From positions 13,330-77,329 of the forward strand of contig JACPCU010000009.1 in assembly GCA_016184315.1 (NCBI GenBank): a stretch of DNA of 64,000 bases, in the 5' to 3' direction. The position numbers were made by a program, and so were the translations under genes. Within the stretch, counting starts at the first letter, position 1. Every line of letters starts with the position of its first letter. Source of the DNA: Nitrososphaerota archaeon (GTDB lineage Archaea; Thermoproteota; Nitrososphaeria; Nitrososphaerales; JACQRY01). The notes below the pieces were generated by a model that saw only the letters and a program-made list of their open reading frames with translations, was not told the origin of the DNA and searched no databases. Below, piece by piece: positions 1-64,000 of the stretch.

Positions 1-570
1 AGGGAGCTTCTAATCAAAGAGAGCAGAAGCGTAATCTCCACTTCAGCAAGAGCAATTGTGGCCGCTCACACTGGCAGGCTCAGTGACGCTGAAGCAGCTA
101 TCAAAGAGGCGAAGAAAAGTCTGTCTGACCTCAAAGAGGCTGCGACACCTGAATTGATGCGCTATCTTTCTCCCGCTGAAATGGAATACACGGAAGCTTC
201 AACAGTGTATGCCGTAGCCTCAGGCAAGTCATTGCCCAGCTCCAAAGAATTGAAGGTGGATGGCGGACCATACATTCTTGGGTTGCTGGACACTATCGGT
301 GAATTGAAGCGGATGATCTACGACAGGATCAGGGAGGGAAAGTCTAGGGAGGCTTCATATCTATTCGAGCTGGCTGAGCAACTATACTTGATGCTGGCGC
401 CCACTGCTGTGCATGACCATGTTGTCCCAGGTGTAAGGAAGAAGCTTGATGTTGCAAGGGTTCTGATCGAAGGCACCAGGGCTGCTATTACCGAAGAGGT
501 AAGGAGAGCTGAGCTGATCAAGCGCATCAAGCGAGCGGAGAAGGCCTTGGGCGGAAAGAGCGATGCCTGA
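1..570 (+). CDS. translin-family-like helical protein, 5'-partial (frame open to window edge)
   Basis: The frame of ORF 58..570 stays open back to nt 1 (RELLIKESRSVISTSARAIV...). The segments GLLDTIGELKRMIYDRI and VRKKLDVARVLIEGT resemble archaeal translin-like proteins. The stop overlaps the next start (ATGCCTGA). Confidence 0.45.
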   Translation, partial: RELLIKESRSVISTSARAIVAAHTGRLSDAEAAIKEAKKSLSDLKEAATPELMRYLSPAEMEYTEASTVYAVASGKSLPSSKELKVDGGPYILGLLDTIGELKRMIYDRIREGKSREASYLFELAEQLYLMLAPTAVHDHVVPGVRKKLDVARVLIEGTRAAITEEVRRAELIKRIKRAEKALGGKSDA

Positions 571-1222
571 CCAGAGCGCGCAGTTCTTCGACGAGCATCA
601 TCGGCGATTCTTCGAGTGGCTGCAGAAAGCTCTTGTTTCCCAGATACAAGGCAAGCGCTCCAAACTGAACACCGTTTCAACGGTTGTGGGTGTTGACGTT
701 GCCTACAGTAATGACATATCTGTGGCTGCTGCTGTAAGCTGGGATGTTGATGAGCGGAGGGTTGTCGAGGTTTCAAGGGTCAGGAGCATGGCTCTCTTTC
801 CGTATAGCGCAGGTTTTCTGTTTCTAAGGGAGGCACCAGTCATGGTAGCTGCAGTCAGAGGCATAGTGGAAAGGTTTGACGTCGTGTTAGTAGACGGTCA
901 TGGAATTGCTCATCCCCGAGAGGCGGGGTTGGCTGTCTTCGTCGGTGCCGCGCTAGGTATGCCTTCACTTGGAGTTGCGAAGTCGCTTCTGGTTGGAGAT
1001 CTTGGGGTCGTGGATAGGGGTATGCAGGAGATTACTCTTGATGGTTCTTTGGTAGGCTACGGGGTTAAGCCGAAAGACTCAAGAAGATATTTCGCTAGTC
1101 CCGGGTTCGGTTTAGACGTGGAAGACGTTGCCTATCTGCTCGGCGTATTGGGCGGGAGGTATCCAGAGGCGCTTAGGCAGGCTCATATAGAGGCTAGGCG
1201 TGGGTTGAAGGAAGTTGGATGA
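563..1222 (+). CDS. nfi: endonuclease V
   Basis: 219 aa. VGVDVAY and LVDGHGIAHPR segments are typical of endonuclease V. The gene is translationally coupled to both neighbours. Confidence 0.8.
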   Translation: MPDQSAQFFDEHHRRFFEWLQKALVSQIQGKRSKLNTVSTVVGVDVAYSNDISVAAAVSWDVDERRVVEVSRVRSMALFPYSAGFLFLREAPVMVAAVRGIVERFDVVLVDGHGIAHPREAGLAVFVGAALGMPSLGVAKSLLVGDLGVVDRGMQEITLDGSLVGYGVKPKDSRRYFASPGFGLDVEDVAYLLGVLGGRYPEALRQAHIEARRGLKEVG

Positions 1223-1922
1223 ACCCAAGTCCTCGCTGCTGCCTACTTTGTTAGAGCTGCTCTTGCTGGGCGCCAAAGATCGACCCGTGGAAATCTCTAC
1301 TGTGGAGCTGGCTGCGAAGATCGGGAAGTCGCAGCAGGCTGCGTCAAAGCATCTGTTGGAGCTTGAGAAAGACGGTTATTTGGAGCGGATGAAAGCCGGT
1401 TCAGTGACGGGAGTCAAACTTACACCTAGAGGAATTGATTCGGTCACCGGCCTCTACAGGGTTCTGAAAGCATCTCTTGAGGGTACGCCTCCTACCTTGG
1501 AGATCAAAGGCGAGATTTTCTCAGGACTGGGCGAAGGCGGCTACTACGTTTCCCATAGAGGCTACCGGAAGCAGTTCGTGAAGAAACTAGGGTTCGACCC
1601 CTATCCTGGAACTCTGAATGTTAGGCTCACTTCTCCTGTGGACAGGAAGCTGCGGGGAGAATTGGAGAAGCTTGACGGCATAACTATCGAAGGGTTTGAA
1701 GACGGTCAGCGGAGCTACGGTGGAGCCAAATGCTTCAAGGCCCTCATCAACGGTACAGCAGAATCTGCTGTGATCACCATTGAGCGGACTCACTACGACG
1801 ACTCGGTTCTGGAAATACTGTCGCCAGTCAAGCTAAGGGAGACTCTTAAGCTGCAGGATAAGAGCCCTGTAACGGTGATGGTCTACCTGACTTCCGATGA
1901 GACTCCTAAATCTGGTTCATGA
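1215..1922 (+). CDS. ribK: RbkR-type wHTH regulator fused to CTP-dependent riboflavin kinase
   Basis: 235 aa. An N-terminal wHTH (VELAAKIGKSQQAASKHLLELEKDGYLER) is fused to the archaeal riboflavin kinase core (GLGEGGYYV, GFDPYPGTLNV, ERTHY). Confidence 0.8.
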   Translation: MDEPKSSLLPTLLELLLLGAKDRPVEISTVELAAKIGKSQQAASKHLLELEKDGYLERMKAGSVTGVKLTPRGIDSVTGLYRVLKASLEGTPPTLEIKGEIFSGLGEGGYYVSHRGYRKQFVKKLGFDPYPGTLNVRLTSPVDRKLRGELEKLDGITIEGFEDGQRSYGGAKCFKALINGTAESAVITIERTHYDDSVLEILSPVKLRETLKLQDKSPVTVMVYLTSDETPKSGS

Positions 1923-2544
1923 CGTCCCGGTTATTCTTGATGGCTGAGCTCTTCAAATCTGGAACCGGGGTATCGAGTCTCACAACTTTTGCTCTTACGC
2001 CCCGCTTCAACGACTCGGCTCTAACAGTCTCCTCGTCATGCTTCTGATCATATCCTAGTGTAATGATATCTGGCTTCACTTTTGCAACAGTATCAAAGAT
2101 ATTGGTTTCACTACCCAGTATAGCTGCATCAACCATCCTGAGAGAACCAACTAGGCTTCGCCTGACTTGCTCGCTGTTCAAAGGCGGGGTCTTCCTTCTC
2201 TTAGCTGCTGTAGCGTCCCTGGCAACTGAAACTAGGAGTACGTCTCCCAACGCCTTGGAAGAAGTAAGAGTGTGAATGTGACCAGGGTGAATAATGTCAT
2301 ATACGCCTCCCGTAAACACGACTGCAATGGCTCTACGACCCTTCTCAGTTAACTTATAGCCCTCTCCCACCATCCTGATTAACCCCGCCTCCACTGCTTT
2401 TCCACACAGCATGTTGACATAGTCATCATCTATTCCCATGGTGCTCGCCACATTTTTCTCCGATGCTGGTCTGTCCTCTAGTGTTTTGACGAAGATCTGG
2501 GCCAACAGCCTTTTCACGCTCACTGTTGGATTAGTATCTACCAT
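1906..2544 (-). CDS. ribL: FAD synthase-like cytidylyltransferase (RibL-like) with an extra N-terminal wHTH-like domain
   Basis: 212 aa. It carries the HxGH nucleotidyltransferase motif GGVYDIIHPGHIHTL and ITLGYDQ. It converges on ribK with a 17-nt overlap. Confidence 0.65.
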   Translation of the reverse strand: MVDTNPTVSVKRLLAQIFVKTLEDRPASEKNVASTMGIDDDYVNMLCGKAVEAGLIRMVGEGYKLTEKGRRAIAVVFTGGVYDIIHPGHIHTLTSSKALGDVLLVSVARDATAAKRRKTPPLNSEQVRRSLVGSLRMVDAAILGSETNIFDTVAKVKPDIITLGYDQKHDEETVRAESLKRGVRAKVVRLDTPVPDLKSSAIKNNRDVMNQI

Positions 2545-3626
2545 TCTACTGCCAACTCGCCCTTGAATCTAAGAGCGTCAAGCAGCCCTTCGGCGTAGCC
2601 TACGCTGAGAACTGCCAGCTCGTCTTCACCTTCAGAAAGAAACCTCTCTGAGTCAGAAAGATAGCATTCAATATTCTCGAAGAGGTCCGCCAGTTTCTGC
2701 TGTTCTCCTTCACCAAGACCTGATCTAGCCTTCTGCAAGGCTTGCCTCGTCTTAGCCACATATTTAGGGACCATTCTAGCTGCTTTTTTCTTTACTCTAG
2801 AAGAGTTGTCGAGGAGGCTGTCAGGGGCCAACCCCGTGGCTCCTAGGGCTTCTTCTTCCGAAAAATGCAGTTTGCCCGGCACAACTATTGCGTGAGGGGG
2901 CTCACCAAAACTTGCTTGCGAAAGCCTTTCCAATCTTCCACCCGTGACAGATTGGTCTGCTCGCCCCAGTCTTGAAGCCACGATGATGAACGCCTCGCCG
3001 GTGAACACTTGCTGTCCCACATCTGCCTCCAGCTCAGCCAGTGCAGTCAACGCTTCGCTAGGCAATAGGAAAGATTTCGACGCATAGTCGTATTGGAGGA
3101 GAAGAGTGCTGTGAAGTCCAAGCAGAAGATTTCTGTGGACCGTGGAGTATGCGGTGCGGAGCAGTGTGGGCTGGGTGATCGTTAAGGTAACTGTTTTTCC
3201 GAATTTGTAGCTTTGGAGACCTGTTTCCCCCGGCAGAGCTGAGATGATTGATGCGTTATGGATTATCTTTGTTTGAATGTTTTTCTGAATGGCGCGAGTT
3301 CGGAGGTCGCTATGGGTGGTTGCCACCATAGGGTCTCCCGGGACTATCAGGGCTATCTCTTGAGTAGCTGCTTTGTCAAGGAGACTTCTCCCGTCCTCAA
3401 TGGTTTCACGGCTCAGGACTGTAACTTTCCTTCCGAGTTTCGCTGAAAGGCTCTTGGCGACATCTTCGCCTAGAGGACTGGTGTAAGCTTCAAGATAGAT
3501 GAGGTCTGCTTTCGAAAGCGTATCAAAGGCTCCTAGTGTTATGCCTTCGGCTCCTCCGAGTCCTAGGCCGACGAAGATCAGGGGGCACATCTGGGTAGCT
3601 GCGGAAAAAGTCTTGCCTATAAACAT
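2538..3626 (-). CDS. dphB: diphthine synthase with a C-terminal DUF357-like extension
   Basis: 362 aa. LIFVGLGLGGAEGITLGA, YLEAYTS and VPGDPMVATTH mark the tetrapyrrole-methylase fold of diphthine synthase. The last ~100 aa (ECYLSDSERFLSEGEDELAVLSVGYAEGLLDAL) form a separate helical domain. The true start is probably the internal Met (MCPLIF). Confidence 0.8.
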   Translation of the reverse strand: MFIGKTFSAATQMCPLIFVGLGLGGAEGITLGAFDTLSKADLIYLEAYTSPLGEDVAKSLSAKLGRKVTVLSRETIEDGRSLLDKAATQEIALIVPGDPMVATTHSDLRTRAIQKNIQTKIIHNASIISALPGETGLQSYKFGKTVTLTITQPTLLRTAYSTVHRNLLLGLHSTLLLQYDYASKSFLLPSEALTALAELEADVGQQVFTGEAFIIVASRLGRADQSVTGGRLERLSQASFGEPPHAIVVPGKLHFSEEEALGATGLAPDSLLDNSSRVKKKAARMVPKYVAKTRQALQKARSGLGEGEQQKLADLFENIECYLSDSERFLSEGEDELAVLSVGYAEGLLDALRFKGELAVEW

Positions 3627-3716
3627 CCATCATAAAATAGGGAAGTCTAGGGCGAGTGTCCTCTGATCGCCCTAGGTCGATATTTGCTACTGGTCTTCTT
3701 GTGAGTAATCTGTCTT

Positions 3717-4238
3717 CTAGCTCTTGGGTACGGGGTAGACGAGTTCTCCGCCAGCAGTCTGGAGAGATGGCTGTCTGCGCACGTCGGCGCCTTTAGTCTT
3801 CCAGAAGATTTCTGCTATCTTCTGCACTGTCGCTAGGAGGTCTTGAGCTGCCTTCATGTCTACTTCCTGTCTCGCTTTGGAGGCGATCTTCAATGCGTTC
3901 CAGAAGAGGTCGTGGAGCTCGGGATACTGTTTGACGTGATCGGGCTTAAAGTAGTCTCCCCATAAGATGCGCAGCTCACGTTTCACTTGCTCCGCGTGGT
4001 CCTCCTTGACTCTCACGTATCTGCTGAGTTTGGCTTCGTAGGTGGCAACTTCTGCGGTAGCCGCGTTTGCACCAGGCTTGGGCAGTTCGTTGATCAGCTG
4101 GATCATTCGGATGACGGTCAGTGCGCCTAGCTGGGCGTCGTGGGGATCGTAGATGCCGCAGGGGATGTCGCAGTGGGCTTGAACCGTGTGGATAGGGTAT
4201 GCTCTTTCAACTATGTTTGAGAAAATGTGTTTAAACAT
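3717..4238 (-). CDS. sodN: nickel superoxide dismutase precursor
   Basis: 173 aa. A 21-aa leader ends in TVQA and is followed by the Ni-hook HCDIPCGIYDP. LWGDYFKPDHVKQYPELH matches the NiSOD family. Confidence 0.85.
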   Translation of the reverse strand: MFKHIFSNIVERAYPIHTVQAHCDIPCGIYDPHDAQLGALTVIRMIQLINELPKPGANAATAEVATYEAKLSRYVRVKEDHAEQVKRELRILWGDYFKPDHVKQYPELHDLFWNALKIASKARQEVDMKAAQDLLATVQKIAEIFWKTKGADVRRQPSLQTAGGELVYPVPKS

Positions 4239-4261
4239 GTTCTTCGCTCGTATAAGTATCC

Positions 4262-4270
4262 TTTATAAAA
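4262..4270 (+). promoter_or_regulatory. TATA-like box (TTTATAAAA) in the sodN/sodX divergent intergenic region
   Basis: An AT-rich octamer-like element lies ~37 nt upstream of the sodX start. This spacing fits an archaeal promoter with a short leader. Confidence 0.35.
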
Positions 4271-4306
4271 TTTAACTTCTTCTATGGTTTTGGCTGCATA
4301 GTGTAG

Positions 4307-4765
4307 ATGGTGGGTCTTCTAAGCTCCGTTGCCTATTCTGTTGCTAGACCTGTTCACTTACTCACTGGATTCAGGATAGAGGTGAAGGATAGGAGCATGG
4401 AGCCCCTCTATCCTGCTGGCACTAGGTTATGGGTAAGCAGAATCGCTTACTTGCTTCGGGAACCGCGTCGAGGAGATGTAGTTGTTGTCCGCAGAATGGG
4501 TGGATCGGATTTGATTGTGTTGAAACGGGTTGTAGGTCTGCCGGGTGAACGGGTGTCTTGGACTACTCATGGGCTAAATATTGATGGGGTTGCCTTCTGG
4601 GAACATTATGTTTCCAGTGTTCCTGTGCCTGGAGATGAGTATCCTGTAGAACATCAACTTGGGTTGGACGAATATTATGTGCTTGGTGACAACAGACTTT
4701 ACAGCGAAGATTCGAGGCACTACGGTCCTGTTAAGAGCTCTATGATACTTGGGAAAGTTGTCTAG
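4307..4765 (+). CDS. sodX: S26 signal-peptidase-like NiSOD maturation protease
   Basis: 152 aa. It has S26 motifs RSMEP, LKRVVGLPGE and GDNRLYSEDSRHYGPV. It is divergent from sodN, as in known sodN-sodX pairs. Confidence 0.7.
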   Translation: MVGLLSSVAYSVARPVHLLTGFRIEVKDRSMEPLYPAGTRLWVSRIAYLLREPRRGDVVVVRRMGGSDLIVLKRVVGLPGERVSWTTHGLNIDGVAFWEHYVSSVPVPGDEYPVEHQLGLDEYYVLGDNRLYSEDSRHYGPVKSSMILGKVV

Positions 4766-6483
4766 TGTGGCTTGATGCCGGTTATGACTACGCTTTCCGC
4801 TCCAAAGGTTCTGGTAAGTCGTTTTGTGTTGTCAGAGGAGCTTCCTGAGAAATAGTCAAGCCTTTTGATAATCTCCACGTCTTTGAACCCTGTGTCCTTT
4901 ATTAGTTTCAGATAATTGCCTTCGACTGCTGCTCCTCCTATGCAGTCTGCCCAGAGCTGAGGTATGAGGCCGCAGACCTTTTGAACGTCTTTCTGAACGA
5001 CGATGTCAGCTATCTGGATCCTTCCCCCTGGTTTGAGGACACGGTAGATCTCTTGGAACGCTTTCTTCTTCTCGGGGACAAGGTTGAGGACTCCGTTGCT
5101 GGTGGCTACGTCGATGCTGTCGTTTTCCAGTGGTATTTTCGATGCGTCGCCTTTTACGATTTTGACGTTTTTCGCGCCCATCTTAGCTATGTTACTCCGG
5201 GCTTTTTCGATCATAGCATCAGTGATGTCCAAGCCCGTCACGCTACCTTCAGAACCCGTTCGGAGAGAAGCAACCAAGATGTCTGTTCCTGAGCCAGATC
5301 CTATGTCAAGGACTTTGCTGCCGGGTTTGATGGAGTTGCTCCGATGAGGATATCCGACGCCAGCGAAGGATTCTACAGCGGTCTCAGGTATCTTGTTCAG
5401 CTCTTCCTCCGGGTATCCTACTAGTAGGGCTGCCTTCCTTCCCAAGGGGAAGTGATAGGCTTTGCTGGGGTTGGTGGCTACTTCGGTGTAAAGGTTCTTC
5501 ACAGCCTTGGTGATGATCTTCCCGGCGTCAGCCTCAGCTACCTTTGCTGTCTCTGTGACATGGGATGCGTTGAGCTGTTCGAGTGTTAAAGCCTTCGCTT
5601 TACCACTTGTGTCTGTCGATTTCCAGAAGATGCCTTCGAATTCAAAGCTCTTCTTTTCGAGCAGTGTTCCCTTGGCGAGAATATTGAGTCGTCTCTCCGC
5701 ATCCTCCTCTGTTATCTGAAAGACCTCTGCGATCTCTTTAGCTGGGACAATGTTTCCACGGTGCCGCTCAAAGTAGGCTAGGATATCTACAGGTATGTTC
5801 TTGCGGAGCTTGCCTTCGGTGATGCTTTCAACTGCTTGCTCATACTTGTCTGACGTGAAGACTTCTCCAATCGCCTTCTTCTTGCCATTCTTCTTGTTGA
5901 CTAAGACCAGTGTGAGGAAGTTGACGTTCATCGCTTTCATATCTTCTTTGAAGAGCTTCTCTGGTTTGCCCGATTTGATGTCTTTCTTGAGTTGATCTGT
6001 GTCTAGTCCTACTTCTTTTGCAAGGGGGAGGTATACTTCCTCTTTGTTTCCGTTCTTTGCTTCTACTTGGATTACTTCAATTAGTCTGCGGAGGAGGTGT
6101 TCAGCCTGTTTTTCGTTCTGCATCTGGGCTGCTTTCACAGCGATGCATGCTGGCCACGTGGTATCTACTTTGGTTTTTACATAGTAGTCTGGGTTAGTGG
6201 GCATCTTTGTCATTGATGTGCTGTCGCTAATCCAAGATCCAAGGGCTCCGTCTTCGGCGACGTCATATTCTTTTCTCCATTCGTGAATATTGTTGGTTAT
6301 GCCTCCCATCTTGTATGCTACTTTGATCTGGTCTCCGTATACTTCTTTGAGGCGCTGCAGGATGGGTTCAAAGCCCCAGCTCCAAAAACACCAAGGGTCC
6401 GCGAAGTGAATTATTTCTACTACGTGTTGTTCGCCTTGATTCTTCAAAGGCGATCGTCGCATGGCAGCAGATTTGTTTGACAC
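4762..6483 (-). CDS. arsM: three-domain fusion: DsbA-like thioredoxin fold + wHTH-like segment + arsenite-type SAM methyltransferase
   Basis: 573 aa. The N-terminus has HFADPWCFWSW (DsbA-like). The centre has AKEIAEVFQITEEDAERRL (HTH-like). The C-terminus has ESFAGVGYP, VLDIGSGSGTDILVAS and WADCIGGA, typical of ArsM-type class I methyltransferases. Confidence 0.65.
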   Translation of the reverse strand: MSNKSAAMRRSPLKNQGEQHVVEIIHFADPWCFWSWGFEPILQRLKEVYGDQIKVAYKMGGITNNIHEWRKEYDVAEDGALGSWISDSTSMTKMPTNPDYYVKTKVDTTWPACIAVKAAQMQNEKQAEHLLRRLIEVIQVEAKNGNKEEVYLPLAKEVGLDTDQLKKDIKSGKPEKLFKEDMKAMNVNFLTLVLVNKKNGKKKAIGEVFTSDKYEQAVESITEGKLRKNIPVDILAYFERHRGNIVPAKEIAEVFQITEEDAERRLNILAKGTLLEKKSFEFEGIFWKSTDTSGKAKALTLEQLNASHVTETAKVAEADAGKIITKAVKNLYTEVATNPSKAYHFPLGRKAALLVGYPEEELNKIPETAVESFAGVGYPHRSNSIKPGSKVLDIGSGSGTDILVASLRTGSEGSVTGLDITDAMIEKARSNIAKMGAKNVKIVKGDASKIPLENDSIDVATSNGVLNLVPEKKKAFQEIYRVLKPGGRIQIADIVVQKDVQKVCGLIPQLWADCIGGAAVEGNYLKLIKDTGFKDVEIIKRLDYFSGSSSDNTKRLTRTFGAESVVITGIKPH

Positions 6484-6586
6484 TTTTTAAACCTTGGTCA
6501 AAGAAGGAAAATATTTTGTTACTCATTGAATATCTTTTGTCCATGTCCATCATAGGAGAGCTCAGGCGCGGATACCCGAGAAACTG

Positions 6587-6945
6587 GTGTCGAAGGCTAA
6601 AGACATAATGTGGATCCAATCAGTTTACTATGGGAATAACCCGGATTTGGTGGCAAGTGTTAACTTTGATTCTCTAGTTCTGCAGGCTCACTACGAGCAG
6701 GTTCCTGCTAAGGGTTCGACTACTGTTCACAGACATGGCGAGACCATTGTCCAAATACTGGAAGGTCATGGTCATAGTGAGATCCATGGGCGATTGGTTG
6801 AATTGGGAACCTGGTGATTTAGTGCTTATCCCTGCTGGTGCGTGACATAAGCATTGGTGTCATGGCGATAAGCCGGTGAAGTTCTTGGCCATCAGCACTT
6901 CTAGGTTGCTGAGGCACTCTTGGGACGAGAAGTAACGGAGGAACG
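6587..6945 (+). pseudogene. cupin-domain gene disrupted by a frameshift (~6800-6817) and an in-frame TGA (6853-6855)
   Basis: Frame A gives HRHGETIVQILEGHGHSEIHGRLVELGTW*. The adjacent frame continues the cupin as EPGDLVLIPAGA*HKHWCHGDKPVKFLAIS, with the PxGxxH motif interrupted by TGA. Confidence 0.6.
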
Positions 6946-7130
6946 TGGCTACAAGACGTATGCGGAGCTGAAAGCCGAGTAGCCATAGGAAAGACTGGTT
7001 TTGCATGAATAGTGGTTTCTATCTGGAAAACCATGGATTTCTACTGTTTGGTAACTTGGATTGGTTTATTTGTTTGTAATCATAGTGTGGAGTTAATTTT
7101 ATATTAAACTTAGCATACAAAAACGTTGTA

Positions 7131-8360
7131 ATGGTCAACACCGTGACTGCCGCGTCTCTGATTGCTCTTATCGTCGCAGCTGCGTCATTTGGCTACGCTA
7201 GTTTTGCTGTTTCAGGAGAAGCAGGGCAGCTCAGAACCCAGATTAAGCAGATCGATCAGAACTTGGCAACGGTTCAGAAGGATATCGGTGAGTTGAAGAG
7301 CAGCCTCCAGAGGTCCTTGGAGGAGACTAGGAAGATAGCTGCTGAAAGAGAGGCGCTCATACAGCAGATAACGCCCTTCGATCCTGCTCTTGTGGCGGCT
7401 GCGATCAAGGAAGGTGGTCTTACTATCTACTCGGTCAGAGATCAGGAGGACATAGTGGTGCTGTCACAGGAATTTCAGAAGAAGTTTCCGGGCATAAAGG
7501 TGAGTTTCTTTAATGCTAGGGAGCTTGAGCTTCTGGCTAGGATCACTGCGGAAGCGAAGCAGTCTCAGTCCACTTGGGATATCTATGATGCTGGCGCTAG
7601 GGTTTTGGGTGCTGCTGCGAACATAGGTGCTACTCAACGTTACGTGTCTAAGCAGTATACTCCGGAGAACTTTCCTATTGTTGATCCTGATAGGTTCTTT
7701 TATGGTGCGACGATCCCGGTGATGATCTATAATCCTAAGCTGGTGAAGAAGAGTGACTTGGATGCGGTTAAGACGTGGGAGGATGTTCCTAAGCTGGCTG
7801 CTAAGTATCAGGGTAAGGTCCTTATGGATCATCCGACGCGTCTAGGTTCGCATACTCAGATTCTGGGTGAATTGAAGAGTTATTGGAAGGATGATTCGAG
7901 GTGGAGCAAGTATCTGGGCGAGCTGAAGGCTCTTGGCGCAAGGATGTTCAAGAGTACTGGTGAGATTGGGCGGCTCATTATTTCTGAGGAGGGCTCTATT
8001 GGCATAGTGGGCTTGCTGCACGATGTGTTGCAGGCTAGGGTCAGAGGCAGCCCCCTTGAATTCATGCCTGTGTCTCCTCTTGTGGTGCAGCCTTTTGGGG
8101 TTGTCATCTCCAAGAACGCGCCTCACCCCAATTCTGCGAAACTGTTGGTCGAGTTCATGCTGAGCCCTGACGGTCAAGAAGTCTTCTCCAGGGCTTTCCG
8201 TTCACCTATGAGGACTGGGTTTGTCTCCAAATCTTCTGGCAGCGTGCTCTTCCCGAATGTTCCTTCGAACCAGATAATTGGCACCTTGAATCAGGAGCTC
8301 CTCGCAGATCCGCAGGACTTCGCCAAAAGGTATCTTGAGCCTGTTTTCGGGCCTGCTTGA
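7131..8360 (+). CDS. membrane-anchored ABC-transporter solute-binding protein (family 1, iron(III)-type fold likely)
   Basis: 409 aa. It has an N-terminal TM helix, then a coiled-coil linker, then a periplasmic-binding-protein-like body (SVRDQEDIVVLSQEFQKKFPGIKV, TWDIYDAG). No permease or ATPase genes are adjacent. Confidence 0.55.
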   Translation: MVNTVTAASLIALIVAAASFGYASFAVSGEAGQLRTQIKQIDQNLATVQKDIGELKSSLQRSLEETRKIAAEREALIQQITPFDPALVAAAIKEGGLTIYSVRDQEDIVVLSQEFQKKFPGIKVSFFNARELELLARITAEAKQSQSTWDIYDAGARVLGAAANIGATQRYVSKQYTPENFPIVDPDRFFYGATIPVMIYNPKLVKKSDLDAVKTWEDVPKLAAKYQGKVLMDHPTRLGSHTQILGELKSYWKDDSRWSKYLGELKALGARMFKSTGEIGRLIISEEGSIGIVGLLHDVLQARVRGSPLEFMPVSPLVVQPFGVVISKNAPHPNSAKLLVEFMLSPDGQEVFSRAFRSPMRTGFVSKSSGSVLFPNVPSNQIIGTLNQELLADPQDFAKRYLEPVFGPA

Positions 8361-8648
8361 AGGATAGGTTCAGGTTCCTAGGTTGACCATCTAGGCTGTG
8401 AGCTTGTTCTACTGCATAGTCTGAGGGGGATGGATCATGTTCCGGGGATTGAGCCTCTTAACTCTGTTATGTGTAAGCGCTGTTGAATTCCCGGGGTTTG
8501 CCGGTTTTCACACGCTGGCAAAGAACTGGTCTAGGGGGGCTATATAATGCGGGCAAAGCGAAGACGCCCCTATGCTTGAGCAGAAACGTTGTTTTGGAAA
8601 CTAAGCTGTTGACATCAGCTAATAGTATTAGTATATCTCTAGTGCTAG

Positions 8649-9164
8649 ATGTTTCGGAGTTGGATGGCTCTGTCGGGGCAAGGAGAGTTCAGTTTGATGC
8701 CGGTGGGTGTTGTTAGGACCAAATCTTCTGATGAAGAGGTTCGTGGTTGGGATCATAGCTATGAGTCCATAGTTGAGATTCTTCCCGAGTTTGAGGGTGC
8801 TTTGGATGGGTTGGATGGTTATTCGCATCTCTTCGTGCTGTGTTTCTTGAACAGGGTTAGTCCTGAGGATAGGACGACTCTCAAAGTGAGGCCTAGAAGG
8901 CTTCTGCGTAAGGGTTTCAAGCTTGAGGATCTTCCTTTGAAGGGTGTCTTCGCGTTGGATTCGCCTGTTAGGCCGAATCCTATTGGGTTGAGTTTGGTGA
9001 AACTGGTTCGCAGGGAGGGTAGGATGCTGGTGGTTGAAGGCTTGGATTACTTTGATGGCACTCCTGTGCTGGATGTGAAGCCGTATCAGCCTGAGCATAG
9101 GGTTGAGGAGGTTAGTGTTCCGGAGTGGTATCAGGATCTGAGGGATAGGGCTGGTCGAATCTAG
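8649..9164 (+). CDS. trmO: TsaA/TrmO-family tRNA methyltransferase
   Basis: 171 aa. YSHLFVLCFLN, RPNPIGLSLVKLV and LDGTPVLDVKPY are hallmark segments of the TsaA/UPF0066 family. The start may be an internal Met. Confidence 0.75.
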   Translation: MFRSWMALSGQGEFSLMPVGVVRTKSSDEEVRGWDHSYESIVEILPEFEGALDGLDGYSHLFVLCFLNRVSPEDRTTLKVRPRRLLRKGFKLEDLPLKGVFALDSPVRPNPIGLSLVKLVRREGRMLVVEGLDYFDGTPVLDVKPYQPEHRVEEVSVPEWYQDLRDRAGRI

Positions 9165-9202
9165 CTGGTTGACATTGTTGTAGGTTGCTTCGGAATTGGA
9201 GG

Positions 9203-9353
9203 CGCCGGGAGTCGGATTCGAACCGACGAGTCCCCGAGGGGACACGGGCTGTCGCGCTTCTGATAAGCCTCAAGGCCCGCGCATTACTGTGGACAGTTGT
9301 TGTCCACTCTGCCGTCGGGAGAGTAAGGTTTTCCCCTTACGTCTGATCCCGGC
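9203..9353 (-). tRNA. tRNA-Ser(UGA) containing three introns (proposed)
   Basis: Minus-strand read: acceptor GCCGGGA/TCCCGGC, discriminator G, T-arm GTCGG-TTCGAAT-CCGAC. The long variable arm is GTCCCC-TC-GGGGAC (class II). The anticodon stem is CGGGC/GCCCG with loop CUUGAG...A. The D-arm is GCA-GAGTGGAC..AA-TGC. An 85-nt mature sequence plus inserts of 32, 16 and 18 nt equals the observed 151 nt. CCA is not encoded. Confidence 0.7.
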
Positions 9354-9891
9354 GGAAGTTTGTTCCCGGCGTCGAGGCTGCTCTTGATGCTGCGGGCTTA
9401 AACCTTATGCTTCTGCGCGCGGCCCAGTGGGATAAGATGTGTTCGTCGAGTCTACCTTCGACGAGCTTTAACGCGTCTCTGAGGCTTACCAGTTTTACTT
9501 CGGCGATCTCGTCGCCAGCTTTGAGTTCTCCGTCTAGTCGCTGTACTTCGAAGACGATCAGGAGGAAACTCTTCTTTGTCCGCTGTACACCGTGGGTCAT
9601 CAACACTTCGTTTACTCGGCCTTTGACGCCTGTCTCCTCGAGGACTTCGCGTAGGACTCCTTCCTCAGCGTTCTCTCCTGGCTCAACGAAGCCTCCGGGT
9701 AGCCCCCAGCCTCTCCTGTCTTCACGCTTGTTGCGTACCAAGACGATCTGTTTTCCGTATCTGAGTATGGCTGCAGCTACGGGCGCTGGGTTGGCCCAGT
9801 CGATGAAGCCGCAGTTGGTGCAGGCCATTCTTAGTTTGGAGTAGATTTCTTCTTGGTTGAGGGGTGTCGCGCATTCGGGACAGTACTTCAA
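9337..9891 (-). CDS. NUDIX hydrolase with an N-terminal zinc ribbon
   Basis: 184 aa. It has CPEC...CTNCG followed by the Nudix box GLPGGFVEPGENAEEGVLREVLEETG. The ORF tail overlaps the tRNA-Ser 5' end by 17 nt. Confidence 0.8.
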   Translation of the reverse strand: MKYCPECATPLNQEEIYSKLRMACTNCGFIDWANPAPVAAAILRYGKQIVLVRNKREDRRGWGLPGGFVEPGENAEEGVLREVLEETGVKGRVNEVLMTHGVQRTKKSFLLIVFEVQRLDGELKAGDEIAEVKLVSLRDALKLVEGRLDEHILSHWAARRSIRFKPAASRAASTPGTNFRRDQT

Positions 9892-10020
9892 AGCCTAGTC
9901 TTCGATGGCCTGTTTCACTGGCAGATTAATCATTCTATTGGTTGCTTGATTAATTGGTTGACGGAGGTTTGTTGTTGAGTATGTGTCTGGTGAACCTTAA
10001 ATAAAGTTGCAGGTAGATGG

Positions 10021-10425
10021 GTGGCCGTTATGAGCGACCCTGAGCTTGAAGATATTATGCGTCGTAAGATGCGTATGATGGCTAGTGGCAGTGTTAAGCC
10101 TGAGCCTGCGGGCAGCGTTGTGTTGACGGTTGCTAATTTTGATCAGGTGATAGGTGGTGATAAGCCTGTGATAGTGGATTTCTGGGCTGAGTGGTGTGGC
10201 CCCTGCCGATACATGCATCCTATCTTTGAGCATCTTGCTGCGAAATATGCGGGTAAAGTGGTCTTCGGCAGACTAAATGTGGATGATGGTCAGGAGATAG
10301 CTGGTCGCTACGAGGTCTACTCTATTCCCACTTTCATTATCTTCAAGAAGGGTGCTCAGCTGGACAGGGTTATCGGTGCTGTGGGAGAGCGGGGCTTAGA
10401 TTCTCTTATCGCCGGCTACTTGTAA
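10021..10425 (+). CDS. trxA: thioredoxin
   Basis: 134 aa. The WAEWCGPCR active site is present. The likely true start is the ATG at 10030. Confidence 0.85.
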   Translation: MAVMSDPELEDIMRRKMRMMASGSVKPEPAGSVVLTVANFDQVIGGDKPVIVDFWAEWCGPCRYMHPIFEHLAAKYAGKVVFGRLNVDDGQEIAGRYEVYSIPTFIIFKKGAQLDRVIGAVGERGLDSLIAGYL

Positions 10426-10716
10426 ACTCGGACAAGGGGGCTTAGCTCGGTTGACTTGTTTGATGGCTTAGCTGCGCGACTGTAAGACCCCCCTTACAAT
10501 ATAAATTTCAAGTTCCCAGACGGAGTGCTCGGAGGGGAAGTTAGCGGAAACAGTAGGCGAATCGGTTCCTCATTATTTGTTGTTTCGATAAGCAACTGTT
10601 CTTGGCGACGATGTTTCTGGATTCTGGTTTTGATACGTTGCTAGCTTTCGGTGAATGCTTGAGACGAGATTTGCCTTATCTGATGCCCGTTTCTCATTTC
10701 GGGCCTAATATGGAGT

Positions 10717-11148
10717 CTACATAGAAGGCGGGAGCCTGACTCCCACCCTCCTTAATCTCGGCTGAAACACCTTGAGTTGTATCGCTAACGGGTTTGTCAC
10801 TGCGTCTTTGAGAGATACCACTGTCCGCTTCAATTCCTCTCCGTTTCTCACTGCCTTGTAGACTTCGTGTCTCTTTGCTCTGACGAATGCTTGCACAAGA
10901 CAGTCTATTCCGTTTGCTTCAAATTCTCTCGGTCTTGTGTCGTGAGCTCTTGCCAACTTCTTGCTTGAAAGTTGGTAGAGAGCGCTGTATGCCTTGCCCG
11001 ATGGCACGCCTGACCTTTTCGAAAGCACCGTCGCCCTGCTCTTTCCGAGCATTAGCATTGTGAAGTATGCTTTCGCTTGGTATTCTGTCAAATCAAGGGA
11101 TTTGAGGAGAGATATTACTCTCTCCTCTCTTCCGTTCAGCACGAACAT
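10717..11148 (-). CDS. TrmB-like wHTH transcriptional regulator
   Basis: 143 aa. LDLTEYQAKAYFTMLMLGKSRATVLSKRSGVPSGKAYSALYQL follows the TrmB N-terminal wHTH pattern. Confidence 0.55.
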   Translation of the reverse strand: MFVLNGREERVISLLKSLDLTEYQAKAYFTMLMLGKSRATVLSKRSGVPSGKAYSALYQLSSKKLARAHDTRPREFEANGIDCLVQAFVRAKRHEVYKAVRNGEELKRTVVSLKDAVTNPLAIQLKVFQPRLRRVGVRLPPSM

Positions 11149-11149
11149 T

Positions 11150-11401
11150 TCACTCGCCCTTCTTCTCGCCGTTCAGCGAGACATCGAACTGCTTGTATGG
11201 AAACTGCTTTCCCAAATCCTCGGGCTTTATCTTCGACTCAAGAACCTTGTTTCCGTATATCGCAACCTCTCCCTGCTCTGTCTGTATGTTGAAGACTTTG
11301 CTGAACTTACTCTGCCTCACAGACACGAGCCTTCCTTCCAGCGTGTCGTTCTCCTTCTCGAACCTGAACAGTTTCGCCTGCGTCTGCGTGTTTGCTTCCA
11401 T
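11150..11401 (-). CDS. hypothetical protein (83 aa), tightly coupled to the TrmB-like gene
   Basis: The ORF stop lies 1 nt upstream of the next start. I recognise no motif. Confidence 0.4.
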   Translation of the reverse strand: MEANTQTQAKLFRFEKENDTLEGRLVSVRQSKFSKVFNIQTEQGEVAIYGNKVLESKIKPEDLGKQFPYKQFDVSLNGEKKGE

Positions 11402-11592
11402 TCAAATCAACCTCCAATTTTTTTCTGCCTCGGAATGTCGGGCATTCCTCAGCGCAGGTATTGGAGCGAAGCGTTCCAGCGGTTCGACCGACCATTTGAG
11501 AAAGGGGAAAATCCGTAAGTCGGTGCTTGAACAGGCGTGAAAGCACTCTTAGGATTTTAGGGAGAACACGTAGTCTTCAGAATGTTGAATCG

Positions 11593-12015
11593 TTACTTCT
11601 TCACTAAAGCCTTGAGTTCTGCACCCAATCCCTTTACGTTAATTCCCACAACCTTGAAAGGTTTCTTGGTAAAATCCACTTGGATTCCAACAATAACCGG
11701 CAGCAGACCCTTGACAAATAAATTCGCAAGCGGTTCCAGAGTAGCAATGGCCAGAAGCTCTTGCACTGCAAAAATCGCGTTACGTGTCCCTCTATCACAA
11801 AATCCACCTATGTTGGCAAGGTGTTCGGACACCTTCAAGTAGAGTCGTTGTATTTCAATCTCATCGTGTGAACTCTTAACTCTTGATGGGCTAGACAGCG
11901 ACTTATCCAATAGGGCGAGCAACTCCTTGGATACATCTACTAGGGCACTTCTTTCTTTCATTACTAGTCCAACGTCGCTCAATCTGGCGCTGCCGGTACC
12001 CATCTCAGCGGGCAT
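11593..12015 (-). CDS. hypothetical protein (140 aa)
   Basis: This is the longest ORF in the interval, on the same strand as its neighbours. I recognise no motif. Confidence 0.4.
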   Translation of the reverse strand: MPAEMGTGSARLSDVGLVMKERSALVDVSKELLALLDKSLSSPSRVKSSHDEIEIQRLYLKVSEHLANIGGFCDRGTRNAIFAVQELLAIATLEPLANLFVKGLLPVIVGIQVDFTKKPFKVVGINVKGLGAELKALVKK

Positions 12016-12190
12016 TGAAAAGAGAGGTCGCGAGTCTGGTTAAAAAGCCTGATGGGTGTAAGACAGAATCTCATGATTAGATGAGCAACGAGCAAATGCG
12101 CAGGGAGTTTTCGGGTTCTTAGGGAGAACCTGCGGCGCAGACTTTAAAGTTCCGTCGTTCCTTGAATAACCAAGGCGAATAGCCGTAAGA

Positions 12191-12799
12191 TTAGCTAAGC
12201 CCACCAGAATAATGGAGATTCAGGACTGTGAGCGTAATCTTGCCTTTCCCTTGAATCGCATCCCATGCTCCAATAGCAATGTCAGCCAAAGTAACCCTAT
12301 GCGAGTATGTTACGACTTCCTGTTTACCAGGCTCAAGATCTGGAAGGTTGGAGGCATCTATCTTGACAAGCTTGTCATCCGAGTACACACCTACATTGTA
12401 CGTAATGCTTCTTGCGGTACCGTTACCAATGTTAGAGAATGTGAAATCGGATTTTACAGTCATGATTTCGTCATCCAAGACTCCTCTCAAAGCTGTCGCA
12501 ACCGTGGGAACTGCTGCCACGCAAGCACCAAAAGTTCCAGTAGTGCATACCCCCAATGCCGCTGACGCTCCAGCGATTAGTGCCCCGTCCTTGACAATGT
12601 TCAGATAGTTAAAGTCGGTCTTATTGTTTGAGTTCTGGACTTGTAGGACCGCAACATAACTAGCTGAAGGTTTTGAGAATGACGCGAGATATATTGCAGT
12701 GGTTGCTATTGCGATCACAACTACGGCGATAATTACTCCGTAAAGGAATGGTAAAATTCCTGTCTTATGTCTGCCTTTAGCGCCTCCCCTCTGGCTCAT
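12191..12799 (-). CDS. membrane-anchored hypothetical protein (202 aa)
   Basis: A basic N-terminus is followed by one TM helix (ILPFLYGVIIAVVVIAIATTAIYL) and then a beta-rich ectodomain. A LEA_2/WHy-like fold is only a guess. Confidence 0.45.
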   Translation of the reverse strand: MSQRGGAKGRHKTGILPFLYGVIIAVVVIAIATTAIYLASFSKPSASYVAVLQVQNSNNKTDFNYLNIVKDGALIAGASAALGVCTTGTFGACVAAVPTVATALRGVLDDEIMTVKSDFTFSNIGNGTARSITYNVGVYSDDKLVKIDASNLPDLEPGKQEVVTYSHRVTLADIAIGAWDAIQGKGKITLTVLNLHYSGGLS

Positions 12800-13189
12800 C
12801 TTGAGGCCAACATTACATATCCTTATGCCGTTACGATGCTAAAATACTTTTGTCTGGTAGATTTTTCCAATTATTGCTTATATCGCAAATTTCAAAAAGA
12901 TGCGGTCATAATCGCCGCGAGCTTCGTTGGTCCGCATTGGTCAGGCAGGTCGGAGACCGAAAGAAAGAATGAGCGAAGCCGAAGGCATGAACACCTAAGT
13001 AGCTACCCTTATTCTGGTGATGAAATCACTCAGATTAGCGAAGTTGACGACCGCAATATCGAGCTTTCTTAATACGTCTCTTAGGCAAATGTTTTCAAGT
13101 ACTTCGGAAGTAACCAATTCTTTAGGTAACCAAAGAGACCGTGGTAGAGGAAATCTCAGCACAACCCAGCCTCTTTCCTGAATATCTAG

Positions 13190-13668
13190 CTTTTCAGATT
13201 TGATAACTCCTTGGTCGGTGATGCATCCAAGACGTTCTACAGAGAGATCAAGCCGATCACTGAAAGGTATGTCCAGAGCGCCTTAGAGGTCTCCGGCTTA
13301 TCGCTGGACAAACTCAACAAAACTGGGGATGAACCTGCAACTGCCATGCGTGATTTCGAGGGCTGGATAAATTCAGCCTCAAATGGCAGACGGCCTGTTT
13401 TTGTTGCATTCAACGCGACCTTCGACTGGATGTTCGTAGCATACTACTTCCACAGATTCCTCGGCCGCAACCCCTTCGGAATAAGCGGTCTGGACATCAA
13501 AGCATACTACATGGGAATGCTTGGGACGAGCTGGGGCGGAACCATAAAGAGAAAAATAGACAAGAGATTTCTATCAGGGCGAAGACATACTCATAACGCG
13601 CTGGACGACGCTATTAAAAGGCCGAAATCTTCGGCAAGATGCTTGAATACGGAAGGAAAGGAGATTAA
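13190..13668 (+). pseudogene. DEDDh 3'-5' exonuclease remnant (N-terminal Exo I motif missing; -1 frameshift in an A-run)
   Basis: FNATFDWMFVAYYF and HNALDDA (Exo II/III) are present. No DxE Exo I motif is present, and a TAG at 13187-13189 closes the frame. After DDAIK (A4 run 13616-13619) the natural C-terminus AEIFGKMLEYGRKGD* continues in the -1 frame. Confidence 0.6.
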
Positions 13669-13804
13669 CGGAAGATTTGTCCTATTACGCTCATCATGGC
13701 TTCCTTTTTGCCTCAACATATTTCCCCACGGGCTCCTCCGGTTTCAACGCTTGCATCCGATAACGATTTAAGCCCAGTACGCTAATCTGTATTGGGTAGG
13801 TCAG

Positions 13805-14041
13805 ATGTCCCGCAGCGCAGACTTCGAATGGGTAAGCAAGCACTACTCTGAACTCCAAGAGAAATACCCGAAAATGTACGTAGCGGTCAAGGACGGTAAG
13901 GTCATCGCCGCCGACCGTGAATACGGGAAGGCCAGAGACACAGCCTCCAAGTCTACCAGCGGCTTCGTCACAGGCTACATCCTGTCAGGTGAACCCTTTG
14001 TCCTCACGCCTCTCATTCAACATAGCCCGAACAAGGTTTAG
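13805..14041 (+). CDS. small DUF5678-like protein (78 aa)
   Basis: WVSKHYSELQEKYPKMYVAVKDGKVIAADREYGKA resembles small archaeal proteins of the DUF5678 type. This rests on my memory of the family. Confidence 0.4.
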   Translation: MSRSADFEWVSKHYSELQEKYPKMYVAVKDGKVIAADREYGKARDTASKSTSGFVTGYILSGEPFVLTPLIQHSPNKV

Positions 14042-14465
14042 ACCCGACATAGAGCACTCGGTCAGGAAGACATTTCGAACAGATCTCGGAACAAGTTTCG
14101 TCTACCCAGTCGCAGTATCCTTCAAAACTCCTACACAATGGTCAGACACGTTACTCATAATCTACGACACCGGCGCAACAGCCACCCTCCTGCCTGCCAG
14201 ATACGCAGACGCCTTCGAAGTCAAGCAATCTGTCCCAATAATACTCGGAGGCATGATGCCAGGAGCCCGACTCAACGCCTCTCTCACAAGGCTGAAACTA
14301 AGGTTTGAAGACGGCGACGGCAAAACTTCTCCCGAGATCGAAGCGTGGGTAGCCATAGCTGAGAGAGACGATGCTCCGCCTGTGCTCGGAATGAAGGACA
14401 TCTCGACCGCACACAAGCTGATCGTGAATCCAGAAGAAGGAAAGTTCTACCTACAATTCAAATAA
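13917..14465 (+). CDS. retropepsin-like (clan AA) aspartic protease; start uncertain
   Basis: LLIIYDTGATATLLP carries the D-T/S-G catalytic triad in a hydrophobic context, and VLGMKDI lies near the C-terminus. The only ATG (13917) overlaps the upstream ORF by 125 nt in another frame. Confidence 0.55.
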   Translation: MNTGRPETQPPSLPAASSQATSCQVNPLSSRLSFNIARTRFRPDIEHSVRKTFRTDLGTSFVYPVAVSFKTPTQWSDTLLIIYDTGATATLLPARYADAFEVKQSVPIILGGMMPGARLNASLTRLKLRFEDGDGKTSPEIEAWVAIAERDDAPPVLGMKDISTAHKLIVNPEEGKFYLQFK

Positions 14466-14697
14466 GTAACTCACATAAGTTGCAAATCTTTATGCCTTCG
14501 TAAGTTTCGTGCGATGGTTCGCTGGGAAACTTGTTGACCAAAACTTCTATTTTGGGAATATACATTAGCATCACTTGAAGATTAACCCTTTGTTCTTGAT
14601 TACCACTCTATCCCTTTTCTGGATAAGGTAATCCCTTTATACAATGCATACGGCAAGTTGGTGCGTCGCTGACATGAGCTTGGTGAAGTAGGATAGT

Positions 14698-15648
14698 TTG
14701 GTTGAGTTCTTCGGAGTAGACGCGACTCTCTGGATCCTCTTCAATGCCTTTGTTGTGGGCATGCTGGTTGTGGATCTGGGTGTAGTCAACAGGAAAGCTC
14801 ACGTTATCTCTATCAAGGAGGCAGCGGTTTGGAGCACGATCTGGATTACATTAGCTATGGTGTTCAACGCCGTAGTGTACTTTGCCATGGGCGAGGAGGC
14901 AGCACTGCAGTATCTGACGGGCTACATCATAGAGAAATCTCTTAGCGTTGATAACATGTTCATCTTCGCCATAACTTTCAGCTACTTCAATGTGCCCGCC
15001 ATCTACCAGCCTAGGGTGTTGAAGTGGGGCATTATAGGGGCTATTTTGATGAGGTTCGCCTTGATTGTTGCTGGAGCGGCTGTTCTTGAGGCATTTCACT
15101 GGATGATCTATGTGTTCGGAGGCGCTATTGTTGTTACAGGGTTGAGGATGCTGGTGGAGCGTGGGAGACATGTTGAGCCTGAGAAGAACTTTGCTGTGAG
15201 GCTGTTCAGGAGGTTCCTGCGTGTCACCGATAGGCTGGATGATGAGAAGTTCTTCGTAAAGCTTAACGGGCTTCGCTTCGCTACGCCGCTGTTCATAGTT
15301 CTGATAGTTGTGGAGACCACAGATTTGATCTTCGCCGTCGACTCTATTCCAGCTATCTTCGCGGTTACCACTGACACCTTCATCGTCTACACGTCGAACA
15401 TCTTTGCGATACTGGGGCTGAGGGCGCTCTACTTCCTGTTGGCTGGGGCGATTCACCGGTTCACCTATCTGAAGCTGGGCTTGGCGTTAATCCTGTTATT
15501 TGTCGGAGGAAAGATGGTGCTCTCCGACTTCTTCATGATTCCTACTACTGTATCGCTGGCAGTTGTTCTGGGCATACTTGGGGTTGCCATCGCCGCATCA
15601 TATCTCCGCAGCCGGAAAACAACTCTGAGCACTGTAGAAGTAGTGTAA
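14698..15648 (+). CDS. TerC-family integral membrane protein
   Basis: 316 aa, multi-pass. IEKSLSVDNMFIFA and FAVDSIPAIFAVT are TerC signature repeats. Confidence 0.85.
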   Translation: MVEFFGVDATLWILFNAFVVGMLVVDLGVVNRKAHVISIKEAAVWSTIWITLAMVFNAVVYFAMGEEAALQYLTGYIIEKSLSVDNMFIFAITFSYFNVPAIYQPRVLKWGIIGAILMRFALIVAGAAVLEAFHWMIYVFGGAIVVTGLRMLVERGRHVEPEKNFAVRLFRRFLRVTDRLDDEKFFVKLNGLRFATPLFIVLIVVETTDLIFAVDSIPAIFAVTTDTFIVYTSNIFAILGLRALYFLLAGAIHRFTYLKLGLALILLFVGGKMVLSDFFMIPTTVSLAVVLGILGVAIAASYLRSRKTTLSTVEVV

Positions 15649-15839
15649 TCTACACATCAAGTAGCAGATGGCGCGTACCCCAAACAAATTGTGATGAAAA
15701 TACCCTAGTTTGTGTGAAATGAGGGCGTCAAAGAATAGGGCTGCTCACCTTCTAATGATAATCACGCGATTATTTACTTGAAACGCGTCAAAAGTCTGTG
15801 CTAAATAGGTGAACAACACCAGAATCATGCCGTGGACAG

Positions 15840-16289
15840 ATGGGCTTTGCCATAAGTTTCACAAGAAGACTGAAGGCTCCTAGAGCCCTAGTGTATCGGA
15901 CAATCACCGACTTCGAGAATCTTCAAGATAGATTACCGAAGATATTCCACTCAATACAGGTGTTAAAGCGTAATAAGAATTACATCATCACAGAGGAAGA
16001 ATTCTCGGTCTTAGGAAGTGTGATAACTCAGAGGAGCAAGCATGTTGTCAAAGTGCCTACGAAGCACACTGTGGAGATCCTGACTGGTGAACTTGCGGGG
16101 AGCAAAATAGTGGAAAGATACAGTGATGATTCTGACGATGGGACCATAGTTAATGTCGACGCTGATTTCTCTCTCGGAGGACTTCTTTCCTTCCTCCCTT
16201 CGTTTATTATTAGACCGATGATTGAAGACAGTCTCAATCGTGTGTTTACCGAGCTGGAGGACGCGTTTCAATCTGGCGCTATATCCTGA
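15840..16289 (+). CDS. SRPBCC (START/polyketide-cyclase-like) ligand-binding protein
   Basis: 149 aa. Its size and pattern (ITDFENLQDRLPKIF...) fit the SRPBCC fold. It overlaps the 3' end of the convergent FAD oxidoreductase gene by 11 nt. Confidence 0.45.
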   Translation: MGFAISFTRRLKAPRALVYRTITDFENLQDRLPKIFHSIQVLKRNKNYIITEEEFSVLGSVITQRSKHVVKVPTKHTVEILTGELAGSKIVERYSDDSDDGTIVNVDADFSLGGLLSFLPSFIIRPMIEDSLNRVFTELEDAFQSGAIS

Positions 16290-17352
16290 TCATGCGCACC
16301 ATGGTCATTGCTTGCTGAATGAACGAGATCGGTTCGATACCGAGTCTATTGATCTGCATCTTGAATCCATATCGAGATTGGTTTGTCCAAAGATGCGATA
16401 GCACTGCCAGTGATAACTCTGCGTGTTCCAAGAGGCTGACTTCGCCACGTAATATAGGCTCCAGAAATTTGTAAGCCGTTTCATAAAACTCAAAGTGCTT
16501 AATCACACGCCTACGATATTCATCAAGATCATCTATGTGTTTTTCTAAGAGCTCTGCACACTCCAGCGTGGGAATTATTCCCTCGCCTAGAAGAGGAAAT
16601 ACAGCCCCAATGCTCTCACCGACACCTACCACCTTTCCTGATCGGAACGGCTGGCAGTATCTTGGTGGACAAAGTCTCACCGGTCTCCCAACGATCTTCT
16701 CCCGCTTACCTCCATACCGATCAAAGAAGTCTTGAAGCGCCTGATTATGGCCGTGGTTGAGATCGCCAGCACCTACATGACTCCAGCCTTCCCCCAGAGG
16801 AAAGTACCACAAGTAACCACCCATGCCATCCAAGACTTGGATATAGAAATCGTCAAACGGCGGATCACGATATTTCACCCTATACTGGGCACAAGGTATC
16901 CGCAGCTCATATCCCTCGATCTTGGGCAGGAGAACCCTGAGACCAGTCGCGTCGATTATCAGGTCATAATTCTTCAAATCTTCCTCGTTCTTGACCCAAG
17001 AGTTGTACCGAATCTCTTGTCCCCGACGCATATCTTCGAGGAAGCTATGCTTATCAAAACTGACAAGCCCGTCAAGAGGGTTTTCGACCTCTACCCCTCC
17101 CACTGAAACCAGCATGTTCTCGCCTTCATGCAGTATATAGTCTTCAAAATTCAAGTCGCAAGCCTCAGCAAACCTGCTGATGTAGCTCTTGCTCGTCCCC
17201 CATGCGCACACGCACTGAAAAGTTCTTCGTGGATACCTTTCAAAACCTGTGACGTCGTGAACGCGGCTTAGCCGGTTAATTAGATAGGAGCCAGCTACCC
17301 CCATTCCGACGATCGCAATTCTCAAACTTCTAATTGATCGATTCGGAGCCAT
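16279..17352 (-). CDS. FAD-dependent oxidoreductase (geranylgeranyl-reductase-like)
   Basis: 357 aa. It has the N-terminal dinucleotide-binding motif IAIVGMGVAGSYLINRL. Its length and layout resemble small GGR/FixC-like flavoproteins. Confidence 0.55.
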   Translation of the reverse strand: MAPNRSIRSLRIAIVGMGVAGSYLINRLSRVHDVTGFERYPRRTFQCVCAWGTSKSYISRFAEACDLNFEDYILHEGENMLVSVGGVEVENPLDGLVSFDKHSFLEDMRRGQEIRYNSWVKNEEDLKNYDLIIDATGLRVLLPKIEGYELRIPCAQYRVKYRDPPFDDFYIQVLDGMGGYLWYFPLGEGWSHVGAGDLNHGHNQALQDFFDRYGGKREKIVGRPVRLCPPRYCQPFRSGKVVGVGESIGAVFPLLGEGIIPTLECAELLEKHIDDLDEYRRRVIKHFEFYETAYKFLEPILRGEVSLLEHAELSLAVLSHLWTNQSRYGFKMQINRLGIEPISFIQQAMTMVRMIRI

Positions 17353-17899
17353 ATATCCTTTCCTGATGAATGTTCTGCTAAGTTGTCGGCTGATAACACT
17401 TTAGACTCACGTCTCTGCTATTCAGAGAGTTACCTCAACCGGGAGGTGACAACCTTTATTACTTCCTGCATCATACACGCAACGAGTAAGGTTGTCAACC
17501 ACAAAAGCGACAAAAGTAGGAAGAACCCCAACACTAAGAGCGCAGATCCCCATGCTGATAGCACCAGCAAAATACTGTAGCGCATGTGGCGAGAAACTGG
17601 ATGAGTGCACCTGCTACGATCAAACAATCACCATATCCATAGGCATCAGCAGAGAGCTAATAAGAGGAATTACCAATCTGACTGCACTGCTACCGCGAAT
17701 TCAGATATCATCCAACCGTGCCTTAGCTGCGGACAAGTCTCTCACAACGGATCATGCTCAGTAGAAGGATGCAACTGTAAGTGAAGACCGAATAAAGAAA
17801 GAAGAATGCTGATTCGCATGTTCACCCGCCGATGGGACATAACCGCGGAAACATGCAATCACCCAAAACAGTGTTATCAATACCGAACTATGGGTCTTG

Positions 17900-18298
17900 T
17901 TAACGTAGCTTATACGCAAGAAAGTACAATCTGGGCGATGTTCGGGCCAAAGATATGACTCGCTCCCATATTGCATAACATCGCAGAAGCGTTACTGGCT
18001 CTCCAGAGACTTTGAGTTCGTTGGCAAAGAATGCTTCACTAAGAGTAATCTTCCCCTCGAGAATCTTGAATAGGCAGTCCCTAGAGAGGGTTACACGAAC
18101 GTTAATCTGTTTCTTTCGTGCCCTGCTAGTTATTCTGATTCTACGCCCGGTTACCTGAATTACTGCCTTTTCGGTGTCGAGAGTTTGGAGGCAGGTAATT
18201 CCTCGAGCATCTTTGATAAGCTCTTGTAGTTGCTGGTGGTAGTCTTCTTTCATCAACGCTAGAAGATTTTTGAGAAAATGGCTAAGTTTCAACGGCAT
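17900..18298 (-). CDS. SCP2 sterol/lipid-carrier domain protein
   Basis: 132 aa. DCLFKILEGKITLSEAFFANELKVSGEPVTLLR matches the SCP2 C-terminal consensus (Gkl...afm.Gklki.Gd). Confidence 0.7.
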   Translation of the reverse strand: MPLKLSHFLKNLLALMKEDYHQQLQELIKDARGITCLQTLDTEKAVIQVTGRRIRITSRARKKQINVRVTLSRDCLFKILEGKITLSEAFFANELKVSGEPVTLLRCYAIWERVISLARTSPRLYFLAYKLR

Positions 18299-19484
18299 AT
18301 TGGCTCACGCTTCCACGTGGTCTGACAGATTCGAACCAGCATGGAATGGTTCGGTCATAGACATGACCTCCTATATTTCCATTAAGGCTTGCGCTGCAGA
18401 ACATTTCATTGAACACTCTATCCGGTTCACCGTAAATGCTCGCAACCACTATGCTACAGACGGCCTTTGGAGTGAAGACGATCTTGAGTTTGTCAGGTTC
18501 GTCGCTTGCTGAAAGAATCACTCTTTCGGGTATATCTGGATGGTAGTCTGGATAAAGTAGGCGCGTAATTCCGGGGACTACACTCCATCCGTTCGTAAAT
18601 CTTCCCGTTCGCGTGATCTGGATATTCTCGTTGTCAAAATACTTCCGCTCACCGTTTTTCATTCCAATAATGACTCCGCCGTGGGAGAATCTGTCGGATG
18701 GCCCCCATCGGTAGAACCTAAACTCAACGTTCTCCGGTTCTTCTTCAATCAAGGGATCACAAAGAATAACCCCCGTATCCCAGCCCCACGTACTGCCCCA
18801 ATCAAACCGGCCTCCCTCATGATCGTGGTAACCTGTACGTGTATCTATGGTAAAACTAGTCCCATCTAATGTGACTTCTCCAGAGACAGGCAGCCTTGGA
18901 AGTTCTACCCAGTTATCCCAAAGCTTAGCCATTTCTAAAGCAGCGCGGGCCATTCCATAACTAATTGTTCCGTGCATGTTTAGAACATCTAGGAAGATGT
19001 CTTTGCCTGATACAGGGGGTAGAATAACGGGGAGTTTGAAATTGCAGGCTAGATTACCAATCTGCCCTTTTATCTTGAAAGAATTATCTTTCAGGTAGAC
19101 TACCTCAATGCCTTCGCCAATAAAGTCTGGGTTGTATGATGATACTTGCAGCTTGTCAAGAGCTATTAGTTTCATCTCAGCAAAGGTTCTTCCTCGCCGG
19201 TCTGCGAAAAACAAAAGAGCGAATCCGCATCCACGCTTGGAATCATATGGGTTTCCATAAATCCCGAAGTTCAGAAAGCTGAATATACGTTTCCTTCTAT
19301 CAAAGAACACAAAGTCATGCCATTCTTTATACAGCGCCAAGCGTGCGTCAAAAATCGAGGGAATATTAAAAGCATCGACAAGAGTTGTGTCTTCTATACG
19401 GTAGAATCCCAAGGACAGAGCACCGCTAGAGCCTCCGGCTTCGACTGCGCTTTTTTGACACATTTTGCGGTGAAGCATTATCAA
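18282..19484 (-). CDS. CrtC/AttH-like (hydroxyneurosporene-synthase-like lipocalin fold) protein, putative
   Basis: 400 aa, beta-rich. GYHDHEGGRFDWGSTWGWD resembles the G-x-Y-x-DH-x-WG motif of carotenoid 1,2-hydratase/AttH domains. The assignment is from memory only. Confidence 0.4.
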   Translation of the reverse strand: MIMLHRKMCQKSAVEAGGSSGALSLGFYRIEDTTLVDAFNIPSIFDARLALYKEWHDFVFFDRRKRIFSFLNFGIYGNPYDSKRGCGFALLFFADRRGRTFAEMKLIALDKLQVSSYNPDFIGEGIEVVYLKDNSFKIKGQIGNLACNFKLPVILPPVSGKDIFLDVLNMHGTISYGMARAALEMAKLWDNWVELPRLPVSGEVTLDGTSFTIDTRTGYHDHEGGRFDWGSTWGWDTGVILCDPLIEEEPENVEFRFYRWGPSDRFSHGGVIIGMKNGERKYFDNENIQITRTGRFTNGWSVVPGITRLLYPDYHPDIPERVILSASDEPDKLKIVFTPKAVCSIVVASIYGEPDRVFNEMFCSASLNGNIGGHVYDRTIPCWFESVRPRGSVSQYAVET

Positions 19485-19842
19485 GAATTTCTAAGGTTCG
19501 GCTTGACAGTTTTTGCAACAACACCAATAGGTCAGAGCTGAATTGAAGATAGGCACGCGTCAGGTCATCAATTGAGCCTTCGACAAGGCCTTCCAATCCC
19601 TCCCTGTCAAGTTGGGACACGCGTGTCGAGAATTGAGTCAGTTTCTGGAGTGTTTGTAGAGAATTCGTAATTGAGACCTGTGTTAGCTTCGTCAATTGAT
19701 TCTGGTATTCTGGATCATTGAGGTTCTTAACTATATGATTTATTGCTTGGCCAACGAAACGCGGATCGAGCAAGACAAACGCTTGAGGAGGCACTTGCGT
19801 AGATTCACGTTCAGTCTTTGAAGTCTTCCCGTCTTTACCCAA
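19426..19842 (-). CDS. hypothetical helical protein (138 aa), phasin-like by composition
   Basis: It is an all-helical, Q/L/T-rich sequence with a basic tail (KKRSRSRRL). Its 3' end overlaps the next gene by up to 59 nt. Confidence 0.4.
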   Translation of the reverse strand: MGKDGKTSKTERESTQVPPQAFVLLDPRFVGQAINHIVKNLNDPEYQNQLTKLTQVSITNSLQTLQKLTQFSTRVSQLDREGLEGLVEGSIDDLTRAYLQFSSDLLVLLQKLSSRTLEILDNASPQNVSKKRSRSRRL

Positions 19843-19877
19843 ACAGTTCTCAAGCGCAACTCGTCTCGTAGCTGCAC

Positions 19878-20900
19878 TTATCTCTTACGGTTGATGAGGT
19901 AATCGGTTTGATCAAAGAAGAAACGCTTCCAGCGTTTCTCGGTCATCCAAGTACATTCATTCAGAAGTGTTTCTCTAGCCTTCTTGGCGAGCCTTCGAGC
20001 TACTTTCCTAGCGTATTCGAGACTGGAATATTTTTGCATGAGTTCCCTTACGTATTCCACGTCTGCATCAGTCTTAGAGTCTCGTGATGTCCCCAGAATT
20101 CTGCGCATTCTCTTTCGTTCTTCAGGAGTGCATGAGTTTAGAAGATGGATCAGTATGAGGGTTCTCTTACCCTCCAAGATATCTCCATTGATTTCCTTGC
20201 CGTAAAGCTTCTGGGACGCAGTTAAGTTCAATGTGTCGTCGGTTATCTGAAATGCCAATCCAAGGTTCAGCGCAAACCTCGTAAAGGAATCAAGCTGCTC
20301 AGGAGAGGCATGGTCACTTCCAATAATCAGGCCAGTCCGACAAGGTGTGATTACTGTGTACCAGCAAGTCTTGTTTTCACATATCCTAAAGTAATCCCTA
20401 GATGTTAGATCAACCCTATTTTTCCTCACATAGGTAAGCTCCATTATCTGTCCTTCGACACTTCTCCCAGCCATTTCCTGTATCTCCAAGATTATCTGCA
20501 AAGACTTTCTTACTCCTATTACGCTGAGGTTATCTATCAGCGGAGACATGCTAAGGATCTTGACTGCATCACCTGCATTGGCAGCCAATGCCAGACCATA
20601 TTTCCTATTCAAAGTAAGGTCACCCCTGCGATAAAGCGATTGATCTACAATATCGTCCTTGATGAGAAACGCGTTGTGGAGAAATTCGATAGCTGCTCCG
20701 GTATTTACTGCATTATCATAGTCTCCTCCTACTGATGCCGCAGCTGCGAGACAAAAGGCTGGTCGAATTCCTTTCCCTGGTCGGGTCGGGTAATCTGACA
20801 GAAGCTTGTAGGCTAGGCTATGTGGCCTGAAGTTCTTTCTTAGGTAATACTGCATTCGGCGTGCTACCTTCTTCCTTAGCATGAGTAGGTCTTCTGTCAA
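19878..20900 (-). CDS. trans-polyprenyl diphosphate synthase family protein
   Basis: 340 aa. The first Asp-rich motif is FLIKDDIVD and the second is FQITDDTLN, with conserved GKEINGDILEGKRT between and after them. Confidence 0.8.
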   Translation of the reverse strand: MTEDLLMLRKKVARRMQYYLRKNFRPHSLAYKLLSDYPTRPGKGIRPAFCLAAAASVGGDYDNAVNTGAAIEFLHNAFLIKDDIVDQSLYRRGDLTLNRKYGLALAANAGDAVKILSMSPLIDNLSVIGVRKSLQIILEIQEMAGRSVEGQIMELTYVRKNRVDLTSRDYFRICENKTCWYTVITPCRTGLIIGSDHASPEQLDSFTRFALNLGLAFQITDDTLNLTASQKLYGKEINGDILEGKRTLILIHLLNSCTPEERKRMRRILGTSRDSKTDADVEYVRELMQKYSSLEYARKVARRLAKKARETLLNECTWMTEKRWKRFFFDQTDYLINRKR

Positions 20901-21018
20901 TGATTACGAACTCTCTGTGTGCGATATTTTAATAGCTGCCTTTTAGCTGCAAAGACCAATCCTAGAGAATGCGACAGTCTTGATGAGCCGGCTCACCAGC
21001 TTCACGCTGAGGGGGGCA

Positions 21019-21189
21019 TTATTTGATGCTAATTAGTAGAGCGGCTTGTAAATCGTTGCTATCCAAGAGTATCTTCTTAACTGCTACAATCGTGGACCAG
21101 TTACTGATGGCTATTCTGGTCTTCTTGCACAAGAACGCTGTTGGGATAGACGCTCTTAGATCCTCCTCGGATGCGGTCAACAGCAGCAT
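21019..21189 (-). CDS. small hypothetical protein (56 aa), not in the ORF track
   Basis: Hand translation gives MLLLTASEEDLRASIPTAFLCKKTRIAISNWSTIVAVKKILLDSNDLQAALLISIK. It starts 14 nt after the upstream stop on the operon strand. The + strand ORF 21023..21229 is antisense to it. Confidence 0.3.
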   Translation of the reverse strand: MLLLTASEEDLRASIPTAFLCKKTRIAISNWSTIVAVKKILLDSNDLQAALLISIK

Positions 21190-21203
21190 ATTAGTGATAT
21201 GGA

Positions 21204-21470
21204 TTACTTCCTTGTTCTTGATGCTTTGATCTTATCCGCGATGCTTTGTAGCTGTCCCATGGCACCATCAAAGTGCGTCTTCAGCTGTTGAAGCTCTTGG
21301 GGCGCAACCCTCTTGGCCTCTCCTGCTGCAAGAGTGTCATATATGCCGTTGAGTATGTCGCTTAGTTGAATCTTACCGTCTTTTGGAAACGGATGAGCTT
21401 TCAGCTGTCTGAATTTGGGAGGCAGATCCTGAGCCGGTTTTCTTGACGCAATAGATTTCCGATTTGCCAC
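21204..21470 (-). CDS. hypothetical helical protein (88 aa)
   Basis: It starts 3 nt after the stop of the 296-aa ORF. I recognise no motif. Confidence 0.4.
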   Translation of the reverse strand: MANRKSIASRKPAQDLPPKFRQLKAHPFPKDGKIQLSDILNGIYDTLAAGEAKRVAPQELQQLKTHFDGAMGQLQSIADKIKASRTRK

Positions 21471-21473
21471 GTT

Positions 21474-22364
21474 CTATACCTCCACTAGAATCGTCGGGAT
21501 TTGGAAATCGTTTATTCGAAGCCCTTTTAGCTCGACCTTGTTCAGGGTCAGTGACATATCGAAGCCGGATGCCAGCGCAGATTGTACTTGCACATCGCCA
21601 GAGAGTCCATTCATAGTTATGTTTGACGCCTTTATCCTAGAGGTTATATCAACCCGCAGTCTGAAACCCACGTAACCAAGATCTGCCCAGTCGGTTGATT
21701 TCGTGAATGTGCTGCTCACTTCAAAACCGGCTGACACAGCCTTATCTATTTTGACGTCTTGTGCTTGGATATCTTTGAAGGCTATGGGCGGTACTTTGAT
21801 TCCTTCTGTCTGGAATCGGGCCACTTGAGTTCGTTTGACATTGACCGATTGTGGGCCTAGCGGATTGGGAACGGGCAAATCAAGCCCAAGGACCGAAGGG
21901 AGACCTGTAGACATTCTGGTGTCTTCCATATTTACTTCGGCTGTTTGAACGGATGAAGCCGTCATACCTTGGTTCTCCCCGCCTATGGAGGGCGTCATTA
22001 CGAAAGGACCGAATGCTGTTTGGGCAATGTCTAGTGAAAGTTTACCTCCGTTGATGGAAACGTCTCCAAGGTTACTCCAACCTGTATCAATCGAGCCGAG
22101 AGGCTCATTTCCACTGTCACTAACGCAGTATGTGTCGATGAGATAGTCCACGCAGACTCCGTACCACCAGTCAATGGACGGTTTCAATACGACTTGTATC
22201 TGTGTATTCTTCATCGTCCCTGAATTGTAATCGAAGATTCCTTTGAAGCCATTCAGGGTTACTTTCGATATTTGGATCTGTCCCACCAGCGCTTCTTGAA
22301 CAGTCATAGTGCCCGATTGAGATGACCTTATCTTGGAAGTGGGAAACTTTATCTCCTGGGACAA
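21474..22364 (-). CDS. hypothetical beta-rich protein (296 aa), first gene of the cluster
   Basis: A long uninterrupted ORF with no signal peptide or TM helix seen and no recognisable motif. Confidence 0.5.
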   Translation of the reverse strand: MSQEIKFPTSKIRSSQSGTMTVQEALVGQIQISKVTLNGFKGIFDYNSGTMKNTQIQVVLKPSIDWWYGVCVDYLIDTYCVSDSGNEPLGSIDTGWSNLGDVSINGGKLSLDIAQTAFGPFVMTPSIGGENQGMTASSVQTAEVNMEDTRMSTGLPSVLGLDLPVPNPLGPQSVNVKRTQVARFQTEGIKVPPIAFKDIQAQDVKIDKAVSAGFEVSSTFTKSTDWADLGYVGFRLRVDITSRIKASNITMNGLSGDVQVQSALASGFDMSLTLNKVELKGLRINDFQIPTILVEV

Positions 22365-22670
22365 CAGCCCGTATCACGCCTACTTTTGATATAAAGGTTC
22401 CGCACCTCCACGCTGATGCGAAATAACCAGTCAAAACAAGTGAAGCTAGAATATCTATCCTGAACCCATGGCAACAAAATCATCATTCAATGGGAGACCT
22501 ATGCGGTACCCTTAATGCAAAAGCCAAAGGAAAGACCCCCACCGAAATACTTGAAAAGACAAACCCAAAGAAGAAAGTAACGGAAAAGCTCCGCGCGCCG
22601 GTGAAGGAGACCCTCACCTACACAGTAGAAACCGTGAAGTGGGGAATGTTATGATAGCTCTGTGGGCATG

Positions 22671-22707
22671 GAACAGTATCCTAACTGACGGCTTATATGG
22701 CAAGGGG
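22671..22707 (+). repeat. copy A of a conserved ~37-nt element (gaaCagtatcCtAactgacggcttatat..caagggg)
   Basis: 32 of 37 positions are identical to 50820-50856, including a 15-mer actgacggcttatat. Confidence 0.7.
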
Positions 22708-22808
22708 TTTTCCTAGGATGATACCCAGAAGACGCATCAGAACCGCAAAGGCAAAGACATAATACATGGGTTATTTCGAAGTTATGTATGTTGGAAAAAG
22801 AACTATCT

Positions 22809-22931
22809 ATGAATAGTCGGCCAGTCTGCGACAGGCATAGAATCAGACTGGTTGAAGCATCTCCTGGTCATTTTGAATGCCCCGTGTGCGTGCAGGTCGC
22901 AGGGGCCCGAAGAAGCTTCAGAAGAAGGTAA
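22809..22931 (+). CDS. tiny zinc-ribbon ORF (40 aa)
   Basis: Hand translation gives MNSRPVCDRHRIRLVEASPGHFECPVCVQVAGARRSFRRR. It has C-x2-H...C-x2-C spacing and lies in an otherwise ORF-free region. Confidence 0.3.
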   Translation: MNSRPVCDRHRIRLVEASPGHFECPVCVQVAGARRSFRRR

Positions 22932-23006
22932 CAGCTCCGCGAGTCGGCATGAAATACGGCTCGACCTAGACCGTTCTCCACTCAGATCAACTACACTGTT
23001 CTGAGC

Positions 23007-23123
23007 TTAGCGGTCGCTCCTGCTCTTTTTTCCTTCGGCGTAGCACTCCTTCCGATGCTTTCTGAAGACCAAGGTTCCGTAGAAGGTTTTGCCACACCTT
23101 TTGCATACATTCTTTTCCGGCAT
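23007..23123 (-). CDS. tiny C2HC/C2H2-like zinc-finger ORF (38 aa)
   Basis: Hand translation gives MPEKNVCKRCGKTFYGTLVFRKHRKECYAEGKKSRSDR. The CxxC...HxxxC spacing is that of a classical zinc finger. Confidence 0.35.
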   Translation of the reverse strand: MPEKNVCKRCGKTFYGTLVFRKHRKECYAEGKKSRSDR

Positions 23124-23273
23124 GACTACACAGTGAGTCTACCTAGCTCGGGTATATTTGGTTTCCACTCCCCGGTTATGATCAACTGGGTATGAGTCAT
23201 CTACTTCTCCTCAATATTTCAGACGATATCCAGTCTAGTTATCAGAGCCTTACAATGCATATGTTAAATTCAA

Positions 23274-23642
23274 GTGCCTACACCTCTATCTTTAGAGCTG
23301 AGTAGAGTGGGGAGGTACAAGAAGGGTGAGGCAGAAATACGGATGTCAAGTGAAGGTTATCTTTCGCATCTTGACCGGAAACTTGGCTTCCCCGTGGGGA
23401 CCATCTACCGTCTATGCAAGGAAGCGAGAAACACAAAAACAAGCGAACTGAATGAGTGCAGGGTCACCTACAAAGGATTGACCGAGTCTGCAAAAGTTCG
23501 CGCTGGTAGCACCAGCTCGGTGACCAAAGACGTCTTCCTGATAGAACGTAACATAACAGGCGGCGGAAGAAAGGTTCTAGCCCAAGTCTTCCTAAGTGTA
23601 CCGGAACCAGCGCGAGAGGGTTCCACGCTCGTTGTCCCATGA
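23274..23642 (+). CDS. hypothetical protein (122 aa)
   Basis: ORF only. I recognise no motif. Confidence 0.3.
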   Translation: MPTPLSLELSRVGRYKKGEAEIRMSSEGYLSHLDRKLGFPVGTIYRLCKEARNTKTSELNECRVTYKGLTESAKVRAGSTSSVTKDVFLIERNITGGGRKVLAQVFLSVPEPAREGSTLVVP

Positions 23643-23718
23643 TGAGCGAGCCTATCTTATGTGAAAAGAAAGGAGCAGTCCAAGTGAAACATATTCAAAT
23701 CTAGGTCAAGTAGAAACT

Positions 23719-24813
23719 ATGAAGCAACACAGAATCCCCGTTAACAAAGTAACCATCGTAACCTACCCAGATGAGTTCGCAAAGCGGGAAATCCAAGAGC
23801 TTGCAAGGACCGCCGGCTATACAGTTGAAGCTGTAGTCACACAGAAACAGGTCATCAAATCTGAATACGGTGTAGGCGTAGGTAAGGCAGAAGAGCTCCA
23901 AACAATGGTCCGTGAAAACGGGTCCACCACAATCATTGTCGACGAGCGGCTTACGTCTTCGCAGGCGTACAAGCTCTCGAAAAAAACACTCGTGGATGTT
24001 GTCGATCGCGAGAGGCTTATCCTCGACATATTCGCGCAAAGAGCCCATACTCCAGAGGCGAAGCTTCAGGTGCAACTGGCCAACCTTCAATACGAGATGC
24101 CCCGGGCTAGGGACAGCGTTCGTTACTCTGTGAAGGGAGAAAGAGCTGGATTTTCGGGAATGGGAGAGACGGCAGTTGACATCAAGTTCAGAGACCTAAA
24201 ACGCCAAAAAGTTCTGATTAATCAGAAACTTGCAAAAGCTCGTCTCCAAAGGACTCTGCATAGGACTGAAAGGCGAAAGCTTTCGATGCCTTTTGTCTCC
24301 CTCGCAGGTTACACGAGCAGCGGAAAGACGGCGCTTTTCAACAGGCTCGCCTCAGAGTCAAAGGAGGAATCTCCTAAGCTTTTCACAACTCTGACCACGA
24401 CGACGCGCGCCGTGAGTCTTTCAGATTCCGGAAAAAAAGTGATGCTGTCCGACACTGTAGGCTTTGTTTCGAGGCTACCAACATACATGGTAGAATCATT
24501 CAAATCAACACTGGAGGAACTCAGTTACGCCGACCTTGTTCTGCTCTTGATTGACGTGAGCGAAGAAATAGAAAGCATTAGGATAAAGCTGGAATGCTGC
24601 AAAGACATTCTGAACCAGCTGGAGGTCAGTCCCAACAAGATCCTGTTCGCTCTGAATAAGATCGACCTTCTGAAAGAGGCTGCTTGGGAACAGATTGAGG
24701 AGAATGGCCTCTTCGACGGGCTCCCTTACGTCAAGATCTCCGCATTAAGAGGAGATGGGCTACGCCAGCTGAAGAACCGCGTGATAGAACAGACCAGCAG
24801 AGTAGAAAAGTAG
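23719..24813 (+). CDS. hflX: GTPase HflX
   Basis: 364 aa. The HflX N-domain is followed by G1 GYTSSGKTALFNRL, G3 DTVGF and G4 NKID. Confidence 0.85.
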   Translation: MKQHRIPVNKVTIVTYPDEFAKREIQELARTAGYTVEAVVTQKQVIKSEYGVGVGKAEELQTMVRENGSTTIIVDERLTSSQAYKLSKKTLVDVVDRERLILDIFAQRAHTPEAKLQVQLANLQYEMPRARDSVRYSVKGERAGFSGMGETAVDIKFRDLKRQKVLINQKLAKARLQRTLHRTERRKLSMPFVSLAGYTSSGKTALFNRLASESKEESPKLFTTLTTTTRAVSLSDSGKKVMLSDTVGFVSRLPTYMVESFKSTLEELSYADLVLLLIDVSEEIESIRIKLECCKDILNQLEVSPNKILFALNKIDLLKEAAWEQIEENGLFDGLPYVKISALRGDGLRQLKNRVIEQTSRVEK

Positions 24814-24992
24814 GAAAGATCAGGTAATTCTCTTAGTGTTCTGAAACCTGCTAGGATGCATGTTGTTTCGAAGCTCCAGTTTTCGTGTGCAGATTACTGC
24901 GCTGAAAGTGTTGCCTTGGGGCGTGCCACTGTCCCGTTTTGCTTAAAAGAGATTGTTATCATGTTATATAGTAGGTCTTTGGGTAGGGCAAC

Positions 24993-25322
24993 ATGTCAGT
25001 ACAGGAATATAGTAGCACAAAAACATGGGTCGCGCAACTGGTTCAACAGCGGCCTCATATGACCGTGCAGAACTACTTATGGGGGCTCCAAGTCTTTTGC
25101 GACTGGGCCAAGAAGAATCCCGATGAGCTTGTATTAGAAAGACAGGGAGAAATGACTGGAGAACCTGAACCTCTTGAAGCTCAGGCATCCAAACGGATTC
25201 TGAGTTTTCAAGCAAACGGTAAACTGAAGACGAAACACAGTAGGGAAATGATAGTCACCGCGCTTGCTTCGTTCTATGAGAACAACAAGGTAGGCCTGCA
25301 AGCACAAGCCCGGAAACAATAG
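24993..25322 (+). pseudogene. possible N-terminal (SAM-like domain) fragment of a tyrosine integrase
   Basis: 109 aa. The pattern TVQNYLWGLQVFCDWAKKNPDEL...IVTALASFYENN resembles integrase N-terminal core-binding domains. No catalytic domain follows. It lies 88 nt from the tRNA 3' end. Confidence 0.3.
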
Positions 25323-25409
25323 ATTGGGACTGAAGCTTCTCTGGACAGTCTCTACTCAGCGCTCGCCTATCAACTATCATCTGTATTTAGCTCACAACTG
25401 TGGGACTAA

Positions 25410-25587
25410 TGGGGCCGGTGGGATTTGAACCCACGATCGCCAGCGCACTGGGCGCACCGAGCGCACCCCAGGTTCACCGCGCAGATGCTCTGGTATCCTA
25501 TTGGCGGACTCACCTAGACCAAGTTATCCGTATGTTTCTGTCCGACCTAGATAGGTAGACAGTGGCATTACTCTAGACGACGGCCCC
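25410..25587 (-). tRNA. intron-containing tRNA, isotype unresolved (Pro-like acceptor; 178 nt)
   Basis: Minus-strand read: acceptor GGGGCCG/CGGCCCC, discriminator A, T-arm GTGGG-TTCAAAT-CCCAC. The D-arm GTCTAG...CTTGGTCTAGGT is split by a 49-nt insert. About 54 further extra nt lie between the D-arm and T-arm. A CUGGGGU heptamer is present, but I could not pair a clean anticodon stem. Confidence 0.6.
25573..25587. repeat. att core, tRNA-proximal copy (ctagacgacggcccc)
   Basis: Exact 15-mer shared with 34004-34018. It corresponds to tRNA positions 1-15. Confidence 0.65.
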
Positions 25588-25621
25588 CTAACATTACGCT
25601 TAGGAGGGATGGTTTAAGGGT

Positions 25622-26041
25622 TTAGGAAGGTCTTCCATTACGGAGAAATTGTAGCTTTTGTAGGTCTCTATAGGCCCCTCTTATGTCGCCCTTAAGTAAT
25701 CTTCCAGGCGCAAATATACGGAGTCGCTTCTTGTGCTTTTTTGATACGGGGAGTTTCTTTCGTACTACCGCATTATATTTTCTCATGATGCGTTCTTCAG
25801 CTTTGGTAACTTTTCCAGCATTTGTTCTGTTCGCCTTATCCGCCACAGGCTGTAGGGAGAAAACTGCATTTTGTAGTCTACCAGACGCAAGATGGATAAT
25901 AGCATCCTCAATATGACATTGTAAAGTGGTGTCTAGTAAATATCTGAACCGATTTAATAAGACGCCAAAAAAGTCGTGCGCTACGGGATCATGTTCAACA
26001 ACACATTTCTGACATTGTATACCTTTGGGAGCCAAGGGCAT
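25622..26041 (-). CDS. hypothetical protein (139 aa), element-borne
   Basis: ORF with an N-terminal CQKC...H.. cluster and a basic C-terminus. I recognise no family. Confidence 0.4.
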   Translation of the reverse strand: MPLAPKGIQCQKCVVEHDPVAHDFFGVLLNRFRYLLDTTLQCHIEDAIIHLASGRLQNAVFSLQPVADKANRTNAGKVTKAEERIMRKYNAVVRKKLPVSKKHKKRLRIFAPGRLLKGDIRGAYRDLQKLQFLRNGRPS

Positions 26042-26084
26042 CTTTTTGTGTCAGGAGGCTCGCCTTTATGGTTATTCCTCGTCT

Positions 26085-26366
26085 TTATCGATCGGCTGCC
26101 CCTTTTTTACCTTTAGATGTTCTATGACGTGCGGTGCGGGAGGCTTCACGAGGTTTAGGGGAGTTAGGTAAAGGTAGAGGCTTCGTTTTACCCACGTAGT
26201 GCCATCTGATACGAGTCGATTTGGCTTTAGACGGATCGTAAGAGTAGTGTGCTACGTACCTGTACTGGTATTCCTTCCCGTAATTATTGCGGACGGTCTT
26301 GGTCTGTATGCTGCCCTGCTCCCCGCATCGCGGGCATCTGATCGAGGCTTCTGCTTCCATGTCCAT
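26085..26366 (-). CDS. zinc-ribbon, basic-tailed small protein (93 aa)
   Basis: It has a CPRCGEQGS motif, then a beta-rich core and a lysine/arginine-rich tail. It is likely DNA-binding. Confidence 0.45.
   Translation of the reverse strand: MDMEAEASIRCPRCGEQGSIQTKTVRNNYGKEYQYRYVAHYSYDPSKAKSTRIRWHYVGKTKPLPLPNSPKPREASRTARHRTSKGKKGAADR
26163..26174. repeat. extra copy of the element motif gttaggtaaagg (inside the 93-aa ORF)
   Basis: Exact 12-mer shared with 26380-26391 and 31770-31781, and in inverted form with 26403-26414. Confidence 0.5.
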
Positions 26367-26379
26367 GTTCCCGCTGGTA

Positions 26380-26414
26380 GTTAGGTAAAGGAGGGTATTT
26401 AACCTTTACCTAAC
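26380..26414. promoter_or_regulatory. perfect 12-bp inverted repeat (gttaggtaaagg N11 cctttacctaac) in a divergent promoter region; putative operator
   Basis: The arms are 26380-26391 and 26403-26414. It lies between divergent ORFs 26085..26366(-) and 26426..26725(+). The AT-rich spacer is agggtatttaa. Confidence 0.55.
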
Positions 26415-26425
26415 TTTTATGGTAA

Positions 26426-26725
26426 ATGATCGTCAGAAAATCCGTCGGAGTATTGAGGGAGGTCACGCTCGAGCATAGTCCCTTTCTAGCCTCGTCCGTC
26501 GAGGGGATGGATATGGCAACGATAGAGGGCATAAGCTGGATGGTTATAGTGAAGAATCGAGGGCTTAGGACGACGCTCGGTGCCCCGCCTCTCGAGCGCT
26601 ACTGGTTCGGGGGAGATAAGGCGTTTAGGCAGGCTAACGATGTGTTTACCCATTTGAGCAGCGAGATGCTTAACAAAGTTATGGATACGGGGTTTCCGAT
26701 TAAGGTAGGTAAGGGTAAGGTATAG
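26426..26725 (+). CDS. hypothetical protein (99 aa), element-borne
   Basis: ORF only. It is divergent from the Zn-ribbon gene across the palindrome. Confidence 0.4.
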   Translation: MIVRKSVGVLREVTLEHSPFLASSVEGMDMATIEGISWMVIVKNRGLRTTLGAPPLERYWFGGDKAFRQANDVFTHLSSEMLNKVMDTGFPIKVGKGKV

Positions 26726-26981
26726 CTGGGTTAATACAAAGGGGTTTTGCTATTTACTACTACTACCCTTAAGCCTTAATAATATCTTCCGCTATTATAT
26801 TGATTGGAATAACTGTTCGCCGCCCTTAATTGGTGCGGCTTGCTGCCCGTTTCATCGGGTGGCGTTGTTGCGGCCTCATTCATGGGGATTCGTGACATTT
26901 TCTACCTTTAGGTCTACCTCCTGACGAGCCTATGTGATAGGCGAAACCATCGTATCATAATTGGATGGTCGAGGTATCATT

Positions 26982-27131
26982 ATGAAGTCAACTGTAATAC
27001 GGGCTTTTACTCTGCCTAGGGAGCTGGATGATGCCCTAAAAGCGTCGATTCCTAAAGGTGAGCGAAGTCGCGTTGTAAGTGAAGCGATCCGAGTAGCATT
27101 AATCACTAGCGGAGGTGAAGGCGGACGGTAG
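26982..27131 (+). CDS. ribbon-helix-helix (CopG/Arc-like) protein, 49 aa, not in the ORF track
   Basis: Hand translation gives MKSTVIRAFTLPRELDDALKASIPKGERSRVVSEAIRVALITSGGEGGR. It has the beta-strand/helix/helix pattern typical of RHH repressors. Confidence 0.55.
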   Translation: MKSTVIRAFTLPRELDDALKASIPKGERSRVVSEAIRVALITSGGEGGR

Positions 27132-27553
27132 GATTAGGGCTTACCCCCGAAGACGCAAGGGGATATCTAGATACCTTATCTTATATCAAGACGCATGGCC
27201 TCTTTACGCACGACAAGGAGCTTGCACTAATCGAGTCTGAGATCTTCCATGCGCCGAATGAGCTAAAGGATTTAGCTACGTACACCACTTCTCCCTCTGG
27301 AGGAGAGTCTAGGCGTTACGGTAGTTACAACGGCGTCCCCTCTGTACTCGTAACTGAAGTGAAGGTGGACGACGGTGGCAATCCTACCCTTATTCGTAAT
27401 CGAGTCGAGCCGTGGGCTGATCTTACGGATAGGGATGCTCGACGATTAACGTTTGCCATCAGGTCGCTTCTAGGAAGGTATCCTCTGGAAACGCGCACAA
27501 AGACTCTGTACCGCGACGATTTTGACCTTGCTGGCAGGCCTTTGCAGGGTTAA
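27119..27553 (+). CDS. hypothetical protein; frame open from 27119 but first canonical start is GTG 27359
   Basis: The open frame reads ...LTPEDARGYLDTLSYIKTHGLFTHDKELALIESEIFHAPNELKDL... with no ATG/GTG/TTG before 27359. It overlaps the RHH stop by 13 nt in the -1 frame. Confidence 0.35.
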   Translation, partial: RRTVGLGLTPEDARGYLDTLSYIKTHGLFTHDKELALIESEIFHAPNELKDLATYTTSPSGGESRRYGSYNGVPSVLVTEVKVDDGGNPTLIRNRVEPWADLTDRDARRLTFAIRSLLGRYPLETRTKTLYRDDFDLAGRPLQG

Positions 27554-27567
27554 GGGGTAGATTTACG

Positions 27568-28485
27568 ATGAGGAATTACTTAAAAGGTCAATCAGAGGTA
27601 TTTACGGAGGTCAAGGGCGATTCTAAGGGTGTAGATGAGGATATAACGATTAGAGGTGTCCTTTTAACGTTAGGGGCAAAAAATGCCAACGGTTGGGCTA
27701 TTAGGCCACAGGACGGGGATTATTTAATCGAGGCTCTGCGTGGCTTACCCCTCCGATCGACCCATAGCGAAGACCCTATGTCAACCTACGGTAAGATCAT
27801 CGATGCATGGCGAGAGGGAGATACCATCTTCTACCGAGCAAACGTATTCGGCAACGACAGTAAAGCATTAAGAATTATTCGTGAAGGTCTAGCGAAATCT
27901 GTTAGCATAGCAGTCGAGTTCAGTAAAACGGTCTGCAGCTCCTGCGGTAAGTTGGCTAGAGATAATCAGGAACCTAACCTCTTACAACACCTCTGTGAAA
28001 ACGCCCATGAATTGGTCATCGATCCTAAGCCGTATGAAGTAAGTCTCGTCTCATTTCCCGCATACAAGGAGTCATCCATTTCGGTGGCAGGTAAGAAGCA
28101 GCGTAGTCTAGTAAATCTACTCGATAGGCTCGATACGGTTACGAATGATTTACTTAGGAAGCGAAGGGAGGCGGACGGTAAGGGTAAACCTGAAACACTA
28201 CCCGATAGTCCTGAGGACGATCAGGACGATGCCCCCGTTACTCGTAAAGGTAAGAGTGGATCATCGTTGCTTGATAAGACTAACTGGAAACGTCCAAGGG
28301 AGGAGAAACCCGTTACGGTGGGGCCGACTCCCTCTATGATTAACATGCACAGTTTCAGGGAGGCCGAGTCGGCGTACAGGGCTAAGGAGATTTTAGAGAG
28401 CGTCGATATTTTCGGAAAAGAGAGAATACTCCTTGTTGACCCCCTTATGGCTGAACTGAGGAAGGTTAAGGCTAGGAAACAGTAA
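27568..28485 (+). CDS. HK97-family prohead (capsid maturation) serine protease-like protein with an acidic/basic C-terminal extension
   Basis: 305 aa. LPLRSTHSEDPMSTYGKII fits the His motif context, LAKSVSIAVEF fits the G-x-S-x-G-F-like Ser motif, and YEVSLVSFPAYKESS fits the E-v-S-l-V..PA motif. A CSSCGK...HLC insert lies between motifs. Confidence 0.6.
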   Translation: MRNYLKGQSEVFTEVKGDSKGVDEDITIRGVLLTLGAKNANGWAIRPQDGDYLIEALRGLPLRSTHSEDPMSTYGKIIDAWREGDTIFYRANVFGNDSKALRIIREGLAKSVSIAVEFSKTVCSSCGKLARDNQEPNLLQHLCENAHELVIDPKPYEVSLVSFPAYKESSISVAGKKQRSLVNLLDRLDTVTNDLLRKRREADGKGKPETLPDSPEDDQDDAPVTRKGKSGSSLLDKTNWKRPREEKPVTVGPTPSMINMHSFREAESAYRAKEILESVDIFGKERILLVDPLMAELRKVKARKQ

Positions 28486-28505
28486 ACGGGGGTGAAATAA
28501 GTAGA

Positions 28506-28721
28506 TTGGATACATTAAGCGGTTATCTCAAGGAATTCGAGATGCGTAAGGAACTGGAAACTCTTGCACGCAAAGGGCAGAAGCGGATCAGCCTACAGCC
28601 CAGTTCCCCAGAGTTCATAGACGAAATGCAGGGTTTAACAGAGGATATGAGGCGTAGAATGAGGCAGGGGTTAGACGGAGCCTTCGCTGAGTTGAACAGG
28701 GTAGCTGAACCCTTTGATTAG
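28506..28721 (+). CDS. hypothetical helical protein (71 aa)
   Basis: ORF directly downstream of the protease. It is charged and helical. Confidence 0.35.
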   Translation: MDTLSGYLKEFEMRKELETLARKGQKRISLQPSSPEFIDEMQGLTEDMRRRMRQGLDGAFAELNRVAEPFD

Positions 28722-28848
28722 TGACATAGGCAGATGGCTATCTGGGCTGGCAAAGTCTAGGAGCCATTACGCCTGCCCAGCATGCGGCAAAACGTTCTCC
28801 CTCGAAGTACAGTACGTTCAGCATAAAAGGGATTTTCCTACGCACTAA
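28714..28848 (+). CDS. possible tiny C2H2 zinc-finger ORF (44 aa, TTG start)
   Basis: Hand translation gives ...SRSHYACPACGKTFSLEVQYVQHKRDFPTH*. The start codon is uncertain. Confidence 0.25.
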   Translation: MISDIGRWLSGLAKSRSHYACPACGKTFSLEVQYVQHKRDFPTH

Positions 28849-28953
28849 TCAGCGGAGCATCGAACGTATATCGTTACATGGTAGTAGCAGATGCTTACTA
28901 GGTAGTAAATCTAACCCCAGTTAAGTCTTATATAGTCGTATATAAACTAATAG

Positions 28954-28970
28954 CTAATCGACGGGTTTCT
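28954..28970. repeat. 17-bp direct repeat flanking the IS, left copy (ctaatcgacgggtttct)
   Basis: Identical to 30015-30031. Confidence 0.75.
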
Positions 28971-30014
28971 ATCTTATCCCTAAATCATTTCCTCCCCTAC
29001 TCAAGAGACTTCACAAGCTGATCAGATACGTTAGACTGAGCGAGTTTTGGATCAGCCTATGGAGGAGGCATGGACATGCTGTGCTGGATGAGAAGCAGGT
29101 CGAGTGGATCATCAAAGCCAAGATCCAGGGGAAGAGGAACATGGACATCGCCGACGCTATGGGGATATCCTCCAGAAGGGTCAGACAGCTCTACTCCCAA
29201 TACAGGAAGACGGGAGCAATACCAGTCCTCAGGAAGCCTGGTAGGCATAGGGCTCCTGAGGTCACTGTGTATGAGAGGGAGGTCATCAAGGAGGCTTATG
29301 GGAGGTTCAGGATGTGCGCCTGCTACCTTGAGAAGATACTCTCAGCTCATGGGGTACGTATCAACCATAAGAGGATTCACAGGGTGTTGAGGGAGGAGGG
29401 ATATGCATTGAATGAGCCTAGGAAGCAGCGTAGGAGGAAGTGGATACGCTACGAGAGGGAGCACTCCAATTCACTCTGGCATACCGATTGGCACCGGATC
29501 AAGGATCCCAGATGGAGGGGCCAGTGGCTCATAGCCTACGAGGATGACGCATCCAGGTTCATCACGGGCTTTGGGGTATATCCAACCTTGACATCAAGAT
29601 CCTCGGTGGAGGTGTTCGACAGGGCTGTGAGGAGGTATGGTAAGCCGAGATCCATACTCTCAGACCATGGGACAACATTCTACGCGGTGGAGGCAGAGTC
29701 TAGGGAGAAGGGGTTGACGGAGTTCGAAAAGTATCTGTTGAAGAACAAGATCAGGTTCATCATGGGTAGAGTGGATCATCCTCAAACCAACGGTAAGATA
29801 GAGAAGTTCTTCGACATCTTCGAGAAGAAGGTCAGATACTTCCAGTCAGTAGAGGAGTTCATGGAGTGGTACAACTGCGAGAGACCCCATGGAGCATTCG
29901 ACCTGTCAAAGCTGGAGACACCAGTACAGATCTTCTACAAGAGGATGGAGGACCGAGAGCAGCTAACCGACCCGGACACAATACCTAGGGAGGAAATGAT
30001 TCTGTGATAAAACA
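28971..30014 (+). mobile_element. IS481-like insertion sequence (1044 bp) with imperfect ~22-bp terminal inverted repeats
   Basis: IRL atcttatccctaaatcatttcc matches the reverse complement of 29992-30014 (tgttttatcacagaatcatttcc) at 17 of 22 positions. It has a single DDE ORF whose stop lies inside IRR, and it is flanked by 17-bp direct repeats. Confidence 0.7.
29081..30007 (+). CDS. DDE (rve/integrase-core) transposase with N-terminal HTH
   Basis: 308 aa. The HTH is MDIADAMGISSRRVRQLY. The catalytic D is in WHTDW, the second D in ILSDHG, and the E in HPQTNGKIEKF. The C-terminal YNCERPHGA is typical of IS481/IS3-type rve domains. Confidence 0.85.
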   Translation: MLDEKQVEWIIKAKIQGKRNMDIADAMGISSRRVRQLYSQYRKTGAIPVLRKPGRHRAPEVTVYEREVIKEAYGRFRMCACYLEKILSAHGVRINHKRIHRVLREEGYALNEPRKQRRRKWIRYEREHSNSLWHTDWHRIKDPRWRGQWLIAYEDDASRFITGFGVYPTLTSRSSVEVFDRAVRRYGKPRSILSDHGTTFYAVEAESREKGLTEFEKYLLKNKIRFIMGRVDHPQTNGKIEKFFDIFEKKVRYFQSVEEFMEWYNCERPHGAFDLSKLETPVQIFYKRMEDREQLTDPDTIPREEMIL

Positions 30015-30031
30015 CTAATCGACGGGTTTCT
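30015..30031. repeat. 17-bp direct repeat flanking the IS, right copy
   Basis: Identical to 28954-28970. Confidence 0.75.
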
Positions 30032-30136
30032 CTAAGGCCTGTCGTACGTCCTTCCATCGGGGAGGTAGCTCCTCCCCTACTAGCTCTTAACGGGCTGGAT
30101 GGAGAAGGCGGTAAATCTTAGGGAGCTAGTAGAAAA

Positions 30137-31144
30137 ATGATAAAGCCAGAAGGGCGAAACAATGATAGTCATTCCCTAGCGGATAAGATAACCCCTAAGC
30201 GGTTTAACCAGTTAATTAAGAAGTTATCCTCAGATTGTATCGAGCTATGGGAAAAATATTACCCGCCCCTTAAGGATGATACTGGCGCCCCTGTTCCTAC
30301 CAAACTCAGTGCCCGTATCCAAGGGGAGATCGGGGAAGACGCTGTCTATGAGTATGCTCTACTACCCTTTCATAAAGCATCGAGCATCGTTCGCAACGAC
30401 TGTACCATCAGGCGAGCCAAGGGAGGCGCTGATTTCTACGTTAATATTGGAGGCAAGATGGTTTTGGTAGAGGTAAAGAATCTCAACCCAGATTCATACA
30501 TCACACCAGCTTGGGCAGAAAGCCACATAATCAGCCGTTTCGAGATTAGTCGCAACCTACCAGACGTTGCGGAGCGCATAGTTATCATAATAGGAGCGAA
30601 CAACACGAGGTGGTATCCAGTAGAAAAAGCCCTACTAAAACATAGCATAAAACTACTACATTTACCCTGCCTACCTAGTATAAATGATACTAATGAGGAG
30701 CGTAAGAGGATCATACAGTCCTTCCGTGAGAGGTATTATGTTATAGTAGCTCATCTACTTCATAACCACGTGTATTTTACTAGTAGCACTAAGGTTATAG
30801 ACGATGTTCTTAGGGTATCTAACATTAGCTTAAGGCCCTGCGATAAGGGTTTACCTACCGGTCGCGGGCCCCCAGATGCCTTTTTACCGTTTGGATCGGA
30901 TGTAGCTGCCCAGCGTAAGCTACTGGAGGGGTATATGCAAATGCCTCAGATGCATGTACGCGTTACCAGCGGTTTTTTCGATGCATATTTACGAGCATCC
31001 ATGCATTCTTTCGGCTGGAGCGATGGGGGACTGGCCTCCTTATACGGCTCTCTCATTAGGAAAACATCCATGAGAGGAGCCTTTCCTAATTATCCTACCG
31101 CTCCTACAGTTCCTACGAGATGCATTACGCTTGCAGGGGTCTAA
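30137..31144 (+). CDS. PD-(D/E)xK-like nuclease-fold protein (N-terminal ~200 aa); C-terminal half of doubtful coding quality
   Basis: GEIGEDAVYEYAL...GGADFYVNIGGKMVLVEVKN gives a D...E-x-K arrangement like restriction-endonuclease-fold proteins. The C-terminal 130 aa has no recognisable features. Confidence 0.4.
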   Translation: MIKPEGRNNDSHSLADKITPKRFNQLIKKLSSDCIELWEKYYPPLKDDTGAPVPTKLSARIQGEIGEDAVYEYALLPFHKASSIVRNDCTIRRAKGGADFYVNIGGKMVLVEVKNLNPDSYITPAWAESHIISRFEISRNLPDVAERIVIIIGANNTRWYPVEKALLKHSIKLLHLPCLPSINDTNEERKRIIQSFRERYYVIVAHLLHNHVYFTSSTKVIDDVLRVSNISLRPCDKGLPTGRGPPDAFLPFGSDVAAQRKLLEGYMQMPQMHVRVTSGFFDAYLRASMHSFGWSDGGLASLYGSLIRKTSMRGAFPNYPTAPTVPTRCITLAGV

Positions 31145-31579
31145 CAGCCTCTGGAGAAGGGGACGATGGGGTGTCTCTGCCTCCTTGGGATACCCCGGAT
31201 CCCCTTTAATGCTACTCCATGAGTAGAGGTAGGGCAGGTCGTTAGCCTACACCTGTTAAAATGCTCGCTGGAAGAATTAACCCCTCGAAAGGTGGGCACC
31301 CTACCTATTTTTCATGCTTACGAGAGCTGAGCTGGTCGATCTTATGTTCTTCCATCCAGCCCTAGCCCGATGAGTAGGGTTCCCCGCGGCTACATGGGCT
31401 TCACCGTGGGGAGCGTTATGATTACAGAGAGGTGATTACCTACGGCAGTTAAGAAGGTTAAGGGCGGACGTAAGCCTACGAAGGTTAAGAAGCGTAAGAC
31501 CACGAAACGATAGTAAGACGGATCATAGATAGATGGTCTCTGTGTGGCATCCCCCATTTTTATTTAACATCATTACGAT

Positions 31580-31774
31580 ATGAAGCCTATTAATCCCCCT
31601 GTGGGAATTGACATAGATACTGTAGCTGGGCAGGAATGGCTCCTGCACCGTATAGCTGAGATACTGGCTACGGAGCATGATCTTACTACCCTAGACATGA
31701 AACGCCTCCGCCTCCTGAAGCAGGTAACGAGAGAGCGATTAAGGGTTATGCTGGCCAGCGGATCAGTTAGTTAG
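31580..31774 (+). CDS. hypothetical protein (64 aa)
   Basis: ORF only. Its 3' end carries the element motif. Confidence 0.3.
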   Translation: MKPINPPVGIDIDTVAGQEWLLHRIAEILATEHDLTTLDMKRLRLLKQVTRERLRVMLASGSVS

Positions 31775-31781
31775 GTAAAGG
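31770..31781. repeat. copy of the element motif gttaggtaaagg just upstream of ORF 31789
   Basis: The 15-mer tagttaggtaaagga is shared with 26377-26391. Confidence 0.5.
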
Positions 31782-31788
31782 ATTATTC

Positions 31789-32190
31789 ATGAGTGAAGAT
31801 GAGCCAAGCCCTACACGACAATGGGTAACTAAGGCCCTTAAAGCTAAAGGATGGACTGAGCAACAGATCGCGGATAGCTACAAGCCCGGCAGCGATAAGA
31901 TAGCCCTTATGAATGAGGCAAGATTACGTAAGAAACAGGAACGCCAGCAAGCCCTAGAGAAGATCGACAGCTACGAAGGGCTACTCAACATGACAAAGCT
32001 ACTCCTACAGGACGTATTACGAGAGCTCAGCAAAAATAAGAGCATCAGCCAAGCCGATAAGCGGAAGCTACGGTATTACAAGATAGCCTGCTCCCTAGTA
32101 AACAGCGCGAAGCAAACATCCGCGCTGCGCAACCAAGAGGCTCTAAGGAAACGGTTAGACGCGTTAGAGCAGCGCATAGAAAAAGCCTAG
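31789..32190 (+). CDS. hypothetical coiled-coil protein (133 aa)
   Basis: Charged helical repeats (KKQERQQALEKIDSYEGLL..., RKRLDALEQRIEKA). Confidence 0.4.
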   Translation: MSEDEPSPTRQWVTKALKAKGWTEQQIADSYKPGSDKIALMNEARLRKKQERQQALEKIDSYEGLLNMTKLLLQDVLRELSKNKSISQADKRKLRYYKIACSLVNSAKQTSALRNQEALRKRLDALEQRIEKA

Positions 32191-32263
32191 ACCAAACTTA
32201 CGTAATTAAGCGTGAATAAAGTTACTTAACTGGCTTACTACCATACCTTAGGGGGTAAGCAAT

Positions 32264-32557
32264 ATGGGAGGTGCGTTTTCGGCGCTGACGACCCTGATCC
32301 TCCTAATTAGTGGAATAGTCATGGTTCTACAGGGTGACTGGCTCTTAGGATGGATGCTAGTGATAGGGGGCACCATAGTAGGCGCAATCGGGAAGGCTTC
32401 GCGATCTAAACCTTCGCGATCGAGAGGCACGTCGCCGCCTTCTGCCGGGAAGTCGAGAACATCTCAAGAATGGCTTGAGGCTCTAAGGCTTAGACTTGCG
32501 AAAGGCGAGATAACAAAGGAGCAGTATGAAGAGTTAAGGAAAACGCTTAGTGAATGA
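32264..32557 (+). CDS. small membrane protein with a C-terminal SHOCT-like domain
   Basis: 97 aa. It has two TM segments, then EWLEALRLRLAKGEITKEQYEELRKTL, which fits the SHOCT consensus. Confidence 0.5.
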   Translation: MGGAFSALTTLILLISGIVMVLQGDWLLGWMLVIGGTIVGAIGKASRSKPSRSRGTSPPSAGKSRTSQEWLEALRLRLAKGEITKEQYEELRKTLSE

Positions 32558-32563
32558 GCTTTC

Positions 32564-33952
32564 CTAAGAGCGTATGATCTCCACTACTGCCTTATCCGAG
32601 TTCAACGCGCTTACGAAGCGAGCCTTCCCGCCGTTCACGAGGCGCTTCGCCTCCTTCACGGAGACTATCTTTTGCCTACTTACAGGGACTGTATGATGAT
32701 TAGCCCCCTTGCCTACCCGCAAATTTGTTGCTTCGACTTCCCGCTCCACTTGCTCTGAGACACGGTGCGCGATCCCGTATCGGAACACTACTTCACGCCG
32801 ATACTTCCCAAGCCTACGCCAATACTCCCCTAACTCTTCTACCGTCATCTTATCCAGCTCTTCGTTATCCTTCTGAAACTCTTCAAATAGAGGTGTGTTA
32901 GCTTCGGTATATTCGGCGAGCTCCGCACTGAGGATTTGACAGTTCATTTGCAGCGCCCTTCGATAAATCAACGCTTCAACATCCTGCCGTGATATCTCCG
33001 GAGGGGAAGTTAGGATCGTTAACCGCTTCTCCGCCTTAAGATACTCTTGCTTCAACTGATCATCCGTTAATCTAAGATACGCAGCGTCTAAACCGAACTT
33101 ATGCCCCATGAATAGCTCCACAATGCCCCGATCGACCCCGGCGGATAGCATCTGTGAGAAAAAGTATTTCCTGAAACTGTGAGGGTGGATCTGCTGTCTT
33201 TTACTGTCGGCATCCATTTTTCCCAACAGCCCGGCTTTCTCCACAGCCCTCATAACCTGCCGATAAGACGCATCAGTGGTCAACCTTACCTTAGGGTTGC
33301 CTTCATTAAAAAATACGTACTGATCTAACTGCTTGATGCGGTCGCCGAGCCACTCCTTAAGAAAGCCACTTGTCTCGTCTGTAACATATACAGTTCTACC
33401 CTTCCTTGTCTTCGTAAACCTAGCTTGCAGCCTGATGCTAGTCGGCTTGGAGGTAAAGTCGATGTCGCCCACCCTTAAGCCGGTAGCTTCGCCGAGACGC
33501 ATACCGCTACTCGCTAGGAGGGTAACAAGAGCCTTAGCCCGCAGACCGCATCTTAGAACTATACTCCGTAGCTCCTCCTGTGTAGGCGCTCTATCCATGC
33601 TTACCTCGTAGTTCGCTGGCAACACAATTCGGTTCTTTAGTCGTGCCAGATCCAGCGGAATCCCTTCGCTCAGCAAGAACCCCTTAACTGCCCCATAATA
33701 CGTCCTGATAGTCTTCGGCGACTTACCCTTTCCAACCAAATAGCCGATGTATTTATCCAAAGCTTCGTAAGGATCGAGCTTCCCATCTCGGATAACCTCG
33801 ATCACCACATCCACATCCTTGTAACCAAGGCTTCGGCCCCAAACCCTCAGCGCCCCCTCATATGTCTCAGCCGTCTTTTCGCTACGCCTCGCCTTACGCT
33901 CCCGGTAATCCTCCGCTCCCAAACCCCACTTAAACCTCCTAACTAGCATCAA
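32564..33952 (-). CDS. tyrosine recombinase (phage/plasmid-type integrase), intact
   Basis: 462 aa. It has an N-terminal SAM-like domain. Catalytic residues are SSGMRLGEATGLRVGDI (Arg), HPHSFRKYF (HxxR) and FMGHKFGLDAAYL (His...Tyr). The likely true start is the ATG at 33949. Confidence 0.85.
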   Translation of the reverse strand: MMLVRRFKWGLGAEDYRERKARRSEKTAETYEGALRVWGRSLGYKDVDVVIEVIRDGKLDPYEALDKYIGYLVGKGKSPKTIRTYYGAVKGFLLSEGIPLDLARLKNRIVLPANYEVSMDRAPTQEELRSIVLRCGLRAKALVTLLASSGMRLGEATGLRVGDIDFTSKPTSIRLQARFTKTRKGRTVYVTDETSGFLKEWLGDRIKQLDQYVFFNEGNPKVRLTTDASYRQVMRAVEKAGLLGKMDADSKRQQIHPHSFRKYFFSQMLSAGVDRGIVELFMGHKFGLDAAYLRLTDDQLKQEYLKAEKRLTILTSPPEISRQDVEALIYRRALQMNCQILSAELAEYTEANTPLFEEFQKDNEELDKMTVEELGEYWRRLGKYRREVVFRYGIAHRVSEQVEREVEATNLRVGKGANHHTVPVSRQKIVSVKEAKRLVNGGKARFVSALNSDKAVVEIIRS

Positions 33953-33961
33953 CTACCGTAT

Positions 33962-33969
33962 ATTTAAAT
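33962..33969 (-). promoter_or_regulatory. TATA-like box (ATTTAAAT) ~15-20 nt upstream of the integrase start
   Basis: It is the only strongly AT-rich octamer between the att core and the integrase ATG. This spacing would imply a near-leaderless transcript. Confidence 0.35.
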
Positions 33970-34003
33970 GCTAGGTAGGATATTCTTATCCCTCTAAACC
34001 AAG

Positions 34004-34018
34004 CTAGACGACGGCCCC
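34004..34018. repeat. att core, integrase-proximal copy (ctagacgacggcccc)
   Basis: Exact 15-mer shared with 25573-25587. On the minus strand it is followed by D-loop-like CTTGGTTTAGAGG, and preceded by an AT-rich promoter-like flank (attaata ~35 nt upstream). Confidence 0.65.
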
Positions 34019-34070
34019 GCTTCATTCACTCGGTCTCTAAATTCGGTATTAATGCATAGCGGGGGTTGAT

Positions 34071-35660
34071 CTAATGGGTGTCGAAGATTTCTTGGAACTT
34101 CGCTATCCTGTCGACAATCGTCTGCTTCTCCGCTGAACTTGGGTTTCTAGGATCCTTAGCCTTAGGCAGCCTTCCGAGCTTCAGCATGGAAGCCATGAGG
34201 AGGTATCTTGCTTTGTTGCAGTCCAGATTGTTTCCTTCAATTGTCAAGTCCTTAGGGTTGGTTTCCACTATTCCACCAGGATCGCTTCGCCCGACTCTGA
34301 CTACTGGGAGTCCGCTTAAGGCTGCTATTTGAAGGGCTTTTGCTTGAGAGTTGGATCCTGTTGCGTAAGGTGATGTTCCTTCAAGGACAAACCCGTGGAG
34401 CTTGGGTTTCGCGTCGTCAGGGCTGCGCTGCTCAATCAACGCCTTATTGATTCTGGCGACTATGTCTACCTCCTGATCAGGATCTTCGGTTTCATCTTCC
34501 TGTGAATATGCGCCGTATTTCACTATGTGCACCCTAGGTATCACTTCCCGCCTTAACGTGCCGTCAGGATTCTTGACTTGAATCGAGGCAGTGTTTCCCG
34601 CTGCAGTATCGAGGAATTCAACTTTGTCAGGTAGCTTCTTCAGGTTAACCTCTGACGTTGAAGTATGCTTGTAGCTGGGTCTATACCAAATAGTTGCGGC
34701 AGACTTCACAGTTCCAAGGATGCCGCCGTGTCCACCTGTCGCCTTATAGTTCCCAGGCCGGTCATCAGCCTTCTTAAAATCTCTCGCCGCGTAGATCCGC
34801 TGATCCTGTATCCCTACCGCGCCCAGCCCTCTCCCCTTACCAGACGCTATGTAGGTAACTGCGTCAACCAAGTTTCTATCACCATCGTTGGCAAGCTGCC
34901 CATGCATTCTCTGAGAAGCATTACCAACTATCGGCAGATCAGTGTCGATGATGATGTTAAGCCAGTAAAGCGTCTCCTCGATGTGGGGGCTTCCCTCCAG
35001 CCAGATGGCTCCCTCATATCCACCTGTGTCAATAGTCTTCTGAACAGTGTTCGCCACTCTAGCTAAATCCCCTGTCCTCACACTCTTAGCCAATGCACCG
35101 GGTTTGTAGGGAAAATAGTCGATGCCAGCTACCTCCCCTTTCTTCCGGTGTCCTCCCGGCGGAAGAACTCTGACAAAATCATAGTCAGCCATACGGTCCA
35201 GTATGCTGCCCTCACCGTGCTCGCTCCGCCCCGAAATCGTTCTGTCGATATCCATGAAGATTCTTGAAGCATCCGGATAGAATCCCTGCCTCCCACCATA
35301 GTTCAATGCAGCATTCTCCAAGTCCCCTGCTTCAAAAGGCACACCATTCTTGGAGCCATCTCCACGCCTAGCCATGTAGGGGAGAAGATAGGGCCCGTCT
35401 TCAGGCTTCAGCGTTACCTCATAGTAGTCTTTACCATCATCATGGTAGACCTCTGACGCATCTTCCTCCAAAGGATGAGCACTAAACTTCTTGATTCTGA
35501 CTGTCACCGGCTCGTAAAGGGTCTGTGCCACAATGTGGTCGAAGCGGCCCGGTACCACGCGCTCACCCGACAGCCTAGCCTTGTTGCTTGTGACTAGCGG
35601 AGGAGAGTTGGCGAGCGTAGCCCTAGAACCAGAGAAAACAGCTATTCGAGGTTTAGCCAT
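34071..35660 (-). CDS. divergent asparaginase/glutaminase-fold protein with a large insertion
   Basis: 529 aa. IAVFSGSRATLANS aligns to the TGGTIA motif. GAIWLEGSPHIEETLYWLN aligns to HGTDTMEET. HGFVLEGTSPYATGS...GLPVVRVGRS aligns to the C-domain motifs. Confidence 0.55.
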   Translation of the reverse strand: MAKPRIAVFSGSRATLANSPPLVTSNKARLSGERVVPGRFDHIVAQTLYEPVTVRIKKFSAHPLEEDASEVYHDDGKDYYEVTLKPEDGPYLLPYMARRGDGSKNGVPFEAGDLENAALNYGGRQGFYPDASRIFMDIDRTISGRSEHGEGSILDRMADYDFVRVLPPGGHRKKGEVAGIDYFPYKPGALAKSVRTGDLARVANTVQKTIDTGGYEGAIWLEGSPHIEETLYWLNIIIDTDLPIVGNASQRMHGQLANDGDRNLVDAVTYIASGKGRGLGAVGIQDQRIYAARDFKKADDRPGNYKATGGHGGILGTVKSAATIWYRPSYKHTSTSEVNLKKLPDKVEFLDTAAGNTASIQVKNPDGTLRREVIPRVHIVKYGAYSQEDETEDPDQEVDIVARINKALIEQRSPDDAKPKLHGFVLEGTSPYATGSNSQAKALQIAALSGLPVVRVGRSDPGGIVETNPKDLTIEGNNLDCNKARYLLMASMLKLGRLPKAKDPRNPSSAEKQTIVDRIAKFQEIFDTH

Positions 35661-35752
35661 ATCCTAGCATAAGAAAAACCCGTATTAAACTTAGCAGCGG
35701 AACCTTGTTATTCGTTTTTTGCCAGCAAGACCCAGATTTTTGCAGAGAATGC

Positions 35753-36526
35753 CTACTCTAGATTCAAAGTCTCTACGATCTTTCTGTAAGATGCTTTGCT
35801 GTGTTTCTTCTTGTAGGTTCTCAGCAGGGGAATCAGCATCTCTTGGCTTGGAGCCATCAGAATTCTCCTAACTTTTCTGGCCATGGGCCCACCGATGAAC
35901 ACGTATTGGGTTACCGCCGTCAGGTTGCTTGGCCTCCTGCTGGTGCTGGCTGTCTCGAAATCGATGATAGTCACTTTGTGGTCTTCAATGAAGACGTGTT
36001 TTGAAGGGTTGCTCAGCTCACCGTGATCAAGTCCCAGATCATCAAGTCTGAAGCACTGGTCCAAGATGCTGCGAACAGCTCCTCTGAGTCGAGCAGTTGT
36101 TCCCTTGCCCCTCAGATTCTTGATCCATCGGGTGATCGGCTCACCCTCGGCCATCTCCATGAGCATGAAATTATCAGTGTAGGAGGAGATCTTGGGGCCC
36201 ACTCCGACGCTGTTTGCCAGTTTCAGCATCTCTGCTTCATGCTTCATAGATGGCCTGTTTGCGTCTACTCTACGAATCTTCAACACTTCAACTCCTCTTT
36301 TCGTTTCAGCTTTGATGACTATGGAGACGCAGCCTTTCCCTAGGATCGGCAGGGAGCCTAGCATAGTCTTGCCGTCGAAGAGGATGGCTTCGACTCCAAG
36401 GGTTTTGAGCTCGTTGATTCGTTTCCGGGCTTCTTTTGGGCTTGCCTTAGGGTAACAGAGGGCATCGGAGAAGGGCTTTGAAGCCAGATCGCTGATGTTA
36501 GTTGTGAGCATGGGTGTCGGTGGCAA
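35753..36526 (-). CDS. small archaeal Ser/Thr-protein-kinase-like (RIO/Bud32-like fold) protein
   Basis: 257 aa. It has the glycine loop LGKGCVSIVIKA, then VLKIRR, FMLMEMAEGEP, DHGELSNPSKHVF and IIDFETA. Confidence 0.55.
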   Translation of the reverse strand: MPPTPMLTTNISDLASKPFSDALCYPKASPKEARKRINELKTLGVEAILFDGKTMLGSLPILGKGCVSIVIKAETKRGVEVLKIRRVDANRPSMKHEAEMLKLANSVGVGPKISSYTDNFMLMEMAEGEPITRWIKNLRGKGTTARLRGAVRSILDQCFRLDDLGLDHGELSNPSKHVFIEDHKVTIIDFETASTSRRPSNLTAVTQYVFIGGPMARKVRRILMAPSQEMLIPLLRTYKKKHSKASYRKIVETLNLE

Positions 36527-37904
36527 GGATCTGAGTCAACTCTTCTCTAAACCAGTCGTGTTTTTCAGCGTACTTCAAGACCTGTTCCCCTATGAGTATT
36601 CTGGATCCTCTGAGGAGGTCTTTCTTGAGGCCTTGCGATATCCCTGATTTGTTCAGGTTTTTCGTGGTGATCTCCCTCAGGAACTGTCTGAGGACATAGG
36701 TTTTTCGTGGCGTGAGGCTACACACTCTTAGATCATTTCTCACCCATGTGAGGATGGCGTCTCGCCTTCTCTTCTGCAGAAATTCGCTGCAGCTCTTCTC
36801 CATAGTGATGCCTGGGCCGACGCGGACCTCAAAGGGGGATAATGCTGGCGACTCGACTAGGAATATTAGTGCGCTGGAGTCCTCTTCGTTGCTTGCCGCG
36901 CGCCCTCTAATCGCCTTGAATCCCTTGTCGTTGATATGGTTCTCTATTCTGGAGACGCTTCTCTTGAGCTGGCCCCACAGGTCGTCTATGGGTCGGGGTC
37001 TATGTTGGAAGGTCACTGCGGCCAAGCCGTCGAGCAGGGGAGGTTTCTTCAAGTATTCGTCGATCTTTTTGATTCTCGGTTTGCTGAAGAAGCTGATGTT
37101 GGGTTTGCGGAGAAAGGCGCGGGCTGCGAGGATAAGTTTTCCCACGCTTTCTGCTGAAATTGCTGTGCCCAAGTTTCTCTTCGAATCGATCGGGTCTAGG
37201 ATGATTACTGGGCTGGCGAACTGCTTGACTAAGCTGGGGTCATAATCGCCGACGGCTATTAAATCTCCTTCCCGGATCTTGGCAAAATGTTCTAGGACTT
37301 GTTCTAAGCCTCTGAACTTCAAAATCAGAGCTTCACAGACATATCCACTGAACCCTTGATGCCTAATGTCAGCCCCATATATTCCAGTAGCCTTGAGGAA
37401 TCTTTTCAGCAGCCGGGTTTCAAGTCTGAGCTCATCGTTGAAGTTCTTGACGACGTAGTCAGTATGGAAAGGCGAGCGGTCGGCAGCACTCATCCATCCT
37501 CCCTTCTCAACCTTGTAGCATACGACGATGTTCACCTTCACACCGTTTATGGTGCCCTCCACATAGGGATGCTCAGAATACCTCAGAAGAGGCCTGTATC
37601 CTTTCAACGCTGATACACCCAATGTCTCCCCGAACCACTCCAAATCATCCCTACTCATAGTTACTGGGAGCTTGACAAAGATGTCTATGTCTGCGTCACT
37701 GCGGAGCCAAGTGCCCTTAGCGTAGGATCCCCCCAACACCACTTCTCCCTCAAGATTCAGCCTTTGAACAGCAGCCTCTACTCTTCTCACTGCAAGCATG
37801 GCCACTGCTCCGACGCGTTCCCCTTCTTTCTTAGAAGGCTGCACAAGCCTAGCAGCCTCCCTGTGCACTCTCTGCGCCGCGTCTAAAAAGGCCTGTTCAG
37901 CCAA
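36498..37904 (-). CDS. cca: class I (archaeal) CCA-adding tRNA nucleotidyltransferase
   Basis: 468 aa. GGSYAKGTWLRSDADIDIFV is the nucleotidyltransferase motif, and the archaeal CCA body/tail layout is present. Confidence 0.85.
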   Translation of the reverse strand: MAEQAFLDAAQRVHREAARLVQPSKKEGERVGAVAMLAVRRVEAAVQRLNLEGEVVLGGSYAKGTWLRSDADIDIFVKLPVTMSRDDLEWFGETLGVSALKGYRPLLRYSEHPYVEGTINGVKVNIVVCYKVEKGGWMSAADRSPFHTDYVVKNFNDELRLETRLLKRFLKATGIYGADIRHQGFSGYVCEALILKFRGLEQVLEHFAKIREGDLIAVGDYDPSLVKQFASPVIILDPIDSKRNLGTAISAESVGKLILAARAFLRKPNISFFSKPRIKKIDEYLKKPPLLDGLAAVTFQHRPRPIDDLWGQLKRSVSRIENHINDKGFKAIRGRAASNEEDSSALIFLVESPALSPFEVRVGPGITMEKSCSEFLQKRRRDAILTWVRNDLRVCSLTPRKTYVLRQFLREITTKNLNKSGISQGLKKDLLRGSRILIGEQVLKYAEKHDWFREELTQILATDTHAHN

Positions 37905-38451
37905 ACTTCAAGACCACCAGATCCGCGTATATAGGCCCCTTAGGAGTCAGATCACTCTTCTTGAGCTTAAGACTGCTCACAGTCTCCTCGCCGAAAAACG
38001 TGTCGGAATACCCCTGCACTTCTTCTAGAAGTCTCTCTCGTTCTCTACCACTCTTCACCCTGGCGATAGTGACATGAGGCTGGAAACTGTCCCTATCATT
38101 GCCGCTGAACTCACGCAGCGCACCGTTAACCCCTTCAGCAACCTCGTTCAACTTGACTGCTGAGTCAGGTTCGACACCGGCCCAGATCACCGAAATCCTC
38201 TTGGGACTCGGGAAGACTCCGAGGCCGCGATACTTGACATTAAAAGCTTTGAAAGACAGAGTTGAGAGCCCATTCTCCACTTGGTGAACAACTGCTTCAG
38301 AAACCTCTCCCAGAAACTTTACCGTAAAATGCATGTTATGGGGCTCCACCAGCTTAACATCCGCCCCCGTCCTGATAATGTTCTCCTGCACCTGCCTCAG
38401 CCTGTCAACAATATCATCTGCGCCAACATCGATTGCGACGAACACCCTCAT
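37897..38451 (-). CDS. thpR: RNA 2',3'-cyclic phosphodiesterase (2H family, LigT/ThpR)
   Basis: 184 aa. It has two H-x-T/S-x motifs: HFTVKFLGE and HVTIARV. Confidence 0.8.
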   Translation of the reverse strand: MRVFVAIDVGADDIVDRLRQVQENIIRTGADVKLVEPHNMHFTVKFLGEVSEAVVHQVENGLSTLSFKAFNVKYRGLGVFPSPKRISVIWAGVEPDSAVKLNEVAEGVNGALREFSGNDRDSFQPHVTIARVKSGRERERLLEEVQGYSDTFFGEETVSSLKLKKSDLTPKGPIYADLVVLKFG

Positions 38452-38553
38452 GCCGTCTTAGACCGATAAAGACGTAGATCAAAGGACATAGTAAACTCTT
38501 ATGGCTGGAGAAACGATGGCACTAAATAGAGCAGATAGAACCTGACGAAAAAC

Positions 38554-39456
38554 ATGAGCAGCGGGATCATCGACAGCCACACTCACCCATTCTCCTGCCC
38601 ACTAAACCTGTTTCTTGAAGAGATGGAGCGAGCCAAACTGAGGTGCTGTGTACCCCTGTTCTCCATCAGGAATCCCAGCGACATAGATAGGCCGGATGTG
38701 CGGAAACGGATCTCCAGCCGCCTTCAAGGCGATCTATCGCGCATGCAGGAACGAATATTCGAAGGCATCAGAGGATACATCGGGAGCCTTGCCAACCCCA
38801 CAAACAAAGATGTAGCAGATCTCGCTAAGCGTTATCCAGACAAATTCGTACCATTCGGCTCAGTTTACATGAATGGCAGCGAGGAGCAGCTAGAGGAGCA
38901 GCTGAAGGAGGGGGAACGCCTTGGGCTGAGGGGGTTGAAGCTGCTTCCCACTCTGCAGCTCTTCAATCCGTCTGAGAGCAGGAATTTTGAGAAGGTCTGC
39001 GAGTGGTGTGAGAAGAAGAGGTGGGTGATCATGTATCACACGGGGTGCGACCCGGGACCTTTTGAGATTCCTGAGGTGGCTGAGGATGCTAATCCTAGGT
39101 ACCTTGTCTCTGTTTTGGAGAGGTATTCACCTAGGATCGTTTTGGCCCATTTCGGTGCTTACAGTGCTTACCACATGGGGCTGTGGTTCGATGAAGCCAT
39201 TACGGTTGCCAAGAAGTTTGACTATGTGTATGCGGATACTTCTGCTGCCGTGAGTTTCATTCTGATGGAGCGGAATTTGAAGAGGATTAGAGCGGAGGTT
39301 GGTTTGGATAGACTTCTTTTCGGCACGGATTTTCCTGTGGTCGGCGGGAGCGATATTGTTTCTGGGGTTAATGCGGTCTCGTCGTGCCGTTATCTTTCTG
39401 AAGGGGAGAAGGCGGTGGTGTTGGGTGAGAATGCTGCTCGTCTCCTCAGTTTGTGA
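38554..39456 (+). CDS. metal-dependent amidohydrolase (TIM-barrel, COG2159-like)
   Basis: 300 aa. IDSHTHPF, VLAHFG and LFGTDFP are metal-ligand motifs. Confidence 0.65.
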   Translation: MSSGIIDSHTHPFSCPLNLFLEEMERAKLRCCVPLFSIRNPSDIDRPDVRKRISSRLQGDLSRMQERIFEGIRGYIGSLANPTNKDVADLAKRYPDKFVPFGSVYMNGSEEQLEEQLKEGERLGLRGLKLLPTLQLFNPSESRNFEKVCEWCEKKRWVIMYHTGCDPGPFEIPEVAEDANPRYLVSVLERYSPRIVLAHFGAYSAYHMGLWFDEAITVAKKFDYVYADTSAAVSFILMERNLKRIRAEVGLDRLLFGTDFPVVGGSDIVSGVNAVSSCRYLSEGEKAVVLGENAARLLSL

Positions 39457-39471
39457 GGGGGATAGGGTTAT

Positions 39472-40113
39472 GTGCAGGTGGCTTTTTGGTCAGGGGGCCC
39501 GCTGGCAGATCGTGGGAAAATGTCTTTGACAAGTCGAAACAAGGATTCTTCATACAAGAAGATGATTGTTTGCATAACTGGCATGCCTGGAGCGGGTAAG
39601 TCTACTGCTTGTGAGGCGGTGCAGAGCCTAGGATTTGTTCGGGTAAACATGGGCGATGTGGTCAGGGAGGAGACTACTCGGCGGAATCTTCCTGCCAATG
39701 ATGTGAATGTGGGCGCTTTAATGTTGGAGTTGAGGAAGACGGCGGGGACTAGGGCGATTGCTGATCTTTGTGTCAGCAAAATTCGGAAATCTGATGATAG
39801 CCGTATTGTTATTGACGGGGTGAGAAGCATGGATGAAGTCGAAGTTTTCAGGAGTGAAGGACAGGTGTTTCTGCTGGCGATCCATGCTTCTCCTGCTAGG
39901 CGCTACGGGTATCTGCGTTCAAGGGGAAGACAGGATGCTCCTCTTAGCTGGAGCGAGTTTTGCGCTCGCGACATGAGGGAGCTTTCTGTGGGGATTGGGG
40001 GTTCGATTGCTTTGGCTGACGAAGTTGTTTCTAACAGTAATTTGACGATCGATGAGTTAAGAATGCAGGCTTCAGCTATTGTTAAGCGGGCCTTGAAGGA
40101 GTTTGAAGACTGA
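39472..40113 (+). CDS. UPF0200-type P-loop nucleotide kinase (dephospho-CoA-kinase-like)
   Basis: Walker A is present in MIVCITGMPGAGKST. The probable start is the ATG at 39562 rather than the ORF-track start. Confidence 0.6.
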   Translation: MQVAFWSGGPLADRGKMSLTSRNKDSSYKKMIVCITGMPGAGKSTACEAVQSLGFVRVNMGDVVREETTRRNLPANDVNVGALMLELRKTAGTRAIADLCVSKIRKSDDSRIVIDGVRSMDEVEVFRSEGQVFLLAIHASPARRYGYLRSRGRQDAPLSWSEFCARDMRELSVGIGGSIALADEVVSNSNLTIDELRMQASAIVKRALKEFED

Positions 40114-40531
40114 GCCATTTACTGGTCCTTTGCTGATAGACGTTTCTGTCGAGATCAATCCTTCTGAAAGCGAGGCTAAGGTTAGCTACTCCGTTGCTAA
40201 GCTGGTATCTCCATTAGAGACTAGTATTGAGGGCAACAGAGTCAGGATGCTAAAGGGCAAGAGCAACGACGCTATGAGCCTGCTGCCCATCTACGAGGGA
40301 ATCAGGAGACGGCTGAGCCTTGGCGTGGCCAGAAGACTGTTAACGAGGAATCGGGTGGGAGATTCGACTTCGCTTCAGTTTAACAAGCAGGCTGCCTACA
40401 TGGGTATTGTAGCGATCTGTGAGATTGAGAATGAGTCACCTCTGGGCCCCGTCACTGTGAAATTCACCAGCCCCACACTTGACTCGTTCATAGACTGGCT
40501 TGCCCCAGAGATTCAAAAATCTTCTGCATAA
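40103..40531 (+). CDS. UPF0201/DUF54-type putative RNA-binding protein
   Basis: 142 aa. Its size and its conserved pairing with the upstream UPF0200 kinase are typical of archaea. The assignment is by context and general pattern. Confidence 0.45.
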   Translation: MKTEPFTGPLLIDVSVEINPSESEAKVSYSVAKLVSPLETSIEGNRVRMLKGKSNDAMSLLPIYEGIRRRLSLGVARRLLTRNRVGDSTSLQFNKQAAYMGIVAICEIENESPLGPVTVKFTSPTLDSFIDWLAPEIQKSSA

Positions 40532-40534
40532 TCG

Positions 40535-41458
40535 TTACCAGTCCTCTGGGTAAGGTATGTCGAAAGCCATCTGATCAGTAGCAGCCATAACCTTTGGGTG
40601 AACCTCCGCCGCCTGAAACAGCAGTGGGGAGACATCAGTGTACCTAGCGCTGAAATGGGTGAGGACAAGGAGACTCGCTCCAGCGTTTCTAGCTAACATG
40701 GCTGCTTCTCTAGCGGTTGCATGCAGGTTTTCCACTGCTCGCTCTGCTTGGTCGTCGCCATAGGTTGAGTCGAAGATCAGCACGTCGCAGTCCTTGAAGA
40801 ATCTTGTCAGGCGGGAATTAGGTCTGGTGTCTCCTGAGACCCCTATCCTTCTGCCTCTCCTCTTGGGGCCCAAGACTTGTCTGGGAAGAATCTTCTTGTC
40901 TCCCACGATTACTGGCTGCCCATGTTGCAGCCTAGACCAAAGTTCTCCTTCCGGAACCCCCAGTCTAATCGCGTTCTCCCTGTGGAACGCCCCCGGCCTG
41001 TCACGCTCCTCGATGCAATAAGCATACGAGTCAACTTCATGTTCAGACCTAGCAGCTTTAACCACGTATTCTTCCTCATCAACAATTACCCCTGAATACG
41101 CCTTGGTGAACCTGACTGGGAATGTGAGCACAAAGCCTAGGATTCGCCTCACCTCTTTCACCAGTTCCCAGACCCGCTCAGGACCGTATATGTCTAGGGA
41201 CTTGTCTCTACCAGTCATAGACATGGATTGTAGGAGACCTAAGAGGCCTACAGTATGGTCTCCGTGTATGTGGGTGATAAAGATCTTCATTCTACGGTTG
41301 AGCCCCAAGCCTGCTTTGGCTATGGCTTGCTGAACCCCTTCACCCGCATCAAAGAGAAGCAACTCGTCTCCCCGCTGTATTGCTGTTGCACTGAGACCTC
41401 TGCTTCCAGTGGGGGTTGCAGCTGACGTGCCTAGAAAGACAATTCGAAGATGAGTCAA
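40535..41458 (-). CDS. rnz: ribonuclease Z (tRNA 3' endonuclease)
   Basis: 307 aa. The metallo-beta-lactamase motif is ITHIHGDH, and LVLTHFSARY lies at the C-terminus. Confidence 0.85.
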   Translation of the reverse strand: MTHLRIVFLGTSAATPTGSRGLSATAIQRGDELLLFDAGEGVQQAIAKAGLGLNRRMKIFITHIHGDHTVGLLGLLQSMSMTGRDKSLDIYGPERVWELVKEVRRILGFVLTFPVRFTKAYSGVIVDEEEYVVKAARSEHEVDSYAYCIEERDRPGAFHRENAIRLGVPEGELWSRLQHGQPVIVGDKKILPRQVLGPKRRGRRIGVSGDTRPNSRLTRFFKDCDVLIFDSTYGDDQAERAVENLHATAREAAMLARNAGASLLVLTHFSARYTDVSPLLFQAAEVHPKVMAATDQMAFDIPYPEDW

Positions 41459-41498
41459 GGCACAGCAGCCTCACCAGATCAACAGATGTAGCACATAT

Positions 41499-42395
41499 TT
41501 ACGCTGAGCTAAGACTCTTCCTCAAATGCTCAGCTATGAGCGGAGCTAAATCCACTGCACTTACAGAAGACGGAATAGAGTTTGTCCCAATCACCTCTGA
41601 GACCCCTGCGTTCATAATCTTCTCCAGCGCGTTCCCCACCAACAGAGGGTGAGTGCAAATAGCGAAGATTCGTCTTGCCCCTGACTTAGCTAACAGTTCC
41701 GCAGCCTTCACAACAGTTCCCCCAGTGCTAATCATATCATCAACAATCACCACATTTCTTCCAGATGCTGGAACAACCTTCTCCTCAACAACTATTTCTC
41801 CCGTATGCCTGTCACGATGCTTCTCAAAGACAAAGGTCTCAGCGCCAATCGCCTCAGCGAACTCTCTTGCCCTAGCAGAGCCCCCGAAGTCAGGCGAAAT
41901 CACCAGTGGCTTGTTGACACCGCGGTTCTTCACGAAGAAATCAGCCATGACTCTAACAGCTGTAAGATTATGCAAAGGAATAGCAAAATGGGAAGCAGCC
42001 AGACCGCTATGAATATCCACCGTAGTCACGCTCGCCATTCCAGATGATTCCAACAAACATGCGACAAGCTCCGCGCTAACAGCATCAGTCTCCAAGAACG
42101 CGCGATCCTGCCTAGCGTAAGGAAGATAAGGTATCACGCCATGAACTGCATACCCATCCAAGCTCAGCTTCCTAGCAAGCAGCAGTCCTTGGAAGAGATG
42201 TCTGTCAACAGGAGGATACATGGACTGCACCAGAATGCAGTCAGACGCCTCAGCCTTCCCAACCAGTCTGACTCTTGTTTCACCGTCAGGGAACACATCT
42301 GACCTAACCTCAATCAGAGGCAACCGTAATTCTGCCGCGATGCCCTGCGCTAGACTGCCGGAAGAGGGTCCAGAAATCACCGCGTAACTCTTCAT
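41499..42395 (-). CDS. prs: ribose-phosphate pyrophosphokinase
   Basis: 298 aa. The PRPP-binding loop is VVIVDDMISTGGT, and the pyrophosphate loop is PYLPYARQDR. Confidence 0.85.
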   Translation of the reverse strand: MKSYAVISGPSSGSLAQGIAAELRLPLIEVRSDVFPDGETRVRLVGKAEASDCILVQSMYPPVDRHLFQGLLLARKLSLDGYAVHGVIPYLPYARQDRAFLETDAVSAELVACLLESSGMASVTTVDIHSGLAASHFAIPLHNLTAVRVMADFFVKNRGVNKPLVISPDFGGSARAREFAEAIGAETFVFEKHRDRHTGEIVVEEKVVPASGRNVVIVDDMISTGGTVVKAAELLAKSGARRIFAICTHPLLVGNALEKIMNAGVSEVIGTNSIPSSVSAVDLAPLIAEHLRKSLSSA

Positions 42396-42563
42396 GTCTA
42401 CTAGATTCGTGGGCTACGCGTCACTATTTAATCGAATATATTTGGCGTCAGCCCCTTCATGGTTTGCTCTTTCCAAAAACCTGCTGTTTGAAGCGGGTGG
42501 AGATTCATACTTCTTGCTTTTCTCAGCGCCTAGACTGTAAGATTTTTAAGAAACATTGTTGAG

Positions 42564-42788
42564 GTGCCTGTTGCCATGTCGGAGCAGTTCTGCCCTGAAT
42601 GCGGAAACAAAATGATCTACGAGGCACCCGTAAGAAGATTTGTCTGCAGGGGTTGCGGACTCTACGCCACAAGGGATGAAATCTCAGACATAAGGCAGAA
42701 AGCCAAGACACCGCTATTAGACGACGAACGGAAAAAGAAGAAGGAGCGAGGCGAATACCTACAATGGTGGCTCAGCTCCAAGAAATAG
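42564..42788 (+). CDS. zinc-ribbon protein with a basic C-terminal tail (74 aa)
   Basis: CPECGNKM...CRGCG four-Cys ribbon. The family is unresolved. Confidence 0.45.
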   Translation: MPVAMSEQFCPECGNKMIYEAPVRRFVCRGCGLYATRDEISDIRQKAKTPLLDDERKKKKERGEYLQWWLSSKK

Positions 42789-43083
42789 CCTGAGAAAAGA
42801 AACCCTCCCCAACCCCAAGCCTACCATAGGCTACATTTAGTACGTGTATGCCCTCACCTCACATAAGCTTAACATGCCTTGTGGAAAAGATTTGTCAAGA
42901 AAACAATGATCCGACACAGTTCCTACAGTCATCATAAGACATTACCGACCCCCCAGAATCAGCAAGCAAACCAAGACATATCTTACACCCCTTTTGAACT
43001 CCCCTATACCAAGCGCACACAAGCCAGGAAAGAAATAATAATTCAATCCAAGAGGGACAGAGGAACACGGTAGATACCTGAAC

Positions 43084-43467
43084 ATGTTCGGTCTAGCATC
43101 TAAACAACTCTTAGCTGCACCGTTTATCGCCATCGGCGCCTTTTGGCTAGCAGCCGCCGCTTCAAGTCAGGGCCCCGCCCAACTTATCCTCCCAGGGACC
43201 GCAAGCCTACTAACCGGCATATTCCTGCCGCGAAAAAACACCAAGTGGATTAAACCTCTAATGCTCGTCACCTCCATATACAACATCATGATACTAACAT
43301 ACCAAGCCTTCGCATCCTACATCCTCATAACCATCGGCCTAACATTGCTTGGAAGTCTAGGCCTCGCCGGATACACGCTGGCCGCACTGCTCTTTCTAGT
43401 GTTGCTAGCCTACGGCAGTATTAAACTGGGGGAAGAGACTTCCGCTCCCTCTCCATCCTCATCATAA
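43084..43467 (+). CDS. hypothetical multi-pass membrane protein (127 aa)
   Basis: Four hydrophobic segments. I recognise no motif. Confidence 0.4.
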   Translation: MFGLASKQLLAAPFIAIGAFWLAAAASSQGPAQLILPGTASLLTGIFLPRKNTKWIKPLMLVTSIYNIMILTYQAFASYILITIGLTLLGSLGLAGYTLAALLFLVLLAYGSIKLGEETSAPSPSSS

Positions 43468-44008
43468 AGTAAAGACTGTAAAGACTCACCACAAGTATCG
43501 ATGAAAAGAACTTAGTGGCGAACACAAGGTTCCAAGGCGTCTGAGGATTAGGAAACTTGTTAGCAAGAATATCAGGGTTAACGTTCCCAGTGATGGCTTG
43601 ATAAGTCATTAGGCTACCCCAGATGGTAAAGTTGTAGTAAACCTCGTAGGCTGAAACTGCAGCCAAAACAAACGCTACAAGCTTAGCAACACTAATGGCT
43701 CCAACAGGAAGCCTAGAGAACCTCTGCCTAAACGACTCGAGGAAAGTAAACCAGAAGGTAATGATGGCAACATAAAGCCAAGTAACAGGCTTAGCATAGA
43801 CTGGAAAATACTCAGGCCCAGGAAACTCAAATGGCGCCCTCGAAGGAAGATTCACTAATGTTTCGCCCACTGCCTCATAACCAAAGTAGAAAGTTGCGAA
43901 GACCGCGTAAAGAGCTAGAACCGAAACTATCGCAGCGGACATGAACATCAAGAGACGGTAGACACGCTCAGCTCTGGTTTCACCCAGCAGCCTTGTCAAC
44001 GAATCCAC
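43421..44008 (-). CDS. hypothetical multi-pass membrane protein (195 aa)
   Basis: Several TM helices. It converges on the previous ORF with a 47-nt overlap. Confidence 0.45.
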   Translation of the reverse strand: MDSLTRLLGETRAERVYRLLMFMSAAIVSVLALYAVFATFYFGYEAVGETLVNLPSRAPFEFPGPEYFPVYAKPVTWLYVAIITFWFTFLESFRQRFSRLPVGAISVAKLVAFVLAAVSAYEVYYNFTIWGSLMTYQAITGNVNPDILANKFPNPQTPWNLVFATKFFSSILVVSLYSLYFMMRMERERKSLPPV

Positions 44009-44102
44009 TACCTCTTAGCTAGTGGTAAACAGATCCCACGTAAAAACCTTGTCGCCAAAGCAGCAAAACCCTTTAAGACGCTAGTCGAACCTTCGAGTCG
44101 CC

Positions 44103-45167
44103 GTGGATCTCGAGAAGAGGCTAGACTTGGTCTCTAGACCGCCTACCGAAGAGGTCGTCGCCAGAGACGAGCTAAGACATCTCTTCGAAACAACATCACG
44201 GCCGAAACACTACATCGGCCTCGAGATCTCAGGCTTACTGCATCTTGGAAGCCTTGTGCTGACAGGCTTTAAGATCAGAGATTTCTTGGAGGCTGGAGTT
44301 GAATGCATCGTCTTTTTGGCTGATTGGCACAGCTACATCAACAACAAGTTCAGAGGCGACTGGAGCAAGATTGGGGAAGCCTCAAGATACTATGAAGAGG
44401 CTTTCAAGGCTTTCTGTCCGGGAGTCAAGATAGTGTTAGGCTCAGACCTGTATCTTAACAACAATGATTACTGGCGGGACGTAGTTCGATTCAGCAAGCA
44501 AATAACTTTGGCCAGAGCTACCAGATGCCTCACCATAATGGGGCGAAGCGAAAAAGAGAAGCTGGACTTCTCTCAATACTTGTATCCGCCTATGCAGTCA
44601 GTCGACATCCACGCAATGGACCTCGACATCGCTCATGCAGGCATGGATCAAAGGAAGGTGCATATGCTCGCCAGAGAAGTGTTTCCACGCCTAGGCTGGA
44701 AGGTTCCTGTAGCTGTGCATCACCATCTTCTCCCAGGGCTATCAGAGCCTATCCAAACAGGGGTAGAAGAAGATGCCGAAGTAGATAAGATAATTTCAAG
44801 CAAAATGAGCAAGTCGAAACCTTGGACTGCCATCTTTATCCATGATAGTTCAGACGAAGTCAGAGGGAAGCTGAGGAAGGCTTGGTGCCCAGAGGGAGTC
44901 GTTGATCAGAACCCTATTCTAGATCTGGCGAAAAACTTGGTGTTCCACGAGAAAACGGTGATGAACGTGGAACGCCCCCCCAAATTCGGAGGCACAGTGT
45001 CATTCGATGGATACGACACTCTTGAAGCGGCCTACAGGGAGAGGAAGATTCATCCAGCTGATCTGAAGACCGCTATGGCAAAAGAGATCGACTCGATCAT
45101 TTCCCCCATCAGGAAACACTTTGAGGAGAGATCCGGTCTGCTGGATGTCTTTAGAAGTGAAGCCTAG
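44103..45167 (+). CDS. tyrS: tyrosine--tRNA ligase (class I; TrpRS not fully excluded)
   Basis: 354 aa. The HIGH-like motif is LEISGLLHLGS, FLADWHSYINNK is present, YPPMQSVDIH follows, and the KMSKS motif is intact (SKMSKSKP). Confidence 0.65.
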   Translation: MDLEKRLDLVSRPPTEEVVARDELRHLFETTSRPKHYIGLEISGLLHLGSLVLTGFKIRDFLEAGVECIVFLADWHSYINNKFRGDWSKIGEASRYYEEAFKAFCPGVKIVLGSDLYLNNNDYWRDVVRFSKQITLARATRCLTIMGRSEKEKLDFSQYLYPPMQSVDIHAMDLDIAHAGMDQRKVHMLAREVFPRLGWKVPVAVHHHLLPGLSEPIQTGVEEDAEVDKIISSKMSKSKPWTAIFIHDSSDEVRGKLRKAWCPEGVVDQNPILDLAKNLVFHEKTVMNVERPPKFGGTVSFDGYDTLEAAYRERKIHPADLKTAMAKEIDSIISPIRKHFEERSGLLDVFRSEA

Positions 45168-45829
45168 TGCAATCATCACCTCCCCAAGCTAACGATGTAG
45201 CAATCGGAATAGACGCTGAGGTCTTGAAGTGTCACGAAGAGCTATTCTTGTTACCAAGAGCTAGTCAAGTCAAGGTTCTATCCGAGTATAACACTCAAAC
45301 GGCTCTTCTACATCTGCGCCAAGTCTCTCACTTCAAACTGGAGGAATTGAAGGATCAACCTATAGTGAGAGCCTTCAGAGACTTCTACTGGAGGATCGGA
45401 GTTGATCCAACTAAGGTGAGGCCTGCCAGCGAAGCTTTGGTGAGACGGTTCCTGTCATCTGGGGTTCTACCCAAGATCAATAGTGTGGTTGATGCCGGTA
45501 ACTTTGCGTCGATTGAAACTTTGATTCCTATCGGTATCTATGATATGGCTCATATGCATGGCCAGACTGTCCTGAGGAAGGCGAAGACGGGGGAATCTAT
45601 GGTGGACATATCTGGGGTAGAAAGGAAGCTTGACAGTGGCGACATAGTGTTGGCCGATGAAGCTGGTCCGTTACACATCTTTCCCCATAGGGATTCTCGC
45701 CGCACAATGGTTACCCTGAGGACTAACCGCGTGTTGGTGGTCGGCTGCGGTGTCAAGGGGGTGGATGCTTCTCTGGTATCTAGGGCGGTTAGCAGAACAT
45801 TGGATCTTATCGCAGAGTTTGCGCATTGA
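45167..45829 (+). CDS. B3/B4 tRNA-binding-domain protein
   Basis: 220 aa. FRDFYWRIGVDPTKVRPASEALVRR and INSVVDAGNFASIETLIPIGIYD resemble the PheRS-beta B3/B4 domain. The gene is translationally coupled to tyrS. Confidence 0.6.
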   Translation: MQSSPPQANDVAIGIDAEVLKCHEELFLLPRASQVKVLSEYNTQTALLHLRQVSHFKLEELKDQPIVRAFRDFYWRIGVDPTKVRPASEALVRRFLSSGVLPKINSVVDAGNFASIETLIPIGIYDMAHMHGQTVLRKAKTGESMVDISGVERKLDSGDIVLADEAGPLHIFPHRDSRRTMVTLRTNRVLVVGCGVKGVDASLVSRAVSRTLDLIAEFAH

Positions 45830-45832
45830 AAA

Positions 45833-46564
45833 ATGACTACCGTAGTAGTTGTCATCCCGACCTATAACGAAAAAGAGAATATTACAAATCTGCTTCTCAA
45901 AGTGAAATCTGTTCTCAACACTGCGGGGTATGAAGGCCATGTGCTTGTTGTTGATGACTCTAGTCCCGATGATACAGGTGAGGCTGTGGTGGAGGTAAGT
46001 AAGGCTGATGCATCCATACGCCTGCTGGAGAGGGATGAGAAGAAGGGTTTAGGTTCGGCGTATCTTGATGGCTTCAGATACGTTTTGAAGTCTATGACGC
46101 CTGATGTTCTGGTTCAGATGGACGCCGATTTCTCTCATCCTCCTGACTCTCTCCCAGACCTAGTCGAGGCTATTAGAAACGGTGCAGACGTGGCTATAGG
46201 CTCAAGATATGTTGAACGCGGAGGAATCGAAGGCATGTCAAGGTATAGGCGACTTGTGAGCTCAGTTGCCAACACCATGGTTCACCTGATCCTCAGATTA
46301 GCTGTTAAGGATACAACGACTGGTTTTCGTGCTCTAAGTCGAAGCGTTGCAGAAGCTATGCAGAGCTACAGTCTTAGCTCCAGAGGATATGATTACCAGA
46401 TAGAAAGCCTCTACTTCTACCTCAAACAGGGCTTTAATGTCAGAGAGGTGCCTTTCACCTACAAGCAGCGGGCTGAAGGAAAAACAAAACTGTCCGCAAA
46501 GGAGATGCTCCATTTTACTTGGACTTTGCTTAGACTTAGATTTAGAGGTCAGAGAACATCGTGA
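45833..46564 (+). CDS. GT2 dolichyl/polyprenyl-phosphate mannose (or glucose) synthase
   Basis: 243 aa. VVIPTYNEKENI, VVDDSSPDDT and QMDADFSHPP are motifs of DPM1-like GT2 enzymes. Confidence 0.75.
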   Translation: MTTVVVVIPTYNEKENITNLLLKVKSVLNTAGYEGHVLVVDDSSPDDTGEAVVEVSKADASIRLLERDEKKGLGSAYLDGFRYVLKSMTPDVLVQMDADFSHPPDSLPDLVEAIRNGADVAIGSRYVERGGIEGMSRYRRLVSSVANTMVHLILRLAVKDTTTGFRALSRSVAEAMQSYSLSSRGYDYQIESLYFYLKQGFNVREVPFTYKQRAEGKTKLSAKEMLHFTWTLLRLRFRGQRTS

Positions 46565-46633
46565 ATAGCGGTGAAGGAAATGTCCAGATAAGACTCAAAT
46601 ACTGATTCTTTTACGGCTTGACTTGGATTATCT

Positions 46634-46804
46634 TTGAGTGAAAAGACGGCGAGTATTTCAGGAGTCGTCTACGAATGTGTACGCTGCGGGACGAGGGTCA
46701 GTGCTGAGGAGCTTGCTAAGCTCCCTGAAATCAAATGTATCTGCGGATACAGAGTGCTTAAGAAAACCCGGCCTCCAGTAGTCAAGCAGCTTAAGGCCGT
46801 GTAA
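46634..46804 (+). CDS. rpoP: DNA-directed RNA polymerase subunit P (Rpo12), not in the ORF track
   Basis: Hand translation from TTG 46634 gives MSEKTASISGVVYECVRCGTRVSAEELAKLPEIKCICGYRVLKKTRPPVVKQLKAV. It has a Y-x-C-x2-C...C-x-C-G-x-R-(I/V)-L-x-K zinc ribbon. Confidence 0.6.
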   Translation: MSEKTASISGVVYECVRCGTRVSAEELAKLPEIKCICGYRVLKKTRPPVVKQLKAV

Positions 46805-46859
46805 ACGTTAGCCTAATGTCGAATAAGACCAGGGTCTTTAGCCAAACAGTTTAATTGTC

Positions 46860-47921
46860 GTGGCTCAAGAAAGACGAAGATTCGGATTGAAGACTCATTA
46901 CGACGTAGGCATCGCAGGCTACGGCGTCTACATCCCCACCTACCGCCTGCCGACGACTGAGATCGCTCGGATCTGGAAGGGCGGTGGCGCTGGACCTAAC
47001 AAAGAGAAAGCGGTTGCCTGTATCGACGAGGACTCAGCCACCATGGCTGTTGAAGCAGCTAGAAGAGCCATGGATATGGCACAGGTGTCCAAATTAGGCG
47101 CCATCTTTGTAGGCACCGAGTCCAAACCTTACGCCGTCAAACCTACGAGCACAGTTGTCGCTCAAGCCTTGGGTCAGCATTTCGTTCTCGCAGCAGACAT
47201 GGAGTTTGCATGCAAAGCAGCCACAGAAGCTCTCCAAGTAGTGAGAGGACTTGTCGGATCAGGGATGATCGAGAACGGTTTGGCTATAGGGGTTGACACA
47301 GCCCAAGGAAGGCCTGGAGACGACTTAGAATATACCACCGGCTCAGGCGCAGCAGCTTACGTTCTCTCCCGAAGCAACCCTGACACTCTGGCTACCGTCG
47401 AAGCGGGGGTCTCCTACGTCACCGATACAGGTGACTTTTGGAGGAGACAGACAGAGAAGTATCCAAGACACCTTTCACGCTTCACCGGTGAGCCAGCTTA
47501 CTTCCACCATGTGGAAACCTCAGTCAAACAACTCTTCGAGACCTACGGTTTGAAGGCAAACGACTTCACATACGCAGTCTTCCATCAGCCTAACCCAAGG
47601 TTCCCAGTTGAAGTAGCCTACAGGCTCGGCTTCAAATTCGAGCAGATAAAGACCGGGCTGCTCAACCCGATTATTGGAAACACCTATGCTGCTAGCTCCC
47701 CTATGGGACTTGCCGCAGTCCTCGACGAAGCTAAACCAGGAGAAAGAGTACTTGTAGCATCCTTCGGCTCCGGCGCTGGAAGCGACGCCTTCTCCATCAA
47801 GATAACTGCCTCAATTGACGAGAAGCGGAAAAAGGCAGTTAAAGTAAGCGATCTCATCTCGAAGAACATCAAGATTGACTACGCTACCTACGCCAAGTTC
47901 AGAGGCAAGATTAGCAGGTAA
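46860..47921 (+). CDS. hydroxymethylglutaryl-CoA synthase (archaeal type)
   Basis: 353 aa. The thiolase-like fold has active-site context DMEFACKAAT. The gene order with thiolase and DUF35 is the known archaeal mevalonate-entry complex. Confidence 0.8.
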   Translation: MAQERRRFGLKTHYDVGIAGYGVYIPTYRLPTTEIARIWKGGGAGPNKEKAVACIDEDSATMAVEAARRAMDMAQVSKLGAIFVGTESKPYAVKPTSTVVAQALGQHFVLAADMEFACKAATEALQVVRGLVGSGMIENGLAIGVDTAQGRPGDDLEYTTGSGAAAYVLSRSNPDTLATVEAGVSYVTDTGDFWRRQTEKYPRHLSRFTGEPAYFHHVETSVKQLFETYGLKANDFTYAVFHQPNPRFPVEVAYRLGFKFEQIKTGLLNPIIGNTYAASSPMGLAAVLDEAKPGERVLVASFGSGAGSDAFSIKITASIDEKRKKAVKVSDLISKNIKIDYATYAKFRGKISR

Positions 47922-47937
47922 AGGTGACTGAACAGGG

Positions 47938-49092
47938 ATGAGTCGGGTATACGTTGCTTCAGTAGGCTATACTACTGTCGGAGATCATTGGAATAAATCT
48001 ATTCTTGACCTCGCCATAGAAGCAGGCTTCCAAGCCCTCACAGGCGCTCCTAAGGTCAAGCCTGAGCAGCTAGTAGTTGGAAACATGTTCTCAGGGCTCT
48101 CCTCTAGACAGGAGCATCTCGGCGCACTAGTGGTAAACGGTTTGGGGCTGACAGGTCTGCCTGGTTTCAAGGTAGAGGCTGCCTGCGCCTCAGGCGGCAT
48201 GGCTTCCCTCGCAGTGTTCAACATGCTCAAGGCTGGGCAGATTGACTCTGCTCTTGTCGTGGGGGTTGAAAAGATGAGGGATCTTGATCCCGGGGAAGTT
48301 TCGCAAGCCCTCTGCGCCGCGGAGAGCGCTGAATACACTCAATTCTTCGGTGCCAGCTTCGTTTCCCTAAACGCTATGCTGGCAAGGCTCTACATGTATG
48401 AGTTCGACGTTTCAAGAGACGATCTCTCCGCCTTCCCCGTCCTTGCCCACCGCAACGCCGTTAATGCTACTCACGCCCAGTTCAGGAAAGAGGTATCATA
48501 CGAAGATGTAGCAAGATCCATGGTTATCTCAGATCCCTTAAGGCTCCTTGACTGCGCCCCAGTAGGCGACGGCGCAGCGGCGCTTCTTTTGGTCAGCGAA
48601 GATCTTGCGGGGCAGGTGAAGGGTCCTCTTGTGGAGATGGCTGCTGCAGAATCAGCCACTAACCGTTTCAGCCTTTATGAGCGAGATGATATGCTCGACT
48701 TCGCGGCTACAAGGCTAGCTGCCCACAAGGCTTTGAAGTCAGCTGGGCTGAGCATAAATGACGTGGATTATTTGGAAGTGCATGACGCTTTTTCCGTGGT
48801 CGCATCCCTGAGCGTCGAGGCTCTAGGGTTGAGCAAGAAGGGTCAAGGCGCTAGAGACGCCCGCGAGGGGAAGTATGCGCGCGAAAACGGATTGGCAACG
48901 AACTGCTTCGGAGGATTGAAGGGGCGTGGACACCCTGTCGGCGCCACAGGAGTATACCAGCTAGCTGAGACTTACCTGCAATTGGCTCATAAAGCAGGAC
49001 CAAATCAGGTTGACGATGCTTCAGTGGGATTAGCTCAAAATGTTGGGGGCGTTGACACAACTGCTGTGGTTCACGTGCTCAGGAGGAGTTGA
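47938..49092 (+). CDS. acetyl-CoA acetyltransferase (thiolase)
   Basis: 384 aa. The catalytic Cys context is VEAACASGG, and the C-terminal GGLKGRGHPVGATG and NVGG motifs are present. Confidence 0.85.
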   Translation: MSRVYVASVGYTTVGDHWNKSILDLAIEAGFQALTGAPKVKPEQLVVGNMFSGLSSRQEHLGALVVNGLGLTGLPGFKVEAACASGGMASLAVFNMLKAGQIDSALVVGVEKMRDLDPGEVSQALCAAESAEYTQFFGASFVSLNAMLARLYMYEFDVSRDDLSAFPVLAHRNAVNATHAQFRKEVSYEDVARSMVISDPLRLLDCAPVGDGAAALLLVSEDLAGQVKGPLVEMAAAESATNRFSLYERDDMLDFAATRLAAHKALKSAGLSINDVDYLEVHDAFSVVASLSVEALGLSKKGQGARDAREGKYARENGLATNCFGGLKGRGHPVGATGVYQLAETYLQLAHKAGPNQVDDASVGLAQNVGGVDTTAVVHVLRRS

Positions 49093-49481
49093 AATTGAGT
49101 ATATCATATTGGAGGCTTAAGGATCGGTATTACCGTTTAGTGGGTGTAAGATGTGAAGAATGTAAGAACGAGTTTTTTCCCCCGGTCTATGTGTGTAGGC
49201 GCTGTGGGTCACGCAGCTTGACTGATAAGGAGATGCCTAAGACAGGGAAGATTCTGACCTATACTGAGCTGAAGGAGACTTTGGCTGGCTTCGAAGATCA
49301 AGAGCCTATGCTTCTGGGCATCATTCAGTTAGATAATGGGGTCAGGATTCTGGGGCAGATTGTTGACACCGCAGCGGAGAATCTGAGCATCGGGGACAGG
49401 GTTAAGGCAGTATTCAGGAAGATTCAGGAGCACGGTTCCTCAGGACAAATCTTCTACGGATACAAGTTCGTGAGAACCTAG
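49089..49481 (+). CDS. DUF35 OB-fold/zinc-ribbon scaffold protein of the thiolase-HMGCS complex
   Basis: 130 aa. It has the CEECKNEFFPPVYVCRRCGS ribbon followed by an OB fold. The gene overlaps the thiolase stop by 4 nt. Confidence 0.8.
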   Translation: MKLSISYWRLKDRYYRLVGVRCEECKNEFFPPVYVCRRCGSRSLTDKEMPKTGKILTYTELKETLAGFEDQEPMLLGIIQLDNGVRILGQIVDTAAENLSIGDRVKAVFRKIQEHGSSGQIFYGYKFVRT

Positions 49482-49486
49482 CAAAG

Positions 49487-50548
49487 CTAGGTGTGAGAAG
49501 TCTGGGTAAACCAGTCAGTGGGAATCTCTCTTCCTAATCCCTTCTTCCTCGCCTCATCATAAACTGCTTTAGCCGTAGCTGCGAACTCGATTCCCAACCC
49601 CGTGGTCTTAACAAACATGGTTATCTGCTGATTGTTCTCCCTTCCCTTATGCTCCCCTTTCAAAAGCCCAGTCAAAGTACCCATCTCTTTCCCAATATTC
49701 TCAAAGGGGTGCACATAATGAGATGGTGAGAACCTCTCTGTGTTCCCCGCGGCCCTCACCTCGCTCTTCCACAGATGACTAATTACAGCAATATCAGCTC
49801 TACTCCATGCCTCTTCATCCAACTCACTTTGAACAATACATCCCGCGTGTTGCCCCTCCTCCAACCAAGCACCCTTAACCACTGGCTCCCTAGAGCTAGT
49901 TGCAGCGGCAACAATGTCCATACCTCTAACAGCACCGATGGGTTCATCGACAGGCACAACATCCAAACCTGTCTTACTACTCATCTCTCCGCAGAAGGCT
50001 TTTCGCTTCGTGTCAGTCGGACTGTAAACCTTGACTCTCCTAATGCCTCTAATTGCGGCTATGGCCGGGATCTGGGCTCCGGCCTGCCATCCCGCTCCGA
50101 ATAAACCCAAAGTCTCAGAGTCGTTTCTAGCCATGTATTTAGCTGCTACACCGCAGGTCGCAGCAACTCTCATCCTACCTATCTCCCCATCATTCATAAT
50201 GGCCAGTAGTTCACCTGTCCCTGTGCTGTAAAGATAGATGATCCCTACATATCGCCCATTTGCAGTAACGGGAATCTCCAACTGCTTCAGTACTCCCTGT
50301 TCACTCCTCCATGCAACCTTCTCAGAATCAATCCTCTGAGCAACAACACCCATGCTCTGAATGCCGCCCTCCATGGTGACAAACCTGTATACTGTGTCAG
50401 ACTGCTCAGTAGGAAAGATCAGATCTCTCCTCGTATATGTTGGCGCCCTGCCGAACGCAAGCTCACGGTAGGCTTCTTCGCATGCCTCCACACAGCTCTT
50501 CATGTTGTATAGTTGAGAGATGTCAACGTCACTTAAGACTAGGGTCAT
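49487..50548 (-). CDS. ornithine cyclodeaminase/mu-crystallin family NAD-dependent enzyme
   Basis: 353 aa. LGLFGAGWQAGAQI is the Rossmann motif, and the family-typical N-domain is present. Confidence 0.7.
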   Translation of the reverse strand: MTLVLSDVDISQLYNMKSCVEACEEAYRELAFGRAPTYTRRDLIFPTEQSDTVYRFVTMEGGIQSMGVVAQRIDSEKVAWRSEQGVLKQLEIPVTANGRYVGIIYLYSTGTGELLAIMNDGEIGRMRVAATCGVAAKYMARNDSETLGLFGAGWQAGAQIPAIAAIRGIRRVKVYSPTDTKRKAFCGEMSSKTGLDVVPVDEPIGAVRGMDIVAAATSSREPVVKGAWLEEGQHAGCIVQSELDEEAWSRADIAVISHLWKSEVRAAGNTERFSPSHYVHPFENIGKEMGTLTGLLKGEHKGRENNQQITMFVKTTGLGIEFAATAKAVYDEARKKGLGREIPTDWFTQTSHT

Positions 50549-50819
50549 TCGCTATCCGAAACTCATCCCATCCAGATATAAGCATCTTGTTGAACAAGAG
50601 ACACTACCGAGTTATTTGCTGCCAGCATATGAACGCATAGACACCAGGGTGAATTCAGAGTCTAAATATGAAGGGGTTTCTATGCATCATGAAGGAGAAA
50701 TCAAACGAAGGTTCAGATATCACCGCCCTTCCTCAGCCGCAATCAGCGGATGATCGGCCTACCTGACAGTAGCCTGACGACTCTAGCACAGCCACAGGTT
50801 TTGATAACCCTGGACACGG

Positions 50820-50856
50820 GAAGAGTATCTTGACTGACGGCTTATATTACAAGGGG
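50820..50856 (+). repeat. copy B of the conserved ~37-nt element
   Basis: 32 of 37 positions are identical to 22671-22707. It lies ~85-110 nt upstream of the CBS-domain gene. Confidence 0.7.
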
Positions 50857-50939
50857 GCTCCTAAGATCCTACACGGAAGATAAACCATACCCATAAGAAT
50901 CATCAGAACCCAGCCACGAATCCCTTAATATCCTCGTTC

Positions 50940-51527
50940 TTGCCACCACAGGAAGGACAGAGCATGAGCACCCCAGTGGAGAAATCGGTCACAGAAATGT
51001 TGGATAAGCCCGTAGAAGCCTTCGCCAACAAAGAGGTATTCACCCTAGACGAGGAGACAAAATGCTCTGAAGCTGCCAAGCTTATGCAGAAGAAAGGAGT
51101 CGGTAGCATAATTATCACCCGAAAAGGCGAAGCCAAAGGAATCGTTACAGAAAGAGACATGGTCTACAGGCTGATCGCCCAAGGGCTACCCCCAGACAAA
51201 ACCAGTCTCAAACAAGTCATGTCCTCACCGCTAATCTCAGTCAAGAAAGGAACCAAGGTGAAAGAAGCCATAGCCATCATGGCTAAGCACGGATTCAGGA
51301 GGCTCATCGTCAAAGAAGACGGAAAGACGCTGGGAGTAATCTCACAGAGAACCATTGTCGGCGACTTAAAAGGTGAATTGACTCCACTGGCGGAACTAGA
51401 ACTACCCACGGGAGTAACATGCCCCTATTGCGGCTCTCTCTTCCCAGACCCCATGGCACTCTCCAAGCACATAGATCGCATCCATATCGGGAGCGGTCTC
51501 CTAGAGGGCGACCTCAGGAAGTGGTAG
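50940..51527 (+). CDS. CBS-pair domain protein with a C-terminal C2H2 zinc finger
   Basis: 195 aa. It has two CBS repeats (GVGSIIITRKGEAKGIVTERD; GFRRLIVKEDGKTLGVISQR) and CPYCGSLF...HIDRIH. The likely start is the ATG at 50964. Confidence 0.75.
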   Translation: MPPQEGQSMSTPVEKSVTEMLDKPVEAFANKEVFTLDEETKCSEAAKLMQKKGVGSIIITRKGEAKGIVTERDMVYRLIAQGLPPDKTSLKQVMSSPLISVKKGTKVKEAIAIMAKHGFRRLIVKEDGKTLGVISQRTIVGDLKGELTPLAELELPTGVTCPYCGSLFPDPMALSKHIDRIHIGSGLLEGDLRKW

Positions 51528-51531
51528 AGTC

Positions 51532-52161
51532 TTAGTGTCCAAGCTGCCTCTTAGACGTAAAATCAAGTATCAGAGAATTGAGAACGTCTATCTCCATTTC
51601 TAAGCGCTCCTCGACTGTCTGTGCTTCCAGCATCTTCTGCTGTTTAACTGCGTTTGCAGGAAGGATTTGAGCCAGAAGATAAGACACTGAGGCATGATCA
51701 GAATCAGCCATGGGAAGAAGACTTTGGAAAGAATGTAGAATCGAAGCTCCCGCGATGTCCACATACTTATTCAGCTTGGCTTCAACAGCCTTCCTCAGCC
51801 GCATAAGAACCACGGGATCCTCCTTAGGTTCCTCTACCCACTCCACTTTGCCTTCAAGATACGACTTGCCCCGATGCAAGTCTTGGATACGGAACCTTCT
51901 ACCCCCGAGCACAAGAAGATCGTACCTGCCATCTTGATACTCATCGGCCTGAAGGATCTTGGCTTCCGTTCCCATGTCGTGGGGGACTGCTGGCCCGCCT
52001 ACTTCATGGCCCACTTTGATGAGACATACTCAGAATGAAGAATCCTCGCTGAGGCAGAGTTTGGTTAGTGAACGATAACGCTCCTCGAACACATGTATCC
52101 TGACGCTCAGGGTGGGGAACCGGACTGTCCTCAAAGGGAAGAGAGGGAGCTGAACACTCAC
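51532..52161 (-). pseudogene. Lon N-terminal (LON substrate-binding) domain protein interrupted by one in-frame TGA (52030-52032)
   Basis: From GTG 52161 the hand translation reads VSVQLPLFPLRTVRFPTLSVRIHVFEERYRSLTKLCLSEDSSF*VCLIKVGHEVGG... in a single frame. The family consensus has FG(V/I) at the stop position. Confidence 0.6.
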
Positions 52162-52198
52162 GGTATCAATATACATGTCAACGCTAATAACTTTAACA

Positions 52199-53899
52199 CT
52201 AGCTTGGCAGACGGGTTCCTACGCCGGCCTCCTTCGCGTCAATAGCTACATCCAGCAAATAAGGTTCCCCTGAAGCGAACGCTTCCTTCAACCGCGGCGC
52301 CAAGTCGCCAGGCTTTTCCACTTTCACTCCTTTGACTCCTAGTCCTGAAGCCAGTCGCACAAAATCAATCTCCGGATCCACTATGTCACCGCCAACGTAT
52401 CTCCCTGTCTTAGCAGCGTGGCCACCCAGCTGGAAGAGGAATGACTTCTGTGATACATAGGCCTTATTGTTGCACACAACGGTGACCACGGGCACCTTAT
52501 AGTGAGCCATAGTCCATAAAGTCTGAGGGGCATACATGAAGCTGCCATCACCCACATAGGCAGCTACCTGTCGGTCGGGCATACCAAGGCTGACACCGAC
52601 AGAAGCAGGGAGTCCCCATCCCAGTCCTCCGGGGGAGCGAAAGAAAGTCCCTGATTCATAAATGTCGAAGTGTCTCTCCAAGAAACGGGTGCTTCTGACC
52701 GCTTCCTCGACGACTACGCCTTGACGATTCATCGCCCTTCTCAGCTCTTTTACGAGTCGCCACGGCTTGATGGGCACATTGTCCCAGTCTTTAGCTGCCT
52801 CATTTCCCAAAGTCTCATTAAGCAGCTCCTTCATCTTTGATACCTCTGCTTCACGCTGCTTTACCCTGTTCTTGATCACATCGGTGAGCAGGCTCTTCAC
52901 CGTGTCAATCAAATCGCGTAAACCAGCTTTAGGATGAGCAATGATGCCTGCATCAACAGGGAAATTCTTCGCAATCTCATACGGATTAAGATCCATATGT
53001 ATTACACGTACGTTAGGAGCGAGGAAGGGTCTAGGCACGTAATCATGCTCTCTGAACATCTTCAAGCCTACGCCAAACACAAGGTCAATGCTCTCCGCCG
53101 CTGCTCGGTCGAAGATACCCAAGTAGAGAGGATGATCCGTAGGAAAAGCTAGGTGTGGGAACCGGGGTGCAGCGAAGACTCTCATAGACAGGAGTTCAGC
53201 AAGCTCAACTAACTCAGGCACAGCTCCTCCTCGAACGGCTGACGCGCCATAGACGAGGGCGGGGCGATCTGCAGCGACAAGGAGTTCAACAGCCTTCATG
53301 ATAGATTGAGGATCTCCTCTCACCTTGGGGCTGGTGTGATACTTTTCAGGGGGATGCTGTTCTCCGACGTCGATTTCTTGACGTCCTACATTACTGGGCA
53401 AGATTAGGAAGGTAGGGCCTGCAGGAAGCTCACGCGCTACTTTGACAGCTCTCCTCAGGGCTTGGGGCACCTCCTCTACATCCCTGATCTCCCACATCCA
53501 TTTGCTGAATTCTCTGACAGGTCCGTGGAGGTCGAAGGTGAGGGAAGGCTCCGTTAGAAGCATCTTTGTATGCTGCTGTCCAGCTATGACCACGAGGGGT
53601 AACCCCTCGTTATAGGCGCTTACGATACCTAGGAACCCTGATGCGGTTCCAAGAGACGTGTGCAGTGAAACTACGCCGGGCTTGCCAGTGGCAGCTGCAA
53701 ACCCTCCAGCCATGGCTACAGCAATATTGTCGTGGAGCCCCATGACGTATTGGACTCTTGGGTTTCCAACCAGCGCATCTAGCATAGGTCCTTCAGTCGT
53801 CCCAGGGTTACCGAACAAGTAGGAAAGTCCTTCTGACTCTAGAACGCTTACTATCGCCTCAGCACCTGTTACTCGAGTCATCTTGTCTTGACTTGTCAC
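52199..53899 (-). CDS. thiamine-diphosphate-dependent enzyme (acetolactate-synthase-large-subunit-like)
   Basis: 566 aa. The N-terminal PYR domain has GAEAIVSVLESEGLSYLFGNPG. The TPP-binding motif is GDGSFMYAPQTLWT...NN. Confidence 0.8.
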   Translation of the reverse strand: MTSQDKMTRVTGAEAIVSVLESEGLSYLFGNPGTTEGPMLDALVGNPRVQYVMGLHDNIAVAMAGGFAAATGKPGVVSLHTSLGTASGFLGIVSAYNEGLPLVVIAGQQHTKMLLTEPSLTFDLHGPVREFSKWMWEIRDVEEVPQALRRAVKVARELPAGPTFLILPSNVGRQEIDVGEQHPPEKYHTSPKVRGDPQSIMKAVELLVAADRPALVYGASAVRGGAVPELVELAELLSMRVFAAPRFPHLAFPTDHPLYLGIFDRAAAESIDLVFGVGLKMFREHDYVPRPFLAPNVRVIHMDLNPYEIAKNFPVDAGIIAHPKAGLRDLIDTVKSLLTDVIKNRVKQREAEVSKMKELLNETLGNEAAKDWDNVPIKPWRLVKELRRAMNRQGVVVEEAVRSTRFLERHFDIYESGTFFRSPGGLGWGLPASVGVSLGMPDRQVAAYVGDGSFMYAPQTLWTMAHYKVPVVTVVCNNKAYVSQKSFLFQLGGHAAKTGRYVGGDIVDPEIDFVRLASGLGVKGVKVEKPGDLAPRLKEAFASGEPYLLDVAIDAKEAGVGTRLPS

Positions 53900-54028
53900 C
53901 TAGGCTATAATAATGTAATTACGTCAACACTGATCACTACCTGTCTAATATTGACTATGACCGTTCAAGAGTATGCCTGCTTCAAGAGGCAATGAAAATA
54001 AGAGCAGGTTGATCTGGCTCGGAGGCAG

Positions 54029-54451
54029 ATGTCATCAACGGCACAGTCAAGGTCAGCAAAGATTACTGGCGCATTGAACGATGCAATTAGAGGCGCCAGT
54101 GAAGCTGCGACGCTTTTGTCAGCTGGAAAGAGTCTGCTTGACGCTGAAAGAGTGATCTGGGATGCGTACAGTCAGGCTGAACATGCAATCTTCGCACTGA
54201 AACTAGAATGCGGTGAATCTGCGGTTCCCACAGTTAGGAAAATCAAATCAGACTCAGAGGGTTTCGGTGAATCAGTTCGACGGGCAGCGGAAGAGCTACA
54301 GGCTGGGTTAGATGCTTACGGAGCAAGTAAGTTTTCTGAAGCGTTGACTCTCGCTAGAACCGGAAGAAATCGTCTAAGAAAAATTCTAGTTGAAGCAAGG
54401 AAGATTAGGAAGAAGCCGCTCCTCGGCCCTACTCCTCTGCCTGCTCAGTGA
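54029..54451 (+). CDS. hypothetical helical protein (140 aa)
   Basis: ORF only. Confidence 0.35.
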   Translation: MSSTAQSRSAKITGALNDAIRGASEAATLLSAGKSLLDAERVIWDAYSQAEHAIFALKLECGESAVPTVRKIKSDSEGFGESVRRAAEELQAGLDAYGASKFSEALTLARTGRNRLRKILVEARKIRKKPLLGPTPLPAQ

Positions 54452-54692
54452 TCTCCACGAGCTCCAACGTGTCCTTTGTTACCTTCACGCGGAATCTGTC
54501 TCGCATCTTTTGGTTGTGGAGGAACCGTTTCAAATAGGTCTTCAAGTCTCTGGTCTTGACCCATTCGTCATTCTCGAAGACAATCTCTGCTCCAGACACA
54601 GTCGGCTTGGCTGAGTCAGGAAATCGTTTACCTACGAACTCTGCCAACTCCTGCGCCTTGTCTTTTAGCTTCCCAATAACAATCTTTACCAT
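54429..54692 (-). CDS. eL22-like small protein (ribosomal protein L22e-like fold)
   Basis: 87 aa. TRDLKTYLKRFLHNQKMRDRFRVKVTKDTLELVEI parallels the eukaryotic eL22 C-terminal block [26 protein letters not shown]...YEL. This is recalled from memory. Confidence 0.5.
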   Translation of the reverse strand: MVKIVIGKLKDKAQELAEFVGKRFPDSAKPTVSGAEIVFENDEWVKTRDLKTYLKRFLHNQKMRDRFRVKVTKDTLELVEITEQAEE

Positions 54693-54752
54693 TTTCGAGC
54701 CATCCTTCGCTGAAACAGCAATGGTATAACCATTATGCCGCGTATGCTAGAT

Positions 54753-55946
54753 TCAGAGTATGGTTAGATGCTTGCCAATCTTTTCGAAAGTGTTTATTGC
54801 AAAATCAAGATCCTCTCTTGTGATAGCGGCGTTCATAATGGTTCGTATGCGCGCCTTGTCCTTAGCCACCATCGGATATACAATAGGCAATGCGAAGATT
54901 CCGTCATCAAATAGCCTTCCACTAAACTCCTTTGCTTTGCTGCTTTCACCAGTAATGATCGGGATTATCGGAGTCTCACTCCTACCTATGTCGAATCCCA
55001 CGTCTATCACTGCCTTCTTGAAGTAACGCGTGTTGTCCCATAGCTTTTGAACTAGCTGAGGTTCGTTCTCCAACACGTCGATAGCAGCTATGCATGCGCC
55101 TGCCACTGAGGGTGGATGGGACCCGCTGAGAAGCCAAGTTCGTGACTTGTTATATGCAAAGTTGATCAATTCCTGTGAGCCTGAAATGTGTCCGCCTACC
55201 ACTCCGAAAGCCTTTGAAAAGGTGCCCATCTCCACGTGGACTTGGTCTCGACTGAGCCTGAAGTGGGAAACGATTCCTCTCCCTCCCTCGCCTAGTACTC
55301 CTTCGCCATGAGCATCGTCAACATACACCATGGCACCATGTTCTTCTCCAAGCTTAGCTACTTCGTCAAGTGGCGTTATGTCACCGTCCATGGAGAAAAC
55401 TCCGTCAGTGATTATCAAGATGCGTCTATGGTGAGGGTTGTGTTCCTCTGCCTCGTCAAGAACCCGCGTCAAATCCTGCATATCCACATGCTTGTAGATT
55501 GCTTTATCCGCACGGGATAGTCTTACGCCATCAATTATGCTGCCATGGTTGAATTCGTCGCTAACGATTAGATCGCCTTGGCCAACTAGCTGAGGAATCA
55601 AACCCGTGTTAGTGGCGAAACCTGACTGGTAAACAAGAGACGCCTCCGCGCGCTTGAACTTTGCGAGCCGCCTCTCCAGCTCGATGTGCAGATCCATGTT
55701 CCCGGCAATGGGGCGAACAGATCCGGAGCCAGCGCCATGACTCTGAACAGCTCGGATCGCAGCCTCCTTCAATTTTGGGTGAGTGCTTAAACCGAGATAA
55801 TTGTTGGAGCATAACATCAGAACCTTCTTTCCGTCAACTACACACCATGGCGTGCTTGGCCCCTGCAATAACCTAAGCTTCCAATTGAGCTCGTTCCTAG
55901 CTAACTCGTCATATTCTTCTTTTAGGAAAGAGATGGGGTTCCGCAA
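54753..55946 (-). CDS. kbl: 2-amino-3-ketobutyrate CoA ligase (glycine C-acetyltransferase; AONS family)
   Basis: 397 aa. It is a PLP fold-type I enzyme with YVDDAHG and the Lys motif GTFSKAFG. It is adjacent to a threonine dehydrogenase. Confidence 0.75.
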   Translation of the reverse strand: MRNPISFLKEEYDELARNELNWKLRLLQGPSTPWCVVDGKKVLMLCSNNYLGLSTHPKLKEAAIRAVQSHGAGSGSVRPIAGNMDLHIELERRLAKFKRAEASLVYQSGFATNTGLIPQLVGQGDLIVSDEFNHGSIIDGVRLSRADKAIYKHVDMQDLTRVLDEAEEHNPHHRRILIITDGVFSMDGDITPLDEVAKLGEEHGAMVYVDDAHGEGVLGEGGRGIVSHFRLSRDQVHVEMGTFSKAFGVVGGHISGSQELINFAYNKSRTWLLSGSHPPSVAGACIAAIDVLENEPQLVQKLWDNTRYFKKAVIDVGFDIGRSETPIIPIITGESSKAKEFSGRLFDDGIFALPIVYPMVAKDKARIRTIMNAAITREDLDFAINTFEKIGKHLTIL

Positions 55947-56054
55947 TTCAATCCTACCCTACTGTTCTCTCACTGCCATCCAAATTGATAACCCTTTAGA
56001 ATCTGGCTGCTAACTGCAACACAAGAACTTGAATTAGAAAACAGCTGATTAGAC

Positions 56055-57017
56055 CTATGCTCGTAGTTTCCGTTTCAGTTTAGCTATCATGTCGACTACG
56101 ATCGTCGTCAAGTTAAAATCAGGTTTCCAGCCCCAATGTTCCCGAGCTAGATCATCGTCCAAAGACATGGGCCAAGAATCAGCGATCATCTGTCGGAAAT
56201 CGGGCTCATAATCGACTTCAAATCCTTTGATATGCTTCTTGATCTCAGCGGCTAACTCTTCTGCAGAGAAACTCATTGCGGTAACGTTGTATGCCATGCG
56301 ACAGTGGATATCTGATGGATCTGCTTCCATAATTTGTACTGCTGCCTTGGTGCAGTCAGGCATATACATCATCGGCAGCACCGTGTCTTTTCTCACGAAA
56401 CATGAGTAGCGCTTATTCTTGATTGCCTCATAGAAGATCTCAACAGCGTAATCAGTAGTCCCCCCTCCCGGCATAGTCTCACTACTTATGATACCTGGAT
56501 ATCTCACGCTGCGTACATCTAAGTTAAATCGAGTGGCATAATAGTTGCACAGCAATTCCCCGGACGCCTTTGTCACCCCATAAATGGTGCTTGGAATCAA
56601 GACTGCGTCTTGGGGAGTGTTAAACCTTGGCGCTCCACGCCCAAATACCGCAATAGAACTAGGCCAGAAGACTTTCATGCCCCCCTTCTCCCTTGAAGCT
56701 TCAAGAACATTGTAGAGGCTGCTCATGTTCACGTTCCAAGCAAGCTGAGGATTCTTCTCGCCTACTGCAGAAAGAATAGCTGCTAAATGATAAACCGTGT
56801 CAATGCTGTATTCTGAAAGAATTTTCTTAATGCTCTGACAATCTGTTGCATCAAGATGCTCAACGGGTCCTGACTCTAATTGCTCACTAAGACCTTTCTT
56901 GTGCCAAGACGCTACAACGTTATCTTTACCGTAACGCCTTCGGAGCTCTAACGTAATTTCTGAGCCTATTTGACCAGTAGCCCCGATCACCAGAATTCGC
57001 TTTCCGCTTTCAGACAA
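56055..57017 (-). CDS. tdh: L-threonine 3-dehydrogenase (extended SDR/epimerase type)
   Basis: 320 aa. It has ILVIGATGQIGSE and the YGVTK catalytic motif. It is paired with kbl. Confidence 0.7.
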   Translation of the reverse strand: MSESGKRILVIGATGQIGSEITLELRRRYGKDNVVASWHKKGLSEQLESGPVEHLDATDCQSIKKILSEYSIDTVYHLAAILSAVGEKNPQLAWNVNMSSLYNVLEASREKGGMKVFWPSSIAVFGRGAPRFNTPQDAVLIPSTIYGVTKASGELLCNYYATRFNLDVRSVRYPGIISSETMPGGGTTDYAVEIFYEAIKNKRYSCFVRKDTVLPMMYMPDCTKAAVQIMEADPSDIHCRMAYNVTAMSFSAEELAAEIKKHIKGFEVDYEPDFRQMIADSWPMSLDDDLAREHWGWKPDFNLTTIVVDMIAKLKRKLRA

Positions 57018-57021
57018 CCGC

Positions 57022-58050
57022 CTAAATGGCGCCCCGCCTATCTATGATTTCCTCTGCTGAAGGCCCTGTGCCAATTAGGGTCACAGGGACACCTACTCCC
57101 TCCTCAACGGATTCAACGAATCTCTTAGCTTCACCGTCGAGATTCTCGAACCTTCTCCTTCCTTTCGACTTAGGGTAGAGTACATCTAGCTTGGTCAAAG
57201 CAACCTGAGTTGCAGAGTTCAACATTACTGCCCGCTTTGCTAAACTCATGTCGAAGGGAGCAGCCCTTCTAGGCCTCCCTGTGACCGCCCCATACTCCAT
57301 CCATCCTCTTCTCTGAGTCTCCTCCATGGTTAACTGACCAGTCATAGGTCCCTCGCCTACCCTTGTCACATAAGACTTGAAGACCACTACCACCTCATCA
57401 ATACGCTTGGGCCCGATGCCAACATCAGAGCATATGCCCGAAGCAGTCACATCCTTCGAAGTAACATACGGGTAGGTGCCATGGTAAAGCGACAAGAAGG
57501 TTCCCTGAGTGCCCTCGACTAACACTCCCAATCCTTGATCAATAGTCCTATTAACTTCATCAGCGACATCGCCAACCATATCTGATAACCTAGGAACATC
57601 TTGAGCCATCTTAGCGGTTCTCAACACCCTGTCCGAGTTAGCCGGCCCCGTCCCTGTGCCTGTAGTGCCTATCACCTGCCTTAAATGACCTCCTCGATCC
57701 CTCTGCCTATGAATCTCTTCAATGATTGCACATTGGTTATCTACACGAACTCGCCCCGCAACACTCAACACTTCAATCTCTTTGAGGAGAACATCAGGAT
57801 CCACAAGAACCCCTGCGCCCAACATCAGACGGATCCGAGCGTTCACCACGGCGCTGGGCAACATCCTAAGCCGGATTTCACGACCTTCATGTACCACTGT
57901 GTGACCCGCATTGGGGCCCACCCCTCCCCTAACAGCTATGGCGGGCTCCTCTTTCAAAGCCAGGTGCGAAATTATCTTGCCTTTGCCTTCATCGCCGAAA
58001 AATCCTCCAACTATAACGGTCACCGGCATATCTTTTGCCCTCCTATCCAC
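57022..58050 (-). CDS. purA: adenylosuccinate synthetase (short archaeal form)
   Basis: 342 aa. The P-loop is GGFFGDEGKGKI, and GTTGTGTGP and KSYVTRVGEGP are present. Confidence 0.85.
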   Translation of the reverse strand: MDRRAKDMPVTVIVGGFFGDEGKGKIISHLALKEEPAIAVRGGVGPNAGHTVVHEGREIRLRMLPSAVVNARIRLMLGAGVLVDPDVLLKEIEVLSVAGRVRVDNQCAIIEEIHRQRDRGGHLRQVIGTTGTGTGPANSDRVLRTAKMAQDVPRLSDMVGDVADEVNRTIDQGLGVLVEGTQGTFLSLYHGTYPYVTSKDVTASGICSDVGIGPKRIDEVVVVFKSYVTRVGEGPMTGQLTMEETQRRGWMEYGAVTGRPRRAAPFDMSLAKRAVMLNSATQVALTKLDVLYPKSKGRRRFENLDGEAKRFVESVEEGVGVPVTLIGTGPSAEEIIDRRGAI

Positions 58051-58099
58051 TACTAGTGGTTACTCATATAATCAATGATCTGGCTTCGTCTCAATCAGC

Positions 58100-58882
58100 T
58101 TAGCGACCATATCTCCTAGACCGCTTCTGAAATGTTCGAATAGCTCTCATCAAATCGATCTTCCTAAAATCGGGCCAATCAACATCGAGAAACACGAGCT
58201 CGCTGTACGCGCTCTGCCACGTTAGGAAGCCGCTCATCCGCTCCTCACCTGATGTGCGAATGATCAAATCAGGCTCAGGATTAGGCAGATGCGAGGTGTA
58301 TAGGTGTTGCTCAATGGTCTTCTGGTTAACATCGTCAACATTTAACTCTCCTTTCCTCACGCTCTCCGCTATGATCTTAATTGCGTCTATGATTTCTGCT
58401 CGCCCACCATAAGCTATGGCAATGTTCAAGAAATGCCGATCATAGTTCTTAGTGATTTCTTCAATATGTGTCAAGAGTTGTCTGGTGCTACCAGGGAGAA
58501 GTTCAAGATTTCCAAGGGCCTTAACGCGGACCTTATGCTTCCATAGTCGTTCGTCTTTTGAGAGGCGCGTAAGGCGCTCTTCGATGAGTCTGATGATTTC
58601 TTGCAGCTCGCCGTTGGGCCTCTGAAGATTCTCTGTAGATAGCACATACAATGTCAGGATCTTTATCCCCAGACTCAGACACCAGTCTAGGACTGCTTCC
58701 GCCGTGTCAGCACCAGCCTTATGACCTTCACTTGGGCTGAAAAGTCTTGAGTACGCCCATCGTCTGTTGCCATCTAGAACGATGCCAACGTGCTGTGGTA
58801 GGTGGCCGTTGTTGATTTGATTGCGCAGGAACCTGCTGTATATCTTGTATGCTCCTATCCAGCGGAGAAGTGTTGGCAGCAA
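58100..58882 (-). CDS. uppS: cis-prenyltransferase (tritrans,polycis-undecaprenyl-diphosphate synthase)
   Basis: 260 aa. HVGIVLDGNRRWA, TLYVLSTENLQRP and IRTSGEERMSGFLTWQSAYSE are family motifs. Confidence 0.85.
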   Translation of the reverse strand: MLPTLLRWIGAYKIYSRFLRNQINNGHLPQHVGIVLDGNRRWAYSRLFSPSEGHKAGADTAEAVLDWCLSLGIKILTLYVLSTENLQRPNGELQEIIRLIEERLTRLSKDERLWKHKVRVKALGNLELLPGSTRQLLTHIEEITKNYDRHFLNIAIAYGGRAEIIDAIKIIAESVRKGELNVDDVNQKTIEQHLYTSHLPNPEPDLIIRTSGEERMSGFLTWQSAYSELVFLDVDWPDFRKIDLMRAIRTFQKRSRRYGR

Positions 58883-58890
58883 AAAGAAGA

Positions 58891-60012
58891 TTACCCCTTT
58901 GCTCTGCGCCTAGTGCGTAGATACTGGTAGATCAAGCCGATGATTAAGAAGACAATTGAGAGCCCGAAGAGGACGAATGAGACTAAGAGCTGAGTACTGC
59001 CTCGGCCCTGCAATATAAGCGAAAACTGTTGGAAGGGGAAGTAGAGCAGACCAAGTATCGCGAGGCCTGTAAGGTCTCTGAGCACCCTTGTGCTACCGCG
59101 TAGGAAATTGTATAACACAGTTCCACCAAAGTATACTCCGAGTCCCACCCATAGGAAGTTGATAGACTCGCCTAGAAACACTCCCAGTATCTTCGGCCCT
59201 GATTGAAAGATAGACTGAGGTTCAACCAATAATCTCTGAAATTCTGGTAACCTAGCTAAAGCTGCGTATGCCTGCACTAATGATGCTTGGACGATCAATA
59301 GACTTGCTAGGACCGAGAAAAGCCGGATGTATCCTGAAGGCCTCATACCCCTAACCGATGAAACCATTTTGTCGACATCAAAGGCCCTTATCAGCAACGC
59401 TATCCCCAGGATTCCCGCAAAGATGGCTGATGCTTCCCTAAGCAAGTTAAGCAAGAGAAAGGGGACCGATGTTACTAGAAGGATCCCTGGGACACCAAGG
59501 GCCCATTTTGAATATCGAGGATCAAAGACTAACATCTTTAGGTATCTTCCTAAGACTGCGTAGGACTCCTCTACGCTGGTGCTGTGCTTTATGACGACTC
59601 GGTGCACAGAGACCACTGGCATAATCCCCTGAAGGATAGGAAGGACTTTCTCATCCTCTGCGCCATCGCTTACCAGAACCGCGCCTGACGCGGTGAATGA
59701 CTTGGTCACTTGCTCCATTTCTCTCCGCATCTTCTTATCCGCTTCGAAGCCACCTGCAGGTGAACCAGCTATTACGGACACTTCGCATTTGTAGCCTTTC
59801 GCGGAGAGTTCGTCGAACACCTTGACTGCCGCAAAGATAGCGTTAGCATCTGCCTCTTCAGGGTCGGCTATGGCTAGTTTTGAAGCTGCGTTAAGGCAGG
59901 TCTCTCTGCCTATTATTGGTGTGACCGTTCCAGTCTTCTTTCCAATATCATCGTCTCTGTCCACACACATTACTAGGAGACTGGATGGGTCGCTGCCCGT
60001 GGTTGAACTCAT
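58891..60012 (-). CDS. DUF373-type archaeal integral membrane protein
   Basis: 373 aa. The soluble N-domain has VMCVDRDDDIGKKTG...IADPEEADANAIF, and it is followed by multiple TM helices. Confidence 0.5.
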   Translation of the reverse strand: MSSTTGSDPSSLLVMCVDRDDDIGKKTGTVTPIIGRETCLNAASKLAIADPEEADANAIFAAVKVFDELSAKGYKCEVSVIAGSPAGGFEADKKMRREMEQVTKSFTASGAVLVSDGAEDEKVLPILQGIMPVVSVHRVVIKHSTSVEESYAVLGRYLKMLVFDPRYSKWALGVPGILLVTSVPFLLLNLLREASAIFAGILGIALLIRAFDVDKMVSSVRGMRPSGYIRLFSVLASLLIVQASLVQAYAALARLPEFQRLLVEPQSIFQSGPKILGVFLGESINFLWVGLGVYFGGTVLYNFLRGSTRVLRDLTGLAILGLLYFPFQQFSLILQGRGSTQLLVSFVLFGLSIVFLIIGLIYQYLRTRRRAKG

Positions 60013-60042
60013 TGATCCAGCCAGATCAGTAATGCTGCTCTT

Positions 60043-60915
60043 TTACTTAAGGGATTCACTATGTTCGTCTGAGAAGACGAGTTTAAGCTGGTCGAAGGTT
60101 ACTTTTTCGCCTCGCGCAAGTTTCTCCTGCACTTGGCTCTTCATCTGCTGGATTGCTTGGGTCTGCCGCTCCCTGTCCATCCGTCTTGAAAACTCGCGGG
60201 TATCCTTAAGCATCTGGCTCCTCTTCTCTTCGAGACTGCTCAGCTCTGCGTCAAGACGGTGAAGATTCTCCTCCAGCTCCTTGATGTCAGTTAAGGTTCC
60301 GTTCATCTCTTCCCTGAGCTGCTCACGGGTTTTCATCAATAGGTCAAGGTTATTCTTCTTCTGTTCGACTTCTGGGCGCATGTTTTGACGCAGCGCGGTC
60401 AGCTCATCGAGGTTAGCCTTCAACTCATTAGCCTCTGAAAGCAGTTTTGACATTTCAGTCCTAGCCGAATAGGCCTGTTTCCAAAGCTTGAGTTTTATTT
60501 CCAGTTCTTTTATGTGCTGCACTAACTGCTTCTCTTCTTCTCTCGTCAGCCGTTCTACTTGGAGCTTCCATTCGAATTCCTTCAGTTTTTTCTGTAGAAT
60601 GTCGCCTGAAAGTTTTGGAGCCGCCTTCTCGAACTTTGACAGCATCTGCCCAGTGGAGTCGACCTTAGTCCTTACTTCACGGATTTTTGCTAGAATATCT
60701 TTTCTAAGCTTCTTAGATGCTTCGCTTTGATCAAAGTATTTGTCAAGAGCATATCTCTCGCTTTTGATTGTGTCGGAGACGCGTTTCAGCTCAGCCCTAA
60801 GTTCACGCCGCTTCTGGTTGCATCGTTTAAGCTCGTTGATGACTCCTGCTCTCTGGCCAAGAAGAGACTTCATCGAGTCGTACAATGCTTCCAGATTTTG
60901 GCTGCCAGAACCCAA
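60043..60915 (-). CDS. archaeal coiled-coil protein (COG1340-like)
   Basis: 290 aa. It is almost entirely heptad-rich, charged helix. Confidence 0.5.
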   Translation of the reverse strand: MGSGSQNLEALYDSMKSLLGQRAGVINELKRCNQKRRELRAELKRVSDTIKSERYALDKYFDQSEASKKLRKDILAKIREVRTKVDSTGQMLSKFEKAAPKLSGDILQKKLKEFEWKLQVERLTREEEKQLVQHIKELEIKLKLWKQAYSARTEMSKLLSEANELKANLDELTALRQNMRPEVEQKKNNLDLLMKTREQLREEMNGTLTDIKELEENLHRLDAELSSLEEKRSQMLKDTREFSRRMDRERQTQAIQQMKSQVQEKLARGEKVTFDQLKLVFSDEHSESLK

Positions 60916-61096
60916 ACTGGGAGACTGCCTCTGAATTGGTGTATAAAACCCTTCTCCTTGGCTAGTTATGGTGTCTCTTGGAGACTTGAGTTGGGCTCTT
61001 CTGTTTGCAGCTCTTGGAGAGAGGGGGGAGGCAGACAGAGAGAGACCTACCTTGCTTGGTATTTTGACTTCATGCCTAAGATGCGCCGGAATATCC

Positions 61097-61882
61097 TTAT
61101 TTTCCTGTGAACTGTGGGGCTCTCTTGGTGAGAAAGGCCTCGATCCCTTCCTTCAGGTCTGAGGTGGATGCCACTTTCATAACGCCTTCAACTTCGGCTT
61201 TTAGTCCGTCTGAGAGGGAGGGTGCATCGAAGCTGTGTCTGACGGCTGATTTCGCTTCTGCAACAGCTACGGGGGCTAGTCGCGCTATGTGTCTTACAAA
61301 GCTTGTCGCGATCTCTACTACTTGGCTGGCTGAGGCTACTCTGTTGATCAACCCTATTCTTAGCGCTTCAGATGAGTCCATGGCCTGCCCTGTGAGGATC
61401 ATTTCCAGTGCTCGTGCTTTTCCTATGAGCCGTGGGAGACGTTGGGTGCCGCCCCATCCGGGGATCATGCCTATGTTCACCTCTGGTTGACCGAAGCGGG
61501 AGTCGTAGGATGCTGCGCGGTAGTCGCATGATATGGCTAGTTCGTTTCCTCCTCCGAGGGCTACTCCTTTGACCGCGGCTGCTACGGGTTTCTTCATCTC
61601 TTCGATCAGCGTGAAGGTTTCTTGGCCTAACTTCACGTAATCAAGGAGTTCTTCCTGTGACATTCGTTGGAAGCCTCTGATGTCGGCGCCTGCGGAGAAT
61701 GCTTTTTCTCCTGCGCCAGTTATCACTACGCCTTTGACTGCAGTAGTGTTCTGAGCTTCTAGTGTTGCTGTCTTGAGCTGGGTGAGGACAAGAGGAGAAA
61801 GTATGTTCAATGGCGGATTATTGACTGTCAGGATGACTATTCCGTCTTGGAACTGTGTTTCAACCAGTTTAGGTTGACTCAC
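61097..61882 (-). CDS. enoyl-CoA hydratase/isomerase (crotonase fold)
   Basis: 261 aa. FSAGADI, the oxyanion-hole GGGNELAISCD and PEVNIGMIPGWGGTQRL are present. Confidence 0.8.
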   Translation of the reverse strand: MSQPKLVETQFQDGIVILTVNNPPLNILSPLVLTQLKTATLEAQNTTAVKGVVITGAGEKAFSAGADIRGFQRMSQEELLDYVKLGQETFTLIEEMKKPVAAAVKGVALGGGNELAISCDYRAASYDSRFGQPEVNIGMIPGWGGTQRLPRLIGKARALEMILTGQAMDSSEALRIGLINRVASASQVVEIATSFVRHIARLAPVAVAEAKSAVRHSFDAPSLSDGLKAEVEGVMKVASTSDLKEGIEAFLTKRAPQFTGK

Positions 61883-61923
61883 TTTGAATTCGTTTCTCCT
61901 GGGGTCATGTGGCGGTATTTATG

Positions 61924-62586
61924 TTAGAGATCGCGTCTACTCGGACACAGTTCTTTTACCGGACATTGATGGCATTTGGGAGACTTCGCAGTGCAAATTG
62001 TCCTTCCGAACCTGAGGAGAGCAAGGTGGGCGTCTCGCCTCATACTTGTAGGTGTGGCTTCTTCGAGGCTTTTTCTTATCTCACGGTATTCCGCGTTCCT
62101 AGGTGCGAATCCGAGTCTGGTGGCAATTCTTCTAACATGGGTATCCACAGGTAGAATGTCTCTGCCGCCTGCGAAGGCGAGGAAGACATCAATGGTTTTG
62201 TCCCCTATGCCTTGGAATCTCTTCAGATTGTCTCTAACCTCGTCATCAGACTGAATGAGTAAGGTCTCTAAGCCGTCAGGGTACGTGTTTCTGACATGTT
62301 CTGCGATGGTCTTTATGCGGGGTGCCTTGATGTTGTATAGGCCGGCTGACCTTATACTGTCTTTGATCGACTTGACTGATGCTTCTGCAAGGGAAGACGG
62401 GTCTACTCTGATATTCTTTTTGAGGGTTTGAAAGGCTCGTCGGCTGTTGTGGTCATTCGTGTTTTGAGATAGGATTGTTCCTATGAGATTCTCGAACGCA
62501 GAGCTCCATTTGAAAAGTATCTTTACTTTGCCAACGTGCTGCACGATCTGTTGTAAGGCGCGGCTTCGCCTCTCTTTCTCATCCAT
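61924..62586 (-). CDS. nth: endonuclease III (HhH-GPD glycosylase with 4Fe-4S cluster)
   Basis: 220 aa. The HhH motif is LKRFQGIGDKT, VDTHVRR is present, and the cluster is C-x6-C-x2-C-x5-C (CTAKSPKCHQCPVKELC). Confidence 0.85.
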   Translation of the reverse strand: MDEKERRSRALQQIVQHVGKVKILFKWSSAFENLIGTILSQNTNDHNSRRAFQTLKKNIRVDPSSLAEASVKSIKDSIRSAGLYNIKAPRIKTIAEHVRNTYPDGLETLLIQSDDEVRDNLKRFQGIGDKTIDVFLAFAGGRDILPVDTHVRRIATRLGFAPRNAEYREIRKSLEEATPTSMRRDAHLALLRFGRTICTAKSPKCHQCPVKELCPSRRDL

Positions 62587-62670
62587 CTCCCGTCCACCCT
62601 TGAAGTACTTGGCTCCTCATAATGACTGTACCTCTCCGATTTATACATCAATACTCTACCAAGGGGAGCG

Positions 62671-63240
62671 ATGAGCATCAGACCACGGATACGAATGTGG
62701 CTCCTTACCGGAGAACCTGGGATAGGGAAGACAGGTGTCATCTCCAAAGCAATCCTGATACTTCAGACAGAAGGCTTGGTTGTCGGTGGCGTGCTGACAA
62801 GGGAAATAAAACGGAAAGGTGTAAGAGAGGGCTTTGAAATCGTTGATCTTGCTTCTCAGAACAAAGCTGTGCTTGCCTCCTCTTCGCAACCCTTAGGCCC
62901 CAAGTTGGGCAAGTATCGGGTGAATCTCCGCGGCTTAGCTGATCTAGGCGCACCGGCCTTACTCAACTCTCTTCATCACTCAGATGTTGTGGTGTGCGAT
63001 GAAGTCGGACCCATGGAACTGTTCAGCCCAGAGTTTAGGAGGGCTGTCAAAGAAGTGGCTTCTTCCTCCAAGCCTGTTATTGGAGTTGTCCACAAATGGC
63101 TCCCGGATCCGATAATAGAAGAGCTTAAGCAGGCAATGGATACTCAAGTGGTAGAGGTTACATTAGAGAATAGGGACGATTTGCCTGCTATGCTTGCCGA
63201 GCAGGTGTTGAAGTATCTGAAGGCTCCTGGCAGCACCTAG
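62671..63240 (+). CDS. THEP1-type nucleoside-triphosphatase
   Basis: 189 aa. Walker A is LTGEPGIGKT and Walker B-like is VVCDEVGPME. Confidence 0.7.
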   Translation: MSIRPRIRMWLLTGEPGIGKTGVISKAILILQTEGLVVGGVLTREIKRKGVREGFEIVDLASQNKAVLASSSQPLGPKLGKYRVNLRGLADLGAPALLNSLHHSDVVVCDEVGPMELFSPEFRRAVKEVASSSKPVIGVVHKWLPDPIIEELKQAMDTQVVEVTLENRDDLPAMLAEQVLKYLKAPGST

Positions 63241-63262
63241 ATCGAGCAGAGGTTTTCTCCCT

Positions 63263-63884
63263 ATGACTCTAATTGTGGGGGTTGATGATGCAGGACGTGG
63301 CTGCATCATAGGGCCTCTAGTCATAGCGGGAGTAAGCATTGCTGCTTAACGCGAGGCTCAACTCAGAGATCTCGGTGTAAGAGAGGCTCTACACCGAGAT
63401 AAGGAAAGTCGCGACCAGAGTATGCGTCAGAAAAATACCGCCAACTCAAGTCGACGAATATGTGTTGAAAGGAAGGAAACTTAGGAAACTGAACTATTTG
63501 GAGGCTTTAACCATGGCCAGCGTTATTGAGGAATTGAAGCCTGACGTTGCCTATGTGGATGCTTCAGACATCAATCCGAGGAGATTCGGCTCCCAAATAC
63601 TGGATGCTCTTGAAACCAAGGTCAAGATAACATCGTCTCATAGAGCGGATTCAACTTACCCCGTGGTTTCAGCTGCATCGATAATTGCGAAGGTGTCCAG
63701 AGACCGAGAGATCGATAAACTCAAAGCGCGATATGGAGATATGGGCAGCGGATACCCGTCAGACGATAAAACGATAACTTTCCTCCGCGAATGGCTTTCA
63801 GCTAAGAAAACAGCTCCTCCGTTTGTAAGACGTTCATGGAAGACCTGGCAAAACATCTGCAAGAAGACTCTAGACGAATACTAA
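63263..63884 (+). pseudogene. rnhB: ribonuclease HII with an in-frame TAA (63347-63349) and an internal deletion/frameshift (~63377-63383)
   Basis: The N-terminus is MTLIVGVDDAGRGCIIGPLVIAGVSIAA*REAQLRDLGV. The conserved DSKxL block is absent. The remainder (RLYTEIRKVATRV...VDASDINP...IIAKVSRD...GSGYPSD) continues in another frame as ORF 63462..63884. Confidence 0.65.
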
Positions 63885-64000
63885 CCTTTCTTCTTTGCGT
63901 GGATAAGCCAGTGAGCTGAGTCAAATGGTTCCAGTTTGATTATTTGCAAAATATGGAATCCAGATTCGACTATCTTCTCCGACTCATTCTCCACTATCTC
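63881..64000 (-). CDS. 3'-terminal fragment of a CDS running off the window (possibly a methyltransferase C-terminus)
   Basis: Hand translation of the minus strand gives EIVENESEKIVESGFHILQIIKLEPFDSAHWLIHAKKKG*. The frame is open to the window edge. Confidence 0.35.
   Translation of the reverse strand, partial: EIVENESEKIVESGFHILQIIKLEPFDSAHWLIHAKKKG

Follow-up and report, generated by a model that had tools for sequence, protein, structure and literature searches.

Judging from sequence comparison and structure prediction, the gene at positions 27568–28485 (+ strand, stop codon included) of the window, that is, of the whole 64,000-nucleotide stretch of DNA analyzed here, encodes a prohead serine protease of the HK97/S78 type with a scaffold-like C-terminal tail, whose proteolytic activity is predicted. 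The gene resides inside a delimited mobile element that is integrated at a tRNA gene and possesses its own integrase, and it flags this small element in the genome of an uncultured archaeon. In all likelihood, the lone protease gene represents either a leftover or a hitchhiker; it is only moderately unusual.

The gene has 305 aa and an ATG start, and no other open reading frame (ORF) in the interval from 24.8 to 29 kb reaches 150 aa; the delineation of the gene draws on the ORF list, 91 relatives, hhalign, and a fold search. The protease domain spans residues 21–175 (27628–28092, + strand). The three prohead-protease blocks that the preliminary description had read from the translation, LRSTH66SED...YG75KI, KSVS113IAVEF, and YE157VS159LVSFPAY, are present as written and coincide with positions that are conserved across 80% or more of a set of 80 relatives; within the protease domain, the window protein keeps all 15 of the 15 such positions. 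His66 (27763–27765), Ser113 (27904–27906), and Glu157 (28036–28038; all + strand) are retained in 97–99% of the 80 relatives, and conservation across the set of His66, Ser113, and Glu157/Ser159/Pro164/Ala165 amounts to 90–100%. All public copies of the gene are identical, and in the public annotation it starts at Met71 and comprises 235 aa. This start would delete His66. Since homology begins around residues 20–26, the 305-aa reading is the right one; the annotated start lies 70 codons late and removes the catalytic histidine from the public record.

An exhaustive phmmer search retrieved 91 relatives (best E 3.8e-25). In a word-indexed homolog search, the single protein recovered only itself and the full-length alignment was swamped by low-complexity tails, while the trimmed domain worked. 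As a single sequence, the protein scores below the cutoffs of Pfam PF04586 (14.6 bits, cutoff 21) and NCBIfam TIGR01543 (15.3, cutoff 59), and only 5 of 30 relatives reach E < 0.01 with PF04586. However, hhalign matched a profile of 35 subfamily members to a classical S78 set of nine proteases (HK97 gp4 and eight others) with 94.3% probability over 126 columns (E 1.1e-7). This alignment pairs His66, Ser113, and Glu157 with His65, Ser114, and Glu141 of HK97 gp4, and places His66, Ser113, and Glu157/Ser159 opposite invariant columns of the HK97 set. Moreover, PHROG 80 ("head maturation protease") was matched at E 4.3e-6. In the AlphaFold2 model pLDDT exceeds 90 over the stretch assigned to the protease domain, the block means over residues 21–175 lying mostly at 82–98 and dipping to 60 in the insert described below (residues 131–140). 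Foldseek comparison of this model with the PDB yielded, among the matches listed (best 50), only herpesvirus assemblins and T4 gp21 (E 2e-4 to 5e-3; T4 gp21, 5jbl, with a target-normalized TM score of 0.56). A fold search of BFVD gave 209 matches at E ≤ 1e-3, topped by prohead proteases down to E 4e-14. The named BFVD matches consist almost entirely of prohead proteases, head-maturation proteases, and capsid proteins whose length of approximately 490–570 aa we take to indicate protease-capsid fusions. When the PDB was searched by sequence, neither the single protein nor either profile retrieved anything relevant, and the link to known structures is made via the fold search only. The S78/U35-type identity proposed in the preliminary description is thus borne out by the profile alignment, PHROG 80, and the fold matches, with the single-sequence Pfam score remaining below threshold.

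A Cys/His insert (C123-x2-C126 ... H141-x-C143; 27934–27996, + strand) separates the nucleophile strand from the E-x-S-x-V motif; it is a putative knuckle that probably binds zinc. It faces a gap in the hhalign alignment with the classical S78 proteases; HK97 gp4 and its eight classical relatives lack this stretch of 15–20 residues. The segment had previously been noted as an extra peculiar to this gene. It is real and an insertion relative to classical S78 proteases, but the peculiarity does not hold, because every one of the 81 relatives has CxxC. The second His/Cys pair is variable in form, with [HC]xC in 50 of the 81. The insert also occurs in genuine archaeal-virus head modules, including that of Methanobacterium virus PhiF1 (ORF17), and is the sequence signature of the whole subfamily, which comprises at least 90 sequence clusters. 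A sizeable S78-type subfamily with a Cys/His knuckle escapes the current Pfam and NCBIfam thresholds, and no description of the knuckle was found in the searchable literature. Possible roles are stabilization of the protein or regulation of its activation inside the procapsid.

The domain is followed by a charged C-terminal tail (residues 176–305; 28093–28482, + strand; delimited by structure prediction), which ends in DPLMAELRKVKARKQ. Helices are predicted for residues 176–202, 260–278, and 290–304, with a disordered middle part. At approximately 130 aa, the tail compares with roughly 160–220 aa in P0002, P0003, and P0016, the relatives for which tail length was worked out. The motif P-(D/E)-W-x-x-E-L-x-x-A-x-K-K closes the tails of many relatives, and this docking-like C-terminal motif is kept in the window protein. 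The earlier suggestion of a scaffold- or targeting-like tail is supported; by analogy, the tail might act as a scaffold or in targeting.

The subfamily is found mainly in archaeal tailed viruses, and it could therefore mark such viruses and their remnants. The loci of five relatives are canonical head modules: the genes of P0002, P0016, P0092, and P0093 are located immediately upstream of cement and Phage_capsid genes, with terminase or portal genes also near P0002, P0092, and P0093, and in PhiF1 the gene annotated as encoding a putative capsid protein is found three genes downstream of ORF17. ORF17 itself carries the annotation "hypothetical protein." In two integrase-carrying loci, the protease gene adjoins the large terminase instead. 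The integrase-linked L026/L027 encodes a tail-less related protease and also has an HNH gene and a large terminase in split form; a capsid or portal gene was not recognized in its 9.2 kb, and a search of the L026 locus for att repeats or a tRNA found none. The nearest relatives share only about 40% identity with the window protein. No close homolog of the protease was detected in 185,579 species-representative genomes, nor were close relatives in the viral and metagenome collections scanned.

The mobile element that contains the protease gene measures 8.43 kb, or 7.37 kb before an IS481-like insertion, and has about 13 small genes. It is delimited by two copies of a 15-bp direct repeat, CTAGACGACGGCCCC: attL (25573–25587) matches nucleotides 1–15 of the tRNA gene, and attR (34004–34018) lies 52 nt beyond the integrase start codon. 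Of the exact repeats that the tRNA region shares with other parts of the window, this one is the longest (the next have 11 nt), and the estimated chance of an exact 15-mer match between the two short regions concerned is ~2e-5. The integration target, a tRNA gene with an intervening sequence of ~100 nt (25410–25587, – strand), scores 30.3 bits with Rfam RF00005 (gathering score 29); its acceptor and T-arm ends are visible in the sequence, and ARAGORN misses it. The tyrosine integrase (462 aa; 32564–33952, – strand) has a full-length catalytic domain (NCBIfam XerA_Arch 1.4e-31, covering 10–263 of 263 model positions) and also matches Pfam Phage_integrase (6e-25) and the PHROG 1 integrase family (1.7e-34). 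Directly outside the repeats, cellular genes were found, namely HflX on the left and a 529-aa asparaginase-domain protein and a CCA-adding enzyme on the right. The window as a whole is archaeal by three features: a CCA-adding enzyme, a CTP-dependent riboflavin kinase, and an intron-containing tRNA. The integrated element around the protease gene had been missed in the preliminary description. A 109-aa ORF to the left of the tRNA (24993–25322) was considered as a fragment of a split integrase, for which no support was obtained (BLASTP against the integrase, E 3.3).

Assemblies of four public read sets contained the integrated form with the insertion sequence only, and no excised or IS-free form. 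A syntenic empty site was not found either: the scan with the gene beside attR led to 59–68% identical, non-syntenic genes in metagenome-assembled genomes (MAGs) of Dehalococcoidia/Chloroflexota and in one Nitrososphaerales MAG. Scans of genomes, metagenomes, and viruses with the protease or the integrase revealed no sister elements, the integrase giving one distant match.

None of the neighboring genes was recognized as a partner of the protease. Next to attL lie two small ORFs (25622–26366, – strand; PSV_ORF131-like, 7e-4, below threshold) of 139 aa and, with a zinc ribbon, 93 aa, and upstream of the protease gene a ribbon-helix-helix (RHH)-like ORF of 56 aa (26961–27131, + strand; Pfam RHH_1 E 0.05, below threshold). 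The flanking ORFs had been given as about 145 aa upstream and 71 aa downstream. The latter is correct (28506–28721, + strand), but the former is a stop-to-stop frame of 145 codons directly upstream of the protease (27119–27553, + strand), which encodes 64 aa from its first start codon at 27359. Relative to the RHH ORF it is in the –1 frame, and it gave no family match, alone or joined to that ORF; it may be a gene with a frameshift, and this would point to decay. The 71-aa ORF and the subsequent 44-aa ORF with a C2H2-type zinc finger (28714–28848, + strand) resemble none of the cement and capsid proteins encoded in related head modules. Beyond the insertion sequence, a 335-aa orphan ORF (30137–31144, + strand) has no match in Pfam, PHROG, NCBIfam, the PDB, phages, or plasmids. 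Its single-sequence structure model reaches a pLDDT of 35, and it contains what we would read as a PD-(D/E)xK-like motif. Three small ORFs precede the integrase (64, 133, and 97 aa; 31580–32557, + strand), of which the 97-aa one has a SHOCT-like end (SHOCT 9e-5, below threshold) and the others match nothing; the 133-aa ORF was considered as a small terminase, which found no support.

The absence of partner capsid genes, noted before, extends to the entire 64-kb window, inside and outside the element, and likewise to portal, cement, and terminase genes. Neither 23 head-module proteins (terminase, portal, cement, and capsid) from four related loci nor 18 further L024/L026 proteins found a match by tblastn against the window, a search of low sensitivity at this divergence. 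Of the window's ORFs, 56 have a length of 150 aa or more, with several overlapping on opposite strands; in the 46 scanned, every family match identified a housekeeping gene, and about ten ORFs had no match at all. The idea of a capsid gene hidden in the element found no support, with tblastn empty and the 335-aa ORF unmatched. Likewise, family and PHROG scans recognized no replication gene, small terminase, or packaging signal in the element. A head-module location beside an HK97-fold capsid gene, which is a contextual expectation of the S78 family and not a molecular criterion, is thus observed for relatives but not for the window gene.

The IS481-like insertion sequence (28971–30014, + strand) encodes a transposase (29081–30007; NCBIfam IS481 transposase 4.1e-50) and has 23-nt inverted repeats (28974–28996 and 29988–30010) and 17-bp target duplications (28954–28970 and 30015–30031). 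Independent assemblies break at both of its ends, and we conclude that it is multi-copy. It starts 486 nt past the protease stop codon and 250 nt past the 71-aa ORF, at the distance reported before, and its removal in silico yields no long ORF across the junction. The insertion is therefore intergenic, as had been reconstructed, and hides no disrupted capsid gene.

The lone protease gene might be a relic, part of a satellite, or a domesticated gene. The most economical of these readings is that of a relic or cryptic element, and the balance of probability tips slightly toward a cryptic integrated element that stems from a decayed provirus or from gene capture. A tyrosine integrase inserted the element at the 5′ end of the tRNA gene, leaving the 15-bp att repeats; the element might be what is left of a head-tailed provirus that has shrunk, or else a small integrative element might have acquired the protease gene. 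By analogy with HK97 gp4 and T4 gp21, the C-terminal helix of the relatives' tail would dock the protein inside the assembling HK97-fold shell, and the His66/Ser113 site would then digest the tail and trim the capsid protein. The window protease would be inert unless the capsid came from a related virus. Signs of decay are the IS insertion, the start-less 145-codon frame, the lack of a recognized replication gene, and the failure to find an excised or IS-free form. However, a long-dead remnant would hardly be expected to have a fully intact ORF that keeps 15 of 15 domain positions and the C-terminal motif despite only ~40% identity to its relatives, and truncated portal, capsid, or terminase pieces, as a simple deletion might have left, were not found beside the protease by tblastn, whose sensitivity is low here.

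Alternatively, the 7.4-kb element might exploit an archaeal tailed virus as a helper-dependent hitchhiker, its protease-scaffold entering the procapsids of the helper and resizing or sabotaging them. Entry would be mediated by the conserved C-terminal helix, and the outcome could be smaller shells that fit a 7–8-kb genome or a blocked maturation of the helper. The compact and delimited element, with its intact integrase, regulator-like small genes (RHH-like, zinc fingers), and a single morphogenesis gene, would suit a satellite, as would the full conservation of the protease domain and the docking-like C-terminus. The 130-aa tail, shorter than those of P0002, P0003, and P0016, points in the same direction, and L026/L027, with its tail-less protease and no recognized capsid or portal gene, would be a second integrase-linked locus of this kind, although neither att repeats nor a tRNA that would mark its borders were found for L026. 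Nevertheless, we regard this reading as unlikely: replication, small-terminase, and packaging-site features were not recognized, an IS has inserted within the element, sister elements were absent from the genome, metagenome, and viral scans, the four read sets lacked an excised form, and there is no known helper. In addition, we know of no bacterial satellite that has a prohead protease as its only capsid gene.

A dispersed or domesticated head module, in which capsid, portal, and terminase are encoded elsewhere in the genome in the manner of a gene transfer agent (GTA) and the protease serves in trans, would be compatible with the intact gene and its conserved catalytic and docking residues. 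It could also be likened to head-tailed virus-derived loci of Thaumarchaeota without att sites or replication genes, which have been proposed to be GTA-like (PMC6563490). However, the gene is part of an att-flanked element with its own integrase and not of a conserved chromosomal locus, and the other 55 kb of the window contain nothing virus-like. The lack of a close homolog among the species-representative genomes further argues against a conserved host function, and such a module seems quite improbable to us. Recruitment of the protease to a role outside capsids, as a toxin, a defense effector, or a processing enzyme for another protein of the element, is highly improbable, for only the missing capsid partner and the adjoining orphan small ORFs speak for it, the scaffold-like tail and C-terminal motif are kept as in relatives that in part belong to true head modules, the neighboring ORFs give only weak, sub-threshold family matches, and to our knowledge S78 proteases acting outside capsids are without precedent.

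Compared with HK97 gp4 (MEROPS S78; Pfam PF04586 Peptidase_S78, formerly U35; COG3740), the window protein shares the fold class, the order of the His, Ser, and E-x-S-x-V-x-x-P-A motifs, and a C-terminal extension after the protease domain. It differs by an identity of only ~13% in the profile alignment, by a longer and more charged tail, and by the absence of a capsid gene after the protease gene. The protease-scaffolds of archaeal tailed viruses (PhiF1 ORF17, P0002, P0016, P0092, and P0093) are closer, as they belong to the same subfamily (27–42% identity, CxxC insert) and have the same layout of protease and charged tail; a C-terminal motif like P-W-x-x-E-L is also present in P0002, P0016, and P0092. 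In contrast to these relatives in their head modules, the window gene has orphan small ORFs as its neighbors within the 8.4-kb integrated element.

Satellites that remodel capsids include those with SaPI CpmA/B, P4 Sid, and PLE TcaP, and the cf-PICIs; CpmB, Sid, and TcaP are scaffold-like proteins that redirect capsid size. By analogy, the window element might be likened to them as a small integrase-bearing island with a capsid-assembly gene and no full virion module. These systems rely, however, on dedicated scaffold-like proteins or on a complete capsid set, whereas the window element has a lone prohead protease. We know of no satellites of archaeal tailed viruses. If the satellite reading were true, the element would be the first tailed-virus satellite described in Archaea and the first type with a prohead protease as its only capsid gene, and the tailed viruses of archaea would join the known targets of virus-on-virus parasitism. 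According to a 2025 preprint, pSSVx and pSSVi, which are linked to spindle viruses, had until then been the sole archaeal satellites on record (10.1101/2025.02.15.638363).

Among the integrated elements of Thaumarchaeota, the most frequent class is that of small, integrase-only "cryptic integrated elements," whose att repeats are short, and the window element resembles the cryptic integrated elements of archaea in several respects (Krupovic et al., 2019; PMC6563490). Its 8.4 kb fall in the reported range of 2.6–98 kb, its att repeat of 15 bp is similar to the reported median of 17 bp, and in both cases the integrase is the sole broadly conserved gene, a tRNA is the target, and most genes are orphans. 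The window element differs from them in carrying a single virion-morphogenesis gene.

The ORF at positions 27568-28485 of the forward strand starts with ATG and encodes 305 amino acids (aa); no other ORF of 150 aa or more lies between the HflX gene (23719-24813) and the transposase of an IS481-like insertion sequence (IS). All features that the preliminary description had read from it are present: the three protease blocks (LRSTH66SED...YG75KI, KSVS113IAVEF, and YE157VS159LVSFPAY), the CSSCGK...HLCENAH segment (C123, C126, H141, and C143), and a charged tail comprising residues 176-305. The ORF did not arise by chance, because 91 relatives emerged when 1.84 billion representative proteins were searched exhaustively with phmmer (cut-off E ≤ 1e-3). 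Of these, 29 reach E ≤ 1e-10, the top match has an E-value of 3.8e-25 and 42% identity, and homology in every case spans residues ~20-176. The deposited annotation (P0001) places the start at Met71 and predicts a protein of 235 aa, thereby dropping the first 70 residues (27568-27777) including the catalytic His66. Since homology to the relatives starts near residue 20-26 and takes in His66, the long 305-aa form is correct. This form was also obtained by an independent gene call in read-set assemblies (P0131).

Searched as a single sequence, the protein scored 14.6 bits against Pfam Peptidase_S78 (PF04586; cutoff 21) and 15.3 bits against NCBIfam proheadase_HK97 (TIGR01543; cutoff 59), and it matched PHROG 80 "head maturation protease" with an E-value of 4.3e-6, all three matches being restricted to the last motif region onward. 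PF04586 was reached at E < 0.01 by 5 of 30 relatives, and sequence searches of the PDB yielded no relevant match. Although the Pfam score is below the cutoff, profile-profile and fold searches agree on the HK97-type prohead protease identity that had been proposed. A 35-member subfamily profile aligned over 126 columns to a reference in which HK97 gp4 was combined with eight classical S78 proteases of annotated phages (94.3% probability, E 1.1e-7), and this alignment places His66, Ser113, and Glu157/Ser159 opposite the invariant HK97 residues His65, Ser114, and Glu141/Ser143. In the AlphaFold2 model (alignment depth 42 sequences), block-mean pLDDT is mostly 82-98 for residues 21-175 and 60 in the Cys/His insert (131-140). 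The best 50 Foldseek matches listed from the PDB are all herpesvirus assemblin proteases or gp21, the capsid assembly protease of T4 (5jbl has a TM-score of 0.56 normalised to the target and 20-21% identity). Against viral structure models 209 matches were found at E ≤ 1e-3, and nearly all of the named ones are a "prohead protease," a "COG3740 phage head maturation protease," or a "major capsid protein" of ~490-570 aa, the last of which we read as protease-capsid fusions. Moreover, the protein departs at none of the 15 domain positions that are conserved across 80% or more of 80 relatives. Based on these profile and fold matches and conserved positions, we file the protein in the HK97/S78 prohead protease family as a member of a divergent subfamily; its molecular identity is secure, its biological role in the present context is not.

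The Cys/His segment follows the nucleophile strand and precedes the E-x-S-x-V motif, opposite a gap in the classical S78 proteases, none of which (0/9) has the motif. It had been regarded as a peculiarity of this gene, but the first CxxC occurs in 81 of 81 subfamily sequences, also in a bacterial branch (Chloroflexota and Dokdonella MAGs), and is thus a subfamily signature. The second ligand pair is variable: [H/C]-x-C in 50 of the 81, CPxC in a distinct clade, and other His/Cys pairs elsewhere. Most likely, this four-ligand knuckle binds zinc and braces a hairpin. A search of the accessible literature turned up no description of this knuckle.

The tail is modeled as a long helix (176-202), ~55 disordered residues, and two further helices (260-278 and 290-304), and ends with DPLMAELRKVKARKQ. 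Many relatives share a C-terminal motif resembling P-(D/E)-W-x-x-E-L-x-x-A-x-K-K, and the tails of the relatives P0002, P0003, and P0016 comprise roughly 160-220 aa and are often rich in Glu and Lys. Inspection of the related head modules revealed no recognisable stand-alone scaffolding gene in the stretch from portal to capsid. The C-terminus of HK97 gp4 directs this protease into the prohead, and by analogy the tail probably serves as a scaffold with a capsid-docking peptide.

The genes around the relatives are largely those of virus heads. P0002 (42% identity to the window protein) lies in the order terminase, portal, small ORFs, protease, cement, and Phage_capsid; P0016 (35%) and P0092 (28%) are likewise followed by cement and capsid genes, the latter with a terminase nearby. 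Upstream of P0093 (27%) are a weak terminase match and an unannotated 490-aa ORF in portal position, and its capsid gene follows 3' past one small reverse-strand ORF, with no cement match. ORF17 of Methanobacterium virus PhiF1 (L001 7938-9014; MK994522.1 16020-17096) also belongs to the Cys/His-knuckle subfamily (27.6% identical across residues 26-173, with E 4e-4 against the phage database) and has a "putative capsid protein" gene three genes downstream; its own annotation reads "hypothetical protein." P0003 (39%) is encoded by a provirus integrated in an archaeal chromosome (L024 4693-19076; ENA ERZ25039519 contig_20768), in the order integrase ... protease, three small ORFs, large terminase ... 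baseplate-like gene. No capsid gene lies directly 3' of this protease, and none was identified in the provirus. In a rough neighbor-joining tree, the window protein clusters with P0026, P0002, and P0004.

The protease gene sits within a delimited mobile element that the preliminary description had not recognised. At its left end is a tRNA gene with a ~100-nt intervening sequence (25410-25587, reverse strand; Rfam 30.3 bits, gathering score 29), which was not detected by ARAGORN. The first 15 nt of this gene, CTAGACGACGGCCCC, form attL (25573-25587) and recur exactly as attR at 34004-34018, 52 nt past the start of the gene for a full-length tyrosine integrase (32564-33952, reverse strand); by our estimate, the chance of a 15-nt match between two such short regions is ~2e-5. 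The repeat is at the 5' end of the tRNA gene; the usual att position in tRNA genes is the 3' end. The element comprises 8,431 bp, or 7,370 bp without the IS. Its direct neighbors are cellular genes, namely HflX on the left side and, on the right side, those for a 529-aa asparaginase-domain protein, an archaeal CCA-adding enzyme, and a 2'-5' RNA ligase. A 109-aa orphan ORF (24993-25322, forward strand) separates HflX from the 3' end of the tRNA gene; it was suspected to be an N-terminal fragment of a split integrase, but BLASTP against the element's integrase gave no significant match (E 3.3).

The window (G+C ~49%) is archaeal, as indicated by the archaeal-type CCA-adding enzyme, CTP-dependent riboflavin kinase, mevalonate-pathway genes, and the intron-containing tRNA. 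The asparaginase-domain gene adjoining attR (34071-35660, reverse strand) looks like a transfer between domains: its relatives (59-68% identity) are from Dehalococcoidia/Chloroflexota MAGs and one Nitrososphaerales MAG (66%), with no shared neighbors. The G+C content and the Nitrososphaerales homologue give a hint at the lineage, but as the other relatives of this gene are in Dehalococcoidia, its horizontal transfer is probable and makes it an unreliable marker.

Apart from protease, integrase, and IS, the element encodes small orphan ORFs of 139, 93 (zinc-ribbon), 99, 56 (RHH-like), 71, 44 (C2H2), 335, 64, 133, and 97 aa (with a SHOCT-like end). What had been taken for a 145-aa ORF upstream of the protease (27119-27553, forward strand) is a stop-to-stop frame of 145 codons without ATG, GTG, or TTG in the first 80. 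It overlaps the RHH-like ORF (26961-27131, forward strand) by 13 nt in the -1 frame, and the two may represent one frameshifted gene of ~198 aa; neither the frame nor the possible fusion has a family match. The IS (28971-30014; 1,044 bp) has inverted repeats of 23 nt and an unusually long target duplication of 17 bp (whole 28954-30031). Once it is removed in silico, the C2H2 ORF and the 335-aa ORF are 227 nt apart and no long ORF runs over the junction, in agreement with the intergenic insertion assumed before.

Within the 64-kb window, the protease is an orphan in cis. In tblastn searches, 23 terminase, portal, cement, capsid, and accessory proteins of four related loci had no credible match in the window (best E 0.026, to a housekeeping gene), nor had 18 more proteins of two integrase-linked loci, with which the element has only the protease and the integrase (26-28% identical) in common. 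ORFs of 150 aa or more number 56 in the window, and some overlap each other on opposite strands. Of the 46 scanned for families, ~10 had no match and the others are archaeal housekeeping genes, among them polyprenyl synthetase, TerC, an HMG-CoA synthase/thiolase pair, a TyrRS/TrpRS-type synthetase, adenylosuccinate synthetase, CTP-dependent riboflavin kinase, and DUF373. The sole candidate long enough for a capsid protein is the 335-aa ORF (30137-31144, forward strand). Searches of Pfam, PHROGs, NCBIfam, the PDB, and phage and plasmid collections found nothing similar to it, and its single-sequence structure model has a pLDDT of 35, so that it could still adopt a capsid fold; a D...E-V-K pattern in it was tentatively read as nuclease-like. 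Of the original interpretation, the S78-type prohead protease and the absence of partner capsid genes in cis stand, and the singularity of the Cys/His insert does not.

The most economical reading, which we hold with slightly better than even confidence, is that of a cryptic integrated or relic element. It could derive from a head-tailed provirus cut down to few genes, or be a small integrative element with a captured protease. This reading draws on the IS insertion, on the start-less upstream frame, and on the fact that neither replication or packaging genes nor an excised form were seen. In at least one archaeal phylum, no other kind of integrated element is as frequent as small integrase-only ones whose att sites are short (PMC6563490). 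Assemblies of four public read sets yielded pieces 100% identical to the window, all in the integrated form, and no circular junction or IS-free allele was seen in them. All contigs end at the two IS ends (28998 and 29985), which indicates that every sample contains the IS and that it occurs in several copies in this genome. Peptide-pattern scans of 185,579 species-representative genomes, IMG/VR, and a JGI metagenome set revealed no close relatives of the protease or integrase. Against a long-dead relic speak the perfectly preserved protease ORF, with every conserved catalytic and structural position and a docking-like C-terminus, and the absence of truncated head genes beside it.

An unlikely alternative, of high value if true, is a satellite whose own protease-scaffold would invade or resize the procapsids of a helper virus. 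Recurring integrase-carrying loci with partial head or packaging modules are hinted at by the 9.2-kb contig of P0004 (39% identity; L026 1-9217 and L027, Logan SRR29366193 and SRR29366189). There, a tail-less protease precedes a large terminase that is divided into ATPase and nuclease ORFs, and an HNH gene comes next; restriction-modification-like genes are also present, and neither a capsid or portal gene nor, when looked for, element borders were found. This locus may be a partial-module element of satellite type. According to a 2025 preprint, the only archaeal satellites described before it were pSSVx and pSSVi, both linked to spindle viruses (10.1101/2025.02.15.638363); none of tailed viruses is known from archaea. 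That the protease is the trans-acting part of a dispersed head module is more doubtful still, and its recruitment to another role is very improbable.
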